A DNA stretch of 64,000 nt from Candidatus Lustribacter sp. (GTDB lineage: Bacteria > Vulcanimicrobiota > Vulcanimicrobiia > Vulcanimicrobiales > Vulcanimicrobiaceae): assembly GCA_965277805.1 (NCBI GenBank), contig OZ255842.1, positions 3,040,001 through 3,104,000 of the forward strand, read 5' to 3'. The notes beneath the pieces were generated by a model that was not told where the DNA came from, made no database searches, and was given only the letters and a program-made list of their open reading frames with translations. A program made the position numbers and the translations under genes. This document shows, one piece after another, positions 1 through 64,000 of the stretch; position 1 is the stretch's first letter, and every line of letters starts with the position of its first letter.

Positions 1-2
1 TC

Positions 3-383
3 CTCGGCTTCTACCTCGTACCGCGCACGATCGATAAACTGCGGGCTGAACTTCCGGGCGGCAACCTCGGCCCGTATGTGAACCACGCCACCGGTTTCTG
101 CGCGTACGTCGTCCGCCGCATGGGTCTCGAGATGGACGACTTCCGCCAGGCCGTCGCGGACGCGCCCGATGAGGACGCCGTCGTTGCATGGCTCGCCGCG
201 CGCGTCGATATTTCGCTCGCCCCGGCCGTAAATGCGAAACTGGAATCGTTTGTCGTCGAACGCATGTCGGCTGAAGATCAAGTCCTCGTGCGCGAGCGGC
301 ATCCGGTGATGGCGGAGCGTCCCGACCTCTCGGTAATGCTCGATATCCTCGACGCCGACGATGAGGTGACGTTCGCCCAATGA
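3..383 (+). CDS. DUF5069-like protein (5' truncated by the window edge)
   Basis: The frame is open from base 3: LGFYLVPRTIDKLRAELPGGNLGPY...DEDAVVAWL. This resembles the PRxIDKxRA pattern of DUF5069. Confidence 0.65.
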   Translation, partial: LGFYLVPRTIDKLRAELPGGNLGPYVNHATGFCAYVVRRMGLEMDDFRQAVADAPDEDAVVAWLAARVDISLAPAVNAKLESFVVERMSAEDQVLVRERHPVMAERPDLSVMLDILDADDEVTFAQ

Positions 384-1183
384 CGAACTCGACCGTGCTT
401 CCGACCTACTTCATCCCACACGGCGGCGGACCGTGGCCGTTCATGCCCGAACGCGCGGCGGAGCTTGGTGATCTGACCGCATTTCTGCACGGCTTGCTGG
501 CCGATGTGGGCACGACGCCGCGCGCGATCCTCGTGATCTCCGGGCACTGGGAAGAGCCGGTGCCGACGGTGACGTCGCGCAGCGACTACTCGATGCTCTA
601 CGACTACTACGGCTTTCCCGAACACACGTACGCGCTGCAATATCCGGCGCCCGGTTCGCCCGAGGTCGCCGCGCGCGCGCTCGAAGCGCTCGCCGCGGCC
701 GGCATTCCCACCGCGGCGGAACACACGCGCGGCTACGATCACGGCGTGTTCGTGCCGTTCATGCTGATCGATCCGGCAGCGACGATTCCGGTCGTGCCGC
801 TCTCGCTCGTCCAAGGGCTCGATCCGGCGCAGCACATCGCGGTCGGCCGCGCGTTGGCGCCGCTGCGCCGCGAAGGCATCTTGATCGTCGGCAGCGGGAT
901 GAGCTTTCACAACCTGCGCGCCCTCTACGCCGGCAGCGACGTCCTGACGCGCTCGCAACGTTTCGATGCGTGGCTCGACGACGCGGTCACCGGCGATCCG
1001 GCGCTGCGCGATCAGCGTTTAGCTGCGTGGGCCGCGGCGCCCGAAGCGCGCTTCGCCCATCCGCGCGAAGAGCATCTGCTGCCGCTGATGGTCGCCGCCG
1101 GCGCCGGCGAAGGCGAACCCGCGCGGCGCGTGTACAGCAACGCCATCATGGGTGCGGCCACATCGGGTTTCCGCTTCGGGTGA
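380..1183 (+). CDS. DODA-type (class III, LigB-fold) extradiol ring-cleavage dioxygenase
   Basis: Motifs YFIPHGGGPWP, VISGHWE, LYDYYGFP, GYDHGVFVP, GSGMSFHNL and AHPREEHLLPL. Confidence 0.92.
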   Translation: MTNSTVLPTYFIPHGGGPWPFMPERAAELGDLTAFLHGLLADVGTTPRAILVISGHWEEPVPTVTSRSDYSMLYDYYGFPEHTYALQYPAPGSPEVAARALEALAAAGIPTAAEHTRGYDHGVFVPFMLIDPAATIPVVPLSLVQGLDPAQHIAVGRALAPLRREGILIVGSGMSFHNLRALYAGSDVLTRSQRFDAWLDDAVTGDPALRDQRLAAWAAAPEARFAHPREEHLLPLMVAAGAGEGEPARRVYSNAIMGAATSGFRFG

Positions 1184-1193
1184 CGCGCGCCCG

Positions 1194-1736
1194 ATGACAT
1201 CGGTTCCCACCACCCGCGAAATCTTCTTCATGTTCTTGCGTATCACGCTGCTGGCGTTCGGCGGCGCGATGGGCTGGGTGCATAACGTCATGGTCGTTCG
1301 GCACAAGTGGATCACCGATCGCGAATTCGCCGAGACGCTCTCGCTCTGCCAGTTCTTGCCCGGGCCGAACATCACGAATTTCGCGATCGCGGTCGGCATG
1401 CGCTTTCGCGGCGTGCGCGGCGCATTGGCGGCAGTCATCGGATTGTGCGGGCCGCCGATGATCCTCCTGATCGGTGTGGGCGCGCTCTACGAGCGCATCA
1501 CCGGCATCGCGGCGATTCGGGGCGCGCTCAACGGCCTCTCCGCGGCGGCTGCCGGACTCTTCCTCTTGCTCGTCATCAACTTGCTACGCACCCTCGTCCG
1601 CACGCGACCGGCCGTCACGCTCCCGACGGCGGCGGTTTCGTGCGCGGCTGTCCTTAGCGGCGCACTTTCGATTCCGCTCGCGCTGCTCGCGCTCGGTCCG
1701 GTCAGCATTGCGATTGCCTGGTTTCGCCGCAAGTGA
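1194..1736 (+). CDS. Short-chain chromate ion transporter (CHR family), subunit 1
   Basis: LLAFGG and LCQFLPGPN motifs; hydrophobic; paired with the next gene. Confidence 0.88.
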   Translation: MTSVPTTREIFFMFLRITLLAFGGAMGWVHNVMVVRHKWITDREFAETLSLCQFLPGPNITNFAIAVGMRFRGVRGALAAVIGLCGPPMILLIGVGALYERITGIAAIRGALNGLSAAAAGLFLLLVINLLRTLVRTRPAVTLPTAAVSCAAVLSGALSIPLALLALGPVSIAIAWFRRK

Positions 1737-2278
1737 TGTATGCCGGGCACGCCGTTTGGCCCGCACTGGTGGCATTGTTCACGCGTGTCTCGACCCTGGC
1801 GCTGATCTCGTTCGGCGGCGTCAACACCGTTCTTCCGGCGCTGCACCATCAAGCCGTCAACGAGCAGCACTGGATGACCGACCGCGATTTCGTCAGCCTC
1901 TTCGCGCTCGCGTCGGTGTCGCCCGGACCCAACTTCATGGTCGTGACGCTGATCGGCTACAAGGCTGCCGGCGTGCTCGGCGCGCTGACGGCAACGTTCG
2001 CGCTGCTCGTCCCGACCTCGCTGCTGGTGTTTGCGCTCGTGAAGGTGTGGGACCGTTTCCAGACCGCGCCCTGGCGCGTCGCCATTCAAGAGGGCCTCTT
2101 GCCGGTTACGGTTGGTTTCGTCGGCGCGGCGTCCGTACTGCTCGTGCGCGCCGCCGACAACAACATCGCGGGTTACCTCATTACGGCGGCGGTCGTCGTG
2201 GTCGGCACGGTAACGCGCTGGAACCCGCTGTGGGTATTCGCCGTTTCGGCCGTGGTCGGCGCATTCGGCCTGGTGTAG
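1736..2278 (+). CDS. Short-chain chromate ion transporter (CHR family), subunit 2
   Basis: LISFGG and ASVSPGPN motifs; TGATG overlap with the upstream paralog. Confidence 0.88.
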   Translation: MYAGHAVWPALVALFTRVSTLALISFGGVNTVLPALHHQAVNEQHWMTDRDFVSLFALASVSPGPNFMVVTLIGYKAAGVLGALTATFALLVPTSLLVFALVKVWDRFQTAPWRVAIQEGLLPVTVGFVGAASVLLVRAADNNIAGYLITAAVVVVGTVTRWNPLWVFAVSAVVGAFGLV

Positions 2279-2312
2279 GATGAGCGCGGCGGGCCGCCAA
2301 TGGCGGCACGTC

Positions 2313-4414
2313 ATGACTCCGCGCTTCCGCGCCATCACGCTCGTCGCACTCATCGCCGGCATCATCGGCGCCGCTCCGCTCGCCGCACGCGATTCCTTTC
2401 TCTGGCTCGAGAGCGTCAACGGCGCGCGGGCAATGGCGTGGGTGAAAGCCGAGAATGCCAAGACGCTTGCCGTGTTGCAGCGCGACCCGCACTTCGCGCC
2501 GTTCCGGGCCACGGCGCTGGCGTTGACGCAATCGCAGACGCGCATTCCGGTGCCCGAAGTGATCGACGGGAACGTCTACAATTTCTGGCAGGACGCAAAT
2601 CACGTGCGCGGCATCTGGCGCATGACGACGATCGCCGGCTACGCGCAACACGCACCGCCGTGGAAAACCGTGCTCGACCTCGATGCGTTGGCGGCCGCCG
2701 AGGGCAAGAACTGGGTGTGGCAGGGTGATGATTGCGAATCGCCGAGCGGAACGCGCTGTCTGATCTCCCTCTCCGACGGCGGCGAGGACGCTTCCACAAT
2801 ACGCGAATTCGATCTGACGAGCGGCACCTTCGTCGACGGCGGTTTCGTTTTGCCGCGCGCGAAGCAAACGGCGGCGTGGGTCGACGACGACACGCTGCTC
2901 GTCGCGCGGCCATGGGAGCCCACCGACGTTACGGCGTCGGGCTACTCCTACATCGTCAAGACGCTCAAGCGCGGAGAGGCGCTCGCGGATGCGGTCGAAC
3001 TCGCGCGCGGCACGAAATCCGACGTCGATACGTCACCCGTCGAACTCCACGACGGCCAAGGGCATCGCATGCTGGCGGTCCGGCGCGCGGTCTCATTCTT
3101 CGAAAGCCGCACCTCGATCGTCACGCCGTCCGGACTGCGCCCGCTCGATCTGCCGCCGAAAAACCGACTGCGCGCGCTCGTCGCGGGGCGGCTGCTGATC
3201 TCGCTCGAGCAGCCGTGGCGCGTCGGAAACCGCACGATCCCGTCCGGCGATCTCGTCTCCGTCGATCTCGCCGCCGCGACGGCCGATCCCGCACACCTCG
3301 AGCCGTCGATCGTCTATGCGCCGGGTCCGCGCGAATCGTTCGAAGACGCCGGCCGCACGCGCGATCGGCTGATCGTCACGTCGTATGCGAACGTGCGCGG
3401 ACGGGTGGCCGTGTACGCACCGCTGCCGAACGGCGGCTGGTCGAAGCGCTCGCTCGCCGTGCCCGACTACTCAACGGTGCAGCTCACCGGGACGAACGAC
3501 CGCGGGAGCACGGCCTACGTCACCGTCACGAGCTTCCTGCGACCGACGACGCTTCTGCAGCTCGATACATTGAACGGCACGTCGCGCGTCGCGAAGGCAC
3601 GGCCGGCGCTCTTCGACGCCTCGCACGACGTCGTCGAACAAAACGAAGCGACGTCGAAGGACGGCACGCGCATCCCCTACTTCATCGTGCGTCCGAAGAA
3701 CCTCGCCTACGACGGCAACGCACCGGTGATCCTCTACGCCTACGGCGGTTTCGGCGTTTCGCAGACGCCGTTCTACAGCAGCATCTTCGGCCGCCTGTGG
3801 CTGACGCCCCGCGGCGTGTTCGTGCTGGCCAACATTCGCGGCGGCGGCGAGTTCGGTCCGGCCTGGCACGACGCCGGCCTCAAGACGCATCGCCAGCGCG
3901 TCTTCGACGACTTCGCCGCGGTCGCGCGCGATCTGATCGCGCGCAAGATTACGCGCCCGCAGCGCCTCGGCATCATGGGCGGCTCGAACGGCGGCTTACT
4001 GATGGGCGTCGAGTTCACGCAGCATCCGGAACTCTACGGCGCGGTCGACATTCAGGTGCCGCTGCTCGACATGCTGCGCTACGAGCAGATCGCCGCCGGC
4101 GCGTCGTGGGTCGGCGAGTACGGCAGCGTTTCGATTCCGAGCGAGCGCGCGTTCCTGGCCAAAATCTCGCCCTACAACAACATCAAGGCCGGGGTGCACT
4201 ACCCCGAACCGCTGATCTGGACGACGACGAAGGACGATCGGGTCGGCCCGCAACACGCGCGCAAGTTCGCAGCCAAACTGGAGGCCATGCACATCCCCTA
4301 CCTGTTCTACGAAGTCACCGAAGGCGGTCACGGCGCCGGCGCCAACGCGAAGGAGACGTCGCTCACGACTGCGCTCGAGTTTACGTATCTCACGCGCCGG
4401 CTCATGGAGGACAA

Positions 4415-4418
<4 letters not shown>
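2313..4418 (+). CDS. Prolyl oligopeptidase (S9A), secreted
   Basis: Signal peptide; motifs YAYGGF, ANIRGGGEFG, GGSNGG (Ser), KDDRV (Asp) and EGGHG (His). Confidence 0.95.
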
Positions 4419-5349
<931 letters not shown>

Positions 5350-5362
<13 letters not shown>

Positions 5363-5592
5363 CCCTCGACAGTTTTCGCATCGCGCATCTTCGCGCGGTC
5401 GGGATTGGAGCCGGCGTCGCGCAAACCTTGACGCTGGTGCAGCAAATCGTAGAACCGGTCGAGTTGGACGGTAATCTCCGACAGCCGAGCGCGCCCGGCC
5501 GCATCGAGCCCGCCGTCCTCACCGCGCTTCCACAACTCGTGCTCCTCGGCAACCAGCGCCTCAATCGACTGATGAATAGATGCGTCGTTCAT
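5350..5592 (-). CDS. DUF2630 family protein
   Basis: 80 aa with LVAEEHEL...QLDRFYDLLHQRQ...R...VEGY pattern. Confidence 0.8.
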
Positions 5593-5636
5593 AATGGTCT
5601 CTTTCCCAATTATCGCGCGTCGGGCTTCCCTACCGT

Positions 5637-5664
5637 GTCATCCCGAGCTTGCCGACGGACCGCC
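5637..5664. repeat. REP-like half element (GTCATCCCGAGCTTG family)
   Basis: GTCATCCCGAGCTTGCCGACGGACCGCC matches 31533-31560 at 25 of 28 positions. Confidence 0.7.
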
Positions 5665-6735
5665 TCAACCGTTCTCAACCGCCTCGGCGATCGCTTTGCC
5701 CACTTCCACAGTATTCGCCGTGCCGCCGATGTCGCGCGTGCGCGGGCCGTTCGTGAGCACGGTTTCGATCGCTTTGACGATCGCGAGGCTTGCTTCGGGA
5801 TAGCCGAGATGATCGAGCATCATCGCACCGGACCAAATCTGGCCGATCGGGTTGGCGATGCCTTTGCCCGCGATGTCGGGTGCGGAACCGTGCACCGGTT
5901 CGAACATCGAGGGATACTCACGCTCGGGATTGAGGTTCGACGACGGGGCGATGCCGATCGTTCCGACCACGGCCGGACCGAGATCGGAGAGGATGTCGCC
6001 GAATAAGTTCGAGCCGACCACGACATCGAACCAATCCGGATGCAGCACGAAGTTCGCGGCCAGAATGTCGACGTGGTACTGATCGGTGCGCACGTCGGGA
6101 TAGCGTTCGGCCATGAGCTTCACGCGTTCGTCCCAGTACGGCATCGTGATCATGATGCCGTTGGATTTTGTAGCCGACGTGAGGTGGCGCTTGGGCCGGT
6201 TACGCGCGTACTCGTAGGCGTAGGCGAGGATGCGGTCGACGCCGCGCCGCGTGAAGATCGTTTCTTGAAAGACGATCTCATCCGGCGTGCCCTCGGCGAA
6301 GCGTCCGCCGACCGAAGAGTACTCGCCCTCGCTGTTCTCGCGTACGATGATCATGTCGATGTCGCCGGTGTTGCGGTTTGCCAGCGGCGAAGCGATGCCC
6401 GGCATCAGCCGCACCGGCCGCACGTTCGCGTACTGCTGGAATTGCCGCCGGATCGGGATCAGCAATCCCCACAGCGAGATGTGGTCGGGAACGCCCGGAA
6501 AGCCGACCGCGCCCAGAAAAATTGCGTCGTGGTTGCGAATCTGTGCGATGCCGTCGGGCGGCATCATCGCGCCGGTCGCTTTATAGAACTCGCAGCTCCA
6601 GGGAAAGTGCTCCCACTCGAAGCGCAGCCCGAAACGTTTCGCGGCCGCGTCGACGACCCGGATACCTTCGGGAACGACTTCGTTGCCGATGCCGTCTCCG
6701 GGAATCGTCGCGATCTTGAACGAGTTCTTGCTCAT
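5665..6735 (-). CDS. Tartrate dehydrogenase/decarboxylase (D-malate dehydrogenase; isocitrate/isopropylmalate dehydrogenase family)
   Basis: Motifs IPGDGIGNEV, PDHISLWGLL, RENSEGEY, SATKSNG, NLFGDILSD and FEPVHGSAPDIAG. Confidence 0.92.
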   Translation of the reverse strand: MSKNSFKIATIPGDGIGNEVVPEGIRVVDAAAKRFGLRFEWEHFPWSCEFYKATGAMMPPDGIAQIRNHDAIFLGAVGFPGVPDHISLWGLLIPIRRQFQQYANVRPVRLMPGIASPLANRNTGDIDMIIVRENSEGEYSSVGGRFAEGTPDEIVFQETIFTRRGVDRILAYAYEYARNRPKRHLTSATKSNGIMITMPYWDERVKLMAERYPDVRTDQYHVDILAANFVLHPDWFDVVVGSNLFGDILSDLGPAVVGTIGIAPSSNLNPEREYPSMFEPVHGSAPDIAGKGIANPIGQIWSGAMMLDHLGYPEASLAIVKAIETVLTNGPRTRDIGGTANTVEVGKAIAEAVENG

Positions 6736-7868
6736 GCGGTAATCAGGAGTTCCTTTAGGCGCGGATAGACTTTGGTGGCGAAGTTGGTCATGCCGCGCAC
6801 GGTTTCGTCGTGTTCGAGGAAACCCGCTTGACCCATCATCAGCAAATGCCCGTAGCCGCCGACGTGGGCGTGGTGCTTGGCGATCTGTTTGTACACCGTA
6901 TCGGGATTGCCGGCGAACACGATGCCGCGCTCGATGCACTGCTCGAGGCTCGACGCGCGATCGAAGGCGGTGGCGGCGCCGCGCATCAACGCGACCGACG
7001 CCTTCAGCGACGCATAGCCCGGCGGGTTCTTCCACTGCGGTGCGACCTTGTTGGCCGTGAGGTACCATAACAGCTTGCGCGCGCCCTCATAGCCCGCTTC
7101 GTCCGTATCGCCGGTGTACACGAGCGCGGCGTAGGCGAGCCGGTCGTCGGCCGTCGTTTCCCCGTTCGCCGTGCGCTGGCTGCGGTACGCATCGAAGATC
7201 GCTTTCGTTTGATCGAAGCCGGTGAGAAAGGTTGCGACGGTGTGGCCGTGATCGGCGACCTTCGCGACTTGCGAGGTGCTGGTGGCCGTGATCCACACCG
7301 GCGGGCGCGGCTGCTGGTAGGGCCGCGGCCAGATGTTGACCTGACGGTAATTGAAGTAGCGGCCTTCCCAGTTGAACGGACCGTCGTGCGTCGTCCACGC
7401 TTTGAGAATGAGGTCGTGCGCTTCCCACAGCCGGTCGGCGGTGCGCACGGGGTTGCTGTTCGCCGGCGAGAGCTCGTAGGGTACCCCGCGCACGAAGCCG
7501 ACTTCGAGCCGCCCGCGCGAGTAATTGTCGACCATCGACATCTCTTCGGCCACGCGCACCGGATCGCGCCGGTTGCCGATCGGGTTGCCGAGCACCAGAA
7601 TGCGCGACTTCTTCGTGATACGCGAGAGCGCGCCGAGCACGACCGCGGCCGACGGGTTGAGGTTCGTCGCGGTTTGGTGGTGCTCGTTGAGCATCAAGTC
7701 GAGGCCCAGCTCTTCAGCCTGTTGCCACTCGTCGAGATAGCGGTGATAGAGTTCGGCTCCGACCTTCGGGTCGAAGTTGCGATTGGGCAAGCTGACGCGG
7801 ATCGAATCGTACGTCGCCGCATCCGGCAGATACGGATAGGCGTTTTCGCTGAAGTACCAAGCACGCAC
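6732..7868 (-). CDS. LLM-class (luciferase-like) flavin-dependent monooxygenase
   Basis: Motifs LNEHHQ, PVRVAEEMSMVD, SRGRLEVGFVRG and IWPRPYQQPRPPVW; GTG start with AGGAG RBS. Confidence 0.9.
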   Translation of the reverse strand: MRAWYFSENAYPYLPDAATYDSIRVSLPNRNFDPKVGAELYHRYLDEWQQAEELGLDLMLNEHHQTATNLNPSAAVVLGALSRITKKSRILVLGNPIGNRRDPVRVAEEMSMVDNYSRGRLEVGFVRGVPYELSPANSNPVRTADRLWEAHDLILKAWTTHDGPFNWEGRYFNYRQVNIWPRPYQQPRPPVWITATSTSQVAKVADHGHTVATFLTGFDQTKAIFDAYRSQRTANGETTADDRLAYAALVYTGDTDEAGYEGARKLLWYLTANKVAPQWKNPPGYASLKASVALMRGAATAFDRASSLEQCIERGIVFAGNPDTVYKQIAKHHAHVGGYGHLLMMGQAGFLEHDETVRGMTNFATKVYPRLKELLITA

Positions 7869-7878
7869 GGTCGGGCTC

Positions 7879-8661
7879 CTAACGTTCGCCGATGAAGTGG
7901 GCAACGCGTTCGACGAACGCTTCGGGTTGTTCGTTTTGCGGTACGTGGCCGGCCGCGGGAATGACGTCGAAGAGCGCGCCCGGGATGCGAGCGGCGAACG
8001 CGCGGCCGTACGCCGGCGTGACGATGCCGTCGTGTTCGCCCCACAAGAGCAGCGTGGGCACCTTGATGCGGTGCAGCCGGCGCGTCAGTTTTGGATTATG
8101 CCCGTACGGCTCCCAAAGATACATGGCCGAGGCTTCGCGATTGCGCGCGACGATCTCCAGCCCTTCGTCGGACAAGTCGGACAATTTCGGCGCCTTGCTC
8201 GTATCGAAATACGTGAGCCGCTGCAGTTCGGCCGGATCGGTCCCGAAGATGTCGGTGATATCGCGCGTCAGGCGATCGCTCACCTTGATGCCGACCGCGT
8301 CGACCAAGATGAGCCGCGCGATGCGCGCCGTCGATTTGACCGCGATCTCGGCGGCAATCCAGCCGCCCATCGAGAAACCGATCAGCGTCACGTCGCGCAG
8401 GTCGAGCGCGTCGAGCAGATCGAGATAGAGATACGCTAGATCGTCAACGCTGTCGATCCAATCGGGCAGCTCCGAGGTGCCGAAGCCGGGATGTGTCGGC
8501 GCGATCACCCGACCGTGCTTGGCGAGCAGGCCCAGGAACGGCGCTTGCGGCTGCAAGCCGCCCGCACCGTGCAGCACCAGTATCGGCGCGCCTCCGCCGA
8601 TGTCGAGATACTCGAGCGGCACGCCCGCGGCGAGCAGCTGTTTCGGCGCAATCACGCTCAT
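7879..8661 (-). CDS. Alpha/beta fold hydrolase
   Basis: Motifs LVLHGAGG, HPGFG, GFSMGG (nucleophile elbow), WGEHD and AGH. Confidence 0.9.
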   Translation of the reverse strand: MSVIAPKQLLAAGVPLEYLDIGGGAPILVLHGAGGLQPQAPFLGLLAKHGRVIAPTHPGFGTSELPDWIDSVDDLAYLYLDLLDALDLRDVTLIGFSMGGWIAAEIAVKSTARIARLILVDAVGIKVSDRLTRDITDIFGTDPAELQRLTYFDTSKAPKLSDLSDEGLEIVARNREASAMYLWEPYGHNPKLTRRLHRIKVPTLLLWGEHDGIVTPAYGRAFAARIPGALFDVIPAAGHVPQNEQPEAFVERVAHFIGER

Positions 8662-9836
8662 TTCGATCCCCTTGCCGAACCGGCGACGACCCAATCACCC
8701 TTCGGATTATCCCAGCGCAGCGCGAGCACGTTGTCGGCCGATAAACCGCGCTGGCTGCCGTCGCGGAAATCGTAGATCCCGCAGATGCCGGCGAAGCCGT
8801 GCAAATTTTCGATGTAGTCGCGAACGTCGGCGGCCTTCGCATCGGGTCCCAGATGCCGCAGCGCATCGACGTAGATGAGCGCCGGGTCCCAGAGCAGCGC
8901 GCTTTGAAAATCCGGCACCACGCCCGCGCCGTGCAAAGCATCGCGGAAGAGCTTTTGCTGCACGCCGACGGCGCCCGGTGAGAGCGTGTCGGTGATGTAG
9001 CCGAGTCCCGGAAAGTAGAGCTCGTTCGGCGTGATGTTGGTGAACTGCCGCATCTGCCCGAACGTCATGTTGCCTCCCGAAGTGATGTAGGGCAGGTTCA
9101 TGCCGCTGTCGGCGACGCCGTGCAGCAGCGTGCCGAACGCGATTCCCGCCGTCCACAAAAAGACGACCTGCGGGTTGGCCGCTTTGATGTTCGACATCTG
9201 CGCGGTCACGCTCAGGTCGGCCGGATTGAAGTGCTCGCGCCGCACGACATGCAGCGGCGCATTTTCCGGAAAACCCAAGGCCGTATCGAATGCCGTGTCG
9301 CCGTCTTGACCGACGGCATCCGTCGAGCTGATCCAGGCGATGCGGTTCCAGCCGCGCTGCCGCGCGAAACGCACCATCGCATACACCGCATCCGACGATG
9401 ACAGGCTGGCCGAGAACAGGTAGCTGTTCTTCGCCGGATGGACGGCGGGCGACTGACAGAACTGCACCGGGCCCGTCTTCAACAACGGTTCGGTGGCTTT
9501 GCAACTCGCGGCGACGCCCGGGCCGAGCATGAGTTGCACGCCCTTCGCCGTCAGGTCGTTGGTCAGTTGCACCGAGACGCTCGGATTCGACTGATCGTCG
9601 AGATAGACGAAGTGCACCGGCCGGCCTTTGATGCCGCCCTGTTTGTTGACCACGCCTTCGAGCAGCGTCAGCGCCGTCTGCACGCCCTTGCCGGCAAACG
9701 AGCCTTGCCCGCTCAGCGGTAATACCGCCGTGATGTCGACCGGCGCCGGCTGCGCTTGCGACATCGCGGGGAGTGCAGCCAGTAAAACAGAGGCGGCGAA
9801 CCCAGCCACGATGCGGAGCGGCGTGCGAGTGCTCAT
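8658..9836 (-). CDS. ABC transporter substrate-binding protein (LIV/PBP6 type)
   Basis: Signal peptide; LPLSG, VNKQGGIKGRPV and DDQSNP motifs. Confidence 0.88.
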   Translation of the reverse strand: MSTRTPLRIVAGFAASVLLAALPAMSQAQPAPVDITAVLPLSGQGSFAGKGVQTALTLLEGVVNKQGGIKGRPVHFVYLDDQSNPSVSVQLTNDLTAKGVQLMLGPGVAASCKATEPLLKTGPVQFCQSPAVHPAKNSYLFSASLSSSDAVYAMVRFARQRGWNRIAWISSTDAVGQDGDTAFDTALGFPENAPLHVVRREHFNPADLSVTAQMSNIKAANPQVVFLWTAGIAFGTLLHGVADSGMNLPYITSGGNMTFGQMRQFTNITPNELYFPGLGYITDTLSPGAVGVQQKLFRDALHGAGVVPDFQSALLWDPALIYVDALRHLGPDAKAADVRDYIENLHGFAGICGIYDFRDGSQRGLSADNVLALRWDNPKGDWVVAGSARGSK

Positions 9837-9925
9837 AAGCGCGGCGTTCTCGTCACGCGGACGCAGCCACCTCCTCGCGCAGCACGGTAGCAGGCGCGTG
9901 CACGCGCGGAGCAGCACGATGCGGT

Positions 9926-11467
9926 ATGAAACGCGCGCTGATTTTGACCTGTGCCTTGTCGCTCGGCCTCAATTCCACCGTCGCTGCCCAATCACCGCCA
10001 CCCGCGCCCGATCCGGCGAGCGCCGCCTGCACTGCGCTCCGTCTGCACGATTTCGAAAACGTGCCGGGCGCGCCGGCGTGGGTGACGACCGCGGCCGTTG
10101 CAACGACGCCCGCCGGCCAGCGCTACTGCGAACTCTACGTCCACATTGCGCAACAGGTCAGCATGCAGATGCGGCTGCCGCTCGCGAATTGGAACGGCAG
10201 GTTCTGGATGAACGGCAATCACGGCATGGGCGGACAGTACGTGACCGGCGAAACCGACGTTCCGCTTGCGCAAGGCTTTGCGGTGGCGACCAACGACATG
10301 GGCCATCACAACCGCGCAAACGACGGCGGCTGGGCGTATCAGAGCATGCAGGGCAAAGTCGACTTCGCGTATCGCGCCGCGCACGTCGCGACGCTCGCTG
10401 CGAAGGCGATCGTCACGGCGTATTACGGACGCAAGATCAGCTATTCGTATTTCGGCGGCTGGTCGACCGGCGGCCGCCAAGCATTGATGGAAGCCGAACG
10501 CTACCCGGACGATTTCAACGGAATCATCGCCGGACCGGCGCCGCTCTGGTCTTCGGAGATGAAAGGCTCATCGGTGATGTGGACGGAGGAGGCCAATCGC
10601 GGCCCGAACGGCCGGCCGATTCTCACGCCCGCGCAGCTTCCGCTGCTGCACGACGCCGCAACCAAAGCCTGCGACGGCGGCGACGGCGTGCACGACGGCC
10701 TGATCGCCGACCCGCGCACGTGTCATTGGGAACCGCAGAGCCTGTTGTGCACCAGTGCTGCCGCGCCGGGCGCGTGTTTGACCGCAGCGCAAGTTGCGGT
10801 CGCGCGTAAATTCTACGAGTTGCCGCACACATCGAAGGGCACGGTACTCTATCCGGGCGGCATGATGCGCGGCTCCGAGCTGCTGTGGACCGAACGGCTG
10901 CCGTACGGCACCTCGCCGATCTCACGCATCGCCGAGTACAGCCTCGACTATTTGCGCTACTTGGCGTTCGTGCCCGACGCCGGTCCGTCGTACGACATCT
11001 TCAGCTACAACTTCGATCGCGATCCGCAACGGCTGGCAAAGCTCGCGCCGTTGTACGACGCGACGAATCCGGACCTGCACCCGTTCCGCGCACACGGCGG
11101 TAAACTGATCATGTGGACCGGCTGGGCCGACCCCGACATGGCGCCGCTCGCCACGCTGAAGTTCTACCAGCAAATCATCGCCGCATCCGGCGGAGCCGCC
11201 GCCGCGCGCACGTTCGTGCAACTCTACATGATCCCGGGCGAATACCACGGCCCCACCGGCGTCGGCCCCGTGATCGCCACCGAAGACTTCATCGCCCCGA
11301 TCGAAGCCTGGGTCGAATCACACATAACCCCCGACCACGTCATCGCCAAAGAAACGCACGACACCGTCGTCACCCGCACCCGCCCCGTCTACCCCTACCC
11401 GCTCTACGCCCACTACACCGGCACCGGCGACCCCAACGACGCCACCAACTTCACCCCCACGAAGTAG
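9926..11467 (+). CDS. Tannase/feruloyl esterase family hydrolase, secreted
   Basis: Motifs RLPLANWNGRF, TNDMGH, SYFGGWSTGGRQ, RYPDDFNGIIAG, CDGGDGVHDGLI, GGKLIMWTGWAD and RPVYPYP. Confidence 0.9.
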   Translation: MKRALILTCALSLGLNSTVAAQSPPPAPDPASAACTALRLHDFENVPGAPAWVTTAAVATTPAGQRYCELYVHIAQQVSMQMRLPLANWNGRFWMNGNHGMGGQYVTGETDVPLAQGFAVATNDMGHHNRANDGGWAYQSMQGKVDFAYRAAHVATLAAKAIVTAYYGRKISYSYFGGWSTGGRQALMEAERYPDDFNGIIAGPAPLWSSEMKGSSVMWTEEANRGPNGRPILTPAQLPLLHDAATKACDGGDGVHDGLIADPRTCHWEPQSLLCTSAAAPGACLTAAQVAVARKFYELPHTSKGTVLYPGGMMRGSELLWTERLPYGTSPISRIAEYSLDYLRYLAFVPDAGPSYDIFSYNFDRDPQRLAKLAPLYDATNPDLHPFRAHGGKLIMWTGWADPDMAPLATLKFYQQIIAASGGAAAARTFVQLYMIPGEYHGPTGVGPVIATEDFIAPIEAWVESHITPDHVIAKETHDTVVTRTRPVYPYPLYAHYTGTGDPNDATNFTPTK

Positions 11468-11476
11468 CATCGTGCA

Positions 11477-11706
11477 CTGTCATTCCGAGGAGCGCGGCAG
11501 AACTGTCATTCCGAGCAGCGCCGTAGGCGCGTCGACGAGGAATGTGCCACGATCTCCAGTACCGAGCGCGACCGCGAAGGCGGGAGCAGTGGGATGAAGA
11601 AAATTTTTGGAGTAACCACTGCTCCCGCCTTCGCGGTCGCACGTTGATCGCCGCGATTATCTCTCGTTCCTCGTCGGCGCCCCTTCGGGGCCTGCTCGGA
11701 ATGACA
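11477..11706. repeat. Nested inverted-repeat (REP/REPIN- or MITE-like) element between convergent genes
   Basis: Perfect 15-bp outer IR (11504-11518/11692-11706), 14-bp middle IR with one mismatch, perfect 25-bp inner IR (11568-11592/11616-11640), and an extra partial end at 11477-11489. Confidence 0.85.
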
Positions 11707-11717
11707 ATGCGAAAAAC

Positions 11718-13061
11718 TTAGCACTCTACGACGTTGACGGCTAGGCCGCCGAGGGATGTTTCTTTGTATTTGGATTGCATGTCGAGGCCGGTTTGGTACA
11801 TGACGGCGATGACTTGATCGAGTGAGACCTTGTGTTCGTCTTCGCCCATTGCCATGCGCACGGCGTTGATCGCCTTAACGGCGCCGATCGCGTTGCGTTC
11901 GATGCACGGGATCTGCACGAGGCCGCCGATCGGATCGCAGGTCATGCCGAGGTTGTGTTCCATCGCGATTTCGGCCGCATGTTCCATCTGCGCGTTCGTG
12001 CCGTTCAGCGCCGCAACCAGCCCAGCCGCGCCCATCGAGCACGCGACGCCGACTTCGCCTTGGCAGCCGACTTCGGCGCCCGAGATCGACGCGTTGCGTT
12101 TGTAGAGCATTCCGACCGCCGCTGCCGCGAGCAGACACCGCTCGATCCCGGCCGCATCGGCATCCGGAACGTAGTCGCGATAGTACCGGATCACGGCCGG
12201 GATAATTCCCGCCGCGCCATTCGTCGGTGCGGTAACGACGCGTCCGCCCGCGGCGTTCTCCTCGTTGACCGCAATGGCGACGACGTTGAGGTAGTCCATC
12301 GCTTCGAGGCCCTTGTCTTCGGAGCGCGCCAAGTACTTTGCATACAAGCGCGGCGCTCGGCGGCGCACGTTCAAACCACCCGGGAGAACGCCTTCGGTTT
12401 GGAGTCCGCGTTCGGCAGACTCATCCATCGTGCGCCAGATCGCGGCAAGCTCGCGCTGTAGTTCTTCGGCCGACTGGAACGCGAGTTCGTTCGCTTGAAC
12501 GATTTCCCATATTTTCAGCCCGCCCGCATCCGCGATTGCGAGCAGCTCTTCCGCCGAGGTAAAGGGATAGGGTACGTCTTCGCTGCGGCGCAGGCTCTCG
12601 AAGCCTTCGCCTTCAACCGCACCTCCGCCGATCGAGAAGTACTCCGCGCTTTTCATCATGTTCCCGTCCCGGTCGAACGCAATAAAGCGCATGCCGTTGG
12701 GATGATGCGGCAGCGTCGCGCCGGAGATGAACGCGATATCTGCTGCCGGATCGAATGCGATCGCCGCACCGCCCGGCAAACGCAGCGTTCGCTCCGCGGC
12801 AACGCGCTCCGGAAGCGTCGCGATGGTGTCGGGATCGATCGTGTCGGGCGCGTAACCCGAGAGACCGAAGAGCAGCGCGCGGTCCGTGCCGTGGCCGCGG
12901 CCGGTCAGCGCGAGCGAACCGAAGAGTTCCACCCGGATGCGCGCGATCGCCGCTTGACGCTCGGCGAGCAGCGAGATGAACATCATCGCCGCACGCATCG
13001 GCCCGACGGTGTGCGAACTCGACGGACCGATGCCGATCTTGAACACGTCGCCGAGGCGCAT
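11718..13061 (-). CDS. sdaA: L-serine ammonia-lyase (Fe-S dependent, single chain)
   Basis: Motifs [50 protein letters not shown] and [16 protein letters not shown]. Confidence 0.96.
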
Positions 13062-13094
13062 CGAACATCGTTCGCCGCCTCGGTTGCGTTTAGC

Positions 13095-13601
13095 CTATGG
13101 GCGCGCGACCGTCCACGTGCCGCCGAACGACACGAGACCGTTGCCGTTCGTCTGGCCGGCGGCTGAGTCACCGGCATAGAGGTAGAGCGGGTGCCCCATG
13201 TATGCGAGCTGCACGAAGCCGCCGTCGTCCGGGCGCGCGAACGTCGTGAAGCCCGCGCTGAGCGCAACCCCGGCCGGCGGCGCAATCGGCGGCCAGACGC
13301 CGGTGCACCCGCTGGCCACGGTGCACGCAAGCGACGTCGTGGTGTCGTCGGACAGAACATACGTCGTTCGGCCCGACGGCTCCACGAAGCCCGGGGCTCC
13401 GAGCACGGTCGCGGTAGCAAGGGTCGTCGCGGCCGCGGCCGTCGCTGTAGGAGCGGCGGTCGCGATTGCGGTCGACGTGGGCGCGGCCGTCGGGGTCGCA
13501 GTGGCGACGGCCACGGCCGGCGCGGTATATCCGCCGCCGCCGCACGCGACGATGCCGAGCGCGGCAATGATCAAGGCAGTCCAGAGAGTGAAAGTACGCA
13601 T
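13095..13601 (-). CDS. Secreted lipoprotein with Lipoprotein_15 (COG4315)-like repeat
   Basis: Lipobox IVAC, Ala/Thr linker, then GRTTY...C...C...WPP...QLAYMGHPLYLYAGD...NG. Confidence 0.85.
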   Translation of the reverse strand: MRTFTLWTALIIAALGIVACGGGGYTAPAVAVATATPTAAPTSTAIATAAPTATAAAATTLATATVLGAPGFVEPSGRTTYVLSDDTTTSLACTVASGCTGVWPPIAPPAGVALSAGFTTFARPDDGGFVQLAYMGHPLYLYAGDSAAGQTNGNGLVSFGGTWTVARP

Positions 13602-13704
13602 GGCCCCAAGCCTAGCCGGGCCGTGTGAAACGCGCCTGAAGCATCGCGGTCCCGCTCTTTAGGTCTCGCTCAGCGCCGTTCTCAGCCGAGAACGTATTCT
13701 TTAG

Positions 13705-13733
13705 TTGACATATCGGCCCCAATCCGGTAGCCT
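13705..13733 (+). promoter_or_regulatory. Putative sigma70 promoter
   Basis: TTGACA-N17-TAGCCT upstream of the gene at 13796. Confidence 0.55.
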
Positions 13734-13795
13734 GCGCTGGTGCCGCGTGAAACTATATCCATAGTTGGTCCGTACCTTGCCCGAAAGGGGGCGAC

Positions 13796-15940
13796 GTGCG
13801 GATCGTTCTAGCCGGTCTTGCGATCGCGGTGGCGATCGCTTTGGGCAGCCTCCGCGCCGATGCCGCCGTCGTGTCGGCGACGGTGCAAAAAGTCGCGCCG
13901 CCGCCGGTGCTCGACCCGCAGGCGGCCGTGACCGGCTGGCCCGCCGACCCCGTGCTCCCGCTGCCTTGGGACGTCGTGTCAGCCCGCAACGCCGCCGAGC
14001 CGACCAGCGTGCACGTTGCGTCCGACGGCACGTATCTCTTCGTGCGCTTCGATGCGACGCAAATCGAACCGGTGTCGGCGACACAACACAGCAACGACAC
14101 GATCACCGGCGGCAGCCGCGGCAACGGCGGCGCGCTCGCGTGGAGCAGCGACGATGCGGTGTGGGTCGATTTGTGGCCCACCGGCGCGACCGGATTCCAA
14201 TACCAGTTCGAAGCCAATCCGAACGGTTCGCACAACGAAAGTTCGAGCGAGAACACGGCGTTCGCACCGCAGTGGGAGTCGCACGGGGCGATCCGGGATG
14301 GCGGCTACACGGTCACGATGGCGATCCCGCTGAACGTGCTGCACGGCGCGCACGACGGTGCGTGGCGCGCGCAATTCATCCGCTACGTGCGCGCGACCGG
14401 TGCCGAATACGTGTGGTCGTTCGATGCCTCACAGAACAACCCCGACGACGTGACGCGCGCCGGCACGCTTACCATCACCATGAGCGGGAAGGCCCCGCTG
14501 CCGAAGCCGCGCGCCGCGATCTACGGGCTCGGTGCGTTGGCGAGCGCCCCGGCCGGCGGCTCGACCTCGCGCATGGGCGCGGACATTTCCGTTCCGGTCA
14601 CGCCTACGGCCGCGCTCTACGCGACCTTTCATCCCGACTATTCAAACGTCGAACTCGACCAGCAGACGATCTCGCCGAGCGTGTACTCGCGCCAGTTCAG
14701 CGAGGTGCGTCCGTTCTTCACCCAAGCCGCGTCGTACTTCAATACGTTCAGTTGCGACGTGTGTTTGGGTGGGCGCATCACGCTCTACACGCCGGCGATC
14801 CCGACATTTTCACAAGGCTACGCGTTCGAGGGCAAGCAGGGCGAGTACGGCTTCGCCGGCTTCGATGCGATCGGGCCCGGCCGCAGCGACATCGCGAGCG
14901 TGCTCGACTACACCTCACCCGACAACCGCTGGAACGCATCGTTCCAGCACGTCACGACCGATCTCACCGGGGCGACCGACGAAACGAACGAGATCGGCTT
15001 CAACTGGTCCGACTTGAAGTACCTCAGTGCCTACGCGAACTACGCGCAAGACAACGGCACGTTCGTCACCCGTCCGAACCTCGGCAAGGCGATCGACGTC
15101 GGCGGCGGGTACGGCTCGCCGCACTTCGCATTATACGGCGCCCTTCGCAGCGTCGGCGCGCAGTTCAATCCCATCGACGGCTACGTCGCGCACCCCGACA
15201 TCGCGGGCTACGCGCTCTACAGCGCGCGCATCTGGACGTTCGCACCGCAGGACGTGCTGGCCGCGGTCGGGATCAGCGGCATCCTCGATCGCTTTCAAGG
15301 CATGAACTACGGCCAATCGCAAAGCGACAATCAGTTGCTCTTCGACGTCCTCACCAAAAGCGCGTGGGACTTCGAGGTCATCACCGGCTCCGATTACTGG
15401 CGTTTCGGGCCAACGCTCGAGCCCGTCTCGCAGAACGGCGGCTTCAACATCACCTATCACAGCGGGCTGCAGACGAACAACTCCGGCAACTTTCCCTCGC
15501 ACGGCACGACGGCGACGCCGACGACGATCAACTACTCCACCGGCCGCTACGGTGCGGGCCGCCTCGACACGTGGCTGCGCAGCTCGACCATCCGCGCCGG
15601 CGACAAGGGCACGGTCACGTTCACGATCGACAATACCTCACAGTGGATGCGCGGCCTCGCGCCCGACAACATCCAGTGGTTCGACGGCGTCGCGTACTCT
15701 TATCAAGTCAACCGGCAATCGTCGTTTGCCGTCGGCTTGCGCAGCGTGACCGGCAATCCGCCGCAGCCCAACGGCGGCGGCAACTGCATGGGCAAGTGCA
15801 CGAACGTCTCGGTCGCCTATCACTTGCGCCTAACGAACGAAGAATTCTATCTCGCTTACGGCAACCCGAATACGCTCACCACGGTGCCGCAAGCGATTCT
15901 CAAGGTCATCTTCTACTTAGGCGGCCAAAAGGGCACCTAA
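13796..15940 (+). CDS. Secreted/outer-membrane protein with CBM9-like N-domain and DUF5916-like region
   Basis: Signal peptide; LFVRF, YQFEANPNG, GYTVTMAIP, ATFHPDYSNVELD and FSEVRPFF motifs; beta-rich C-terminus. Confidence 0.7.
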   Translation: MRIVLAGLAIAVAIALGSLRADAAVVSATVQKVAPPPVLDPQAAVTGWPADPVLPLPWDVVSARNAAEPTSVHVASDGTYLFVRFDATQIEPVSATQHSNDTITGGSRGNGGALAWSSDDAVWVDLWPTGATGFQYQFEANPNGSHNESSSENTAFAPQWESHGAIRDGGYTVTMAIPLNVLHGAHDGAWRAQFIRYVRATGAEYVWSFDASQNNPDDVTRAGTLTITMSGKAPLPKPRAAIYGLGALASAPAGGSTSRMGADISVPVTPTAALYATFHPDYSNVELDQQTISPSVYSRQFSEVRPFFTQAASYFNTFSCDVCLGGRITLYTPAIPTFSQGYAFEGKQGEYGFAGFDAIGPGRSDIASVLDYTSPDNRWNASFQHVTTDLTGATDETNEIGFNWSDLKYLSAYANYAQDNGTFVTRPNLGKAIDVGGGYGSPHFALYGALRSVGAQFNPIDGYVAHPDIAGYALYSARIWTFAPQDVLAAVGISGILDRFQGMNYGQSQSDNQLLFDVLTKSAWDFEVITGSDYWRFGPTLEPVSQNGGFNITYHSGLQTNNSGNFPSHGTTATPTTINYSTGRYGAGRLDTWLRSSTIRAGDKGTVTFTIDNTSQWMRGLAPDNIQWFDGVAYSYQVNRQSSFAVGLRSVTGNPPQPNGGGNCMGKCTNVSVAYHLRLTNEEFYLAYGNPNTLTTVPQAILKVIFYLGGQKGT

Positions 15941-16866
15941 CCAGCGTCGATCATTGCGTTCGCGTCGAATCCGGACGGGACGAAGTTGAACTTGATCGCT
16001 GCGTCGACAATCGGCTGGATGAGCCGGATGTCGAGCGACGTTGCCAGGATCTGCTGCGGCAGCGCGAGGATCGTGGCCGGGTCAACGCCGGTGAACCTGG
16101 AGATCACCGGCGCGAGCTGATCGCGGTGATCGTTGCAAAACGCGCTCGCCTCGTTGATGATGCGCCGGAAGGTTGCGACAGTCGCCTTGTTCTTGGCAAT
16201 GTAGTCGGCCGTTGCGAAGAAGCCGGCTTGCAGAAAGCGGCGCGCGATCGCGGTGTTATCGTAGGCGACCAAGCGGACGCGGCCGCTTGCCAGCGCCTGA
16301 CCGAATTGCGGGTTCGGCAGCGTTCCCGCATCGACGCGGCCGGCTTCAACCGCGGCGGCCATTGCGGAGGCGGGGAGCTCGACGTAGCGCAACGATTTCC
16401 AATCGCCGCCGGTCTGGTCGACCCATGCCATCGTCCCGAGCGCGGTCAGGTCGTTGAGCGCGCCGACGCCCATGATCTTCCCGTTGAAGTCCTTTCCGGT
16501 CTTGAGCGGCGAGTTGGCAGCAGCGATCAGTCCCGCCGTCGGGGCATCGCCGCTGTAGATTCCCGCGGGCGCGACCAGCACGAACTGAATGCCCTTGGAC
16601 CGCCCGTTGAGGAGCGAGACCAAACTCGACTTTCCGATGTTGACCGCACCACCGGCGACCGCCGCGGCGACGGCCGACCCGCTGTTGGCTTTCTGCACGG
16701 CGACATCGAGGCCGGCTTTGCGGAAAGCGCCGGTCTCGAGAGCCCAGAACAATCCGGCGAGATCGTCGTTCGGCGCGGAGGCAACGGTGATTTGCGTGAG
16801 CGTTTGGCCGGTAGCGGCGAGCGGTATCACGGCGGCAGAACTAGCCAGAAATGCGGATCGCTTCAT
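15937..16866 (-). CDS. ABC substrate-binding protein, SsuA/NMT1-like (orphan)
   Basis: GAFRKAGLDV, KDFNGK, AWVDQTGGD and GRVDA motifs; Tat-like N-terminus. Confidence 0.85.
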   Translation of the reverse strand: MKRSAFLASSAAVIPLAATGQTLTQITVASAPNDDLAGLFWALETGAFRKAGLDVAVQKANSGSAVAAAVAGGAVNIGKSSLVSLLNGRSKGIQFVLVAPAGIYSGDAPTAGLIAAANSPLKTGKDFNGKIMGVGALNDLTALGTMAWVDQTGGDWKSLRYVELPASAMAAAVEAGRVDAGTLPNPQFGQALASGRVRLVAYDNTAIARRFLQAGFFATADYIAKNKATVATFRRIINEASAFCNDHRDQLAPVISRFTGVDPATILALPQQILATSLDIRLIQPIVDAAIKFNFVPSGFDANAMIDAG

Positions 16867-16884
16867 GCCACTATTCAGACCTCC

Positions 16885-17877
16885 CTAAACGCGGAACGAA
16901 CCGCCCATCGTTTCCCAGAACAGCTCGGAAAGCGTTACGCGGCGGTGCGCTACGCCCTGTACGTGCGCGAACTCGGCAAACGCCTCGAGCGTGACGCGGT
17001 TGGCTTCGACTCCGTAGGCGAACGGATCGGGACCGAAAAGTTCGCGCGCGCGTTCGAAGTAGTACACGCTCCACGGAACCGGAAAGCGCGAGGCGGTTGC
17101 CTCTAGAGCGCGCGCATAGCTACGCGCCTTCGCTTCCTCGAACGCCTTGTAGAGATTGCGCGCCACCCACGGATTACGCTCGAGGATCGGCCGCTTGATC
17201 GCGAGCACGTGCATGATCGGAAAGATGCGCGTGGCTTCGTAGTAGGCTTGCTCGACCGCTTGGTAATCGGCGAAAAGGCGCACGACGCGCGGATCGCCCG
17301 CTTCAAACGCGTGCGGCGGATGCGCGGCGAAGATCGCGGCGATCTCGCCGCTGAGCAGCATCTCGTTGAGACTCTTGCCCTTCACCGGTTCGAGCTTGAC
17401 GCCGGCGGGCAGGCGGAGTTCGACTTTCTCTTCGCGCCCTGCTTCGTTCGTGCCGGCTTGCACCCACTGCACGTCGGTCAATTTCAGACCGTACTGCTGC
17501 TCGAGAAAACCGCGTGAGTAGATCGCAGCCGTCTGCGCCCACTCGGGCAATCCGACTCTGCGGCCGCGCAGATCGTCGACCGTCTTGACCGGACCGTCGC
17601 GCAGCACGTACGCGGAGGACTGCCGGAACATCCGCGACGGGAAGACGGGAATCGCGCTGAACGTCGTGTCGCCTTGCGAAATCAGCGAGATGTATTTCCC
17701 GAACGAAAGCTCGCACGCATCGAACTCATGGTGCTTGAGCGAACGGTAGAAGATTTCCTCAACCTGGAAATCGAGCGCGAGCAGGTTGATGCCTTCGGCA
17801 CTTACGCGGCCGTACGCGAGATCGCGCGTGTGATCGTAGTCGCTGAGCGCCATGGTCAGGGAAAGCTTTTCTGACAC
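16885..17877 (-). CDS. 4,5-dihydroxyphthalate decarboxylase-like protein (PBP2 fold)
   Basis: Motifs [44 protein letters not shown] and [14 protein letters not shown] start with GGAGG RBS. Confidence 0.8.
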
Positions 17878-17929
17878 CGCGGTTCGCCTCCGGACGGGAA
17901 AAACGTCGATTTCGGATAACCGCCGATAC

Positions 17930-18736
17930 ATGCCTTTTGCCGCCGATCTCGTCGAAAAACTCGCACGCGCACTCGATGAAGCGGAACGCACGCACAAACA
18001 GCTGCGTCAATTCTCGCTCGAATATCCCGATATCACGATCGAAGACGCGTATGCGATTCAACGCGTCTGGATGAAACTGAAACTGGCGAGCGGGCGAACC
18101 CTCAAAGGGCACAAGATCGGGCTGACTTCGCGCGCGATGCAACGCTCGTCCAACATCACCGAACCCGACTACGGCGCGCTGCTCGACGACATGTTCTTCG
18201 CCAACGGTGGCGACGTGCCGATCGACCGCTTCATCCTGCCGCGCGTGGAAGTCGAACTCGCGTTCATTCTCAAAGCCCGGCTCCACGGACCCGAGTGCAC
18301 GATTTTCGACGTGCTGTCGGCGACCGATTACGTGGTGCCCGCGATCGAAATCATCGATGCGCGCATCCAGCAGATCGATCCGGAGACGAAAGTGACGCGC
18401 AAGGTCTTCGACACGATCTCCGACAACGCGGCCGACGCCGGCATCGTGCTCGGCGGCCGCCCGGTCAAAACCAACGAAGTCGACCTGCGCTGGGTGGCAG
18501 CGATGCTCTACCGCAACGGCGTCATCGAGGAATCCGGCGTCGCGGCGGCCGTGCTCAACCATCCGGCCAACGGCCTCGCCTGGCTTGCAAACAAACTGCA
18601 CCCGCACGGCGTCACGCTCGAACCGGGCCAAGTGATCCTGTGCGGGTCGTTCACCGCTCCGGTCCAAGCGAAAGCGGGCGACACGTTCCACGTCGACTAC
18701 GGCCCGCTCGGCTCGATCTCGGTACGCTTCGCCTAA
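17930..18736 (+). CDS. hpaH: 2-oxo-hept-4-ene-1,7-dioate hydratase
   Basis: Motifs [40 protein letters not shown] and AVLNHPANG. Confidence 0.9.
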
Positions 18737-18801
18737 CGCGACAAAGTCGCGATGTAGCAACGGCTATATGTCATGGCGGGGGCGCAAAGCGTTACTTCGC
18801 C

Positions 18802-19764
18802 TTACTTCGCGCGCACCGCCACGGGGGCGATCATCGACTCGGCGCGCATCGCCTTGTCGATGACGCCGTAGCGCACCGCGACGTCGATCATCGGCTGGAT
18901 GTCTATGGCATCGAGCGCCGGGGCGGAAGGCGAGCGCGCCATGTTCGCGACGACCGCCGGATCGAGCCCCCAGAACGGTGCCGTGACGGCGATCGTCTCG
19001 GCTTGGTGCGCGTTGGTGTACAACGTCGCGTCACGCAGCACTTGGCCGAACTTCACCAGCGGATCGTGATTCTGCGCGATGAAGCTTTCGGTCGCGCAAT
19101 ACGCGGTCACGAGAAAGCGTTTCGCAATCCCCGTGTTGGGCCGCCCGAGAATCCGGAACTTCCCGCTCGCCATCGCGTTCGCGAGAAACGGGTTCGGGAA
19201 CCCCGCCGCCAGGACGCGCCCGGTCTCGACCGCCGCCGTCATCGCCGAGATCGGCAGTTCGATGAACTTCACCGTCTTCGAATCGCCGCCGTTGGCATCG
19301 ATCCAGGCGCGATCCGCGATCCAGAAGTAATCGCGCAGCGACGGCGACGGCAGCGTACTGCCGTTGAGGTCGCGCGCGGATTTCACCGGCCCATCTTTGA
19401 GCACGATGATGCCCGCGCTCGGATCTTCGCCCACCGACAACTCGGCCGGCGCGATGAGCTGCACGGGTACGCCGTGACTGCGCGCGCTGACGAGCGGCAA
19501 GAGACTCGAACGTCCGATGTCCAGCGTGCCGCCGAGCACGGCCGCCGTCACCGCCGAACCCGACGTGAGTTTCTGGATGTCGACATCCAGACCGGCTTTG
19601 GCGAACATACCGGTCGCTTTTGCCCACAGCAGCGGCGTCACGTCGTCGGCAGCGTTAGTGCCGACGTGCAGCGTCGTCAAACCGCTCTGCGCGCCGGCCG
19701 GACGCGCGAACGCGGTCACCGCTACGCTTGCCAAGCCTGCGGTGAAATCGCGCCGGCTAGGCAT
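18802..19764 (-). CDS. ABC substrate-binding protein, SsuA/NMT1-like (orphan)
   Basis: MPSRRDF Tat-like signal; GMFAKAGLDV and AWIDANGGDSK motifs. Confidence 0.85.
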   Translation of the reverse strand: MPSRRDFTAGLASVAVTAFARPAGAQSGLTTLHVGTNAADDVTPLLWAKATGMFAKAGLDVDIQKLTSGSAVTAAVLGGTLDIGRSSLLPLVSARSHGVPVQLIAPAELSVGEDPSAGIIVLKDGPVKSARDLNGSTLPSPSLRDYFWIADRAWIDANGGDSKTVKFIELPISAMTAAVETGRVLAAGFPNPFLANAMASGKFRILGRPNTGIAKRFLVTAYCATESFIAQNHDPLVKFGQVLRDATLYTNAHQAETIAVTAPFWGLDPAVVANMARSPSAPALDAIDIQPMIDVAVRYGVIDKAMRAESMIAPVAVRAK

Positions 19765-20939
19765 TAAGCTCCGACGGTGGGCACGACGTCGTCGGGGGCG
19801 CGCTGCCATTTCTTCGGCGTGCCGCCGGCGGCGATCGTTTCCAGTTCGCGCTGCAAGATGCGCCGCCACAGCGCGATGCCGGCATCGGAGCGGCCGAGCG
19901 TTTCGGTCGCGTGGTTTTCGATGCGCCCTTGACCCGCCTGAACGGCGATGTCTTGAACGCGCGCGAGGATCGGATGGCGCACGTCGGCGTACGCAACCTT
20001 GCCCGACCAGATATCTTGCACGAGGGCATCGATGTCGGGCGCGGCGGCGCACTTCGCAAAGAACTCGCGGCGTTTGACCCAGTACGGTTCGATCTCGGCG
20101 CCCGTCACGGCAACCTTCGCGCTGACGAACCACTTGTGGTTTTCATCGTCGACCGGGGTGAAGTGGAACGTGATCGTCGGCCAGCCGCCGACGCCGTCCA
20201 TGCCGGCTTGCGGCGGAACGATCGTGCGCACGATGTTCGGCGCGTAGTGGAGCGTGTAGCGCGTCAGCCCGGTAGCGCGATTACCGTAGCGCATCATGCC
20301 CCATGGCGTTTCCTCGGCCGTGATGATCGGAAGATCGACCGACAGCTTCGCGTGCGAGCCGCCCGGCGCGTGCGTGAACGCGACGTGCACTTCGTCCATG
20401 CTGTTCTCGAACGACTGCAGGTAGTTGCAGGGCACGTCTGAGGGCACCCACGCTTCGATGATCCCTTCACCGGCGGCTTCGGGATACGGCGGAAACGCCG
20501 GCGGTTCGTCGGGACCGAAGAAGCCGTAAATCAACCCGAACGCTTCGCCGGTCGGGAACGTCGCGATGCGCACGTTCTTCTCGAAGCCTTCCTTTTCGGC
20601 CGGCGCTTCGATGCATTGGCCCGAACAGTCGTACTTCCAGCCGTGGTACACGCAGCGGATGTCGTCGTTCTCAACCCAGCCGAGGTGCATCAGCGCGCCG
20701 CGGTGCGGGCAGCGCTGCGCGATCAGTTGCGCGCGGCCGCTCTCGCCGCGGAAGAGCGTGTAGTCTTCGTTCATCACGCGCACCGGCAGCGCGCGGCCTT
20801 TCGGCAAGTCGACGGTGCGGCAAATCGCATGCCAGAACTGGCGCATGAAGATGCCGCCCGGCGTACCGGGCTTGGTGGTTGCGAGCTCGACGCTGCGGTC
20901 GGCTTTGCGCGCCGGCGTGATGCGGTCGGTAACGGCCAT
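19764..20939 (-). CDS. Rieske non-heme iron oxygenase alpha subunit (phthalate 4,5-dioxygenase/vanillate demethylase-like), copy B
   Basis: CPHRG...CVYHGW Rieske motif; ENSMDEVHVAFTH mononuclear Fe motif; QD motif. Confidence 0.9.
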   Translation of the reverse strand: MAVTDRITPARKADRSVELATTKPGTPGGIFMRQFWHAICRTVDLPKGRALPVRVMNEDYTLFRGESGRAQLIAQRCPHRGALMHLGWVENDDIRCVYHGWKYDCSGQCIEAPAEKEGFEKNVRIATFPTGEAFGLIYGFFGPDEPPAFPPYPEAAGEGIIEAWVPSDVPCNYLQSFENSMDEVHVAFTHAPGGSHAKLSVDLPIITAEETPWGMMRYGNRATGLTRYTLHYAPNIVRTIVPPQAGMDGVGGWPTITFHFTPVDDENHKWFVSAKVAVTGAEIEPYWVKRREFFAKCAAAPDIDALVQDIWSGKVAYADVRHPILARVQDIAVQAGQGRIENHATETLGRSDAGIALWRRILQRELETIAAGGTPKKWQRAPDDVVPTVGA

Positions 20940-22123
20940 TAGTGCTTCCCCGGAATGCCGACGACGGGAACGACGTCGTCGGGGGTGCGTTGCCATTTCT
21001 TCGGCGTTCCGCCGCCGGCGATAATCTGCAGTTCGCGTTCGAGGATGCGCCGCCAGAGCGCAAGGCCCGCATCCGAACGTCCGAGCGTCTCGGTGCTGCG
21101 GTCTTGGATGCGGCCCTGACCCGCCTGCACGGCGATGTCCTGAACGATCGCGAGTTCCGGATGACGCACGGTGTCGAACGCCACCTTGCCCGCCCAGATG
21201 TCGTCGACGACGCTCTGAATGCGCGGCGCGGCGGCGCGCGCGGCGTAGAACTGAGCGCGCTTTTCCTTATAGGCGGCGACGTCGTCGCCGGTGACTTGCA
21301 CCTTGGCCGTCACGATCCAGAGATGGTTGTCGTCGTCGACCGGAGTGAAGTGGAACGTGATCTCGGGCCAGCCGCCAACGCCGTCCATACCGTAGAGCGG
21401 CGGCACGATCACGCGCACGATGTTCGGCGCGATGTGCAGCGTTTCGCGCACCATTCCGCTCGCGCGCTTGCCGTGACGCAGCATGCCCCACGGCGTTTCC
21501 TCGGCCGTGATGATCGGCAAATCTTTTGAAAGCGCGGCGTGCGATCCGCCGGGGCTGTGCGTGAACGCCACGTGCACTTCGTCCATGCTGTTCTCGAACG
21601 ACTGCAGGTAGTTGCACGGCACGTGCTCGACCGGCCAGCCTTCGATGTAGCCTTCGCCCTGCGATTCAGGATAGGGCGGAAACGCCGGCGGTTCGTCTTG
21701 GCCGAAGTAACCGTAGATCAAACCGAACGCTTCGCCGGTGGGGAAGGTCGCGATCGAAACGTTCTTAGCGAAACCGTCCTTTTCGGCCGGCGCTTCGACG
21801 CACTGCCCGGTGCAATCGTATTTCCAGCCGTGGTAGACGCAGCGGATATCGTCGTTTTCAACCCAGCCGAGGTGCATCAGCGCGCCGCGATGCGGACAAC
21901 GCTGCGCGACGAGCTGCGCGCGCCCGCTCGCGCCGCGGAAAAGCGCGTAGTCTTCGCTCATGATGCGCACCGGCATCGCATGCCCCGGCGCGAGATCCTC
22001 GCTGCGGGCGATCGCATGCCAGAACTGCCGCATGAACGTTCCGCCCGGCGTGCCCGGCTTCGTCGTCGTTAGATCGACTTTCGTGCGCGGGCGCTGTAGT
22101 TCGCGTTCGGTTACCGCCATCAT
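20939..22123 (-). CDS. Rieske non-heme iron oxygenase alpha subunit, copy A (tandem paralog)
   Basis: Same motifs as the neighbour, with long identical stretches. Confidence 0.9.
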   Translation of the reverse strand: MMAVTERELQRPRTKVDLTTTKPGTPGGTFMRQFWHAIARSEDLAPGHAMPVRIMSEDYALFRGASGRAQLVAQRCPHRGALMHLGWVENDDIRCVYHGWKYDCTGQCVEAPAEKDGFAKNVSIATFPTGEAFGLIYGYFGQDEPPAFPPYPESQGEGYIEGWPVEHVPCNYLQSFENSMDEVHVAFTHSPGGSHAALSKDLPIITAEETPWGMLRHGKRASGMVRETLHIAPNIVRVIVPPLYGMDGVGGWPEITFHFTPVDDDNHLWIVTAKVQVTGDDVAAYKEKRAQFYAARAAAPRIQSVVDDIWAGKVAFDTVRHPELAIVQDIAVQAGQGRIQDRSTETLGRSDAGLALWRRILERELQIIAGGGTPKKWQRTPDDVVPVVGIPGKH

Positions 22124-22235
22124 CGAAACCTCACAACACTGGAGACGTCGCGAGCCCTTCATCGGCCCAGGCCCCGGGACCCTCTGCCGTCGAACGCTGC
22201 CCACCAACTGCGGTTCATGCTCCGGAGGCAACGCT

Positions 22236-23186
22236 ATGCGAGTCACCCGTCAACGAGCGCTCCAGTCCGTCGCGGCCGCCGCGACCGCACCCTGGTGGAT
22301 CCGCACCGCGAGCGCGCAAACGCTGCCCGTGATCCGCGCCGCGATGATCCCGATCGAGCCCGCCGTCTCGATTTACTACGCGGTTGAAAACGGCTTCTTC
22401 ACCAAGGCCGGCATCGACGTCCAGATCGCCCAGAATCCGTCCACGCCGGCGCTCGCCGCCGCGGTCGCGTCCGGGACGTACGACGTCGCCTACGCTCCGA
22501 TTTCGACGATCGCCGTCGCGCACTCGCGCGGGTTGCCGTTCGTAGCTATCACCCCCGGAATCGAAACGGTACCGGGCGAGATCGCGGGTGCCATCATGGT
22601 GCCGACAGCCTCAACCGCTAAGACCGGCAAGGATTTCAACGGCAAGACCTTCGGCTGCGCGGGGCTCGGCACGATCGCCGAGTATCAGCCGCGCGCTTGG
22701 ATCGACAAAACCGGCGGCGACTCGACGACCGTAAGGTTCATCGAGATTCCATTTCCCGAAACGATCGCGGCGCTGAACGCCGGCCGCGTGGATGCCGCAT
22801 ATCTGGTCGAGCCCTTCATCACGGTCGCCACGCGCAGCAACACCGTGCGCCTCCTGGCGACCGGCGACGAGGCGATCGGGAACGATTTTCTTTCAACCGT
22901 TTGGTACGCCACCTCGCAGTGGGCGACCGCGCATCCTGACCTCGTCACGAAGTTCGTCGGCGCGATGGTCGCGGCCGCGCACTGGGGCAACGCCAATCAG
23001 GATAAGGTCGTCCCCTACTTGGTCAAGTATTTGAAGGCCGACCCCACGCTTGCCGCCGCCGAGCACCGGCCGCACTTTGCCGACCGCCTCGTGCCATCGC
23101 TGATGCAACCCTGGATCAATGTCACCGCGAAGTACGCGAAGTTCGCGCCCTTCCCGGCGAGCGACGTCATCTACACCCCGAAGTAG
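22236..23186 (+). CDS. ABC substrate-binding protein, SsuA/NMT1-like (orphan)
   Basis: GGAGG RBS; GFFTKAGIDV, AWIDKTGGDS and GRVDAA motifs. Confidence 0.85.
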   Translation: MRVTRQRALQSVAAAATAPWWIRTASAQTLPVIRAAMIPIEPAVSIYYAVENGFFTKAGIDVQIAQNPSTPALAAAVASGTYDVAYAPISTIAVAHSRGLPFVAITPGIETVPGEIAGAIMVPTASTAKTGKDFNGKTFGCAGLGTIAEYQPRAWIDKTGGDSTTVRFIEIPFPETIAALNAGRVDAAYLVEPFITVATRSNTVRLLATGDEAIGNDFLSTVWYATSQWATAHPDLVTKFVGAMVAAAHWGNANQDKVVPYLVKYLKADPTLAAAEHRPHFADRLVPSLMQPWINVTAKYAKFAPFPASDVIYTPK

Positions 23187-23194
23187 GCTACTTC

Positions 23195-24151
23195 TTACGT
23201 TCCAAAGTAGGCTTCTTTCGCGGGGAATGCCCGCGAGATGTAGCCGTACTTCGCGGCAGCGTCGATCGCCGGCTGGATCAGCGCGGGATCGCCGCTGGTC
23301 GCGGCGTTCGTGCGCGCCATCTTCGAGAAGATCGCGACGTCGATCTTCGTGGTGTCGGCCATCATCTGCGCCGTTTCTGCATGATGCGCGTTGGCGTACG
23401 CCGCCGCGGCATAGGTAACGCGATTGAAGCGCTTGATCGCGTCGGCATGTTTCGCGGCCCAGTCAGGTTGCGCGAAAAACACGGTGAACGCGAAGTGGTC
23501 GCTAATGGCGCTGTAGCTTGGCGCGAGTATGCGCACCTTACCCGTCGCAACCGCCGCGCTGAGTTGCGGCTCGTTGAGGCTCGTAGCCTCCACGCGATGT
23601 TCCGCCAGCGCTTGACCGGCGGCCGAATTCGGCAGCTCGATCCACTTGGTCGTTTTCGCATCGCCGCCGGTCTTATCGATCCAGGCCCATGCTGCGAGCT
23701 CGTTGAGGTCGTTGAGCGCCGCCGTCGATAACGTCTTGCCGTTGAGATCGGCGCCCGTCTTCACCGTGGAATCGGCGGCAACGACCATCTGCGTAAACGG
23801 CGACTTCGGATCCCACACGGCGCCGTTGGCGACGATCGTCAGCGGCAAGCCCTTCAGATGCGCGACCAGCGATGCAATTAGGCTGCCTTTCCCGAGCTCG
23901 TAGGCGCCGCCGACGACGGCTTCGGTTGCCGCCGTGCCGCTCGACGTCGCCACAACCTCGACATCGAGTCCGGCTTTCTGATACAGGCCGGCTTTGATCG
24001 CGTAATACACCGGCGTGAGATCGTCGGTCGCGACACCGGCGAGACGCACCTTGTCGAGCGTTTGCGCGCGCAGGATGGTGGGCCACAGCGCCAGCGCCGA
24101 ACCGGTCGCTGCCAGCATCTGCGCACGTGAAAGACGGGAACGAACGAGCAC
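23195..24151 (-). CDS. ABC substrate-binding protein, SsuA/NMT1-like (orphan)
   Basis: GTG start after AGGAG; GLYQKAGLDV and AWIDKTGGDAK motifs. Confidence 0.85.
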   Translation of the reverse strand: MLVRSRLSRAQMLAATGSALALWPTILRAQTLDKVRLAGVATDDLTPVYYAIKAGLYQKAGLDVEVVATSSGTAATEAVVGGAYELGKGSLIASLVAHLKGLPLTIVANGAVWDPKSPFTQMVVAADSTVKTGADLNGKTLSTAALNDLNELAAWAWIDKTGGDAKTTKWIELPNSAAGQALAEHRVEATSLNEPQLSAAVATGKVRILAPSYSAISDHFAFTVFFAQPDWAAKHADAIKRFNRVTYAAAAYANAHHAETAQMMADTTKIDVAIFSKMARTNAATSGDPALIQPAIDAAAKYGYISRAFPAKEAYFGT

Positions 24152-24159
24152 GGTCACTC

Positions 24160-24582
24160 CTACGAAACGGAAGCGGCAGCGGTGGTGGTATCGACCGACG
24201 CGGGGCCGTCGGGAACGGCCGTGAGCCAGCCGTGCGAAAGATCGAGTTTGATGCCGAGCAGCGGATCGCGCACGAACGTCTCGGCTTGACGGCCGTCCTT
24301 CGGGTTCACGCGATTGGGCGGTACGGCGCCGGCGGCGACGGCCGTTTGCAGCGCGCCGTCGACGTCGTCCACGGCAAAGCCGATGTGATCGACGCCCAAC
24401 GGGCGCTTCACCGGCAAGAGCGCGAGGTTGATGTAGCCGTCGGTGAGATAGATCGCCCACTGCGGCGCCGTCTCGTCGTTGCGCTGCCGGAAGACTTCCT
24501 TCAACCCGAACGCCGACGTGTAGAACTTGGCGGTAGCTTCGGCATCGTCGACGACGATTGCGATGTGACGGATCTGTGCCAT
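24160..24582 (-). CDS. VOC/glyoxalase family protein
   Basis: IRHIAI, FY...FGL, LTDGYINLALL, GVDHIGFAV and FVRDP motifs. Confidence 0.88.
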   Translation of the reverse strand: MAQIRHIAIVVDDAEATAKFYTSAFGLKEVFRQRNDETAPQWAIYLTDGYINLALLPVKRPLGVDHIGFAVDDVDGALQTAVAAGAVPPNRVNPKDGRQAETFVRDPLLGIKLDLSHGWLTAVPDGPASVDTTTAAASVS

Positions 24583-24591
24583 GTGAGCTCC

Positions 24592-25539
24592 TTAGCTGGT
24601 CGGGACCGCGGTTGAAAAGAGATCGCTCGCGCGCTGGGCCGTTTTGATCTGGCCGGTCGCGAACATCAGGTCGAGGACGGGCTGCACGTCGGAGACGCGC
24701 AGGCGCTCGGCGTAGAGCGCGCGCGACGCGCCGGGCGGCACCGGCGACTGGGTGTATTTTTCCAGCATGACGCCGGACTGGGCTTGGTTTGCGTTGGCCC
24801 AGCGCGCCGTTTTCGCGATGACGTCGGCGTACGTGCGCACGACATCGGGATGCGCTTTCGCGAACGCGTCGGTCGTGACGCAACCCGCCACGAGAAAGCG
24901 CGGCGCGATCGCGTCGAACACCGGACCGAGGACGCGGATGTCGCCGCCGCGCAGCGCCGGCGTGAGGGCCGGTTCGCTGATCGACGCCGCATCGAGGCGG
25001 CCTGCCTTCATCGCTTCGACGTCGAGCGGATCCGAGAGCTCGAACCAATGGATCGACTTCGAGTCGCCGCCGTTCTTGTCGATCCACGCGCGGGCACCGA
25101 AGTAACTCATGTTGCCGAGATCGCGCGTACCGATCGTCTTGCCGTTCAGATCGGCCGCGGTGCGGTAGGGTGCGTTTTTGAGCACGACCAGCGCATGGTC
25201 GGGATTGGTGCTGACGTAGAGCGAGAGCGGCGCGATCATCACGAACGGCACGTTTTTGTCGCGCGCGATCGCCGCGAGCGTGACCGGCACGGCGGCGATC
25301 GAGAGCGCGCCGCCGGCGAGTCCGGCCGTCGTCGCGTTCATGAAGCTGAGCGTGACGTTCAGTCCCGCTTGCTTGTAATAGCCCAACGCTTCGGCGTAAA
25401 AGGTCGGGCCGGCGGAGTCATTCGGTGCGGTGCCCACCGGCAACGCGAAACTCGCCGTCTGCGCGACGGTTCGCTGCGGGATCGCCGATGCGAGCGAGAA
25501 CGAAGCGCCCGCCATGAGCAACGCTTGGCGCGAAATCAT
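24592..25539 (-). CDS. ABC substrate-binding protein, SsuA/NMT1-like (orphan)
   Basis: GYYKQAGLNV, AWIDKNGGDSK and GRLDAASISEP motifs. Confidence 0.85.
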   Translation of the reverse strand: MISRQALLMAGASFSLASAIPQRTVAQTASFALPVGTAPNDSAGPTFYAEALGYYKQAGLNVTLSFMNATTAGLAGGALSIAAVPVTLAAIARDKNVPFVMIAPLSLYVSTNPDHALVVLKNAPYRTAADLNGKTIGTRDLGNMSYFGARAWIDKNGGDSKSIHWFELSDPLDVEAMKAGRLDAASISEPALTPALRGGDIRVLGPVFDAIAPRFLVAGCVTTDAFAKAHPDVVRTYADVIAKTARWANANQAQSGVMLEKYTQSPVPPGASRALYAERLRVSDVQPVLDLMFATGQIKTAQRASDLFSTAVPTS

Positions 25540-25680
25540 CTTTGCAAACGTCTTTCACGCGCGCAGCACCCCCCCTGCTCGGGGGTAACACGACATCTGG
25601 GGCACGAACCTCGCCGCACGCCGGCCATAGGCACGGCGCGAGTTGCAGGCGCGAGATAACTAGGTTGCAAAGGTAGATTC

Positions 25681-25989
25681 ATGTCGGAGTACGAGCTCAA
25701 CCGGAGCATCCACCACGTCTACACCAACAAAGAACGCACCGCCGCGTTCCGTGACGGTAACTACGCGGCGCTGGATGCGTTCGACCTCAGCGCCGAAGAA
25801 CGCGCTGCACTCGAAGGACGCGACTTTCCCAAGCTCTGGGCACTCAACGTACACCCCGTGCTGCTGTTCCATCTCTCGGCCGTGCTCAACCCGCGCGAAT
25901 GGTACCTCGCCGAAGTCGTTCCGAAGATCGCCGGCGTGCCGAACAAATATTACGATTTCTACGGCAAACGGCCGGCCGGGGCCGCCTGA
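25681..25989 (+). CDS. LigA-like small (alpha) subunit of an extradiol dioxygenase
   Basis: YELNR...F...FDLSAEERAAL...D...L...VHPVLL pattern; a LigB-like gene lies two genes downstream. Confidence 0.7.
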   Translation: MSEYELNRSIHHVYTNKERTAAFRDGNYAALDAFDLSAEERAALEGRDFPKLWALNVHPVLLFHLSAVLNPREWYLAEVVPKIAGVPNKYYDFYGKRPAGAA

Positions 25990-25994
25990 TCGCA

Positions 25995-26777
25995 ATGGCC
26001 GCCGCGATCCGGCCGCGCCGGCACGTCAACATCAACGTGTGGCGGCTGGCGATCCTCATCGCCGGCATCGCCGGCTGGTGGCTGATTGCCAAACTCGCCG
26101 GCGGCAATTTCATTCCCACGCCGCCGCAGACCGTTGCGGCCGCGATCGCAATCGCCAGCGACGGCACGCTGGGGCGAGCCACGCTCGATACGACGATCGT
26201 CTTCCTCAGCGGCTACGTGCTGGCAGCGATCATCTCGATTCCGTGCGGCCTGATCATGGGCGGTGTGCGCGTGGTCGGCAAGGCGTTCGAACCCTACGTC
26301 GACGCGCTGAGCGCGATGCCGCGCGTGGCCTTCATCCCGCTGATCATCGTCTTTCTCGGTTTGGGCTTTCCGGCCAAGATCGCAATCGTCTTCCTGGGCG
26401 CGGCGATGCCGATCCTCATCAACACCTACGTAGGCGTGCTCAACTGCGACGGCGAGCTGGTGGAGATGGCGCGCTCGGCCGGCGCGACCGAACCCCAAGT
26501 CTTCCGCAAGATCATGCTGCCCGGCGCGCTCCCCTACATCACGGCGGGCCTGCGCGTGGGCGCCTCGCTCGCGCTCATCAACACCGTCGTCGCCGAACTC
26601 TACACGGCCGTGAAAGGTCTCGGCGGCCTGCTCTCGGTGTACGGCAACAGCTTCCGCATGGCGCCCTACTTCGTCGTCGTCTTCGTGCTGGGTGCGCTGG
26701 GAGTCATCGTCATGCAATCGCTCCGGATCCTCGAACGCAACGCCGATCGCTGGCGTTACGATAGCGAACACCACTAA
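25995..26777 (+). CDS. ABC transporter permease (SsuC/TauC type)
   Basis: PRVAFIPL and EAA-like LVEMARSAGATEPQVFRKIMLPGALP motifs; VVAEL. Confidence 0.92.
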   Translation: MAAAIRPRRHVNINVWRLAILIAGIAGWWLIAKLAGGNFIPTPPQTVAAAIAIASDGTLGRATLDTTIVFLSGYVLAAIISIPCGLIMGGVRVVGKAFEPYVDALSAMPRVAFIPLIIVFLGLGFPAKIAIVFLGAAMPILINTYVGVLNCDGELVEMARSAGATEPQVFRKIMLPGALPYITAGLRVGASLALINTVVAELYTAVKGLGGLLSVYGNSFRMAPYFVVVFVLGALGVIVMQSLRILERNADRWRYDSEHH

Positions 26778-26788
26778 AGGAACTGCAC

Positions 26789-27619
26789 GTGGCTAAGATC
26801 GTCTCGGTCGTCGCATCGACCCACAACCCGCGCATCTTCTGGAATCGCGATCAGGCGACGCCGGAAGACATGGACGAGCTCTACGCAACGTTCGCCGAAG
26901 TCAAGGACATGCTCGCAGCCACCAAGCCCGATCTCATCGTGGCGGTGGCGAACGATCACCTCGACAACTTCTTCTTCGATAACTTGCCGACGTTTTCGGT
27001 CGGTACCGGCAAGAGCGCCGAGGGTCCGTTCTGGTATGAGAGCGACATCATGGCGCTGCCGCACTACAAGTTCGACATCCATCAGAAGTTCGCCGAATAC
27101 ATCTTGCGCGACGGCGTCGAGACCGGGATCCAGTTCTCGCAGGCGCGCGAACTCCACCTCGACCATGCCTTCACCGTTCCGCTCTCGTTCCTGCGGCCCG
27201 ACTCCGATCTGCCGGTGGTGCCGATCGTCACCAACGCCTTCGGTTACCCGCTGGCCAACAACCGCCGCTGGTACGAACTCGGCCACTTCATCAAGCGCGC
27301 CGTCGAGGCGTGGCCGGGCGCGGAGCGCGCGGCGCTGATCTGCTCGTTCAACCTCACCGTCGAAGTCGGCGGCCCGCTGATGGGCAACATCGACTTCGCC
27401 TTCGCGCGTTATCTGCTCCAACTCATGGGCGAGGGCAAGCGCGACGAGATCCTCGAGAAACTCACGGTCGAGCGGCTGATCGAAGCCGGCAACTCGACGA
27501 CCGAGTTCCTCAACTACGTCACCGCACTCGGCGTGGTGGAAGAGACACTGCCCACGTTCATCAAACACAAGCCGGTCAAGGGCGTCGGCACCTGCCCGAT
27601 CGCGTTCTGGACGCTGTGA
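26789..27619 (+). CDS. LigB-like class III extradiol dioxygenase catalytic subunit
   Basis: ASTHNP, NDHLDNFF, LDHAFTVPL and GNSTTEFLNY motifs. Confidence 0.82.
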   Translation: MAKIVSVVASTHNPRIFWNRDQATPEDMDELYATFAEVKDMLAATKPDLIVAVANDHLDNFFFDNLPTFSVGTGKSAEGPFWYESDIMALPHYKFDIHQKFAEYILRDGVETGIQFSQARELHLDHAFTVPLSFLRPDSDLPVVPIVTNAFGYPLANNRRWYELGHFIKRAVEAWPGAERAALICSFNLTVEVGGPLMGNIDFAFARYLLQLMGEGKRDEILEKLTVERLIEAGNSTTEFLNYVTALGVVEETLPTFIKHKPVKGVGTCPIAFWTL

Positions 27620-28650
27620 TGATGAACGCCGGCCGTCGCGAATTCATCACCGCAGGTTCCGCCGCCGTTGCCGCCGCCGCGCTGCCGCTCCGGGCGCGGG
27701 CCGCGGATCCGTTTCGCATCATCATCACCGAGACGCAGATACCGCTCGTTCCGAATTCCGTCACGTGGCTCGCGCTCTCGCTCGGCTACTTCAAACGCGC
27801 CGGCGTCGACGTCGACCTGATCGAGGTCGGACAGACGCCGTCGGCCGTCGCCGCGCTGCGGTCGGGCGGCGGCGAGATGGCGAACATCGCCACCGACACC
27901 GCGCTGCAGCTCATCGGCCGCAAGCAGATGAACTTGCACGGCGTGATTTCACCCGATCGCGCGCTGCCGTTCGTCATCGCGGCCAAAAAATCGATCGGCA
28001 AGATCGGCGACCTTACCGGCAAGACCTTCGGCGTCGCGCGCGTGGGCAGCGTCGACTACGAGATGACGCGGGTCGTGCTGGCCAAACTCGGCGTGAACCC
28101 GGATTCCGTGCAGTATCTCGCGATCGGGCAACCCGACGTGCGCGCGCAATCGCTCCTGGCGAACCAGATCGATGCCACGACGTTTTCGATCGGTATCTAC
28201 ACCACGCTGCCGGACAAGAGCAACATCAAGGTCCTCGTCGATCAAGCAAATTATTTCAAGAACGCCCCGTTCGTGACCAAACTCAACGTGGTCACCGACG
28301 ACGCGGTGAAGAATCGCGCCAAAGACATCCAGGCCGTCGTAAAAGCGCTGATTGCGGCCTCGCGCGATTTCGCTGCCCATCCGCAGATCTGGGTGAACGC
28401 GATGGCGGCCGCGCGCTCCGATGTCTCGAAGGCACAGTTGACGACGCTGGCAACGGCCTATCAGAACAGCTGGAGCGTCAACGGCGGGCTCAACCTCAGC
28501 GCGCTGAAGTTCACCACCGACACGCTCTACAAGGGTCCGGATTTCAAGGATCTGCCGCCGGTCGATCCGAGCGATTGGATCGATCTCAGCTACATCAAAA
28601 ACACGCTGCGCGCAACCGGCGTCGACAAAGCGGCCGACCTCCCCGCGTGA
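27619..28650 (+). CDS. ABC substrate-binding protein (NMT1/SsuA type), permease-linked
   Basis: GRREFI Tat signal; GYFKRAGVDV and DLTGKTFGV motifs. Confidence 0.88.
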   Translation: MMNAGRREFITAGSAAVAAAALPLRARAADPFRIIITETQIPLVPNSVTWLALSLGYFKRAGVDVDLIEVGQTPSAVAALRSGGGEMANIATDTALQLIGRKQMNLHGVISPDRALPFVIAAKKSIGKIGDLTGKTFGVARVGSVDYEMTRVVLAKLGVNPDSVQYLAIGQPDVRAQSLLANQIDATTFSIGIYTTLPDKSNIKVLVDQANYFKNAPFVTKLNVVTDDAVKNRAKDIQAVVKALIAASRDFAAHPQIWVNAMAAARSDVSKAQLTTLATAYQNSWSVNGGLNLSALKFTTDTLYKGPDFKDLPPVDPSDWIDLSYIKNTLRATGVDKAADLPA

Positions 28651-29456
28651 GCGTTGCGCCCTCGTCGATCAGCATGCGCGGCGTGGGCAAGACGTTCCGG
28701 CGCGCGAAATCGCACGACGGGGTCGAAGCCCTGCGCGATGTCACGCTCGAGATCGAACCGAATACGTTCGTCTCGCTGGTGGGCCCGTCGGGCTGCGGCA
28801 AGACGACGCTGTTGCGCATGCTCAACGGCCTGATCCAGCCCGATACCGGTGAGATTCTCGTCGGCGGCGCTCGGCCGGCGCCGGGACCGCACATGGGCTT
28901 CGTGTTTCAGTCGTTTCGCCTCTTACCGTGGCGCACGATTCGCGAGAACGTCGCCTTTCCGGTCGAACTCAGCGGGATGAACGCGGCCGAGCGCCGCGAC
29001 CGCGCCGACACCTATCTCGACATGGTCGGCTTGCGCCGTTTTGCCGATTCGTATCCGGCCGAACTCTCGGGTGGCATGAAGCAGCGCGCCGCGCTGGCAC
29101 GCGCGCTGATCGCACAGCCGCGTTACCTGCTGATGGACGAACCGTTTGCCGCCCTCGATGCCCAGACGCGCGAATTCATGCAGATCGAATTGGCCAAGAT
29201 CTGGTCGCACCACAAGAGCATCGTCGTCTTCGTCACGCACAGCGTCGACGAAGCCGTACTGCTCTCCGATCGCATCGTGCTGTTGCGGCCGCGGCCCGGC
29301 CAAGTCGCCGAAGTGGTCGACGTCAAGCTGCCGCACCCGCGCTGGGAATACGACGCGCGCGCGACGCCGGAGTTCGTCGCAATGCGGCACTATCTGTGGG
29401 AGCGCATCAAGGACATGGTCGCCTCCGACCCGCAGTCGGAATTCTACCAGCGGTGA
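28647..29456 (+). CDS. ABC transporter ATP-binding protein (SsuB/TauB type)
   Basis: GPSGCGKT, LSGGMKQR, LLMDEPF and VTHS motifs. Confidence 0.95.
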   Translation: MSVAPSSISMRGVGKTFRRAKSHDGVEALRDVTLEIEPNTFVSLVGPSGCGKTTLLRMLNGLIQPDTGEILVGGARPAPGPHMGFVFQSFRLLPWRTIRENVAFPVELSGMNAAERRDRADTYLDMVGLRRFADSYPAELSGGMKQRAALARALIAQPRYLLMDEPFAALDAQTREFMQIELAKIWSHHKSIVVFVTHSVDEAVLLSDRIVLLRPRPGQVAEVVDVKLPHPRWEYDARATPEFVAMRHYLWERIKDMVASDPQSEFYQR

Positions 29457-30985
29457 TCCAGACCGCGCGCGGTACCCATGGGGTGGTGTCGACCGGACAT
29501 CCGCTCGCGACCGATGCTGCGCTCGACGTGCTGCGCGCCGGCGGCAACGCCGTCGACGCCGCGGCGTGCGCGGCGTTCGTGCTCAGCGTCGTGTGCCCGT
29601 ACGCGTGCACGCTGGGTGGCGATCTGTATGCGCTCGTCTATGATCCCGCGACCAAACGCGTCGAGGGTCTCAACGCCACCGGCCGTTCGCCGCGCGATAC
29701 CGCCGGCGACGTGCAGGCGGATGCGTTGCGCGTGGGCGTGCTCTCGGCAACGATTCCGGCGCTCGTGCGCGGGCTCGGCGATCTGCTCGAACGTTACGGC
29801 TCGCGCAGCTTCGGCGCACTGCTCGAGGCCGCGATCGCATACGCCGGCGACGGCTTCGCCGTGCATTCGACACTGGCCGACAATACGCGCGACCGCGCGG
29901 AACTGCTCGCGCGCGATCCGGCCGCACGCGCCCTGTTCCTACCGGACGGCAAACCGCTCGCGCTCGGCACGACGTTCAAACAGCCCAACGTCGCACGCGT
30001 GCTGCGCGAACTCGCGGCGGGCGGTCCGGGCGCATTCTACTCGGGCGAGATCGCAGAACAATTGGTCGGCGACGCGCAAGCGATCGGCGGGACGTTCGCG
30101 CTCGAAGACTTCGCGGCGCACGAATCGCTGTGGCAGTCGCCGCTGGCTGTGCCGTTCTACGGCCGCGACGTGTGGACGATGCCGCCCAACTCCTACGGGC
30201 CGACGCTGCTCTTTCAGCTGCTCGAGCTCGAAGCGCAGCACATCGATGCCGTCGATCCGGAAAGCGCGGACTTCATTACGCGCGGGTTCGCGGCACGCAA
30301 GCGCGCGTACGCGCAAGCGGCGAAGTGGATCGCCGATCCGGCCGTCGCCGAAGCGCCGATGCGCGAGTTGCTCGCCGCGGCGCTGCTCGCGCGAACGCCC
30401 GTGACCGCACCGCCGCCGCCGGAAGCGCGCGACCGGTGCACCACGAACGCGATCGTCATCGACGGCAACGGACTTGCGGTTTCGCTGATCGAGAGCGTGT
30501 CGGCTCCATACGGTTCGGGGGTCGTGCTCGAACGGAGCGGCATACTGCTCAACAACCGCATGGCCGGCTTCAACGCCGACCGCGCACATGCCAACGGGAT
30601 CGCCGCCGGTAAGCGGCCGGCCAACACGCTCGCACCGTGCATGGTCACGCAGGCCGGCGCGCTGGCGATGAGCATCGGTACGCCCGGCACGGTCGGGCAG
30701 ACGTGCACGCTCGCGCAAATCCTCGCCCGCGTTTACGCGTGCGGACAAGACATTGCCGAGGCCGCCGGGCCCCCGCGCTGGTCGGTCGATTTTCAAGGCA
30801 AATTGGTCGTCGAAGATACGATGGCGCCGGCCCTGCGCGACGCCGTGCTCGCGGCGACCGAAGGCGCGCACGTCATGCCGAGCGGCTGGATCAGTTTCGG
30901 CTCGATCAAGGCCGTGACCGTCACCCCGGAGGGACTCATCGGGATCGCCGATTACCGCCGAGCGGCCACGACTGCAGGCTGGTGA
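29453..30985 (+). CDS. Gamma-glutamyltransferase family Ntn-hydrolase
   Basis: GGNAVDAA, LGGD, MPPNS, CTTNAIVID (catalytic Thr), GILLNNRM and GKRP motifs. Confidence 0.88.
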   Translation: MIQTARGTHGVVSTGHPLATDAALDVLRAGGNAVDAAACAAFVLSVVCPYACTLGGDLYALVYDPATKRVEGLNATGRSPRDTAGDVQADALRVGVLSATIPALVRGLGDLLERYGSRSFGALLEAAIAYAGDGFAVHSTLADNTRDRAELLARDPAARALFLPDGKPLALGTTFKQPNVARVLRELAAGGPGAFYSGEIAEQLVGDAQAIGGTFALEDFAAHESLWQSPLAVPFYGRDVWTMPPNSYGPTLLFQLLELEAQHIDAVDPESADFITRGFAARKRAYAQAAKWIADPAVAEAPMRELLAAALLARTPVTAPPPPEARDRCTTNAIVIDGNGLAVSLIESVSAPYGSGVVLERSGILLNNRMAGFNADRAHANGIAAGKRPANTLAPCMVTQAGALAMSIGTPGTVGQTCTLAQILARVYACGQDIAEAAGPPRWSVDFQGKLVVEDTMAPALRDAVLAATEGAHVMPSGWISFGSIKAVTVTPEGLIGIADYRRAATTAGW

Positions 30986-30996
30986 TCCGGCCCATA

Positions 30997-31025
30997 TTGA
31001 CTTTGGAACAAAGCTAAATTATAAA
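30997..31025 (+). promoter_or_regulatory. Sigma70 promoter with an embedded palindromic operator
   Basis: TTGACT-N17-TATAAA; contains CTTTGGAACAAAG; 19/20 identical to 36903-36922. Confidence 0.75.
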
Positions 31026-31031
31026 GAGGTC

Positions 31032-31529
31032 ATGACGACCTCCGAGCCTTTGACGGCCGGCGCGTTCCGGGAAGCCCTCGGAAGCTTCGCCACGGGCGTC
31101 GCGATCGTCACCGCGCGCAATGCCGGATCCGAACCGGTCGGGATGACGATGAGCTCATTCAACTCGGTGTCGCTCGATCCGCCGCTCGTGCTCTTCAGCG
31201 TCGACCGCAAAGCTTTGAGCTTGCCCGAAATGTGCGCCGCGCGCGGCTACGCAATCAACGTGCTCGGCAGCCCGCAACAGCATCTCTCCACGCGCTTCGC
31301 GCGCTCGCGCGAAGATAAGTGGGCCGACGTCAACCACTCGCCGGGCTTCGGCGATGCACCGGTAATCGCCGACGTGCTCGCGCACTTCGAGTGCAAGCCA
31401 TACGCGCAGTACGACGGCGGCGACCACGTGATCTTCGTCTGCGAAGTCGTCCGCGCCGTATGTTCCGCCGGCGATCAGGAACCGCTAGTCTTCTACCGCG
31501 GGAAATACCACACGGTCGTCTCCAAATAA
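31032..31529 (+). CDS. Flavin reductase (HpaC/DIM6-NTAB family)
   Basis: FREALGSFATGVAIVT, SFNSVSLDPPLV, GGDHVIF and PLVFYRGKY motifs. Confidence 0.93.
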   Translation: MTTSEPLTAGAFREALGSFATGVAIVTARNAGSEPVGMTMSSFNSVSLDPPLVLFSVDRKALSLPEMCAARGYAINVLGSPQQHLSTRFARSREDKWADVNHSPGFGDAPVIADVLAHFECKPYAQYDGGDHVIFVCEVVRAVCSAGDQEPLVFYRGKYHTVVSK

Positions 31530-31532
31530 TCC

Positions 31533-31607
31533 GTCATCCCGAGCTTGTCAAAGGACCGCCACCGCGTGTGATGATAGCGGCTGTCCCTCGACAAAGTTCG
31601 GGATGAC
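31533..31607. repeat. REP-like inverted-repeat element between convergent genes
   Basis: GTCATCCCGAGCTTGTCAAAGGAC ... GTCCCTCGACAAAGTTCGGGATGAC, an imperfect IR. Confidence 0.8.
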
Positions 31608-31616
31608 AGTGGGGGT

Positions 31617-34600
31617 TTAGAGGCGCTTGACCAGTGAGATGCGGGCGGTGCGCGGGAACGGGGCCGAGAGGCCGCGTCCGGGACCGTTGCTGTAGGAGAT
31701 CGAGCCGTCCGGATTGATCATCTGCTGGATCGGGACGGTGCCTTGGTTGTAGACCGCGTGAGCGAGGTTCGCGCCGAAGTTGAGATTGTTCAAGTTCTCG
31801 ATCGACGCTTGCAGCGACCAGCCGCTGCCGAGCCCCATTTGCACGCCGGCGTCGAGCATCACGTATGCGGTCGTGTTGTAGGAGTTGTTGTCGCCTTCGT
31901 AGTCGGCGCCGAAGCGTATCAGCGAGCCGTACTTCGTCGCCCATTGCAGGTTGACGTAGCCTTTGGCGTACGGGTAGCCGTAGTCTTGAACCAGGTCGCC
32001 CGTGTAGGTGCCGAGCTGCTCGAACGAGACCGGTAAATTCACGTAGTTGAGGCGATTGAACGTTCCCGTGACGCTGTAGCCGAAGCCGGCGGGCGGGAGA
32101 TCGGCCAACGTGAACTCGACGCCGCGCGACTGACGGCCCGAGCCGTTGAGGTTGATCTCCTGGAAGTAGGACACGTTCGTCGCGTAACCGGGCGGCGGCG
32201 GAATCGCGATTTGCGTTTGCAGCCACGTGTTGTGCACGAAGACGTTGAAGATGTCCATCGAAAGAACGGTGCCGTTCTTCCACCGGTAGCTGCCGCCAAG
32301 ATCTTCGGCGACGACTTCTTCCGGCAAGATCGTCGGGTCGGGAACGGTGAACGCGAAGCCGTTCGTCGCGGTCGTCTGCGAAACGAGGCCCGAGACGAGG
32401 CTCGCGTACGGCACCTCGATCGATGAACCGACCGTCGCGCGCATCGAGAGATTCCCGGTCGGCCGCCACACGAAGCCGAAGTGCGGATCGTAGTGCGAGG
32501 AACCGTTGATGAACGGCGAGAGCACGATCGGCGCGAGACCGAGATTGATCTTGTCACCGGCCGCGACTTGCGCTGCGCCGAAGGAGTTGAGGAAGTCCGG
32601 ACTCTCTTGCTGACCGAGGATCTTGTAGACCGTGAAGTAGTTGCCGAGATCGAACTCGAGTTTCGGGGTCAGTTGAAGTTGCGCGGTGAGCGCGATCGAC
32701 GTGACCGACGCGAACGTCTCCGGGATCGCGAGCGGCGTCGCCTTATAGCCGGCCACCAAACCGCAGCCCGGCTGGTAGGCGGGGTCCAAATGGTTGGCCG
32801 GCGCCGCGCCGCCGGACTGCGTGAACGAGCATCCGGCTGCGAGCGGCGTCAGGTCGCCCGAGTAGCTCGTCGTGTCGTTGTAATAATGGTCCACGCTGAC
32901 GTTGTAGATATTGTTACCGACCGGATGGATATAACTGAACGTGTAGCCGCCGAGCTTGTCGTACTCGAGGGAATCGACGGGCGTGCCGAAGCCCCAGACG
33001 CCGGCGTTGTTCTGCGCCGTGCTCGTCGTGTAGCAGGGCGAAGCAGCGCTGCAAACGAGCCCGTTCGCGTTGTTCGTTACGCCGAACGCCGCCGGCCCGA
33101 GCGCACTAACGTATCCGGGGGTGCCGGGCAACGCGCCGAACGCATAACAGGGGCCCTTCGCTCCGGCGGCCGTCGCCGCGACGAACTGCAGTTGGCAATT
33201 CGCGTTGCTGGTGACTTGGAACGAGGCTTGCGCCGTGGAGCCGTTGCCGTAGATCGAGGTGGCTTGCGAACCGTCGCTCAAACGCGTGATCGTCGCGGTG
33301 TAGGGACGCAGCAGCAGCGTATCGTTGCCGATCGTCGTCTTGAAGTCGAGGTTGAAGTTCGGGTTGTTGTTCGAGATCGCGGTACCGGGGGCGAACTGAT
33401 AGAGCGGGACGTTCGTCTGGCCGGCGATACCGGGCAAGAACGGTGAGTTGTAGCTGGACGTTGCCGTACAGCCCGCACCGCTCGCAGGTTTGCCGCCCGC
33501 GACGCACTGCGGGATATTCGCATAGCCGACGAACTGCGCGAACTCGGCGCCCTCGGGATCGAGGGTGGCCTGCAGTCCGAAGAATTCGAACGCAAGCGAG
33601 GTGGCGTCAGAAAACTTGTAACGGACCTTAGCGAGCTGCGCGTTCATCTCTTGCGGGCTCGTGAGCGGTTGGTAATAGCCGACGTTATTGGCCGTGAGCG
33701 GGTACGGCGGGGCGTAGGTGAAGGTCGCGTTGGGACGCGTGCCGGTGACGCCGTACGCGTACGCCTGATTCGATGAGCCCAGGTAACCGCTGAACGATTT
33801 ACCGAGCACGAACGACCACTTATTGCCGATGTTGAAGTTGAAGAGTAAGTTATAGAGGCTGCCGCCGAAGTTGTCGACGCCGGTTTGAATGTAGCCCGAG
33901 TCCTTCGTGCTGAAATCCGGGGTGCGGACGTTGAGCGAACCGACGGCCGACTCGCCCGCGGTCGGGCCGTTGAGACCGGCTCCATCGAGGATGTCGATGC
34001 CGCCGAGCAGACCCGTGTTGGTGAACTGGCCGAGGAACGTACCGGAAACGCCGCTCGAAATCGGATGACCGTCGATCAGCACCATCGTCTCCTGGCCGAG
34101 GCCGTGGAGACGGAAAAAGCTGTTGTTCGTGGCCGAGTTGGTCGAGGCGACGATGCCCGGCATGGTCGCCACGAGCTTCGGCAGATCCGGCACGTTGCGT
34201 TGCTGGATCGTCGTCTGCGAAAGGGTCGACGTGGCACTCGAGGAGATGTTGAACTTCGCTAAGTTGCCGCCGGTGTTCGTGACCGTGCGGCCGATGACTT
34301 GAAGATTGCTGAGCGTGGATTCCGTCAACTCGACGCTCACCGTCGCCGGGGAGTCGGCGGTGGCGGTGACCTGCGCCGAGCCGCCCTGGTAGCCGCCCTT
34401 GTTGACGGTAACCGTATAGACACCGGGCTGGACCGTCACCGAAAAGTTTCCCGATGCATCGGTCGTGGTCGTCACGTGCGAGGGACCATCGAAGATCACC
34501 GCCGCGCCGCTCAATCCGCCCCCGCCGCCCGCCGCGCTGACCTGACCCGTTACGGTCGCCGTCTGCGTTGCCTGCGCGACGCTCGTGCCGGCTAAGGGCG

Positions 34601-34673
34601 CCGCACTGACGGGCCCGGCGAAGGCGCAAAGCGCCAGAATAGCGGCAACCGCTGCACCGTAGACCATGCGCAC
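31617..34673 (-). CDS. TonB-dependent receptor with N-terminal carboxypeptidase-regulatory-like domain
   Basis: Signal peptide; TTTDASGNFS...PGVYTVTVNKGGY; plug-like MPGI...RLHG...VLIDGHPI; C-terminal NLNN...PRT. Confidence 0.85.
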   Translation of the reverse strand: MRMVYGAAVAAILALCAFAGPVSAAPLAGTSVAQATQTATVTGQVSAAGGGGGLSGAAVIFDGPSHVTTTTDASGNFSVTVQPGVYTVTVNKGGYQGGSAQVTATADSPATVSVELTESTLSNLQVIGRTVTNTGGNLAKFNISSSATSTLSQTTIQQRNVPDLPKLVATMPGIVASTNSATNNSFFRLHGLGQETMVLIDGHPISSGVSGTFLGQFTNTGLLGGIDILDGAGLNGPTAGESAVGSLNVRTPDFSTKDSGYIQTGVDNFGGSLYNLLFNFNIGNKWSFVLGKSFSGYLGSSNQAYAYGVTGTRPNATFTYAPPYPLTANNVGYYQPLTSPQEMNAQLAKVRYKFSDATSLAFEFFGLQATLDPEGAEFAQFVGYANIPQCVAGGKPASGAGCTATSSYNSPFLPGIAGQTNVPLYQFAPGTAISNNNPNFNLDFKTTIGNDTLLLRPYTATITRLSDGSQATSIYGNGSTAQASFQVTSNANCQLQFVAATAAGAKGPCYAFGALPGTPGYVSALGPAAFGVTNNANGLVCSAASPCYTTSTAQNNAGVWGFGTPVDSLEYDKLGGYTFSYIHPVGNNIYNVSVDHYYNDTTSYSGDLTPLAAGCSFTQSGGAAPANHLDPAYQPGCGLVAGYKATPLAIPETFASVTSIALTAQLQLTPKLEFDLGNYFTVYKILGQQESPDFLNSFGAAQVAAGDKINLGLAPIVLSPFINGSSHYDPHFGFVWRPTGNLSMRATVGSSIEVPYASLVSGLVSQTTATNGFAFTVPDPTILPEEVVAEDLGGSYRWKNGTVLSMDIFNVFVHNTWLQTQIAIPPPPGYATNVSYFQEINLNGSGRQSRGVEFTLADLPPAGFGYSVTGTFNRLNYVNLPVSFEQLGTYTGDLVQDYGYPYAKGYVNLQWATKYGSLIRFGADYEGDNNSYNTTAYVMLDAGVQMGLGSGWSLQASIENLNNLNFGANLAHAVYNQGTVPIQQMINPDGSISYSNGPGRGLSAPFPRTARISLVKRL

Positions 34674-34856
34674 GGGGACACTCCTTGTCAGGTCCCTCGG
34701 GGAACCTTCGACACAAAGCTAGTTTTGGGATTATAACCTCTGCTTAACGTTGTCGTCAATGGGCCGAATGGTTAGGGTAAAAGAACGACCGTGAGCCAAA
34801 CACATAGACGCGATTTTCGAGAGAGGCCTCAAATCAAACACAAAGAAGGCGCTGCG

Positions 34857-35807
34857 ATGCTCAAGCGTGTCCTGGTGTTTTTCGCAATCATGCTCGGCTG
34901 TTCGCAATTCTCGTTTGCGCAAGGTCCGACAACGATTATCGTTGCGGGCCCGCCCGACGAAGGTTTCAAAGATGTCTACTATGGCGTGCAGTCGGGTTTG
35001 TTCGCGAAATACGGACTCGACGTGCAGCCGCGCATCGTTCACGGCGGCGCGGTCGTACTTGCCGGCTTAGCCGGCGGATCGTATGCGGTCGCGTATACGA
35101 ACATCGTGCCCGTACTGCAAGCGCACGCGCACGGTCTGCCGTTTCAAATCATCGCACCGTCCACGATCTTCATGAGCGAACGGCCGCAGAACGCGATGCT
35201 CGTCGCCAAAGACGCGCCGTTCAAGACGGCGCGCGACCTCAACGGGAAGACGATCGGCACGCAGTCCCTGCAAGATCTCAACTCCGTTTCCATGCGCGCC
35301 TGGATCGATAAGAACGGCGGCGACTCGAACACGCTGCACGTCATCGAAGTGCCTTCACCCTCGGCTGTTTCGGCGCTGACCTCGCACCGCATCGATGCGA
35401 TGGCGCTATCCGAACCGCTGCTCACGATGGCGCTCGAAACCGGACAGGTGCGCATTTTTGCGCGCCCGCAAACCGCCATTTCGGAACGCTTTCAATCGCA
35501 GGTCTTCGTCGCCAACACCGGTTTCGTGTCGGCCAATCCCGAGGCGATGGAGCGATTTGCGAAGGCCATGCACGAGTCTGCCCTCTATAACAACGCCCAT
35601 CTGTCGCAAACCGTGCGCCTCGTTTCGGGCTTTACTTCCGTGCCCGCAGACGTGATCGCACGCACCACCCGTTCGCTCGATGGGGATTACGCGGCTCCCC
35701 GTTTCATCCAGCCAATCATCGATTTCGCGGCCAAGTACGGAATGATTCCGCAAGCGTTCCCGGCCGAAGAAATCATCAGCCCGGCGGCATTGAAAGCCCC
35801 GCGCTGA
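34857..35807 (+). CDS. ABC substrate-binding protein, SsuA/NMT1-like (orphan)
   Basis: Signal peptide; GLFAKYGLDV and AWIDKNGGDS motifs. Confidence 0.85.
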   Translation: MLKRVLVFFAIMLGCSQFSFAQGPTTIIVAGPPDEGFKDVYYGVQSGLFAKYGLDVQPRIVHGGAVVLAGLAGGSYAVAYTNIVPVLQAHAHGLPFQIIAPSTIFMSERPQNAMLVAKDAPFKTARDLNGKTIGTQSLQDLNSVSMRAWIDKNGGDSNTLHVIEVPSPSAVSALTSHRIDAMALSEPLLTMALETGQVRIFARPQTAISERFQSQVFVANTGFVSANPEAMERFAKAMHESALYNNAHLSQTVRLVSGFTSVPADVIARTTRSLDGDYAAPRFIQPIIDFAAKYGMIPQAFPAEEIISPAALKAPR

Positions 35808-35827
35808 TGAGCCGTTAGGAGTTCCCG

Positions 35828-36895
35828 ATGCCAGACATCATCAACTACGAAGTCGCGTGTTTGCAAACGATCACGCGGCAGGTTTCGCTCACCGACGACG
35901 AGCAGCTCGACCGCGACATCCGCGCCAACATCGCGCGCATCTGCGAGCTGATCGACTACGTTACCTCGTTCGGTAACTCCGACGTCAAACTGGTCGTGAC
36001 GCCCGAATACGCCGTCAACGGAAACTTCCGCGTGATCAACCTCGACGCGTGGTGCCGCATCGCGACGACCGTGCCGGGCCCGTACACCGACATCTTCGCC
36101 GAGAAGGCCAAGGCGCGGAAAATCTATCTTGCCGTCAACATGCTCGAAGTGCACCCCGATTTTCCGCGCCGCTTCTTCAACTGCTCGATGCTCTTCGGAC
36201 CCGACGGCAAAATCCTCATCAAGCACTGGAAAAACAATAACAACTGTTGGGTCTTCCCCTACACGACTCCGGCCGACATCTACACCGAGTTCGTGGCGAA
36301 ATTCGGGCGCGAAAACCTCTTCCCGGTCGCCAAAACCGAGATCGGAAATATCGGTTTGATCACCTGCGGCGAGCTCGGGTTCCCGGAAAATGCGCGCTGC
36401 ACGGCGATGAACGGCGCCGAGGTGCTCTGTCATCTTACCTCCGAGCCCAACAACATGAGCCACGGCGATTCCCGCAACTGGAAGGGCCTGCGGACCGCGC
36501 GCGCCTACGAAAACAAGTGCTACCTGGCGGCCGCCAACATCGGTCTTTACGAAGGTGGTCTGCGCGGTTTGCACGATTCCCACGGTGATTCAGCAATCCA
36601 CTATTTCGACGGATCGATCACCAACGAGATCCAGGGGCCGGGCGAGGCGACCATCAAATGCCGCATCAACCTCAACGACTTGCGCCTTTCGAAGACGCGG
36701 CCGTTCCACCCGACCTCGATTCGCGCTCAGCTTTACGCAAAAGAGTACGCGAGCTGGCCGAGCTGGCCGAACGACGGCTTCGCCGAGAAACCGATCGAAA
36801 GCATCGAGGACACCCGCGCGATTTTCCGCGCGCTGGTTAAGGAAAGGCAAGCCCGCGGGATCGATCGCGCGCCGATCGATTTAAACGCTCTCTGA
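35828..36895 (+). CDS. Nitrilase-superfamily carbon-nitrogen hydrolase
   Basis: Glu-Lys-Cys triad: VTPEY, HWK and ITCGE; ARAYEN motif. Confidence 0.88.
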   Translation: MPDIINYEVACLQTITRQVSLTDDEQLDRDIRANIARICELIDYVTSFGNSDVKLVVTPEYAVNGNFRVINLDAWCRIATTVPGPYTDIFAEKAKARKIYLAVNMLEVHPDFPRRFFNCSMLFGPDGKILIKHWKNNNNCWVFPYTTPADIYTEFVAKFGRENLFPVAKTEIGNIGLITCGELGFPENARCTAMNGAEVLCHLTSEPNNMSHGDSRNWKGLRTARAYENKCYLAAANIGLYEGGLRGLHDSHGDSAIHYFDGSITNEIQGPGEATIKCRINLNDLRLSKTRPFHPTSIRAQLYAKEYASWPSWPNDGFAEKPIESIEDTRAIFRALVKERQARGIDRAPIDLNAL

Positions 36896-36902
36896 ACGCC
36901 CA

Positions 36903-36938
36903 TTGACTTTGTAACAAAGCTATCTTATATAAAAGATA
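36903..36938 (+). promoter_or_regulatory. Sigma70 promoter with an embedded palindromic operator
   Basis: TTGACTTTGTAACAAAGCTA followed by an AT-rich -10 region within a second IR, TATCTT-N6-AAGATA. Confidence 0.72.
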
Positions 36939-36963
36939 CCTTTTTTGAGCTAAGGTAGGGACC

Positions 36964-38163
36964 ATGCGTAACGGATACCGGGTCATCGACGTGGATAGCC
37001 ACGTTACCCCGTCTTTTGAAGTGCTTCACCGGTACGCCGGTCAAGCGATTCGCGACCGGTGGGACGAGTTTTCGCCCTTCATGCGCGAGATGAACTCGCC
37101 CCCGGGACGTGGGCATCCGCTCGGCCCGTGGCACACGATCAAGGTGCGCCCGATTCCCTACGACCGCATCGCGGGCCAAAAAGCCGGCGCTGAGAAGATC
37201 GAAAAAGGCGGCGCCGGTGCCGTGGAAGGCCGCGTCGAGAACATCTCCTCCGAAGTCTGCCACGAGCGCATCCAGCACGATAACCCGGAAGGCCGGCTCG
37301 AAGACATGACGCTCGAAGGCGTCGACGTCAACGTGTTGATCCCCGGCACGTGGGCGCCCGCATCGAGTTCGTTCGAAGCGCCGCTCACGACGGGTCTCTA
37401 CGACGCCTATCACACCTACATGCGTGACTTCTGCAGCGCGGATACGAACCGCCTCAAGGGCCTCTTCCTCGCGCCGGGTCACGACGTTGCGTGGGCCGTT
37501 GCGGAACTGAAGAAAATCGGAAACGAGCCGTGGCTATGCGCCGTCTGGCCGTCACTGCCCGAAGGCATGCCGATCGACGATCCCGATCTCAACCCGCTGT
37601 GGGAAATCATGAACGATCTGCACCTGCCGATCATGCACCACAGCTTCTTTTACGAACCGCCGTACTTCCCGGGCGCACGCGACATCTGGGGAAACTCGGC
37701 GATCGCGCGCACCGCAGCGCATCCTTGGGGCGCGCAGCGTTCGCTCGCGTACATCATCGCCGGCGGCATCCTCGACCGCTATCCGAACATCAAAGTCGGT
37801 TTCGCGGAAACCGGACACGGCTGGCTGCCGAACTGGCTCTTGCGCCTCGACAGCCAAGTGCACTACGTCAAAGGCGTGGTGCCGAAGCTGAAGTACCTGC
37901 CGAGCGAATATGCCAAGATGGGCCGCGTCGCGATCTGCATCGAAGCGCACGAGGGTCCGAACATGACGAAAGCCGTGTTCGACATCCTCGGCGAGACGTG
38001 CTTGATGTACTCCTCGGACTTCCCGCATCCGGAGTGCGACTGGCCGCACTCGGTCGACAACGTCCTGAAGTGGATGGACGTGCTGGGCGAAGACCGCATG
38101 CGTCATCTGCTCGCGACGAATGCCGATGCCTACTTGCGGATGGGAGCGCTCTCAACCAAATGA
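36964..38163 (+). CDS. Amidohydrolase_2 family protein (metal-dependent hydrolase/decarboxylase)
   Basis: IDVDSH, PIMHH, GILDRYPNIKVGFAETGHGW and YSSDFPHPE motifs. Confidence 0.9.
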   Translation: MRNGYRVIDVDSHVTPSFEVLHRYAGQAIRDRWDEFSPFMREMNSPPGRGHPLGPWHTIKVRPIPYDRIAGQKAGAEKIEKGGAGAVEGRVENISSEVCHERIQHDNPEGRLEDMTLEGVDVNVLIPGTWAPASSSFEAPLTTGLYDAYHTYMRDFCSADTNRLKGLFLAPGHDVAWAVAELKKIGNEPWLCAVWPSLPEGMPIDDPDLNPLWEIMNDLHLPIMHHSFFYEPPYFPGARDIWGNSAIARTAAHPWGAQRSLAYIIAGGILDRYPNIKVGFAETGHGWLPNWLLRLDSQVHYVKGVVPKLKYLPSEYAKMGRVAICIEAHEGPNMTKAVFDILGETCLMYSSDFPHPECDWPHSVDNVLKWMDVLGEDRMRHLLATNADAYLRMGALSTK

Positions 38164-38173
38164 GCGCAAACGC

Positions 38174-38584
38174 GTGGACTACCGCACGGCGATGACCTAC
38201 GTGGAGGCGGCGAAACGCATCGCCGCCGAGCGTGGGGTTGAAGTCAGCGTGGCCGTGCTCGATGCGGCGGGTCATCCCGTCGTCATCGCGCGCGGCAAAG
38301 AAGACGCGTGGCACGGTCCGTATATGGCGGCCGGCAAAGCGCGGCTCGCCGCCGCATTTCGCAAAGGCACGAAACAACTGCTCGAACAATGGGCCGACCG
38401 CCCGATGTATCCGATGAGCCTGACCGAGATCATTCCGGGCGGGGTCACCCTCAATCCGGGTGGTTATCCGATCTTCGTGAACGGCGAATGCATCGGCGCG
38501 ATCGGGGTCGGCGGCGGCTCGCCCAAATTCGACGACGATATCGCACACGATGCGGTCACCTCGCTCGCGGAGACGCACGCGTGA
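38174..38584 (+). CDS. GlcG/HbpS family heme-binding protein
   Basis: VSVAVLDAAGH, AAGKARLA, GGYPI and GAIGVGGG motifs; start codon uncertain. Confidence 0.85.
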   Translation: MDYRTAMTYVEAAKRIAAERGVEVSVAVLDAAGHPVVIARGKEDAWHGPYMAAGKARLAAAFRKGTKQLLEQWADRPMYPMSLTEIIPGGVTLNPGGYPIFVNGECIGAIGVGGGSPKFDDDIAHDAVTSLAETHA

Positions 38585-38961
38585 AAAAGATCCCGATCAA
38601 AACCGAAGGCGCACCGATCCCCACCGGGCCGTTCAATCAGGCGATCCGCTGGGGCGATCTCGTCTTCACGTCGGGACAAGCCGGACGCAACCGCGAAACC
38701 GGCAAGATGGGCGACGTCGCCGATCAGGCGCGTCGCTGCCTAGCCAACTTGTCGGCGGTACTGGAAGCCGCCGGAACCTCGCTCGAGCACGCGCTGAAGG
38801 TGACCGTGTACTTGCGCAACGTCGAAGACCGCGATGCGTTCAACGCCGTGTACGTGGAAGTGATGCCGAAGCCGTTCCCGGCCCGCACCGCCGCGTTTTG
38901 CGAACTCGGAAATCCGGATATGCTCGTCGAGATCGAAGTCGTCGCCGGCGTTCCCGGCTAA
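38581..38961 (+). CDS. RidA/YjgF family enamine/imine deaminase
   Basis: APIPTGPFNQA, VFTSGQ, FNAVY, PART and LVEIE motifs. Confidence 0.9.
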   Translation: MKKIPIKTEGAPIPTGPFNQAIRWGDLVFTSGQAGRNRETGKMGDVADQARRCLANLSAVLEAAGTSLEHALKVTVYLRNVEDRDAFNAVYVEVMPKPFPARTAAFCELGNPDMLVEIEVVAGVPG

Positions 38962-38977
38962 CGCAAGGAGAAGGACG

Positions 38978-40456
38978 ATGCTCAAAACCGGGCGCGCTCA
39001 TCTGGAATCGTTGCGCGACGGGCGGACGATCTTCATCGACGGACGGCGCGTGGACGACGTCACGAGCGATCCGGCGTTTGCCAACGCGTCGGCCTCGATT
39101 GCATCCCTGTACGACGTCGTGAGTTCGCCCGAGCTGACCGACCGCATGACCTATGCGCTCGACGACGGCCGGCGGGCGAACCGCATTTGGCAGCTTCCGA
39201 ACTCCTACAACGATCTGGTCGAACGCCGGCACGCGCTCGAGACGCTCTCTGAAAAGAACGGCGGCTTCGTCGGCCGCGGACCCGATCACGTCGCCTCGTG
39301 CATTGCGGGATTGCACATGGGCCGCGAGGTTTTTGAAGCCTACGATCCCAAGCGCGCCGCGGCGGTCAGCGACTACTACGCCTTTGCGCGCAACAACGAC
39401 GTCTACCTCACCTACGCGCTGATCAACCCGCAGGCCGACCGCTCGAAGACCGCCTCCGAACAGAGCACGGAGTTCCTGGCGGCCGGCGTCGTCGACCGCG
39501 ACGCGCGCGGCCTGACGATTCGCGGCGCCAAGATGCTCGCAACCGGCGCACCGTTCGCGAACGAAATCTTCGTGACGTGCATCCAGCCGCTGCGCCCGGG
39601 CGATGAGAAGTATGCCGTCTCATTCGTCATTCCGATGAACGCGCCGGGTCTGAAGATTCTCTCGCGTAAGTCATACGAAGAAAGCGCGGTGTCGGTGTTC
39701 GACAACCCGCTGGCCGCGCGCTTCGATGAAAACGATGCGGTCATCTACTTCGACGACGTGCTCGTGCCGTGGGAGCGCGTCTTCGTCGACACCAATCTCG
39801 AGATGTGCCAGAAGCAGTTCCACGCGACCCCCGCGCACGTCTATCAGAACTACCAGTCCATGATCCGGCTGACGGTGAAACTGCGCTTCATGCTCGGCAT
39901 CGCACGCCGGGCCGCCGAGACGAACGGCATCCTGGGTCTTCCGCCGGTGCGCGAAATGCTCGGTCAGCTGGCGGCGGAGACCGCGATGGTCGATGCGCTC
40001 GTCGTCGCGATGGAAGCCAAAGGGACGATGCACGGTGCATATTACGTGCCCGACCGGCATACGCTCTACGCGGCCCAAGTGCTTACCCAGCAGTTGTATC
40101 CCAAGGTCGCGCACACGCTGCGCGAGATCGCCGGCGGCGGCATGATCGCGCAGCCGTCGTCGTACCTCGACTTTGCCAACCCCGAAATCGCAGAGTACAT
40201 CGATGCGACGCAGCAGTCGCCGCTGAGCGACGCGCACGACAAGGTCAAGTTCTACAAACTGGCGTGGGATGCGGTCGGCTCCGAGTTCGGTTCGCGTCAC
40301 ACTCAGTACGAGATGTTCTACGCGGGCGCGATGTTCGTCACCAAGGGGCACTCGTTCCGCACCTACGACTGGGAGCGCGCAACCAGCCTCGTCGACGCGA
40401 TTCTCGACTCCTACGATCTGCCTGCCGGCACGCCGGCCATCGCGCTCGTCCGATGA
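38978..40456 (+). CDS. 4-hydroxyphenylacetate 3-hydroxylase family (HpaB-like) flavin monooxygenase, oxygenase component
   Basis: HLESLRDGR, GRGPDH, INPQADRS, GAKMLAT, RFDENDA and GSEFGSRHTQYEMFYAG motifs. Confidence 0.92.
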   Translation: MLKTGRAHLESLRDGRTIFIDGRRVDDVTSDPAFANASASIASLYDVVSSPELTDRMTYALDDGRRANRIWQLPNSYNDLVERRHALETLSEKNGGFVGRGPDHVASCIAGLHMGREVFEAYDPKRAAAVSDYYAFARNNDVYLTYALINPQADRSKTASEQSTEFLAAGVVDRDARGLTIRGAKMLATGAPFANEIFVTCIQPLRPGDEKYAVSFVIPMNAPGLKILSRKSYEESAVSVFDNPLAARFDENDAVIYFDDVLVPWERVFVDTNLEMCQKQFHATPAHVYQNYQSMIRLTVKLRFMLGIARRAAETNGILGLPPVREMLGQLAAETAMVDALVVAMEAKGTMHGAYYVPDRHTLYAAQVLTQQLYPKVAHTLREIAGGGMIAQPSSYLDFANPEIAEYIDATQQSPLSDAHDKVKFYKLAWDAVGSEFGSRHTQYEMFYAGAMFVTKGHSFRTYDWERATSLVDAILDSYDLPAGTPAIALVR

Positions 40457-41880
40457 GCGCAACCGCAACGGCTCCGGCCGGCGTCCTCGATACGCGCTTT
40501 CGCGCCGCGCTCTCGCGCATGGCGCAGCGCGGGCGTTTGCGCGCGTATAACGCTCCGGTCGACATCGAACTCGAAACCGCCGGCCTGATGAAGCGCCTCG
40601 ACGGCGGCCCCGCGCTGCTGTTCACCGACGTGCGCGGCTATTCGATTCCCGTCATCGGCAATTTTCTCGCCGCACGCGAAAACTGCGAAGCGGCTTTCGG
40701 CGTCGATTACCGGACGATCCGCGAATTCATCGTCCGCGCACTCGCCGGTCCGCTGACGCCCGAACCCGCTTCTTCCGCACCCGTGCACCAGAACGTGATC
40801 ACGAGCGGCATCGACATCGGCCGTCTGTTGCCCGTGCTCAAGCACACCGCCGCCGATTCCGGCCGCTTCATCACCGCCGGCGTAGTCGTCACGCGCGATC
40901 CGGAAACGTCCGTCTATAACGCATCCTACCATCGGCTGCAACTCGTCGGCCCCAATACCGCCGCAATCCAGCTCGATCTCGGACGGCATTTGCGCGTGGC
41001 CTGGGAGCGTGCCAAAGCGCGCGGTGAGGCGCTGCCGATTGCGATCTGCATCGGAACCGACATCGCGCTGCAGTACACGGCCGCGACGATGGGCTCGCAG
41101 ATGCCCGAAACGACCGACGAGCTCGCCGTCGCCGGCGGTCTTGCGGGGCGCCCGTTGCCGGTTACCGATGCGATCACGCAACCGCTGATCGTGCCGGCCG
41201 AAACGGAGATCATTCTCGAAGGACGCATCCTTCCCGACCAGACGGTGCCGGAGGGACCGTTCGGAGAATTCGTCGGCTATCTCTCGCCGCCGGGACAAGC
41301 GCCGTTGGTCGAGATCACCGCGATCACGCACCGCACGAAGCCCATCTACCACGCGATCAACGGTTACGGTCGCGAGACCGTCATGCTGCGCAAATACGTG
41401 CTCGAAGCGAGCCTGCTCAAAGTGCTCACGGCATCCGTGCCGATCGTCGTGGATGCGGAAATGACGGCCGGCGGATTGCACCGCTTCCACGCCGTGATCC
41501 AAGTGCGCAAGACAGCGCCGCAGCATAACGGCCTGCAGCGCAACGCGATCCTCGCCGCCTTCGGCGCGCTCAAGGATCTCGATCTCGTCACGGTCGTCGA
41601 CGACGACATCGACATCCGCGATCCGGCCGACGTCGAGTACGCGGTCGCGACGCGCATGGAAGCCTCACGCGACCTCTTCACGATTCCCGGCGCCCGCGGT
41701 CACGAATACGTCCGCGTCGGAGCGAACGGCATTCGCGCCAAGCTGGGCATAGATGCCACCGTACCATTCGAGGAGCGGGCCCGTTTCACACGCGCGCAGT
41801 TCGCCCCCGTCGACGTACGCGAAGATGTGATCGACGCCGACGCCGGACGTTTGCGTGCGCTCATCGAAGATCGGTCATAA
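40453..41880 (+). CDS. UbiD family prFMN-dependent (de)carboxylase
   Basis: DSGRFIT, YNASYHR, VPAETEIILEG, EGPFGEFVGY, VDDDIDI and KLGIDAT motifs. Confidence 0.93.
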   Translation: MSATATAPAGVLDTRFRAALSRMAQRGRLRAYNAPVDIELETAGLMKRLDGGPALLFTDVRGYSIPVIGNFLAARENCEAAFGVDYRTIREFIVRALAGPLTPEPASSAPVHQNVITSGIDIGRLLPVLKHTAADSGRFITAGVVVTRDPETSVYNASYHRLQLVGPNTAAIQLDLGRHLRVAWERAKARGEALPIAICIGTDIALQYTAATMGSQMPETTDELAVAGGLAGRPLPVTDAITQPLIVPAETEIILEGRILPDQTVPEGPFGEFVGYLSPPGQAPLVEITAITHRTKPIYHAINGYGRETVMLRKYVLEASLLKVLTASVPIVVDAEMTAGGLHRFHAVIQVRKTAPQHNGLQRNAILAAFGALKDLDLVTVVDDDIDIRDPADVEYAVATRMEASRDLFTIPGARGHEYVRVGANGIRAKLGIDATVPFEERARFTRAQFAPVDVREDVIDADAGRLRALIEDRS

Positions 41881-42420
41881 ATGAAAGCGCGTCACCAAAC
41901 GGTATCGAAGCCACAGCTCCTCGTCGACGGTGTCGACACCGAGTTCCGTTCGTTCATCCACGATTTTCTCGCCTTCTCGGCCCTGGTCAGCGACATCCGT
42001 GCCGGATTCGGCGCGTACCTCGGTATGACGGGCATCGGCTACACCACGCTCATCTCGATCGCCCACCTCCAAGGCCGCTTCGGCATCGGCGTCAACGCCA
42101 TCGCCGAGCACTTGCACCTCTCGGGCGCGTTCATCACCACCGAGGTCGCCAAACTCGTCCGCGCGGGTTTGGTGCACAAGGGCGTCAACGCGAAAGACAA
42201 ACGGCGCGTGCTCTTGACCGTCACGCCGGCCGGCCGTAAGTTGCTCAACGAGCTCGCCGCGCTGCAGGCGCCGGTCAACGATGCGCTCTTCGACTGCCTG
42301 AGTGCCGCGGAGTTCGCGCAGTTGCGCAACCTGCTCGCGCGCTTGGTGCCCTGCGGCACGCGCGCCATCTCACTGCAGTCCTACCTGATGTCCCCGCAGG
42401 ACCGCGAAGCGAACGCCTAG
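41881..42420 (+). CDS. MarR family transcriptional regulator
   Basis: IAEHLHLSGAFITTEVAKLVRAGLV...DKRRVLLTVTPAG. Confidence 0.9.
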   Translation: MKARHQTVSKPQLLVDGVDTEFRSFIHDFLAFSALVSDIRAGFGAYLGMTGIGYTTLISIAHLQGRFGIGVNAIAEHLHLSGAFITTEVAKLVRAGLVHKGVNAKDKRRVLLTVTPAGRKLLNELAALQAPVNDALFDCLSAAEFAQLRNLLARLVPCGTRAISLQSYLMSPQDREANA

Positions 42421-43358
42421 AGCGGGATTTGCGGCGCGAACAGGTCGGTCGCGCGCATCGGTGACTTGAGCACGCCGTAGTTCGCCAACAGATCGAGTAC
42501 GGGCTGTACGTCGGCCGGACGCATCCGTTCGGCGTAGGTCACGCGCGTGTACTCCGGGAGCATGGGCACGTGCGAGTATTTCTCGAGGATCTTGGCTGAG
42601 GCCGCGTGATTCTTGTTCGCCCACGCGCCGGCCGCAAGGACGATCGCGTTGATCTTCCGCACGATGTCGGGATGCGCGCGCGCGTAGTCTTCGGTGGTGA
42701 AGTAAGCGGCGATCATGAACTTATCGCCGATCGCGTCGTAACATGCGGCGAGCAGGCGCGCGTCGGGCCCGTGCAGCGCGTCGTCCATTGCCGGTTCGCT
42801 GACCGATGCGGCATCGACGCGGCCGGCCTTCATCGCCGCGACCGTCTGCGGATCGCTGACTTCCACCCACTTGACCGTTTTTGAATCGCCGCCGTTCTTA
42901 TCGATCCAGGCCTTCGCGCCGTAGTAGCTCATGTTCGAGATGTCGCGCGTCGCGATCGTCTTGCCGTTGAGGTCGGAGGCCTTCTTGATCGTTGAGTTCT
43001 TGAGCACGATGATGCCCGACGTCGGCGTCGCGCTCGAATAGATCGACGACGGCGCGATGATCTTGATCGGCAGCCCGCTCTCGCGCGCGGCAGCGATACC
43101 CGGAATCGTCATCGCCGCGACGGTCAGCGTTCCGCCGACCACGCCGGCCGCGGTCGCGCCGGGATTGTTGAACGCCTGAACGTCGACTTTCAGGCCGGCC
43201 TTCTCGAAGAGACCGAGATCCTTCGCGTAAAAGATCTCGCCGCCGGAATCGTTGGCGGTGCCGGCGATGACGATCGTCGCGTCGTCCTGCGCGAGCGAGG
43301 GCGCGGCGCCGAGCGCCAGCACCAGCGCGGCCGCGCCCAGCATCCGCGCCGCGCGCAT
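42417..43358 (-). CDS. ABC substrate-binding protein, SsuA/NMT1-like (orphan)
   Basis: AWIDKNGGDSK and GRVDAASVSEP motifs; closely similar to 24592-25539. Confidence 0.85.
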   Translation of the reverse strand: MRAARMLGAAALVLALGAAPSLAQDDATIVIAGTANDSGGEIFYAKDLGLFEKAGLKVDVQAFNNPGATAAGVVGGTLTVAAMTIPGIAAARESGLPIKIIAPSSIYSSATPTSGIIVLKNSTIKKASDLNGKTIATRDISNMSYYGAKAWIDKNGGDSKTVKWVEVSDPQTVAAMKAGRVDAASVSEPAMDDALHGPDARLLAACYDAIGDKFMIAAYFTTEDYARAHPDIVRKINAIVLAAGAWANKNHAASAKILEKYSHVPMLPEYTRVTYAERMRPADVQPVLDLLANYGVLKSPMRATDLFAPQIPL

Positions 43359-44161
43359 CAGGCGGCTTTGCGCTCCCGGATGGCAAGCAGCACGCCGTCG
43401 AGATCGGCCATGTAGACGTCGCCGAGATTCGTGCGTTCGAACAGCTTCTTACGCACGGCGCCTTCTTCGCTGAACTCGAAGCTCTTCGGGTGCAGGTCGG
43501 GATTGCGCGTGATGCGTTTGAGGTCGGTTTGAAACGCTTCGAGGCTTTCGACTTCGAAGCCGAGATGGTCCATCGCCGGGCGTTCGATGCCGCTGCCGTT
43601 GTAATCCGAAAGCTTCCACGGGATGATGACGAGGCTGATGCGGCCGTCGGAGAGTTTGAACGAACCGTTCTCCGAGGTCACGTTCAGTTCGAACACCTCG
43701 CCGTAGAATTCGGCCAGCCGCTCGGGCTCGATCGTGCGCAGCGCGAAGTGCGTGAACACGCGGTCCTGTTCCCAGGCCGGCTTCTCGTACACGAAGTCGC
43801 GGTTTTTCATCCCCTTTTGCGAGAGGTCGAAGTACGTGCCGATCGGGTCGTGTATTCCGAGTCCGGCGAACGGACGATTGCTGGGCCGCTGCGTGATTTC
43901 GATCTGCGGCCACTTCTTCGCCACGCGAGCGCGCACGGTATCGACGTCTTCCACCTGAAGGCCGAAGTGATCCAAACCGGCTTGCCGGCCGCAGACACGC
44001 GGGTTGATGTTCATGCCCACGTAACCGTCGCCGATCGCGAGCGCGCCGGTGTTGAACTTCGCCGTCGAGCCCGACTTGAGATCGAACAGGCCTTGGTAGA
44101 AAACGCCCTGCGCGGCGTAGTTGTCCGACACGATCGCGACGTGGTTCAGTTTTGCAAACAT
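43358..44161 (-). CDS. Two-domain VOC family protein
   Basis: LNHVAI, GDGYVG and GLDHFG; second domain with THFALR, LSDGRISL and MDHLGFEV. Confidence 0.82.
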   Translation of the reverse strand: MFAKLNHVAIVSDNYAAQGVFYQGLFDLKSGSTAKFNTGALAIGDGYVGMNINPRVCGRQAGLDHFGLQVEDVDTVRARVAKKWPQIEITQRPSNRPFAGLGIHDPIGTYFDLSQKGMKNRDFVYEKPAWEQDRVFTHFALRTIEPERLAEFYGEVFELNVTSENGSFKLSDGRISLVIIPWKLSDYNGSGIERPAMDHLGFEVESLEAFQTDLKRITRNPDLHPKSFEFSEEGAVRKKLFERTNLGDVYMADLDGVLLAIRERKAA

Positions 44162-44229
44162 AGCGGTCCCCTCAGGCCGGGACTACGGCCACCCAAGGGG
44201 GAGTCCTGCTAGGGCATGAAGGCCGCCTG

Positions 44230-44970
44230 ATGCGCGTTAAGACCGAGTTCGTCGACCTGCCGCGCGGGGGCGGTGTGATGCGGGTGATGCTCGCGCGCCC
44301 GGCCGACGGCCTTCCGCGGCCCGCGCTTGCGTTTTACTCGGACATTTTTCAGCTTACCGAATCGACGCAACGCACGATGCTGCGCTTTGCCGGCTACGGC
44401 TTCGTCGTTGCGGCACCCGAGATCTATTGGCGTTTTGAAGCACCGGGTACGGCGTTGGTGTTCGACGACGCCGGACGCGACCGCGGGCAAGCCGATGCCA
44501 AGCGCATGCGTGCGGTTGATTTCGACGACGATATCGCCGCGCTGCTGACCTACCTCGCCTCCCGCAAAGACGTCATCGCCGACGCAATCGGCGCCGTCGG
44601 CTTTTGCCTCGGCGGTCACGTGGCATTTCGCGCCGCACTCTCGTCACGCGTGAAAGCGACGTCGCTCTTTTATCCGACCGGACTGCACGCCGGCGATCTC
44701 GCCGGCGACGGCGATGCCGGATCGCTCGCGCGGGCCGCCGAGATTCGCGGTCCGCTGCTGACGATCTTCGGCACCACCGACCCGCACACCGACGCAGCCG
44801 GACGCGAAGCGGTCAAGCGCGGCTTGGATGCGGCCGGCATTCGTCATCGTATTTCGCTTTACGACGCCGAGCACGCGTTCATGCGTGATGTCGGCGCACG
44901 CTACGACCCGAGCGCAACTGACGCAGCCCTCGCCGAAGCGATCGCGTGGTTTCGCGAGAATCTTATATGA
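44230..44970 (+). CDS. Dienelactone hydrolase family protein
   Basis: YSDIFQ, GFCLGG (Cys nucleophile), FGTTDPH and AEHAFMRD motifs. Confidence 0.9.
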   Translation: MRVKTEFVDLPRGGGVMRVMLARPADGLPRPALAFYSDIFQLTESTQRTMLRFAGYGFVVAAPEIYWRFEAPGTALVFDDAGRDRGQADAKRMRAVDFDDDIAALLTYLASRKDVIADAIGAVGFCLGGHVAFRAALSSRVKATSLFYPTGLHAGDLAGDGDAGSLARAAEIRGPLLTIFGTTDPHTDAAGREAVKRGLDAAGIRHRISLYDAEHAFMRDVGARYDPSATDAALAEAIAWFRENLI

Positions 44971-45941
44971 AATCGTTTTGGATTCGTCCCACTGCGGACG
45001 GCACCGTGCTCGAGGAACGCAACGTTCCGACTCCCGAACCGGCCGATGGTCAGTTGCTCGTGCGCGTGCACGCGGCCGGCCTCAACCGCGGCGAACTGCT
45101 GTCCCGTCACGACCTGCACGGCGCGGGCGGCGAAGCGCGCCCGGCCGGCACCGAAGGCGCCGGTGAAGTCGTGCGCATCGGCGCGGGCGTCACGGCGTTC
45201 AAGCCCGGCGATCGCGTCATGGCAACCAGCCGCGGCACGTTTGCCGAGTACGTGATCATGCCGGTGGCCGTCGCGATGCCGGTGCCCGACACGCTAAGCT
45301 GGGCGGAAGCCGGCTGCACGCCGCTGATTTTTCTCGTCGCCCACGACATCCTCGTCGCGCAAGGAAAGCTCACGGCCGGCGAGTGGGTCTTCATTGCCGG
45401 CGCATCTTCGGGTGTCGGCGTGGGCGCGATCCAAGCGGCCAAGGCGCTCGGCGCCAAGACGATCGGCACCTCGGGATCGCCGGCGAAACTCGCGAAGCTA
45501 GCCGAACTCGGTCTCGACATCGGCATCGAAACGCGCGGTCCGGACTTCTACGATCGCGTCATGGAAGCCACCGGCGGAAAAGGCGCGGACCTCGTGATCG
45601 ATGCTGTCGGCGGCACGGTGTTCGGTGAGTGCATGCGCAGCATGGCCTACGAAGGACGGCTCGCAATGGTCGGCTACCTCGACCGCGTGCTGGAGAGCAC
45701 GATCGATCTCGCGACGCTGCATGCCAGACGCTTGAAGTTATTCGGCGTCTCCGCGGTCAACCGGACGCCCGAGCAGCGGGCAGCGGCGGTGCGCGCGTTC
45801 AAGGCGGATTTACTGCCGCTGATTGCAGCCGGCCGCCTCAAACCCTACGTCGACCGCGTCTATTCACTCGACGAGTTGCCGGCGGCGAAAGCGTTTATGG
45901 AAGCGGACGCGCACGTCGGGAAAATCGCCGTCGTTATGTAA
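44967..45941 (+). CDS. NADPH:quinone oxidoreductase (MDR family)
   Basis: VHAAGLNRGE, GTEGAGEV, AGASSGVG and HVGKI motifs. Confidence 0.88.
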   Translation: MKSFWIRPTADGTVLEERNVPTPEPADGQLLVRVHAAGLNRGELLSRHDLHGAGGEARPAGTEGAGEVVRIGAGVTAFKPGDRVMATSRGTFAEYVIMPVAVAMPVPDTLSWAEAGCTPLIFLVAHDILVAQGKLTAGEWVFIAGASSGVGVGAIQAAKALGAKTIGTSGSPAKLAKLAELGLDIGIETRGPDFYDRVMEATGGKGADLVIDAVGGTVFGECMRSMAYEGRLAMVGYLDRVLESTIDLATLHARRLKLFGVSAVNRTPEQRAAAVRAFKADLLPLIAAGRLKPYVDRVYSLDELPAAKAFMEADAHVGKIAVVM

Positions 45942-46883
45942 TCAGCTGCCGTCCCAGACGAAGTCGGCGGCGTTGACCTGCGGCAGAAACTTATACTTGG
46001 CGCCCGCATCGTAGACGACTTGCATGCCGGCTGCATCTTGCTTCGTCGAGAAGCGGCCGTACGCGCGCGGCTCGTTGATCGAGATGTACTTGTGCAGCAC
46101 GACGGCCGCTTTCTCGGGATTCGCCGTAGCCCAATCGCCGGCGGCATAGATCGCGGAGGCGAAACGGTGCGCCGCATCTTTGTTGGCTTCGAGCCACGGC
46201 CGCAGAGCGTACCACACCGTCTGCACGGTGTGCGCCCCGATCGCATCGTCGCCGCTGCCGATCGAACGCGTGCGATCTTTGGCCGCCGAGAGCATCGGTT
46301 CGGGCAAGACGCCCGCATCGACGCGACCCGTAACGATCGCATTGGTGACGAGGAGCGGCCCCATCTCGACGAACTTCACCGTCGAGACGTCGCCACCGGC
46401 CTGATCGATCAATGCAATTGCGGCCAGCGCTTCGAGGCCGTTGAGCGTCGAAACGGCCACCGACTTGCCGCCCAGATCGCGCGGCGAGGTGATCGGCGAA
46501 TTCTTCGCCACCACGACCGCGCTATTTTGAAAGCGTTTGTCGTGCACTTCGGCCGTGGCGATGATGACGAAGGGAATGTTGTGCGCGTGGGCCACGCCGA
46601 CTTGCAGGGCATTACCGGCACCGATGTGCAGGTCGCCCGACGCAACGGCCGGTGCGATGGGCGCCGCGGTCGGGAGCACGCGCACGTCGGCGTTGAGCCC
46701 GTAGCGTTTGAAGAGACCGAGCTCTTCCGCATAGTAGGCTTCGCAGAGCCCTTCGGTACTCGCGCCCGCGATGCGCACGGCACCGCCGCTTTGCGCGCGC
46801 GCGATCCGTCCGCTGAGACTCATCGCGCCGATGAGCGCGCCGCTGCCGGCCAGCCACGCGCCGCGGCCCGGACGATCGATCAT
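45942..46883 (-). CDS. ABC substrate-binding protein, SsuA/NMT1-like (orphan)
   Basis: GLFKRYGLNA, ALIDQAGGD and GRVDAGVLPEP motifs. Confidence 0.85.
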   Translation of the reverse strand: MIDRPGRGAWLAGSGALIGAMSLSGRIARAQSGGAVRIAGASTEGLCEAYYAEELGLFKRYGLNADVRVLPTAAPIAPAVASGDLHIGAGNALQVGVAHAHNIPFVIIATAEVHDKRFQNSAVVVAKNSPITSPRDLGGKSVAVSTLNGLEALAAIALIDQAGGDVSTVKFVEMGPLLVTNAIVTGRVDAGVLPEPMLSAAKDRTRSIGSGDDAIGAHTVQTVWYALRPWLEANKDAAHRFASAIYAAGDWATANPEKAAVVLHKYISINEPRAYGRFSTKQDAAGMQVVYDAGAKYKFLPQVNAADFVWDGS

Positions 46884-47311
46884 CGCGGCGCGGCGCCGAC
46901 CGGCTCTTTGGCCGTCTCTCCGGAACGTTCGACTTCCGTCTCGACGCGTTGGAAACCGTGCTGCGAGATGTCGAACATGTTGCCCTCGGGATCGAGCGCG
47001 CGCTGTTCGGCATACGGCCGGTCGGCCGGACGCTTACGCGGCGCGGGCACACCGGCGCGCGCGAGTCGCTCGCCGATCACGGCGTTGCTGTCGACCTTGA
47101 AACCGAAATGGTTGAGCCCGCGCACGGCTTGTCCGTCGGCGTCGTGCGGCAGCACGGCAACGGTGATATAGCCGTCGCTCAGAAAGACCGCGCCCGAGCC
47201 CGAGGGACTGCGATGGACGACGTCCATTTCGAACACGTCTTCGTAGAACTTCGCCATCTTCGCGGTATCGTCCGCAAAGAGTGCAATGTGGCGGATCTGT
47301 GGTCTCGGCAT
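46880..47311 (-). CDS. VOC/glyoxalase family protein
   Basis: IRHIAL, LSDGYITVAVL, GLNHFGFKV and DPEGNMFDIS motifs. Confidence 0.88.
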   Translation of the reverse strand: MPRPQIRHIALFADDTAKMAKFYEDVFEMDVVHRSPSGSGAVFLSDGYITVAVLPHDADGQAVRGLNHFGFKVDSNAVIGERLARAGVPAPRKRPADRPYAEQRALDPEGNMFDISQHGFQRVETEVERSGETAKEPVGAAPR

Positions 47312-47385
47312 CGGAGGCTCCTCATGTAGCGCCGGCGGGCTTGGGCCTAGATTCGCAACGCCGTCGAGCCTTAACCTTCGAGCCG

Positions 47386-48435
47386 CTAGGTTCCGAGCCG
47401 CGGAAAGAGCTTTAGGGCGTTGCCGCGATTGATCGCCGTCCGCACGTCGTCGGGCAGCGTCGTCGCATCGAAACCCCTGGCGGTCACCGCAATCGGCACG
47501 TAGGGTGTGTCGCTGCCGAACAAGATCTGCGAAACGGGCACGAGGTTCATCAGCGCCGACATCGCCGACGGGTTGGTGGAGTTCGCGATGTCGTAGTGGA
47601 GGCGCTTGAGTTCGGCGATGGCGCCGTGCGGGATCGCCGCATCGAATTCGTGATGGCGCGCGCCGAACGCTTCGATGCGCGCCGAGATCGGCATCGTGGT
47701 ACCGCCCGCATGCGTGAAGATGAACCGGATGTCGGGAAATTGCGAGAACGTGCCGCCGAACAGCATGCTCGTGAGCGTGCGCGTGATCTCGAACATGAAC
47801 TCATCCAGCGACGCAGCAATCCCCGGCAACGACGTCGCACAGCATTGCGGCGACGTCGGGTGGACGAACACCACGGCCTTGCGCCGGTTGAGCTCGGCAA
47901 AGAGCGGCTTGAACGATGGATCGCCCGGGTATTTCTCGCCGTAACTCGAAAGCAAGCCGATGCCGTCGGCCTTGAGCACATCGAGCGCGTATGCCGCTTC
48001 GGCCAGCGAGCCGTCGACATCGGGCAACGGTAACGCGGCGAAGTTTCCGAAGCGGCCCGGATAGTCGCGCAACAGGCCCGCCGCGTACTCGTTGCACGCG
48101 CGGGCGAGCTTGCGCACCGTATCGCGGTTGTTGCTCAGCATCGAGAGCCCGGGCGTCGACATCGAGAGCATTGCCGTCGCCACGCCCGTGCGATCCATCT
48201 CTTCGATCGCCGCTTGCGGCTTCCAATTGAGCACGGCATCGGGATTCACGTCGGCGCCGGCTTCGATTTGCTTGCGTCCCATCGCCAGATACGGCGGCGG
48301 AACCAAATGATTGTGCACGTCGATGCGCCGCGGGCCCGGTGTCTGCGCGAGCGCAGCGTGGGAACCTGCCAGCAGCACCGCGCCCGTGCCGAGAAACGCC
48401 CGCCGCCCGAGCGCGCATACGTCGTCGCCGTTCAT
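47386..48435 (-). CDS. Amidohydrolase_2 family decarboxylase (6-methylsalicylate decarboxylase-like) with Tat signal
   Basis: GRRAFL signal; IDVHNH, VFVHP, THAGG and LFGSDTPY motifs. Confidence 0.85.
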   Translation of the reverse strand: MNGDDVCALGRRAFLGTGAVLLAGSHAALAQTPGPRRIDVHNHLVPPPYLAMGRKQIEAGADVNPDAVLNWKPQAAIEEMDRTGVATAMLSMSTPGLSMLSNNRDTVRKLARACNEYAAGLLRDYPGRFGNFAALPLPDVDGSLAEAAYALDVLKADGIGLLSSYGEKYPGDPSFKPLFAELNRRKAVVFVHPTSPQCCATSLPGIAASLDEFMFEITRTLTSMLFGGTFSQFPDIRFIFTHAGGTTMPISARIEAFGARHHEFDAAIPHGAIAELKRLHYDIANSTNPSAMSALMNLVPVSQILFGSDTPYVPIAVTARGFDATTLPDDVRTAINRGNALKLFPRLGT

Positions 48436-48438
48436 TTC

Positions 48439-48467
48439 TTGACAGTCCCCTACGATGCGAATAGCAT
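48439..48467 (+). promoter_or_regulatory. Putative sigma70 promoter of the LysR gene
   Basis: TTGACA-N17-TAGCAT. Confidence 0.6.
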
Positions 48468-48477
48468 CCTCTTTCAC

Positions 48478-49359
48478 ATGGAACTTCGTCATTTGCGTTA
48501 CTTTGTGGCCGTCGCCGAGCACTTGCATTTCGGACGCGCCGCAGAAGCGCTGATGACGGCGCAGCCCTCGCTCAGCCGGCAGATCCAGCAGCTCGAAGAG
48601 GAATTGGGTGCGACGCTCTTCGAGCGCAACAACCGCAATGTCGAGCTCACCGCCGCCGGCCGCACCTTCCTCGCCGACGCAAGGCGCACGCTCGACGCCG
48701 CCGATGCCGGAATGCGGCACGCACGCGAAAATGCGGAGGGCACGCGCGGAGAACTGCGCCTGGGCTTTATCGCGGGCGCGATGATGACGCACTTGCCGTT
48801 GGTGCTGCGCGAACACCGGCAGCGCTTTCCTGATGTCGACATCGTTGCGCACTCGATGTCGATTCCCGATATGCAGTCGGCGCTACATACCGGAACGCTC
48901 GATCTCGCGTGGACGATTCCGCCGCCCGATCCGGACATCACGTCGGCGATCATCACCGCAGACTCGCTGGTCGCGGCCGTGCCGGCCGGCCATCGCTTGG
49001 CGAAGCGCAAGGTCGTCGCGATCGGCGACCTCGCCGGCGACGCGTTGATCCTCCTCTCGCGGTCGGTCACACCGGTGCTTCACGATGATACGCTCGCGCT
49101 GTGTTTGGCGAACGGCTTCCGGCCCGCGCGCGTCTACGAATTCTTCGAAGGGTTGACGATGCTCGGATTCGTGGCGGCCGGTTTCGGTGTTGCGCTGGCG
49201 CCGTTCCCGTGGTCGGTCTTGCAGTTGCCGGACATTGCCTTTCGCAAACTCTCGGTAAATATCGCCTATAACGAAGCGCTGAGCTGGCGCACGGACCGGT
49301 ACACGCCGATCATGCGCACGTTCGTGGAAACCGCGACGCGCGTGCTCAAAGCTCAATGA
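48478..49359 (+). CDS. LysR family transcriptional regulator (BenM/HcaR-like)
   Basis: MELRHLRYFVAVAEHLHFGRAAE...QPSLSRQIQQLE. Confidence 0.95.
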   Translation: MELRHLRYFVAVAEHLHFGRAAEALMTAQPSLSRQIQQLEEELGATLFERNNRNVELTAAGRTFLADARRTLDAADAGMRHARENAEGTRGELRLGFIAGAMMTHLPLVLREHRQRFPDVDIVAHSMSIPDMQSALHTGTLDLAWTIPPPDPDITSAIITADSLVAAVPAGHRLAKRKVVAIGDLAGDALILLSRSVTPVLHDDTLALCLANGFRPARVYEFFEGLTMLGFVAAGFGVALAPFPWSVLQLPDIAFRKLSVNIAYNEALSWRTDRYTPIMRTFVETATRVLKAQ

Positions 49360-49400
49360 TACTTTTCAAGCATCAATATCAGACAAACAAAATATTGGAC
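49357..49400 (+). promoter_or_regulatory. Putative LysR-type binding site
   Basis: ATAC-N7-GCAT at 49359-49373 (T-N11-A, one mismatch to ATAC-N7-GTAT), then CAATAT...ATATTG. Confidence 0.5.
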
Positions 49401-49490
49401 GCATCAATCGCGGAGCGGTAGCCTAAAGCCACGGCGGGTTGACCCCGCCCCGTGACCCCGAAAAAAATCGGGAAGAAAAAGGCTCCTCAC

Positions 49491-49937
49491 ATGAACACGC
49501 TTCTGCCCCGCACCCTGATCGCCGCCGCGGCCGTCCTGGCCGGCACGGTGCAGGCCAACGCCGCCGGCACGGCCGCCAATCTCGCCTACACCCCGCCGGC
49601 GGCAACCGCACCGATCCGCATCGATCAGATGCAGCTCCCGCCGTTCACCGCGGGCGAACACAACCTGCTGCCGCGCTACATCACGGTCTCGTTTACGAAC
49701 CTGCAAACGCAGCCGGCCACCGACGTCGTCTTCGGCATGCTCGATAGTAAAGGCCGCGTCGTCGACGAGTACGAGAACCGCGGCACCTTCTCGCCCGGCG
49801 TGAAGATCGCGGCGCAAGTACCCTTCGACCAGATCCTCGACAAAGTAGCGGGCTTCGACGTCGAAGCTGCAACGTTCGCCGACGGCACGACCTGGACGAA
49901 AGACGAGAACCTCAGCCGGCGCCAGTCATCGTTCTAA
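49491..49937 (+). CDS. Secreted hypothetical protein
   Basis: Signal peptide; ITVSFTN...VVFG...RGTFSPGVKI...FADGTTW; similar to 52813-53334. Confidence 0.75.
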   Translation: MNTLLPRTLIAAAAVLAGTVQANAAGTAANLAYTPPAATAPIRIDQMQLPPFTAGEHNLLPRYITVSFTNLQTQPATDVVFGMLDSKGRVVDEYENRGTFSPGVKIAAQVPFDQILDKVAGFDVEAATFADGTTWTKDENLSRRQSSF

Positions 49938-50040
49938 TAGACTCCATCAAGACACTTCGCAGTACTCCGCCTCGGGCCGGCTCGGCGATGGACCGGCCCG
50001 AGGGTTTTCAGCGCCGCGAGCGCCAACGTCCACCGTCGGC

Positions 50041-51816
50041 ATGCGGCCCTTCATCGCGGGTTTGGTTCGTCCGTATGCACCGGTATTGGTGCTCATTTTT
50101 GCTGCGATGCTGATCGAAACGGCGATGAGCTTGGCCGCACCGTGGCCGCTCAAAGTCATCCTCGACGACGTCGTCGGCCGGCACCATCTCCCGCCGGCGT
50201 TGGAGCGCGCGTTGGGGAACGCGGTCAACGACAAGCTGCAACTGGCGGGCATCGCGGCCGGCGCGTTTGTCGTCATCGCCGCGCTCGGGGCAGTAGCGAG
50301 CTATGTCGATAACTACTATACCGAAAGCGTCGGACAGTGGGTCGCGAACGACTTGCGGCTCGAGGTGTACGCGCACCTCGAACGCGTGTCGCTCGCGTAC
50401 TACGATCGGCACGAAACGGGCCAGCTGCTCAGCACGTTGACCGACGACATCATCACGATCCAGAACTTCGCCTCCGGCGCACTGCTCGGCATCCTCATCG
50501 ACGTGATGACGATTGCCGGCATGATCGGCCTGATGTTCTGGTTGAACTGGGACTTCGCGCTGATCGCGCTGGGAACGACCCCGTTCCTCCTCCTGATCGC
50601 GATGCGGCTCAAAGGTGCGGTGAAGCGCGCGACGCGCGAAGTACGGCGCCGTCAAAGCGACGTGCTGGCCGTGCTCCAAGAGGGTCTGCAATCGATCCGC
50701 TCGGTCAAAGCCTTCGGCCGCGAAACGCTCGAAACGGCGCACCTGCGCGACGCCAGCCGCGCAACGGTCAACGCGGCGCTCTCCGCCCGGCGCGTGAAGT
50801 CGATTCTCGCGCCGGTCGCCTCCGTCGTCGTGGCGCTCTGCACCGCGCTCGTGCTCTGGCGCGGCGCGGCGCTGATCCTGACGGGCGCCATGACGATCGG
50901 TGCGCTCACCGTCTTCCTGTCCTACCTCAACAAATTTTTCAAGCCGGTACAAGATCTAGCCAAGATGTCGAATTCGATCGCCCAGGCCGGCGTCGGCATC
51001 GAACGCGTTCGCGCGCTGCTCGAGATCGACGCGCTCATCCCGGATCCGGCCAAGCCGTACGATCCGGGCCGCGTGCGCGGCGCCATCGCATTCGACGACG
51101 TGACGTTTGCGTATGATACCGCGTTTCCGGTTCTGGCCGGCGTCACGTTTTCCGTCGCTCCGGGACAAACGGTCGGGATCGTCGGTGCGACGGGCGGCGG
51201 CAAGTCGACCATCATGAGCTTGATCCCGCGCTTCTATGATGCGACCGGCGGGCGCGTGTCCGTCGACGGCATCGACGTGCGCGACTACACGATCGAGGCC
51301 CTGCGGCGCCAGATCGCGTTCGTGTTGCAAGATACCGTGCTCTTCTGGGGCACGATCCGCGAGAACATCGCCTACGGGCGTACCGATGCGACTGCCGACG
51401 AGATCGTCGAAGCCGCGCGCGTCGCCAACGCACACGACTTCATCGTCCGGCTGCCCGACGGGTACGATACGGCGGTCGGCGAGCGCGGCCTCACGCTCTC
51501 GGGCGGTCAGCGCCAGCGCATCGGGATCGCCCGCGCGGTCGTGCGCGACGCACCGATTCTGCTGCTCGACGAGCCGACGGCCGCGCTCGACACCGAATCC
51601 GAGCGGCTCGTCATCGAGGCGCTGGGCCGGTTGATGAAGGGCCGCACCGTCGTCACCATCGCGCACCGGCTGAGCACGATCCGGGACGCCGACAGCATCA
51701 TCGTGCTCAAAGGTGGGCGAATCTGCGAGCAGGGAAGCCATGCCGAGCTACTCCAACGCGGCGGCGCCTACGCCGAACTCAACAACGCGCAGTTCGGTCC
51801 GGCACCTGCATCCTAG
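50041..51816 (+). CDS. ABC exporter, fused permease/ATPase (MsbA-like)
   Basis: Transmembrane domain plus GATGGGKST, LSGGQRQR, LLLDEPT and IAHRLST. Confidence 0.95.
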   Translation: MRPFIAGLVRPYAPVLVLIFAAMLIETAMSLAAPWPLKVILDDVVGRHHLPPALERALGNAVNDKLQLAGIAAGAFVVIAALGAVASYVDNYYTESVGQWVANDLRLEVYAHLERVSLAYYDRHETGQLLSTLTDDIITIQNFASGALLGILIDVMTIAGMIGLMFWLNWDFALIALGTTPFLLLIAMRLKGAVKRATREVRRRQSDVLAVLQEGLQSIRSVKAFGRETLETAHLRDASRATVNAALSARRVKSILAPVASVVVALCTALVLWRGAALILTGAMTIGALTVFLSYLNKFFKPVQDLAKMSNSIAQAGVGIERVRALLEIDALIPDPAKPYDPGRVRGAIAFDDVTFAYDTAFPVLAGVTFSVAPGQTVGIVGATGGGKSTIMSLIPRFYDATGGRVSVDGIDVRDYTIEALRRQIAFVLQDTVLFWGTIRENIAYGRTDATADEIVEAARVANAHDFIVRLPDGYDTAVGERGLTLSGGQRQRIGIARAVVRDAPILLLDEPTAALDTESERLVIEALGRLMKGRTVVTIAHRLSTIRDADSIIVLKGGRICEQGSHAELLQRGGAYAELNNAQFGPAPAS

Positions 51817-51829
51817 AGGCTCGACGTTC

Positions 51830-52816
51830 ATGGCATCCCGCTCCGTTCTCGTGCTGCCCGACGATTCTCCCAAGGCGATCGTGGACGCCATTGCGGGCGC
51901 GCAGCGTTCGCTGCGCATCAAGATGTTCGTGTTCGACGACGCCGAGCTGCTCGCCGCGGTCATCGCGGCGAAGGCGCGCGGGATCGACGTGCGGGTTATG
52001 CTCAATCCGGCTCGCCGTAACGGCGAAGACGACTGCCGAGAAACGCGGGCGGCCCTCATCGCCGCAGGCGTCGCCGTCAAGGCGAGTTCGCCCGCCTTCG
52101 ACCTCACCCACGAGAAGTCGATGGTCGTCGATGAGGCCGCCGCCTTTATCCAATCGCTCAACTGGACGACGAAAGACCTCACCGAGACCCGCGATTACGC
52201 GATCGTCACCAACCACGTCAAGGAAGTGCGTGAAGTCGCGGGCTGCTTCGATGCCGACTGGAGCCGTCAGGCGTTCGTGCCGCCGGAGGGCTCGCATCTG
52301 ATCTGGTGCCCCGATACCGGGCGCGACCGCATCTGCCGTTTCATCGATGCCGCCCGGGAGACGCTCTTCGTGCAAAACGAGCGCTACCAGGATACGGTCG
52401 TCATCGAGCGTCTGGTGCGCGCCGCGCGCCGCGGCGTGGCCGTTCACGCGATGGTTCCGGCGCCCCACACGCTCAAACTCGACAAGCTCGTCGAAGCCGT
52501 CGGGGGATTGCGCATTCTCGACGACGTCGGCGTGAAAGTGCACCGGCTGCGCCACCTCAAGTTGCACGGCAAACTGTTCCTCGCCGATGGCCGGGCGGCG
52601 CTGGTGGGCTCGATCAACCTCGCGCCGGGCAGCCTCGACGGCCGCCGCGAACTCGCGATCGAAGTGCACGACGATATCGTCATCGGCCGCTTGCAGCAAA
52701 CCGCACACCACGATTGGAAAAATTCCGCACCGCTCGACCTGAGCGATGCCGGCTTGCTGGCCGATATCCACGACCGCAGCGACGCGGCGAACCTGCTCGT
52801 ACTCAAGGAGAAATGA
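51830..52816 (+). CDS. Phospholipase D superfamily protein (cardiolipin synthase-like)
   Basis: Two HKD motifs: HEKSMVVD and HGKLFLAD...GSIN. Confidence 0.88.
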   Translation: MASRSVLVLPDDSPKAIVDAIAGAQRSLRIKMFVFDDAELLAAVIAAKARGIDVRVMLNPARRNGEDDCRETRAALIAAGVAVKASSPAFDLTHEKSMVVDEAAAFIQSLNWTTKDLTETRDYAIVTNHVKEVREVAGCFDADWSRQAFVPPEGSHLIWCPDTGRDRICRFIDAARETLFVQNERYQDTVVIERLVRAARRGVAVHAMVPAPHTLKLDKLVEAVGGLRILDDVGVKVHRLRHLKLHGKLFLADGRAALVGSINLAPGSLDGRRELAIEVHDDIVIGRLQQTAHHDWKNSAPLDLSDAGLLADIHDRSDAANLLVLKEK

Positions 52817-53334
52817 TGCGCCTTCCGATTCTCGTCGCGTTGATGCTGCTGGCCACGGCCCGTTCCGCCGTCGCGCAACCCGCGCCGGCCGCGCTGATCA
52901 ACGTTGGCACCTGCGATCCGCAAAAGTCCACCACGGTCGCAGCGTATTCGGCGTTCGCGCCCGCGTACTACCCGTTCGCACCCTACTACTGGAACGACCC
53001 GTACGGGTTCCAGTACAGTCAGCTCGCGCCGATCCCGGCCAACGGCACGTTGTCGATCGATTACACGAACGTCACGAGCAAGGTCATGACCACGATCGAC
53101 TTCGGCCTCGTGGCGCGCGGCAAGCTGGTCGCCGAAGTACGCGACGTCGGCAAATTTTCACCGCACATCGAGATCAAGCACCAGTTCGGTTTGGACCGCA
53201 ACGTCTTTCCGCTGCGCACGGCGCTCTCGAAGTGCGTGCCGCTGCACATCGTCTACGCCGATCAAACGACCTGGACGAATCCGAACCTGCCGCCCGCCGA
53301 TAAGCACATGCGGGGCCGCCACCACAAGAGCTGA
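52813..53334 (+). CDS. Secreted hypothetical protein
   Basis: AAGGAG RBS; signal peptide; LSIDYTN...IDFG...VGKFSPHIEI...YADQTTW. Confidence 0.75.
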   Translation: MMRLPILVALMLLATARSAVAQPAPAALINVGTCDPQKSTTVAAYSAFAPAYYPFAPYYWNDPYGFQYSQLAPIPANGTLSIDYTNVTSKVMTTIDFGLVARGKLVAEVRDVGKFSPHIEIKHQFGLDRNVFPLRTALSKCVPLHIVYADQTTWTNPNLPPADKHMRGRHHKS

Positions 53335-53343
53335 GCCGAACGG

Positions 53344-53811
53344 TTAGAGCTGGCGGGCGAGCGACTCGATGGCGGCGCGAAACTTGGCGTGGTCGACGGC
53401 GAAATGCTTTTCGATCACGCCGAGCTTACCCGGCCGAATTCCCGAATTGGGACGCACCGGCTCGAACGAGCCGCGGATGATCCGGCCGCCGTTGCGCGAC
53501 ATGCCGAGATCGATCGTGGAGCAATGCGCGGTGCCGGTTTGGTCGGCCCGAACGTGGCACAATAGCGTGAGCCGAACCAGACCTTCGCACTCGATGAATA
53601 CCGGCGTCTCCGACGGTTTGGCGGCGATTGGTAAGCGCACTGGTTCGCCGATGGCTTTATCCCGCAGCCCCAAAAGGCCGCCAAGGAGCGCCGCCGCGAC
53701 AGTTTCAGAGTACAGAAAGCGCGCTTGGAATTCGCGCTCATACGCATCTTGTCGTGGATCGCTACGGCCGCGCTTCTGGTCGTTCTCGCGCAGGATGTCT
53801 TCGATCCCCAT
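53344..53811 (-). CDS. Hypothetical protein
   Basis: ORF fills an otherwise empty gap; GGGGAG RBS before MGIEDIL; no recognisable motif. Confidence 0.5.
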   Translation of the reverse strand: MGIEDILRENDQKRGRSDPRQDAYEREFQARFLYSETVAAALLGGLLGLRDKAIGEPVRLPIAAKPSETPVFIECEGLVRLTLLCHVRADQTGTAHCSTIDLGMSRNGGRIIRGSFEPVRPNSGIRPGKLGVIEKHFAVDHAKFRAAIESLARQL

Positions 53812-54047
53812 AAGCTCCCCACAATCCAACCCCTTGCTTGGGTGATCCTGCGCCGCCATAGAGCGTGCTGCGTAAAGAACCGGTAGCCGGCCGTGAATCG
53901 AAGTTCGCGCGTAATTAACCCTCCGAGCACACGGTTCACGAGGGATTCGGGAGGGCGTTCGCGTCCCGGAAAGAACCGATCCGCGTTCGTAGAGCGTACA
54001 AATGTTCGCCTAGCGAAAACATTGCGCCCGGTTCGAGGAGTGGTAGC

Positions 54048-55820
54048 GTGGCCGTATCCATCGCCGCCGAAGTGATCGACACCGATGTCCTGGTGCTCGG
54101 CGGCGGCTTCGGAGGCGCCTGGGCTGCGCTGCGCGCGAGCGAGCTTGGTGCCGACGTCGTGCTGGTCGAAAAGGCGCACGTGGCACGCAGCGGTGCGTCC
54201 ACCATGTCAGGTGGCGTAACGACCTGCCCGATCGATTCCGACGACTTGAACATTTGGGCCGAAGAGTTCATCTCCCACGGCGCCTATATGTGCGATCAGG
54301 ACTGGACGTGGCAGTTGCTCGAGGGCGCGCGCGAGCGCGTCAAGACGATCGCGTCATGGGACATACCGATCTCGCGCGACGAGGACGGCGCAATCCGGCG
54401 CTTCGCGAGCCGCGGCATGGTCGACGTCCGCTGTATGCAGTACCACCCGAAAAAGACGATGGAAGAATTGCGCCGCCGCAATCTCGCCCAGGGCGTGCGC
54501 ATCTACGATCGCGTCGCTGCCGTCGATCTGCTCACGAGTGACGGCCTGCACCCGACGAAGGGCAGCATCACGGGTTGCCTCGGCTTCGGCGTGCGCGACG
54601 GCATGTCGTACATCTTCCGCGCCAAACGCACGATCCTCGCAATGGGCGTCATGGCGATGAAGGGCAAATGGCACATCGACAACGTCACCGGCGACGGCGC
54701 GGCAATCGCGTACCGGGCCGGCACGCGGCTCGTCGATCTCGAGATGGGTTGCGGCGGCACGTTCACCGTTCTCATGAAGAACTACGATCTCGGCGGTTAC
54801 AACATCGCCGTCGCGCACGGCGCGCAACTGATCAACGCGGCGGGCGAGCGGTTCATGGCGCAGTACGACCCGCTACGCTTCGAACGCAGCGAACTCTCGC
54901 GCGTCGTTGCGGCTTTCGTCAAAGAGATCAACGACGGGCGCGGCCCGTGCTACATCGATTTGCGTACCTGCGATGCGTCGTACTGGTCGGACCTCGAAAC
55001 GGTCTGGTCGCGCAATTCGCAGATTCTCCTTTCCGATCACATCCCCAATCCGCGCGAGCACCCACTGCTGATCGAACCGCAATGGGGCGCCTGGGCACAC
55101 GGGATGAGCGGCGTGCAGATCGATCTGCAGTGCCGCTCCAATCTCGACGGCCTCTTCGCCACCGGATCGAACGCCAAGAACAAAGCGACCGGCACACACT
55201 CCAGTGCCGGCAGCCCGACGGCCTTCGCGATGAACAGCGGATACTACGCCGGGCAAACCGCGGCCCGCGAAGCGCGCGACCTGCCGCTGCCGCAACTCAA
55301 CACCGGCGACGTGCGAGACCTCATCGAAGCGATGCGCGCACCGCTGACGCGCCCGCGGCAAGGTCTCTCGCCCGACGACATCCACGATCGCATGGCATGG
55401 CTCGAAACCTCGGTCGTGGACGGGGTGCTGAACAACGCCGGCAAGCTGCACCGCAAACTCGGGGTCGTCGAGGAGATGCAGGCCGCGCTCGACGCGTGTC
55501 ACGCGCCCGATCCCCACGAGCTCGCCAAGTTTCACGAAGCGCGCAACATCGTCGAGTTCGCCCGGGCGCAGTATCTCTCGGCGCTCGATCGCACCGAAAG
55601 CCGCGAATCGTTTTACCGCGAAGACTTTCCGGAAACGAATGACGATGAATGGTTCGCTTGGCACGGTATCACGCGTGCCGCGGACGGCAGCGCGGTTTTC
55701 GACCGGGAACGCATTCCACTGGAACGCTTTCCGCTGCAGCCGCCGTTCATCGGCGGACGCCGCTTGAGCCCGGTGGCCGCGATGATGAACGGCACGTACG
55801 ATGCCGCCGCCTATGCATAA
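54048..55820 (+). CDS. FAD-dependent oxidoreductase, SdhA/FrdA/AprA flavoprotein family
   Basis: DVLVLGGGFGG, RSGAS, TGDG, LINAAGERF, GLFATG and RTESR..FYREDFPE motifs. Confidence 0.9.
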   Translation: MAVSIAAEVIDTDVLVLGGGFGGAWAALRASELGADVVLVEKAHVARSGASTMSGGVTTCPIDSDDLNIWAEEFISHGAYMCDQDWTWQLLEGARERVKTIASWDIPISRDEDGAIRRFASRGMVDVRCMQYHPKKTMEELRRRNLAQGVRIYDRVAAVDLLTSDGLHPTKGSITGCLGFGVRDGMSYIFRAKRTILAMGVMAMKGKWHIDNVTGDGAAIAYRAGTRLVDLEMGCGGTFTVLMKNYDLGGYNIAVAHGAQLINAAGERFMAQYDPLRFERSELSRVVAAFVKEINDGRGPCYIDLRTCDASYWSDLETVWSRNSQILLSDHIPNPREHPLLIEPQWGAWAHGMSGVQIDLQCRSNLDGLFATGSNAKNKATGTHSSAGSPTAFAMNSGYYAGQTAAREARDLPLPQLNTGDVRDLIEAMRAPLTRPRQGLSPDDIHDRMAWLETSVVDGVLNNAGKLHRKLGVVEEMQAALDACHAPDPHELAKFHEARNIVEFARAQYLSALDRTESRESFYREDFPETNDDEWFAWHGITRAADGSAVFDRERIPLERFPLQPPFIGGRRLSPVAAMMNGTYDAAAYA

Positions 55821-56058
55821 CGACCGTTTGGTCATCGACCTCACGCTCTGCGACGGCTGCGGCGTGTGCGTCGACTCGTGTCCGACCGACGTGCTGCGCA
55901 TGGATGCGGACGCAAAGAAAGTCACGATCGCTTATGCCAACGACTGCCAGGCATGCTACCTGTGCCAGGACGACTGTCCGCAGCATTGCATCGCCGTCAG
56001 CTTCAGCTCCCAAAATCCGCGCCGCAAGAGCATCTACGACTTGCTCGACATCGCATGA
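55813..56058 (+). CDS. 2x[4Fe-4S] ferredoxin (AprB-like)
   Basis: CDGCGVCVDSCP and CQACYLCQDDCP. Confidence 0.93.
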   Translation: MHNDRLVIDLTLCDGCGVCVDSCPTDVLRMDADAKKVTIAYANDCQACYLCQDDCPQHCIAVSFSSQNPRRKSIYDLLDIA

Positions 56059-56873
56059 CCGTGCCGCTCCCGCTTTTCATCAACGCCGGGGGCATCAAGA
56101 CGCACGTTTACGTAGCGGGTGAAGGCGGCCGCTACCCGGTCGTGTTCGTGCACGGCGGCGGACTCGGGTCCGACTCCCACTCTTGGCTCGGCGCCATGTC
56201 GCAGCTCGCGCGCCGCACCTACGCGTTCGACACGGTCGGCTTTGGCCGCTCCGCGGCGCCCGCGCTGACCTACGACAGCGCGTTGATCGCGCGGCACTTA
56301 CTCGACGTGCTCGACGTACTCTTCCTCGACCGGGCGATTCTCGTCGGCCACTCGCTCGGCGCTACCACCGTCGCGCGGTTCGCCGTCGCGCATCCCGCGC
56401 GCGTGGCGGCCGCGGTGATGGTCGCGCCCGGCGGCGGTTCGGTCGGCCTCAAGTACCACAGCGACGGTCACGCGGCCATGGCCCGCGTTCTCACCGATCC
56501 TTCGTTCGAGAACGTGCGCGCGTTGGCCGCACTGATGCGCGCGAACGACGATCACGCCGACGAAGACGCAGCCCATCGCCTGGAGGTCGCGAGGGCGCCG
56601 GGAGTTCTCGCCGCGCTTCGCGCTTACGGCGCCGCCCCGGCAGCCGGCAGCCTCGAGGAGACGTTGCCGCAGCTCTCGATACCGTTCATGCTGATGTGGG
56701 GCACCGCCGAACGCTTCAACCCGCCGGATCTGGGCGACCGGATCGCCGCCAAGCTCCCCAATCTCACGCGCTATGCGGTCTTCGAAGGTGCGGGCCACTA
56801 CATTCAGTACGATGCACCGGATCGCTTTTGCTCGACCCTATCCAACTTCTTCGATGACGTGGAGGCAGCCTGA
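56055..56873 (+). CDS. Alpha/beta fold hydrolase
   Basis: VFVHGGG, GFGRS, GHSLG and GAGH motifs. Confidence 0.88.
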   Translation: MTVPLPLFINAGGIKTHVYVAGEGGRYPVVFVHGGGLGSDSHSWLGAMSQLARRTYAFDTVGFGRSAAPALTYDSALIARHLLDVLDVLFLDRAILVGHSLGATTVARFAVAHPARVAAAVMVAPGGGSVGLKYHSDGHAAMARVLTDPSFENVRALAALMRANDDHADEDAAHRLEVARAPGVLAALRAYGAAPAAGSLEETLPQLSIPFMLMWGTAERFNPPDLGDRIAAKLPNLTRYAVFEGAGHYIQYDAPDRFCSTLSNFFDDVEAA

Positions 56874-57841
56874 TGATCCAAAACCGACGTCACTTCGTTG
56901 CCGGCACCGCAGCGGTGCTGGCCGGTTCGATGATGTCGAACGCCTCGGCCCAAAGCATGACCAACCTCGAGCTGGGAGACGTGTCGAAAACCGCCACCAG
57001 CTGGCCGATGGAAATCGCCCGCGTCAACGGCTTCTTCACCAAGCAAAAGCTCAACATCGACACCACCTACGTCGGCAACAATCCGGGTGTCGCGCAACAG
57101 GTCGTCGGCAGCGCGCTCGACCTCGGGCTCACCACCGTCGAGACGGCGATCCGCGCCGTCGAGAGCGGCGCGCCGATCGTGATGATCTCGAGCGTCATGC
57201 TGAAGTTTCCGTACAACTTCATGGCCGCGACATCGATCAATGCTCCGGCCGACCTCAAAGGCAAGAAGATCATCCTGGATCTGCCGAAAAGCTATCTTTC
57301 CTACACGTGGGCGCGCTGGTCGAAAGCGAATCATCTCCAGCCCGACGACGTCGAAATCGTGTATGACGGCTCCTCCACCAACCGCTTTGCAGCTCTTGTG
57401 GCCGGCGCTGTCCAGCTGGCGCCCGTATTGCAACCGCTCGATCTGATGGCACAAGACCGCGGTTTCAAGAAATTCATCCAGATGAGCATCTTTGCACCGA
57501 ATTTCGGCTTTGACGCGCTCGTCGCGCGCAAGGCCTGGCTGCAAACGAACGGCGCGACCGCACGCGCGTTCATTAAAGCCGCCGCCGATGCCGTCGATTA
57601 CTTTTACGACAAGAAGAATCGGGACGCGTCGATCAATGCGCTCGTCGAGTTCTCGAAGGTCGACGCACCGACGGCCGCCCGCGTGTACGACTACTACGTG
57701 AACGACCTGCACCCGTATGCAAAAGGAATGGCGCTCCCCGACGCGTACGTGAAAACGGTGTCCGATTATCTCGTCGTCTCGGGCGATCTAAAATCCGCCG
57801 GGCCGCCCTCGAAATACGTTGACCATAGCTTCCTTCCTTGA
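56873..57841 (+). CDS. ABC substrate-binding protein (NMT1/SsuA type), permease-linked
   Basis: NRRHFV Tat signal; GFFTKQKL, DLKGK and RFAALVAG motifs. Confidence 0.87.
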   Translation: MIQNRRHFVAGTAAVLAGSMMSNASAQSMTNLELGDVSKTATSWPMEIARVNGFFTKQKLNIDTTYVGNNPGVAQQVVGSALDLGLTTVETAIRAVESGAPIVMISSVMLKFPYNFMAATSINAPADLKGKKIILDLPKSYLSYTWARWSKANHLQPDDVEIVYDGSSTNRFAALVAGAVQLAPVLQPLDLMAQDRGFKKFIQMSIFAPNFGFDALVARKAWLQTNGATARAFIKAAADAVDYFYDKKNRDASINALVEFSKVDAPTAARVYDYYVNDLHPYAKGMALPDAYVKTVSDYLVVSGDLKSAGPPSKYVDHSFLP

Positions 57842-58605
57842 ATAAAGTCGCGGTTGCACGCGGCACCGTTTCCTTCGCCGCTGCCATCGCCGGTTGGGAA
57901 CTGATCGCGCGTTTCGCGGTCCATAATTCGCTGTTTCTCGCCGGCCCGATCGCCGTCGCTCAAAAGAGCGTCGAACTCTGGGGCACCGGCGAGTTACAGA
58001 AAAATCTGCTGACGAGCTGGAGCGAATTCGCGATCGGTTTCGCGCTCTCGGCCGTCGTCGGAATCGGCGTAGGCGTCTTGCTCGCGCACTCGCAAAAGGC
58101 ACGGCACTACATCGACCCCTGGGTGTCGATGCTCTACGCGACCCCGCTGATCGCGCTCGGGCCCGTCTTCATCCTGTGGCTCGGCATCGGCCTGACCGCG
58201 AAGGTCGCGGTCATTTTCCTCACCGCGGTGTTTCCAATTTTGCTCAACACGGTCTCCGGGTTGCGCGAAACCGATCCGCAACTAGTGGAAGTGGCGTACT
58301 CGTTCGGCGGCAACGAATCGCAAGTTTACCGTTTCATTCGTTTCCCGGCAGCGCTGCCGTTCATCATCGTCGGTTTGCGTCTGGGGATCGCCCGTGCGCT
58401 CGTCGGCATTGTGGTCGCGGAATTCTTCGGCGCTCGCGCGGGGGTCGGGTTCATGATCCTCACATCGGCGCAAACGTTCGATACGGCGTCGGTCTTCCTG
58501 GGCGTGATTATCCTCGCGATCGCCGGCGTCGGCAGCACCGAGTTCCTCAAGTGGCTCGAGATGCGGCTCGCGCCTTGGCGCTATTCGATCGGCCAACCAG
58601 AATAG
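57838..58605 (+). CDS. ABC transporter permease (SsuC/TauC type)
   Basis: PLIALGP, LVEVAYSFGG, FPAALP and VVAEF motifs. Confidence 0.9.
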   Translation: MNKVAVARGTVSFAAAIAGWELIARFAVHNSLFLAGPIAVAQKSVELWGTGELQKNLLTSWSEFAIGFALSAVVGIGVGVLLAHSQKARHYIDPWVSMLYATPLIALGPVFILWLGIGLTAKVAVIFLTAVFPILLNTVSGLRETDPQLVEVAYSFGGNESQVYRFIRFPAALPFIIVGLRLGIARALVGIVVAEFFGARAGVGFMILTSAQTFDTASVFLGVIILAIAGVGSTEFLKWLEMRLAPWRYSIGQPE

Positions 58606-58643
58606 CGCCAAGGCGATAACCACGAGGAGCGTGTCGAAGGGTG

Positions 58644-59033
58644 TCAGTTGTCGAAGTCAACTTCGAACAGATACGACCCGGGGGTCGCAGTGCAGTTCTG
58701 AACGGCGGGGCTGAACTTGCTGGCGCGAGCGGCGTCGAGCGCAGCACGGTCGAGCACGCCGTAGCCGGATGATTTCGCGACCTCAGCACCGATGAGGTTG
58801 CCGGAGGCATCGATATCAACCTGAACCAGCGTTTTGCCGGCGAGGTGGAATTGGTTGGCGATGTCGGGCCGGTCGGCAACCGCGGCGTACGTGGTCGCTG
58901 CTTGAACGTTCGGAACGCTGCAGCCCGGGGCGTCAACGCCCTGTGCGCCGGCGGGAGTGATGCCGGCCGCCAGCGGCGCGACCGCAAAAAACGCGGCGAC
59001 CGTCAAACGGGCAAACGTGGTAGACGTATTCAC
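58644..59033 (-). CDS. Short secreted TonB C-terminal domain protein
   Basis: AGGAG RBS; signal peptide; GKTLVQVDIDASG...SSGYGVLDRAALDAA...FSPA. Confidence 0.8.
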   Translation of the reverse strand: MNTSTTFARLTVAAFFAVAPLAAGITPAGAQGVDAPGCSVPNVQAATTYAAVADRPDIANQFHLAGKTLVQVDIDASGNLIGAEVAKSSGYGVLDRAALDAARASKFSPAVQNCTATPGSYLFEVDFDN

Positions 59034-59213
59034 GATATGGCTCTCCTGTTACGGCCACGCAAATGCGGGCCTGAGGAGAGACTAGTCAGCCGCGGTAAAA
59101 AGCCGGTTACTGCCCACTTGTACGGATAAGACGTACGGATGAGCGTGTTCGCGCTCGCCCGCTAATTGCAAAATTGCGTTAACCCCCTCGTAACCAAAAG
59201 CGAGTTAACGCAC

Positions 59214-59966
59214 ATGATCGCAGTAGCACCGGCGCCCGCGTCTCCACTCTACGATAACGATCGGATCGAAGTCCGGATCCTCGACGGGACGACGTTCTTC
59301 GGCGGCCGCGAGATCAAGCTCACCGACCGCGAGTTCGCCATCCTTGCGGCGATGGCGCTGAACCGTCAGGCCCTCAACCGCGATGAGTGGTGCGATAAGC
59401 TCTGGCCGGATCGCGATGCGGATTCCGCCGCCAGCCTCCTCAAAGTCTACGTCCACCGGATACGCGCCAAATTCGGCACGGCTGGGATCATCGAAACCCA
59501 GGGCAACGGCTACCGCCTCGGGCGGCACGTCGCGATCGACGTCCACCGGTTCGAGGAGATAGCGCGCCGGCACGACGTTTCGCACGACCCGCTCGGCGGC
59601 GACGTGTTCGCGATCGTCGCGGGGGCATTCGAGAGCATCAAGGACCGCCTCTACCGTCGCATCGCCTCGCTCGAATATTACGAAGAACTGGAGCGCCGTT
59701 TCGTCGCGATCGGAGTCGAACTCGCGCGCCTTCTCGTGCACGACGCCTTCCTGCGCGGTGACACGGCGTACGCAGCACGCATTGCGGAAGAGCTGGTCTC
59801 CCTCGATCCCTACGACGACGTCGCGGCGGAACTGTTCATCCGCGCGCAGTTGCTGCTCGGCCGCCAGGATGCGGCGGCGCGCCATTTTCGCACCTTCTGC
59901 CGGACGCTGCGTGACGAACTCGACGTGCCGCCGCCGGCCCACCTCACGCAGCTGTTCGCGCGATGA
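59214..59966 (+). CDS. SARP-like regulator (OmpR-type wHTH plus BTAD-like domain)
   Basis: LTDREFAIL, LWPD, LKVYVHRIR, GYRL, DVHRF and LDPYDD...ELDVPP motifs. Confidence 0.82.
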   Translation: MIAVAPAPASPLYDNDRIEVRILDGTTFFGGREIKLTDREFAILAAMALNRQALNRDEWCDKLWPDRDADSAASLLKVYVHRIRAKFGTAGIIETQGNGYRLGRHVAIDVHRFEEIARRHDVSHDPLGGDVFAIVAGAFESIKDRLYRRIASLEYYEELERRFVAIGVELARLLVHDAFLRGDTAYAARIAEELVSLDPYDDVAAELFIRAQLLLGRQDAAARHFRTFCRTLRDELDVPPPAHLTQLFAR

Positions 59967-60108
59967 ACCCGGCCGATGCCATGTATCTCCTTCGCCTTGC
60001 GGCGTTCCTCGCGGCATGCGCTTGGGGGAGTGTCAGCCCCCTCGCCCGTAATCGTACGCGGGACAAGCAGTAGCCGATTGTCCCTCATTCTCGTTTGGGG
60101 GAAATGCG

Positions 60109-62331
60109 CTGAGCAGCGACGCCAGGTCCGGCGTAATCGATGGCGCTCCAGCCTTCGGGCCGCTATTGCGCCGCTTGCGAATTGCCGCCGGCCTCTCGCA
60201 AGAGGCCCTCGCCGAGCGTGCGCGGATCAGCACCGAAGCGGTCGGCTCGCTGGAACGCGGCTCGCGCCGTGCGCCGCAGCGCCAAACGCTGGCGCTGCTG
60301 ATCGATGCGCTGCGGGTCGAGGGCGAGGAACGCATCAGGCTCGAGCAGGCCGCGATTCGACCGTCGTTGCCGCGCCGGCGCGAAAGTGGCCCGAGCGTGG
60401 CCGGCGTGGCCTCCGCATTGCGTCTGCCGGCACCGCTGACGTCGTTCGTCGGACGCGGACGCGATCTGCACGTCCTCGAAGCGGCGATCTCCGGCGCGCG
60501 CCTGGTTTCGCTCGTCGGCCCGGGCGGTGTCGGCAAGAGCCGGCTCGCACTCGAGGCGGCGCGGCGATCCGGGGACCGTTTCGCAGACGGCGTGGTGCTC
60601 GTCGAACTGGCCCCGATTGCAGCCGGAGCGTCGGTAGTCAGCGCGTTCGCAACCGCGCTAGGCGTCGCCGACGAGGGCGAGATACGGCTGCTCGACCGCG
60701 TCGTCGCGGCTTGCCGTGCGGGGCACCGGCTCATTATCGCCGACAATTGCGAGCACGTGCTCGATGCGTGCGCCGAAGTCGTGCTCGCATTGCTGAGCGT
60801 TTGTCCAAACGTGCGCGTGATGGCGACGAGCCGTGAGCCGTTGCGCGTAGTGGGCGAACACATTCTGCGGCTCGGCCCGCTTGAACCCGAAGCGGCGCTG
60901 CAGCTCTTCATCGACCGCGCCAAAGCGGTTGCGCCGCACCTGCGCTTCGAACCGGACGAATTGGAGGTTGCCGCACAAATTTGCGGCCGCGTCGACGGGA
61001 TTCCGCTGGCGATCGAATTGGCCGCCTCGCGGGCCGACATCTTCGACCTCGAAACGATACTCGCCCGGCTGCGCGAACGCTTCAAGCTGCTCTCGGTCGG
61101 ATCTCGCACCACGCTTCCGCACCATCGGACACTGCGCGCGCTCGTCGACTGGAGTCACGAACTGCTCGACCCCGACGAAGCGCGGCTGTTCGGGCGCCTC
61201 GGAATCTTTGCCGGCGGCGGCCGGTTCGATGACGTGGAGCGAATTCTCGCCTTCGACGGGATCGAACCGGGTCCCATCTGGGAATTCCTCGCCCGGCTGC
61301 ATGCCAAGTCGCTCGTCGATGTCGACCGCGCTAATCCGCCGCGCTTCTCAATGCTGCAGACGATTCACGATTACGCCCGGGAACGACTCGCCGGCACCAA
61401 CGAAATCGCCCAACTCGAGCACCGGTTTGCGACGCATTTTCTTGAGTTGGTGATTGCGTCCGGCCCGGCACTGCGCAGCGCTCTCCAAGGCGAAACGATC
61501 GACCGTCTGTCGGCGGAAGTGGACAACATTCGTTCCGCCTTGACGCTGAGCGGCGGAAATCCGGCGCTGCACGAACTAGGCTTACGAGCGCTGGGGCCAC
61601 TCGCATTTTATTGGATGCGCACGGGCGCGTTAACCGAGGCATCGACGCGCATCGAGTCGCTCACCAAAGATGCGCGGAAACCGACGCTCGGCGTCGCTTG
61701 GGCATGCGCCGGCGGCGCGTTCATCGAGTTCAACCGGGCGCGCTTTCCCGAGGGAAACGCCTATGCCGCGCGGGCCCACGAAGCCGCGCAGGCGTGCGGC
61801 GATGAGTGGGTGAGCATCTACGCTTCGTTAGCCGTCTGTTGGGGACGTTCGCGCGCCGGCGAGAGTCCGGATGCAGCGGTTCTCGACGCCTACGAACGCG
61901 CGCAACGCCTCGGCGATCCCTGGCTCATCGTGTCAGCCGCCTTTGAGTTGGGCGGAGCGGCGCTCGCGCGAAATGACCGCGCGAGTGCGACGGACCGTTT
62001 TTCCGAAGCTCTCGAAAGCGCGCGAACGATCGGCGACAAGTTCATGGTGTCGTCGTCGGCGGTGCAACTCGGACGTTTGCTCGCAGAAAATGAACCGGTC
62101 AAAGCCGCCCGGCTGATCGGCGATGCCATCGAAAACCTAGCGCCGAGCGCCGTCCGGGCACGTTCGGTGTGCATGGACGCACTGGCGCCGATCGCGCTTG
62201 CGTTCGATCGGCCGGATGATGCCGCCCGGATAACGGAAACCGCGAGCACCCTCCGGCTGACGGCCGGCGGCGGATCGTCGCTTGCCGAAGCAAACGACGC
62301 CGTTCACTCATTCTTGTCCGCCCTGAACTAG
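60109..62331 (+). CDS. XRE-HTH plus NB-ARC/STAND ATPase plus TPR-like regulator
   Basis: FGPLLRRLR..AGLSQEALAERA, SFVGR, GPGGVGKS, ADNCEH, TSREPL and DGIPLAIELAA motifs; start uncertain (CTG 60109 or TTG 60166). Confidence 0.85.
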   Translation: MSSDARSGVIDGAPAFGPLLRRLRIAAGLSQEALAERARISTEAVGSLERGSRRAPQRQTLALLIDALRVEGEERIRLEQAAIRPSLPRRRESGPSVAGVASALRLPAPLTSFVGRGRDLHVLEAAISGARLVSLVGPGGVGKSRLALEAARRSGDRFADGVVLVELAPIAAGASVVSAFATALGVADEGEIRLLDRVVAACRAGHRLIIADNCEHVLDACAEVVLALLSVCPNVRVMATSREPLRVVGEHILRLGPLEPEAALQLFIDRAKAVAPHLRFEPDELEVAAQICGRVDGIPLAIELAASRADIFDLETILARLRERFKLLSVGSRTTLPHHRTLRALVDWSHELLDPDEARLFGRLGIFAGGGRFDDVERILAFDGIEPGPIWEFLARLHAKSLVDVDRANPPRFSMLQTIHDYARERLAGTNEIAQLEHRFATHFLELVIASGPALRSALQGETIDRLSAEVDNIRSALTLSGGNPALHELGLRALGPLAFYWMRTGALTEASTRIESLTKDARKPTLGVAWACAGGAFIEFNRARFPEGNAYAARAHEAAQACGDEWVSIYASLAVCWGRSRAGESPDAAVLDAYERAQRLGDPWLIVSAAFELGGAALARNDRASATDRFSEALESARTIGDKFMVSSSAVQLGRLLAENEPVKAARLIGDAIENLAPSAVRARSVCMDALAPIALAFDRPDDAARITETASTLRLTAGGGSSLAEANDAVHSFLSALN

Positions 62332-62333
62332 CC

Positions 62334-62591
62334 TCAGGGATGCGTGATGACGTTAACGATTTGAAAATTGCCCGGCGGGGGCTTATCGCCTACAACGATC
62401 ATGCTTGCGGCCAGCGTCATGATGTTCTGGACGTCCCCGGGTTGGACGAGATTCTGCGGCATGACCGTTTCGTTGATGAGGTTGGCTATTTTCTCGTTGC
62501 TGCTTCCCGCGCCGGCTAATGCTTCGCGTACCCGTGGGTTCGTCGCCAGATGACCGACCCAGCTGCGGGTGATTTGATCGATGTCTGTCAT
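62334..62591 (-). CDS. 85-aa protein, candidate RiPP precursor or YcaO substrate with Nif11-like leader
   Basis: AGGAG RBS; starts 8 bp after the ycaO stop; helical N-terminal half resembles Nif11-type leaders. Confidence 0.6.
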   Translation of the reverse strand: MTDIDQITRSWVGHLATNPRVREALAGAGSSNEKIANLINETVMPQNLVQPGDVQNIMTLAASMIVVGDKPPPGNFQIVNVITHP

Positions 62592-62599
62592 GGTGCTCC

Positions 62600-63859
62600 T
62601 TAGAACGTAGGGACTGGAACGAGGTTGAGAATGGCGCGGACCGCCGGTCCGTACGTATTGCCGGACGCGGGAGTTTCAAGGCGTGGCGCAACGGCCCGCA
62701 CGACGTAGAGGGGAAGGTCCGTCGGGGAAAGATCGACGAGCGCGACTGGTCCGGCGTTCGCGGCGCGCAATGCGGCGACGAGCACACCCACGTCTAGCGC
62801 TACGTCGCTCGTCGATCGATCGGCGAACGAACTTAGCGCGCGCGCGGGGGCCGGCGCATCGTAGAACCAGCGCCCCGACGGAACGCCGAACGTGCGCCGA
62901 ATGCCGTAATCAGGAACGTTCGCGTCATCGTGACGGCACAGATCTTCGCGCGCGCCCAAAAAGTCGGAAGCGCGCGCTTGAGCGGCTTCGGTGAGGGCGC
63001 GGATCGCGGCATGCTCGGGCGACAACGAGCAGCCGGCGCCGCTGTGCGCCGCGGATTCACCGCCCGCGTGGTCGGCGATCGTCGCTAAGACAAGAAGCGG
63101 AAATGGATCGACCTCCAGCGCGCGTAGCCGGCACGACAGGCCCGCCGAACGGATCCGATCGATGAGCGCATCCACCATCGCGAACCCGGAGGGCACCTCG
63201 ATATCCGAAGCGATCGGGTCATCGATGAACCCGGGGATCGATCCGGTTCCGCCGGTAAAGCGCGAGACGATCGCCCGCGGACGAAGATATCCCCGGGCGT
63301 GTCCAACCGCCCAAAGATGGCGCTCGGCCAGCTCCGTCACCGCATGGTAAACGGCTTCGGCATACGTGTTTCCGCTCGCCAGTCCGTTGGACGAGTCGCC
63401 GAAGATGACGCGTTCACCATGCCACGGACACTGCACGAGAGCGAGCGGGACGTCAAGCGCATCGCCTGTGAGCAAATCCGTCCCAGCGACGCAGACGATC
63501 TCTTCCGCCGGCGGCGGCGGCCAGTGGCCGCCGGGATCGATTGCGGCCAGCACGGTCTTGGCATCGCGCACGAACGCCGGCAAACGCGGCGCAGCCGCGA
63601 CCTGCCGTTCAACGGCTTCCATCACCGCTCCGGCGAGCGCGCTCTCGCGCGTCGGTCCCTTGCCGTTGTAGACGCTGATGACGTCCGGTGAGCCGGGGGC
63701 GATCGCGCTCATTACCGGAATGCCGATTCGATCGAGGTGCGTGATGTCGGCGATGCGCGTGATGCCGAAGCGCTCGCGCAGTTGCGGAATCAGCGCGAGC
63801 GTTTGTTCCACCGGCACGCAGCGGTCGAACGAACCCGGCGCTTTCGGAGCGCAACGCAC
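62600..63859 (-). CDS. ycaO: YcaO family protein (TfuA-associated type)
   Basis: FGITRIADITHLDRIGIPV, NGKG, MEAVER, SSNGLASG, ELAERH and ALTEAAQAR...GARED motifs; GTG start just after the upstream stop. Confidence 0.92.
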   Translation of the reverse strand: MRCAPKAPGSFDRCVPVEQTLALIPQLRERFGITRIADITHLDRIGIPVMSAIAPGSPDVISVYNGKGPTRESALAGAVMEAVERQVAAAPRLPAFVRDAKTVLAAIDPGGHWPPPPAEEIVCVAGTDLLTGDALDVPLALVQCPWHGERVIFGDSSNGLASGNTYAEAVYHAVTELAERHLWAVGHARGYLRPRAIVSRFTGGTGSIPGFIDDPIASDIEVPSGFAMVDALIDRIRSAGLSCRLRALEVDPFPLLVLATIADHAGGESAAHSGAGCSLSPEHAAIRALTEAAQARASDFLGAREDLCRHDDANVPDYGIRRTFGVPSGRWFYDAPAPARALSSFADRSTSDVALDVGVLVAALRAANAGPVALVDLSPTDLPLYVVRAVAPRLETPASGNTYGPAVRAILNLVPVPTF

Positions 63860-63863
63860 AAGC

Positions 63864-63998
63864 TCAAGCAACGGCGCCCACCCGGGTACGTGCGCGCAAC
63901 ACGCGGCGCAACGCAAAGCGCGCATCCCAGCGCTTGAGATCGCCTTCGCGACGTGCGATGTCGAGCAGTGCGGATTGGGCCGCCGCCGGCGCACAGGC
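63864..63998 (-). CDS. TfuA-like protein C-terminus (truncated by the window edge; not in the ORF track)
   Basis: Minus-strand frame reads ACAPAAAQSALLDIARREGDLKRWDARFALRRVLRARTRVGAVA*. DLKxxDAxxAL resembles the TfuA C-terminal D(L/Q)KxxDA motif, and it abuts ycaO. Confidence 0.6.
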   Translation of the reverse strand, partial: ACAPAAAQSALLDIARREGDLKRWDARFALRRVLRARTRVGAVA

Positions 63999-64000
63999 TA

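Follow-up and report, generated by a model that had tools for sequence, protein, structure and literature searches.

Does the compact gene set at the end of the window (the whole 64,000-nucleotide stretch of DNA analyzed) direct the formation of a thioamide peptide, and is its smallest open reading frame (ORF) the substrate? The host is a soil bacterium of the phylum Vulcanimicrobiota (Eremiobacterota), its genome designated here G000. A preliminary description interpreted the locus as a thioamide RiPP system with an 85-aa precursor, and our sequence comparisons supported this interpretation. A minimal thioamide RiPP cluster, tfuA–ycaO–precursor, accompanied by a convergent STAND regulator and relying on a folded leader that docks on YcaO, is the probable reading.

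Gene layout and the TfuA–YcaO pair

The trio of tightly packed minus-strand ORFs announced in the preliminary description was found in the sequence, with the stated gaps of 4 and 8 bp: the 3' end of tfuA (63864–64000), ycaO (62600–63859), and the 85-codon ORF (62334–62591), the last of these being 8 bp away from ycaO. The AGGAG ribosome-binding site ascribed to the small ORF was read on the same strand at 62596–62600 (TAAGGAGCACCATG), where it overlaps the TAA stop of ycaO. The 4-bp gap between ycaO and tfuA is valid for the GTG start of ycaO at 63859, and the use of the in-frame TTG at 63871 would create an 8-nt overlap with the tfuA stop codon instead.

The cluster was expected to continue past the window and it does, tfuA extending to the window-equivalent position 64475 or 64496. 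The TfuA fragment does not end in DLKRWDARFAL as first claimed: this motif lies within the open-ended frame 63864–63998, which continues to ...RRVLRARTRVGAVA before the TGA at 63866–63864. Extension of the contig gave a 203-aa ORF from the TTG at 64475, and its match to the Pfam TfuA model PF07812 (E 8.8e-30, 103 bits, cut-off 30) demonstrated that the upstream ORF is TfuA, as had been proposed. Its nearest solved chain is 6xp8 (E 1.8e-25). No second TfuA was found in the genome.

The YcaO protein, 419 aa from the GTG at 63859 and containing GITRIADITHLDRIGIP, matched PF02624 over the full profile (positions 1–325, E 1.4e-46), and no second YcaO was found in the genome. Eight residues (E81, E84, E168, E176, E179, R180, E291, and E305), which we take to be the ATP-binding motifs, were invariant across 24 related YcaOs. 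The type of YcaO was judged from the scores of family models and the ranking of solved relatives. The best NCBIfam model was TIGR03266, the McrA-glycine thioamidation YcaO (170 bits vs. a cut-off of 365), with lower scores for the SagD-type azoline model TIGR03604 (64 bits, cut-off 219) and the S12/uL16-type model NF040716 (20 bits, cut-off 700), and no specific NCBIfam model was matched above its cut-off. The solved relatives ranked in the order MJ1094 (1.6e-24), M. kandleri YcaO (4.4e-9), and TruD (6.2e-5). Since 170 bits is far under the TIGR03266 cut-off, the YcaO is, as judged by these scores, an equivalog of no characterized thioamidating YcaO. MCR alpha, the substrate expected with a TIGR03266 equivalog, was not found in the genome either, in a search whose control matched in two methanogens. 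Two other assignments were rejected, that of an azoline TOMM cyclodehydratase of the SagD type (64 bits, a substrate tail lacking Cys and Ser, and no partner gene in the locus) and that of a uL16/S12-associated YcaO, in view of the 20 bits on NF040716.

On the plus strand, a gene for an HTH/NB-ARC-type STAND ATPase (60166–62331; Pfam HTH_3, AAA_22, and NB-ARC) converges on the precursor gene, its stop codon being 2 bp from the precursor stop. The protein has a long helical C-terminal half and gave weak NCBIfam matches, far under the cut-off, to RiPP-associated TPR proteins. Its orthologue is convergent to the precursor gene in three genus-mates (G001, G002, and G003) and in both metagenome loci, and it is probably the regulator of the RiPP cluster. 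A SARP-type regulator gene (59166–59966, plus strand; Trans_reg_C and BTAD in Pfam) possibly belongs to the cluster as well; a 47%-identical gene lies directly upstream of tfuA in G001 (locus L006), on the opposite side of the cluster. No protease or transporter genes were detected among the locus ORFs scanned, no dehydrogenase or E1-like partner at the locus, and no sigma-70-like promoter (0 sites) in the promoter scan of the locus. In one soil RNA-library run, 10% of the sampled words were present; a 207-nt contig from it covered part of ycaO (62642–62848) with one mismatch, next to a 35-nt partial match; the precursor gene and tfuA had no coverage in the same run. The ycaO contig is a weak hint of expression only, because such libraries can contain DNA.

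The 85-aa protein and its relatives

The GC content at third positions was highest in the ORF's own frame (0.70 vs. 0.59 and 0.41 in the others), and relatives exist at the protein level, so the 85-aa ORF is not merely a frame open by chance. A word-index protein search retrieved two close relatives only. HMMER, run over 1.84 billion representatives, gave 19 matches, 18 of them small proteins of 56–106 aa with a shared N-terminal pattern; the remaining one, a 1142-aa repeat protein (P0005), was spurious and was dropped. The family separates into two parts of different character. Mean pairwise identity reached 0.43 in the N-terminal leader, with R9, G13, R22, and N40 invariant in 20 sequences, and only 0.16 in the tail. 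The AlphaFold2 model, built on an alignment (A3) from which the truncated 56-aa member P0020 was left out, predicted helices at residues 4–17, 19–28, 32–43, and 51–64 (block pLDDT 86–93) followed by a disordered tail (pLDDT 54–68). The four predicted helices belong to the leader part (residues 1–64, positions 62400–62591, minus strand); the core or tail part (residues 65–85, with the VGDKPPPGNFQIVNVITHP end) together with the TGA stop occupies 62334–62399. The family consensus of the tail keeps only Pro, Asn, and a C-terminal GG, of which Asn is the most conserved, and the far C-terminal GG is present in many members, not uniformly. The protein contains no Cys, in agreement with the preliminary description, and its tail has no Ser and a single Thr. 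Altogether, the 85-aa ORF behaves as a RiPP precursor with a conserved leader of ~64 residues and a hypervariable tail of ~21 residues.

No Pfam or NCBIfam model scored above its cut-off against the precursor family, and the NCBIfam scan of 20 members produced scattered single matches only. All ten relatives checked were unnamed or annotated as "hypothetical protein". The ESM Atlas search returned no usable match for the precursor, and Foldseek of the leader model against PDB found nothing below E 1, the PEX14 N-domain being the best (E 1.6). The possibilities of a ThiS-like sulfur carrier (the C-termini are not uniformly GG) and of an RRE were rejected: the model is all-helical, which excludes both a beta-grasp sulfur carrier and an RRE of the PqqD-like kind.

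The description of the small ORF as "Nif11-leader-like" was not established. The 85-aa protein itself had no match to Nif11 PF07862 at E up to 10, and the weak Nif11 matches of other members (3 of 20 and 3 of 28, best E 0.07 and 0.0089, respectively) all stayed under the Pfam cut-off. The Gly-Gly motif at the leader end by which Nif11-type leaders are defined in Malit et al. 2021 (PMC8120280) has no counterpart here, as no conserved GG was found at the leader/tail junction of the family, and no peptidase-exporter of the Nif11 type was found among the neighboring ORFs scanned.

Linkage between the 85-aa ORF's homologues and tfuA–ycaO, suggested in the preliminary description as a check, was observed. 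An iterated profile detected a family member in 18 of 20 loci, always on the tfuA/ycaO strand; these loci were chosen from TfuA matches in related genomes and are not independent samples. The precursor lay 33–2167 bp from ycaO wherever the fetched stretch held a ycaO match, and in the two remaining TfuA loci (L073 and L074) no member was present within about 5 kb. Three gene orders were encountered: tfuA–ycaO–precursor, precursor–ycaO–tfuA, and tfuA–precursor with a regulator between the precursor and ycaO. The genus-mates G001, G002, and G003 have the same order of tfuA, ycaO, small ORF, and convergent regulator, and their tails are quite different. Against all 74,422 frames of the G000 genome, the profile matched only the 85-aa ORF (E 1.4e-18, the next frame 0.14). 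Pattern scans confirmed one of 11 matched stretches in genome contigs, that of G001, and two of 28 in metagenomes, where both loci have ycaO upstream of the precursor and the convergent regulator. A weak leader-like ORF was also seen in G323, with no TfuA or YcaO nearby.

The leader is homologous to those of other genera (hhalign 97.6%, E 2.8e-12), a match between subfamilies that is partly circular, because the set beyond the genus was gathered with the iterated profile. In G161 the member lies between tfuA and ycaO and carries a 42-nt tandem repeat in 3.9–4.7 copies, which is a series of four to five repeated core cassettes. Cassettes of the form AP[RHS]HVG occur in relatives of other genera and are the ones repeated in G161; in G289 and G382, the tails of the relatives are rich in Cys. 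Of 401 sampled genomes of the phylum, 77 contained TfuA, so the system appears common there.

Modeled leader docking, predicted chemistry, and competing explanations

The model of the YcaO–precursor complex gave an ipSAE of 0.68 (runs 0.72, 0.62, and 0.68), the best of three controls reaching 0.01. Among 80 solved complexes, 58 attained the ipSAE mark, as did 2 of 110 mismatched pairs; this calibration is rough, since own alignments were used. The runs shared at least 40% of contacts and the pLDDT of the partners was at least 73. The modeled interface comprises YcaO residues 194–215 (63215–63280, minus strand) and, on the leader side, conserved residues such as G13, T17, and R22. The YcaO segment 187–227, which contains this loop, is unaligned to MJ1094, having 41 residues vs. 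18, and in genera whose leader is of another type, the YcaO loop is shorter by 9–12 residues. Docking of the leader on a lineage-specific YcaO loop is thus supported by modeling.

In the mechanism that we propose, the four-helix leader of ~64 residues would dock on this loop and present the flexible C-terminal core of ~21 residues. With ATP, YcaO would activate an amide in the backbone of this core; the sulfide would be supplied by TfuA and come from a thiocarboxylated ThiS-type carrier whose gene lies elsewhere in the genome, and the amide oxygen would be replaced by sulfur to give the thioamide. Two ThiS-family genes are present in the genome, outside the cluster. With no protease or exporter in the cluster, a host protease might free the core, or the product might stay a modified small protein. 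We infer the thioamide chemistry, its site, and the sulfur relay; thioamidation is suggested by the TfuA partner (fused in sister genera), the McrA-type best match, the Cys-free core, and the ThiS genes. A thioamide peptide is the most likely product of the locus as far as sequence evidence goes. The conserved Pro-Gly and the Asn within the IVNVI stretch are candidate thioamidation sites, and each has a precedent, Pro in thiovarsolin (PMC6511847) and Asn in StdA (PMC13174530).

Other chemistry on the same 85-aa substrate is an unlikely alternative, in which the YcaO would install a methyloxazoline at the single tail Thr, an amidine, or a thioamide subject to further reaction, with TfuA in a secondary role. 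The YcaO superfamily catalyzes the formation of azolines, amidines, and thioamides, and the sub-cut-off scores on all specific NCBIfam models leave the choice wider. The Cys-rich tails of G289 and G382 could form thiazolines, many sister clusters add a SAM methyltransferase, from which it follows that further chemistry occurs in the family, and the doubtful tfuA start in G000 (see below) also speaks for this alternative. Against it, the tail offers a single Thr and neither Cys nor Ser, the locus lacks the dehydrogenase or E1-like partner, and both the top family model and the top solved relative are thioamide-forming enzymes. Moreover, throughout the phylum sample TfuA was either strictly adjacent to YcaO or fused with it, and in sister genera the two form one polypeptide of 654 aa with both Pfam domains.

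The tfuA start codon in G000 is uncertain. The conserved TfuA N-terminus VFAGPSLP sits upstream of the first ATG, GTG, or TTG of the frame, and none of these codons precedes that stretch in G000, so tfuA either has a rare ATC as its start or goes without that strand. At the same position, G001 has ATG and the metagenome locus L077 has GTG, and a hairpin followed by a T run falls precisely at the tfuA start region of G000. TfuA may therefore be impaired in this strain. That the cluster is decaying in G000, with no usable tfuA start and no modified peptide, while the family functions elsewhere, nevertheless seems decidedly unlikely to us: upstream, the reading frame is kept and so are the encoded amino acids (ERICVFAGPSLP), table 11 permits ATC as a rare start, and both ycaO and the precursor gene are intact, their spacing being coupled. 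A single-base assembly error at the start is possible too, and the RNA-library contig on ycaO adds its weak hint.

It is very improbable that YcaO–TfuA modify a cellular protein encoded elsewhere, with the 85-aa protein as a scaffold, chaperone, regulator, or immunity factor. McrA in methanogens is an established YcaO thioamidation target. The uL16 protein of E. coli is another (PMC13063428), the folded domain of ~64 residues is long for a leader, and the cluster is devoid of protease and exporter. Against this, the tail is hypervariable and the N-terminal domain conserved, and tandem cassettes as in G161 would be unexpected in an accessory factor; MCR alpha was not found in the genome, the YcaO score on the S12/uL16-type model was far under the cut-off, and the all-helical fold and the tails without a uniform GG end fit neither a sulfur carrier nor an RRE.

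Relation to known YcaO–TfuA systems

Returning to the thioamide RiPP reading, the locus is a real, uncharacterized variant of the known YcaO–TfuA thioamide RiPP pathways. Thioamitides of the thioviridamide type share backbone thioamides introduced by YcaO–TfuA; they require a C-terminal Cys for AviCys and further tailoring enzymes, whereas the tail described here has no Cys and the locus no tailoring enzymes. The archaeal pair acting on the McrA glycine (TIGR03266 and TfuA; 6pe3/6peu and 6xp8) provides the top-scoring family model and, for both enzymes, the best solved relatives, and presumably has in common with our system the ATP-dependent O-to-S exchange and the ThiS-type sulfur donor. It differs in the TIGR03266 score, the lack of a detected McrA, and the extra loop of the YcaO, and the substrate here would be a dedicated small peptide, not an enzyme subunit.

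A parallel in composition comes from thiovarsolin of Streptomyces varsoviensis, for which varA, varY (YcaO), and varT (TfuA) suffice for a thioamidated product (PMC6511847). As described there, that cluster likewise has no dedicated protease, and thiovarsolin precursors range from one core to five repeats, comparable with the four to five cassettes of G161; the AP[RHS]HVG cassettes resemble the APR repeats of VarA, a resemblance only. Thiovarsolin is found in Actinobacteria, not Vulcanimicrobiota, and the G000 precursor is single-core, lacks the APR motif, and has a four-helix leader of ~64 residues; the heme-oxygenase-like varO is absent from the G000 locus. In the Std pathway, StdGH (YcaO–TfuA) thioamidates an Asn in a short conserved C-terminal motif of StdA (PMC13174530), and Asn is also the most conserved tail residue here. 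The Std cluster, as presented in that preprint, adds a carbamoyltransferase-peptidase and an MNIO enzyme, neither of which is encoded at the G000 locus. In an in silico survey, Malit et al. 2021 (PMC8120280) predicted TfuA-related clusters with Nif11-like precursors for Cyanobacteria and Proteobacteria. They share, as reported there, the long helical leader, the YcaO–TfuA pair, and uncharacterized products with our system, which in turn falls below the Nif11 cut-off and has neither the leader–core GG nor a C39 or ABC exporter. Eremiobacterota has no occurrence in the main text of that survey. More generally, among the papers listed in the literature searches, none was found on TfuA/YcaO, thioamides, or RiPPs in Eremiobacterota/Vulcanimicrobiota; supplementary tables (Malit 2021, RiPPER) may list clusters or precursor families of this phylum.

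We tentatively raise a broader hypothesis of an undescribed, phylum-wide RiPP class in Vulcanimicrobiota, in which a four-helix leader of ~64 residues would dock directly to a loop inserted into YcaO, whether stand-alone or fused to TfuA, neither an RRE nor an E1-like partner being involved, and short, hypervariable, sometimes multi-copy cores would be thioamidated and in some genera methylated. Four product classes of YcaO–TfuA have been characterized and a fifth added, according to a 2026 preprint (PMC13174530); if the hypothesis is true, the products fall outside these five. Substrate recognition by TfuA-dependent YcaOs is poorly understood, and here a minimal set of three genes comes with a leader-docking model open to testing, in a phylum for which metagenomes are nearly the only source of knowledge. 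It is a natural-product and enzymology lead with no new biological principle, and the diverse natural cores, including the multi-core precursor, are usable for mapping substrate rules. Uncharacterized TfuA–YcaO clusters with other precursor types are recurrent in genome surveys.

The tfuA–ycaO–small ORF locus

Three minus-strand ORFs with gaps of 4 and 8 bp between them were found as the preliminary description had them. The window (3,040,001–3,104,000) lies within one 5.53-Mb contig, and the cluster indeed continues past its edge, where the remainder of the upstream gene could be read as a 203-aa ORF. The part inside the window, the 3' end of tfuA (open frame 63864–63998), contains the DLKRWDARFAL motif; this is not the C-terminal end for which it was taken, but is followed by 14 further residues before the TGA at 63866–63864. 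The 203-aa product was predicted to be TfuA, and it matches the Pfam TfuA model (E 8.8e-30, 103 bits), the TfuA structure 6xp8 being the nearest solved chain (E 1.8e-25). The ycaO gene (62600–63859) encodes 419 aa counted from GTG; use of an alternative in-frame TTG at 63871 would create an 8-nt overlap with the tfuA stop. The 85-codon ORF (62334–62591) is preceded by the AGGAG ribosome binding site reported earlier, located at 62596–62600 and overlapping the ycaO stop codon. YcaO and TfuA each have a single match in the genome, and both lie at this locus.

No ATG, GTG, or TTG precedes the stretch encoding the conserved VFAGPSLP strand of TfuA, which relatives encode after ATG or GTG. On the minus strand at 64476–64520, in numbering continued past the window edge (4476–4520 of the fetched locus L001), the in-frame codons read ...ERICVFAGPSLP, in which ATC is the sole plausible start. 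Translation must begin at this rare ATC (64496) or at TTG 64475, which would delete the VFAGPSLP strand. An assembly error is a possible source of the missing start codon. The start region also carries a hairpin with a 9-bp stem followed by a T run (64517–64497) and, in another frame, an ATG mini-frame of three codons.

YcaO covered the entire PF02624 profile (E 1.4e-46). Its top NCBIfam model was TIGR03266, the McrA-glycine thioamidation YcaO, with 170 bits, which is under the cut-off of 365 for this model; the SagD-type azoline cyclodehydratase model scored 64 bits and the S12/uL16-type model 20 bits. Among solved relatives M. jannaschii MJ1094 ranked first (1.6e-24), followed by the M. kandleri YcaO (4.4e-9) and TruD (6.2e-5). 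TfuA was present in 77 of the 401 genomes of the phylum sample, and many genera encode the two proteins in a single open frame, as in a 654-aa example with both Pfam domains. The model scores, the ranking of solved structures, and the partnership or fusion with TfuA put the enzyme, on sequence criteria, on the probable thioamide side of the superfamily.

The precursor gene faces a 721-aa STAND regulator gene (60166–62331, plus strand); their stop codons lie 2 bp apart (62329–62336), leaving no room for a terminator, so that convergent transcripts would overlap. Just past the window (L001 4701–7208), three more genes follow upstream of tfuA, on the opposite strand and farther out. The first product has 108 aa and an N-terminus resembling a signal peptide, the second is Ice_binding-like (330 aa; PF11999, E 5e-40), and the third carries a Cu_amine_oxidN1 domain; the genus-mate G001 does not keep these genes beside its cluster. 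In a soil RNA library, a 207-nt contig matched ycaO with 1 mismatch, such libraries being able to contain DNA, and no expression evidence was found over the precursor gene in the same library.

The small ORF family and its linkage to tfuA-ycaO

The 85-aa ORF is a gene, with third-position GC of 0.70 in its own frame and 0.59 and 0.41 in the others. Its product reached no Pfam or NCBIfam model. When 1.84 billion representative proteins were scanned exhaustively with HMMER (E up to 0.001), 19 matches were obtained, 18 of them small proteins (56–106 aa) with a common N-terminal pattern; the 19th, a repeat protein, was dropped as spurious. All 10 relatives checked were unnamed or "hypothetical protein" entries of metagenome origin. 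In the alignment of 20 sequences the first ~64 residues were conserved (mean pairwise identity 0.43; R9, G13, R22, and N40 invariant), and the last ~20 were hypervariable (identity 0.16), keeping only Pro, Asn, and a C-terminal Gly-Gly in the consensus. The AlphaFold2 model folded residues 4–64 into four helices (block pLDDT 86–93) with a disordered tail. Judged by its sequence, the product looks like a precursor peptide. Its description as Nif11-leader-like could not be established, as no match exceeded the cut-off and weak ones appeared in 3 of 20 and 3 of 28 members; a Gly-Gly motif at the leader–tail junction and a matching exporter, both Nif11-type features, were absent.

The homologues were found to co-occur with tfuA-ycaO. 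Three genus-mates have the identical order of tfuA, ycaO, small ORF, and convergent STAND regulator, with leaders 35–49% identical to the one studied and unrelated tails. In both metagenome loci available, ycaO lies directly upstream of the family member and a convergent regulator downstream, and the longer locus also includes tfuA. A profile iterated from the family was applied to ~10 kb around each of 20 TfuA-containing loci that we chose in other genera of the phylum; it recovered a member in 18, always on the tfuA/ycaO strand and 33–2167 bp from ycaO wherever ycaO was matched inside the fetched stretch, and none in the ~10 kb of L073 and L074. As a specificity control, all 74,422 frames of the genome under study were searched, and only the 85-aa ORF matched (E 1.4e-18; next 0.14).

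A weak, partial leader-like ORF in genome G323 (L018 6071–6415) matched only helices 2–4 of the profile (E ~1e-8 within the locus) and has neither TfuA nor YcaO in the surrounding 6 kb, which counts against strict linkage; it may be an orphan or decayed member. In the genus-mate G002 the STAND regulator gene is broken by >600 A/T bases (L005 ~2570–3216), which look like an assembly artefact or filler.

Predicted leader docking and proposed modification

Complex prediction for YcaO and the precursor gave an ipSAE of 0.68 (runs 0.72, 0.62, and 0.68), against 0.01 for the highest-scoring control of three. The runs share at least 40% of contacts, with partner pLDDT of at least 73. In the calibration of the tool, 58 of 80 solved complexes attained the ipSAE mark, as did 2 of 110 mismatched pairs, a guide that is only rough for this pair since our own alignments were supplied. 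The model supports the predicted binding of the leader to YcaO. The predicted interface joins leader residues 12–26, 35, and 58–67, the conserved G13, T17, and R22 among them, with YcaO residues 194–215. The latter fall in a segment (187–227) unaligned to MJ1094, with 41 residues versus 18, and 9–12 residues shorter in genera with the other leader type; this would fit a lineage-specific recognition loop.

The enzyme pair and logic are those of known YcaO–TfuA thioamide RiPP pathways. The leader would dock on YcaO, which, using ATP, would activate a backbone amide in the precursor tail, and TfuA would supply sulfide from a thiocarboxylated ThiS-type carrier, with a thioamide in the tail as the expected result. 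Two ThiS-family genes are present elsewhere in the genome. The two best-kept residues of the family tail are Pro and Asn; Pro is thioamidated in thiovarsolin (PMC6511847) and Asn by a YcaO–TfuA pair in a 2026 preprint (PMC13174530). Domain scans of neighbouring ORFs revealed no protease or exporter near the cluster, and the thiovarsolin set varAYT needs neither.

Core diversity across the phylum

A genome survey lists YcaO–TfuA clusters by the thousand and predicts Nif11-like precursors in Cyanobacteria and Proteobacteria; its main text names neither Vulcanimicrobiota nor Eremiobacterota (PMC8120280). Our literature search returned no paper tying either phylum name to YcaO or TfuA. New here are the precursor family itself, the four helices modelled for its leader together with a specific prediction of how it docks, the distribution of the family over an uncultured phylum, and the natural series that its cores form, some single and some multi-copy.

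Profile–profile comparison, in which the two sides shared no rows, shows homology between the Lustribacter-type leaders and those of the other genera (97.6%, E 2.8e-12), a match not fully independent because the latter set was collected with the iterated profile. Gene orders included tfuA-ycaO-precursor and precursor-ycaO-tfuA. In another, a LuxR-type STAND regulator separates tfuA-precursor from ycaO; in G039 it is a 907-aa AAA_16 and LuxR (GerE) protein encoded on the opposite strand (L015 3373–6096). G038 and G041 share this layout, and a methyltransferase gene adjoins ycaO. A further order comprises fused tfuA-ycaO, SAM methyltransferase, and precursor. It was seen in several sister genera (L056–L067, e.g., L058 2898–6099), where a fused TfuA–YcaO of ~655 aa at the cluster start is followed by a class I SAM methyltransferase (~290–300 aa) and a 95-aa precursor, whose tail is conserved as AP[HR]HVGxxxxMQQ[SD].

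In G161 the precursor gene between tfuA and ycaO (L070 5073–5564) contains a 42-nt tandem repeat (5338–5533, 3.9–4.7 copies) encoding four to five 14-residue core cassettes, APSHVGxGFVVQxD, and a second, single-core member lies at 9065–9355 of L070. The thiovarsolin precursor family likewise extends from a single core to five repeats (PMC6511847). The precursors of the precursor-ycaO-tfuA order in G289 (L017 3566–3886) and G382 (L068 3526–3816) have Cys-rich tails (CDGFEC...GECPT and DCPCDGTGL), where azolines or other Cys-derived modifications may be formed.
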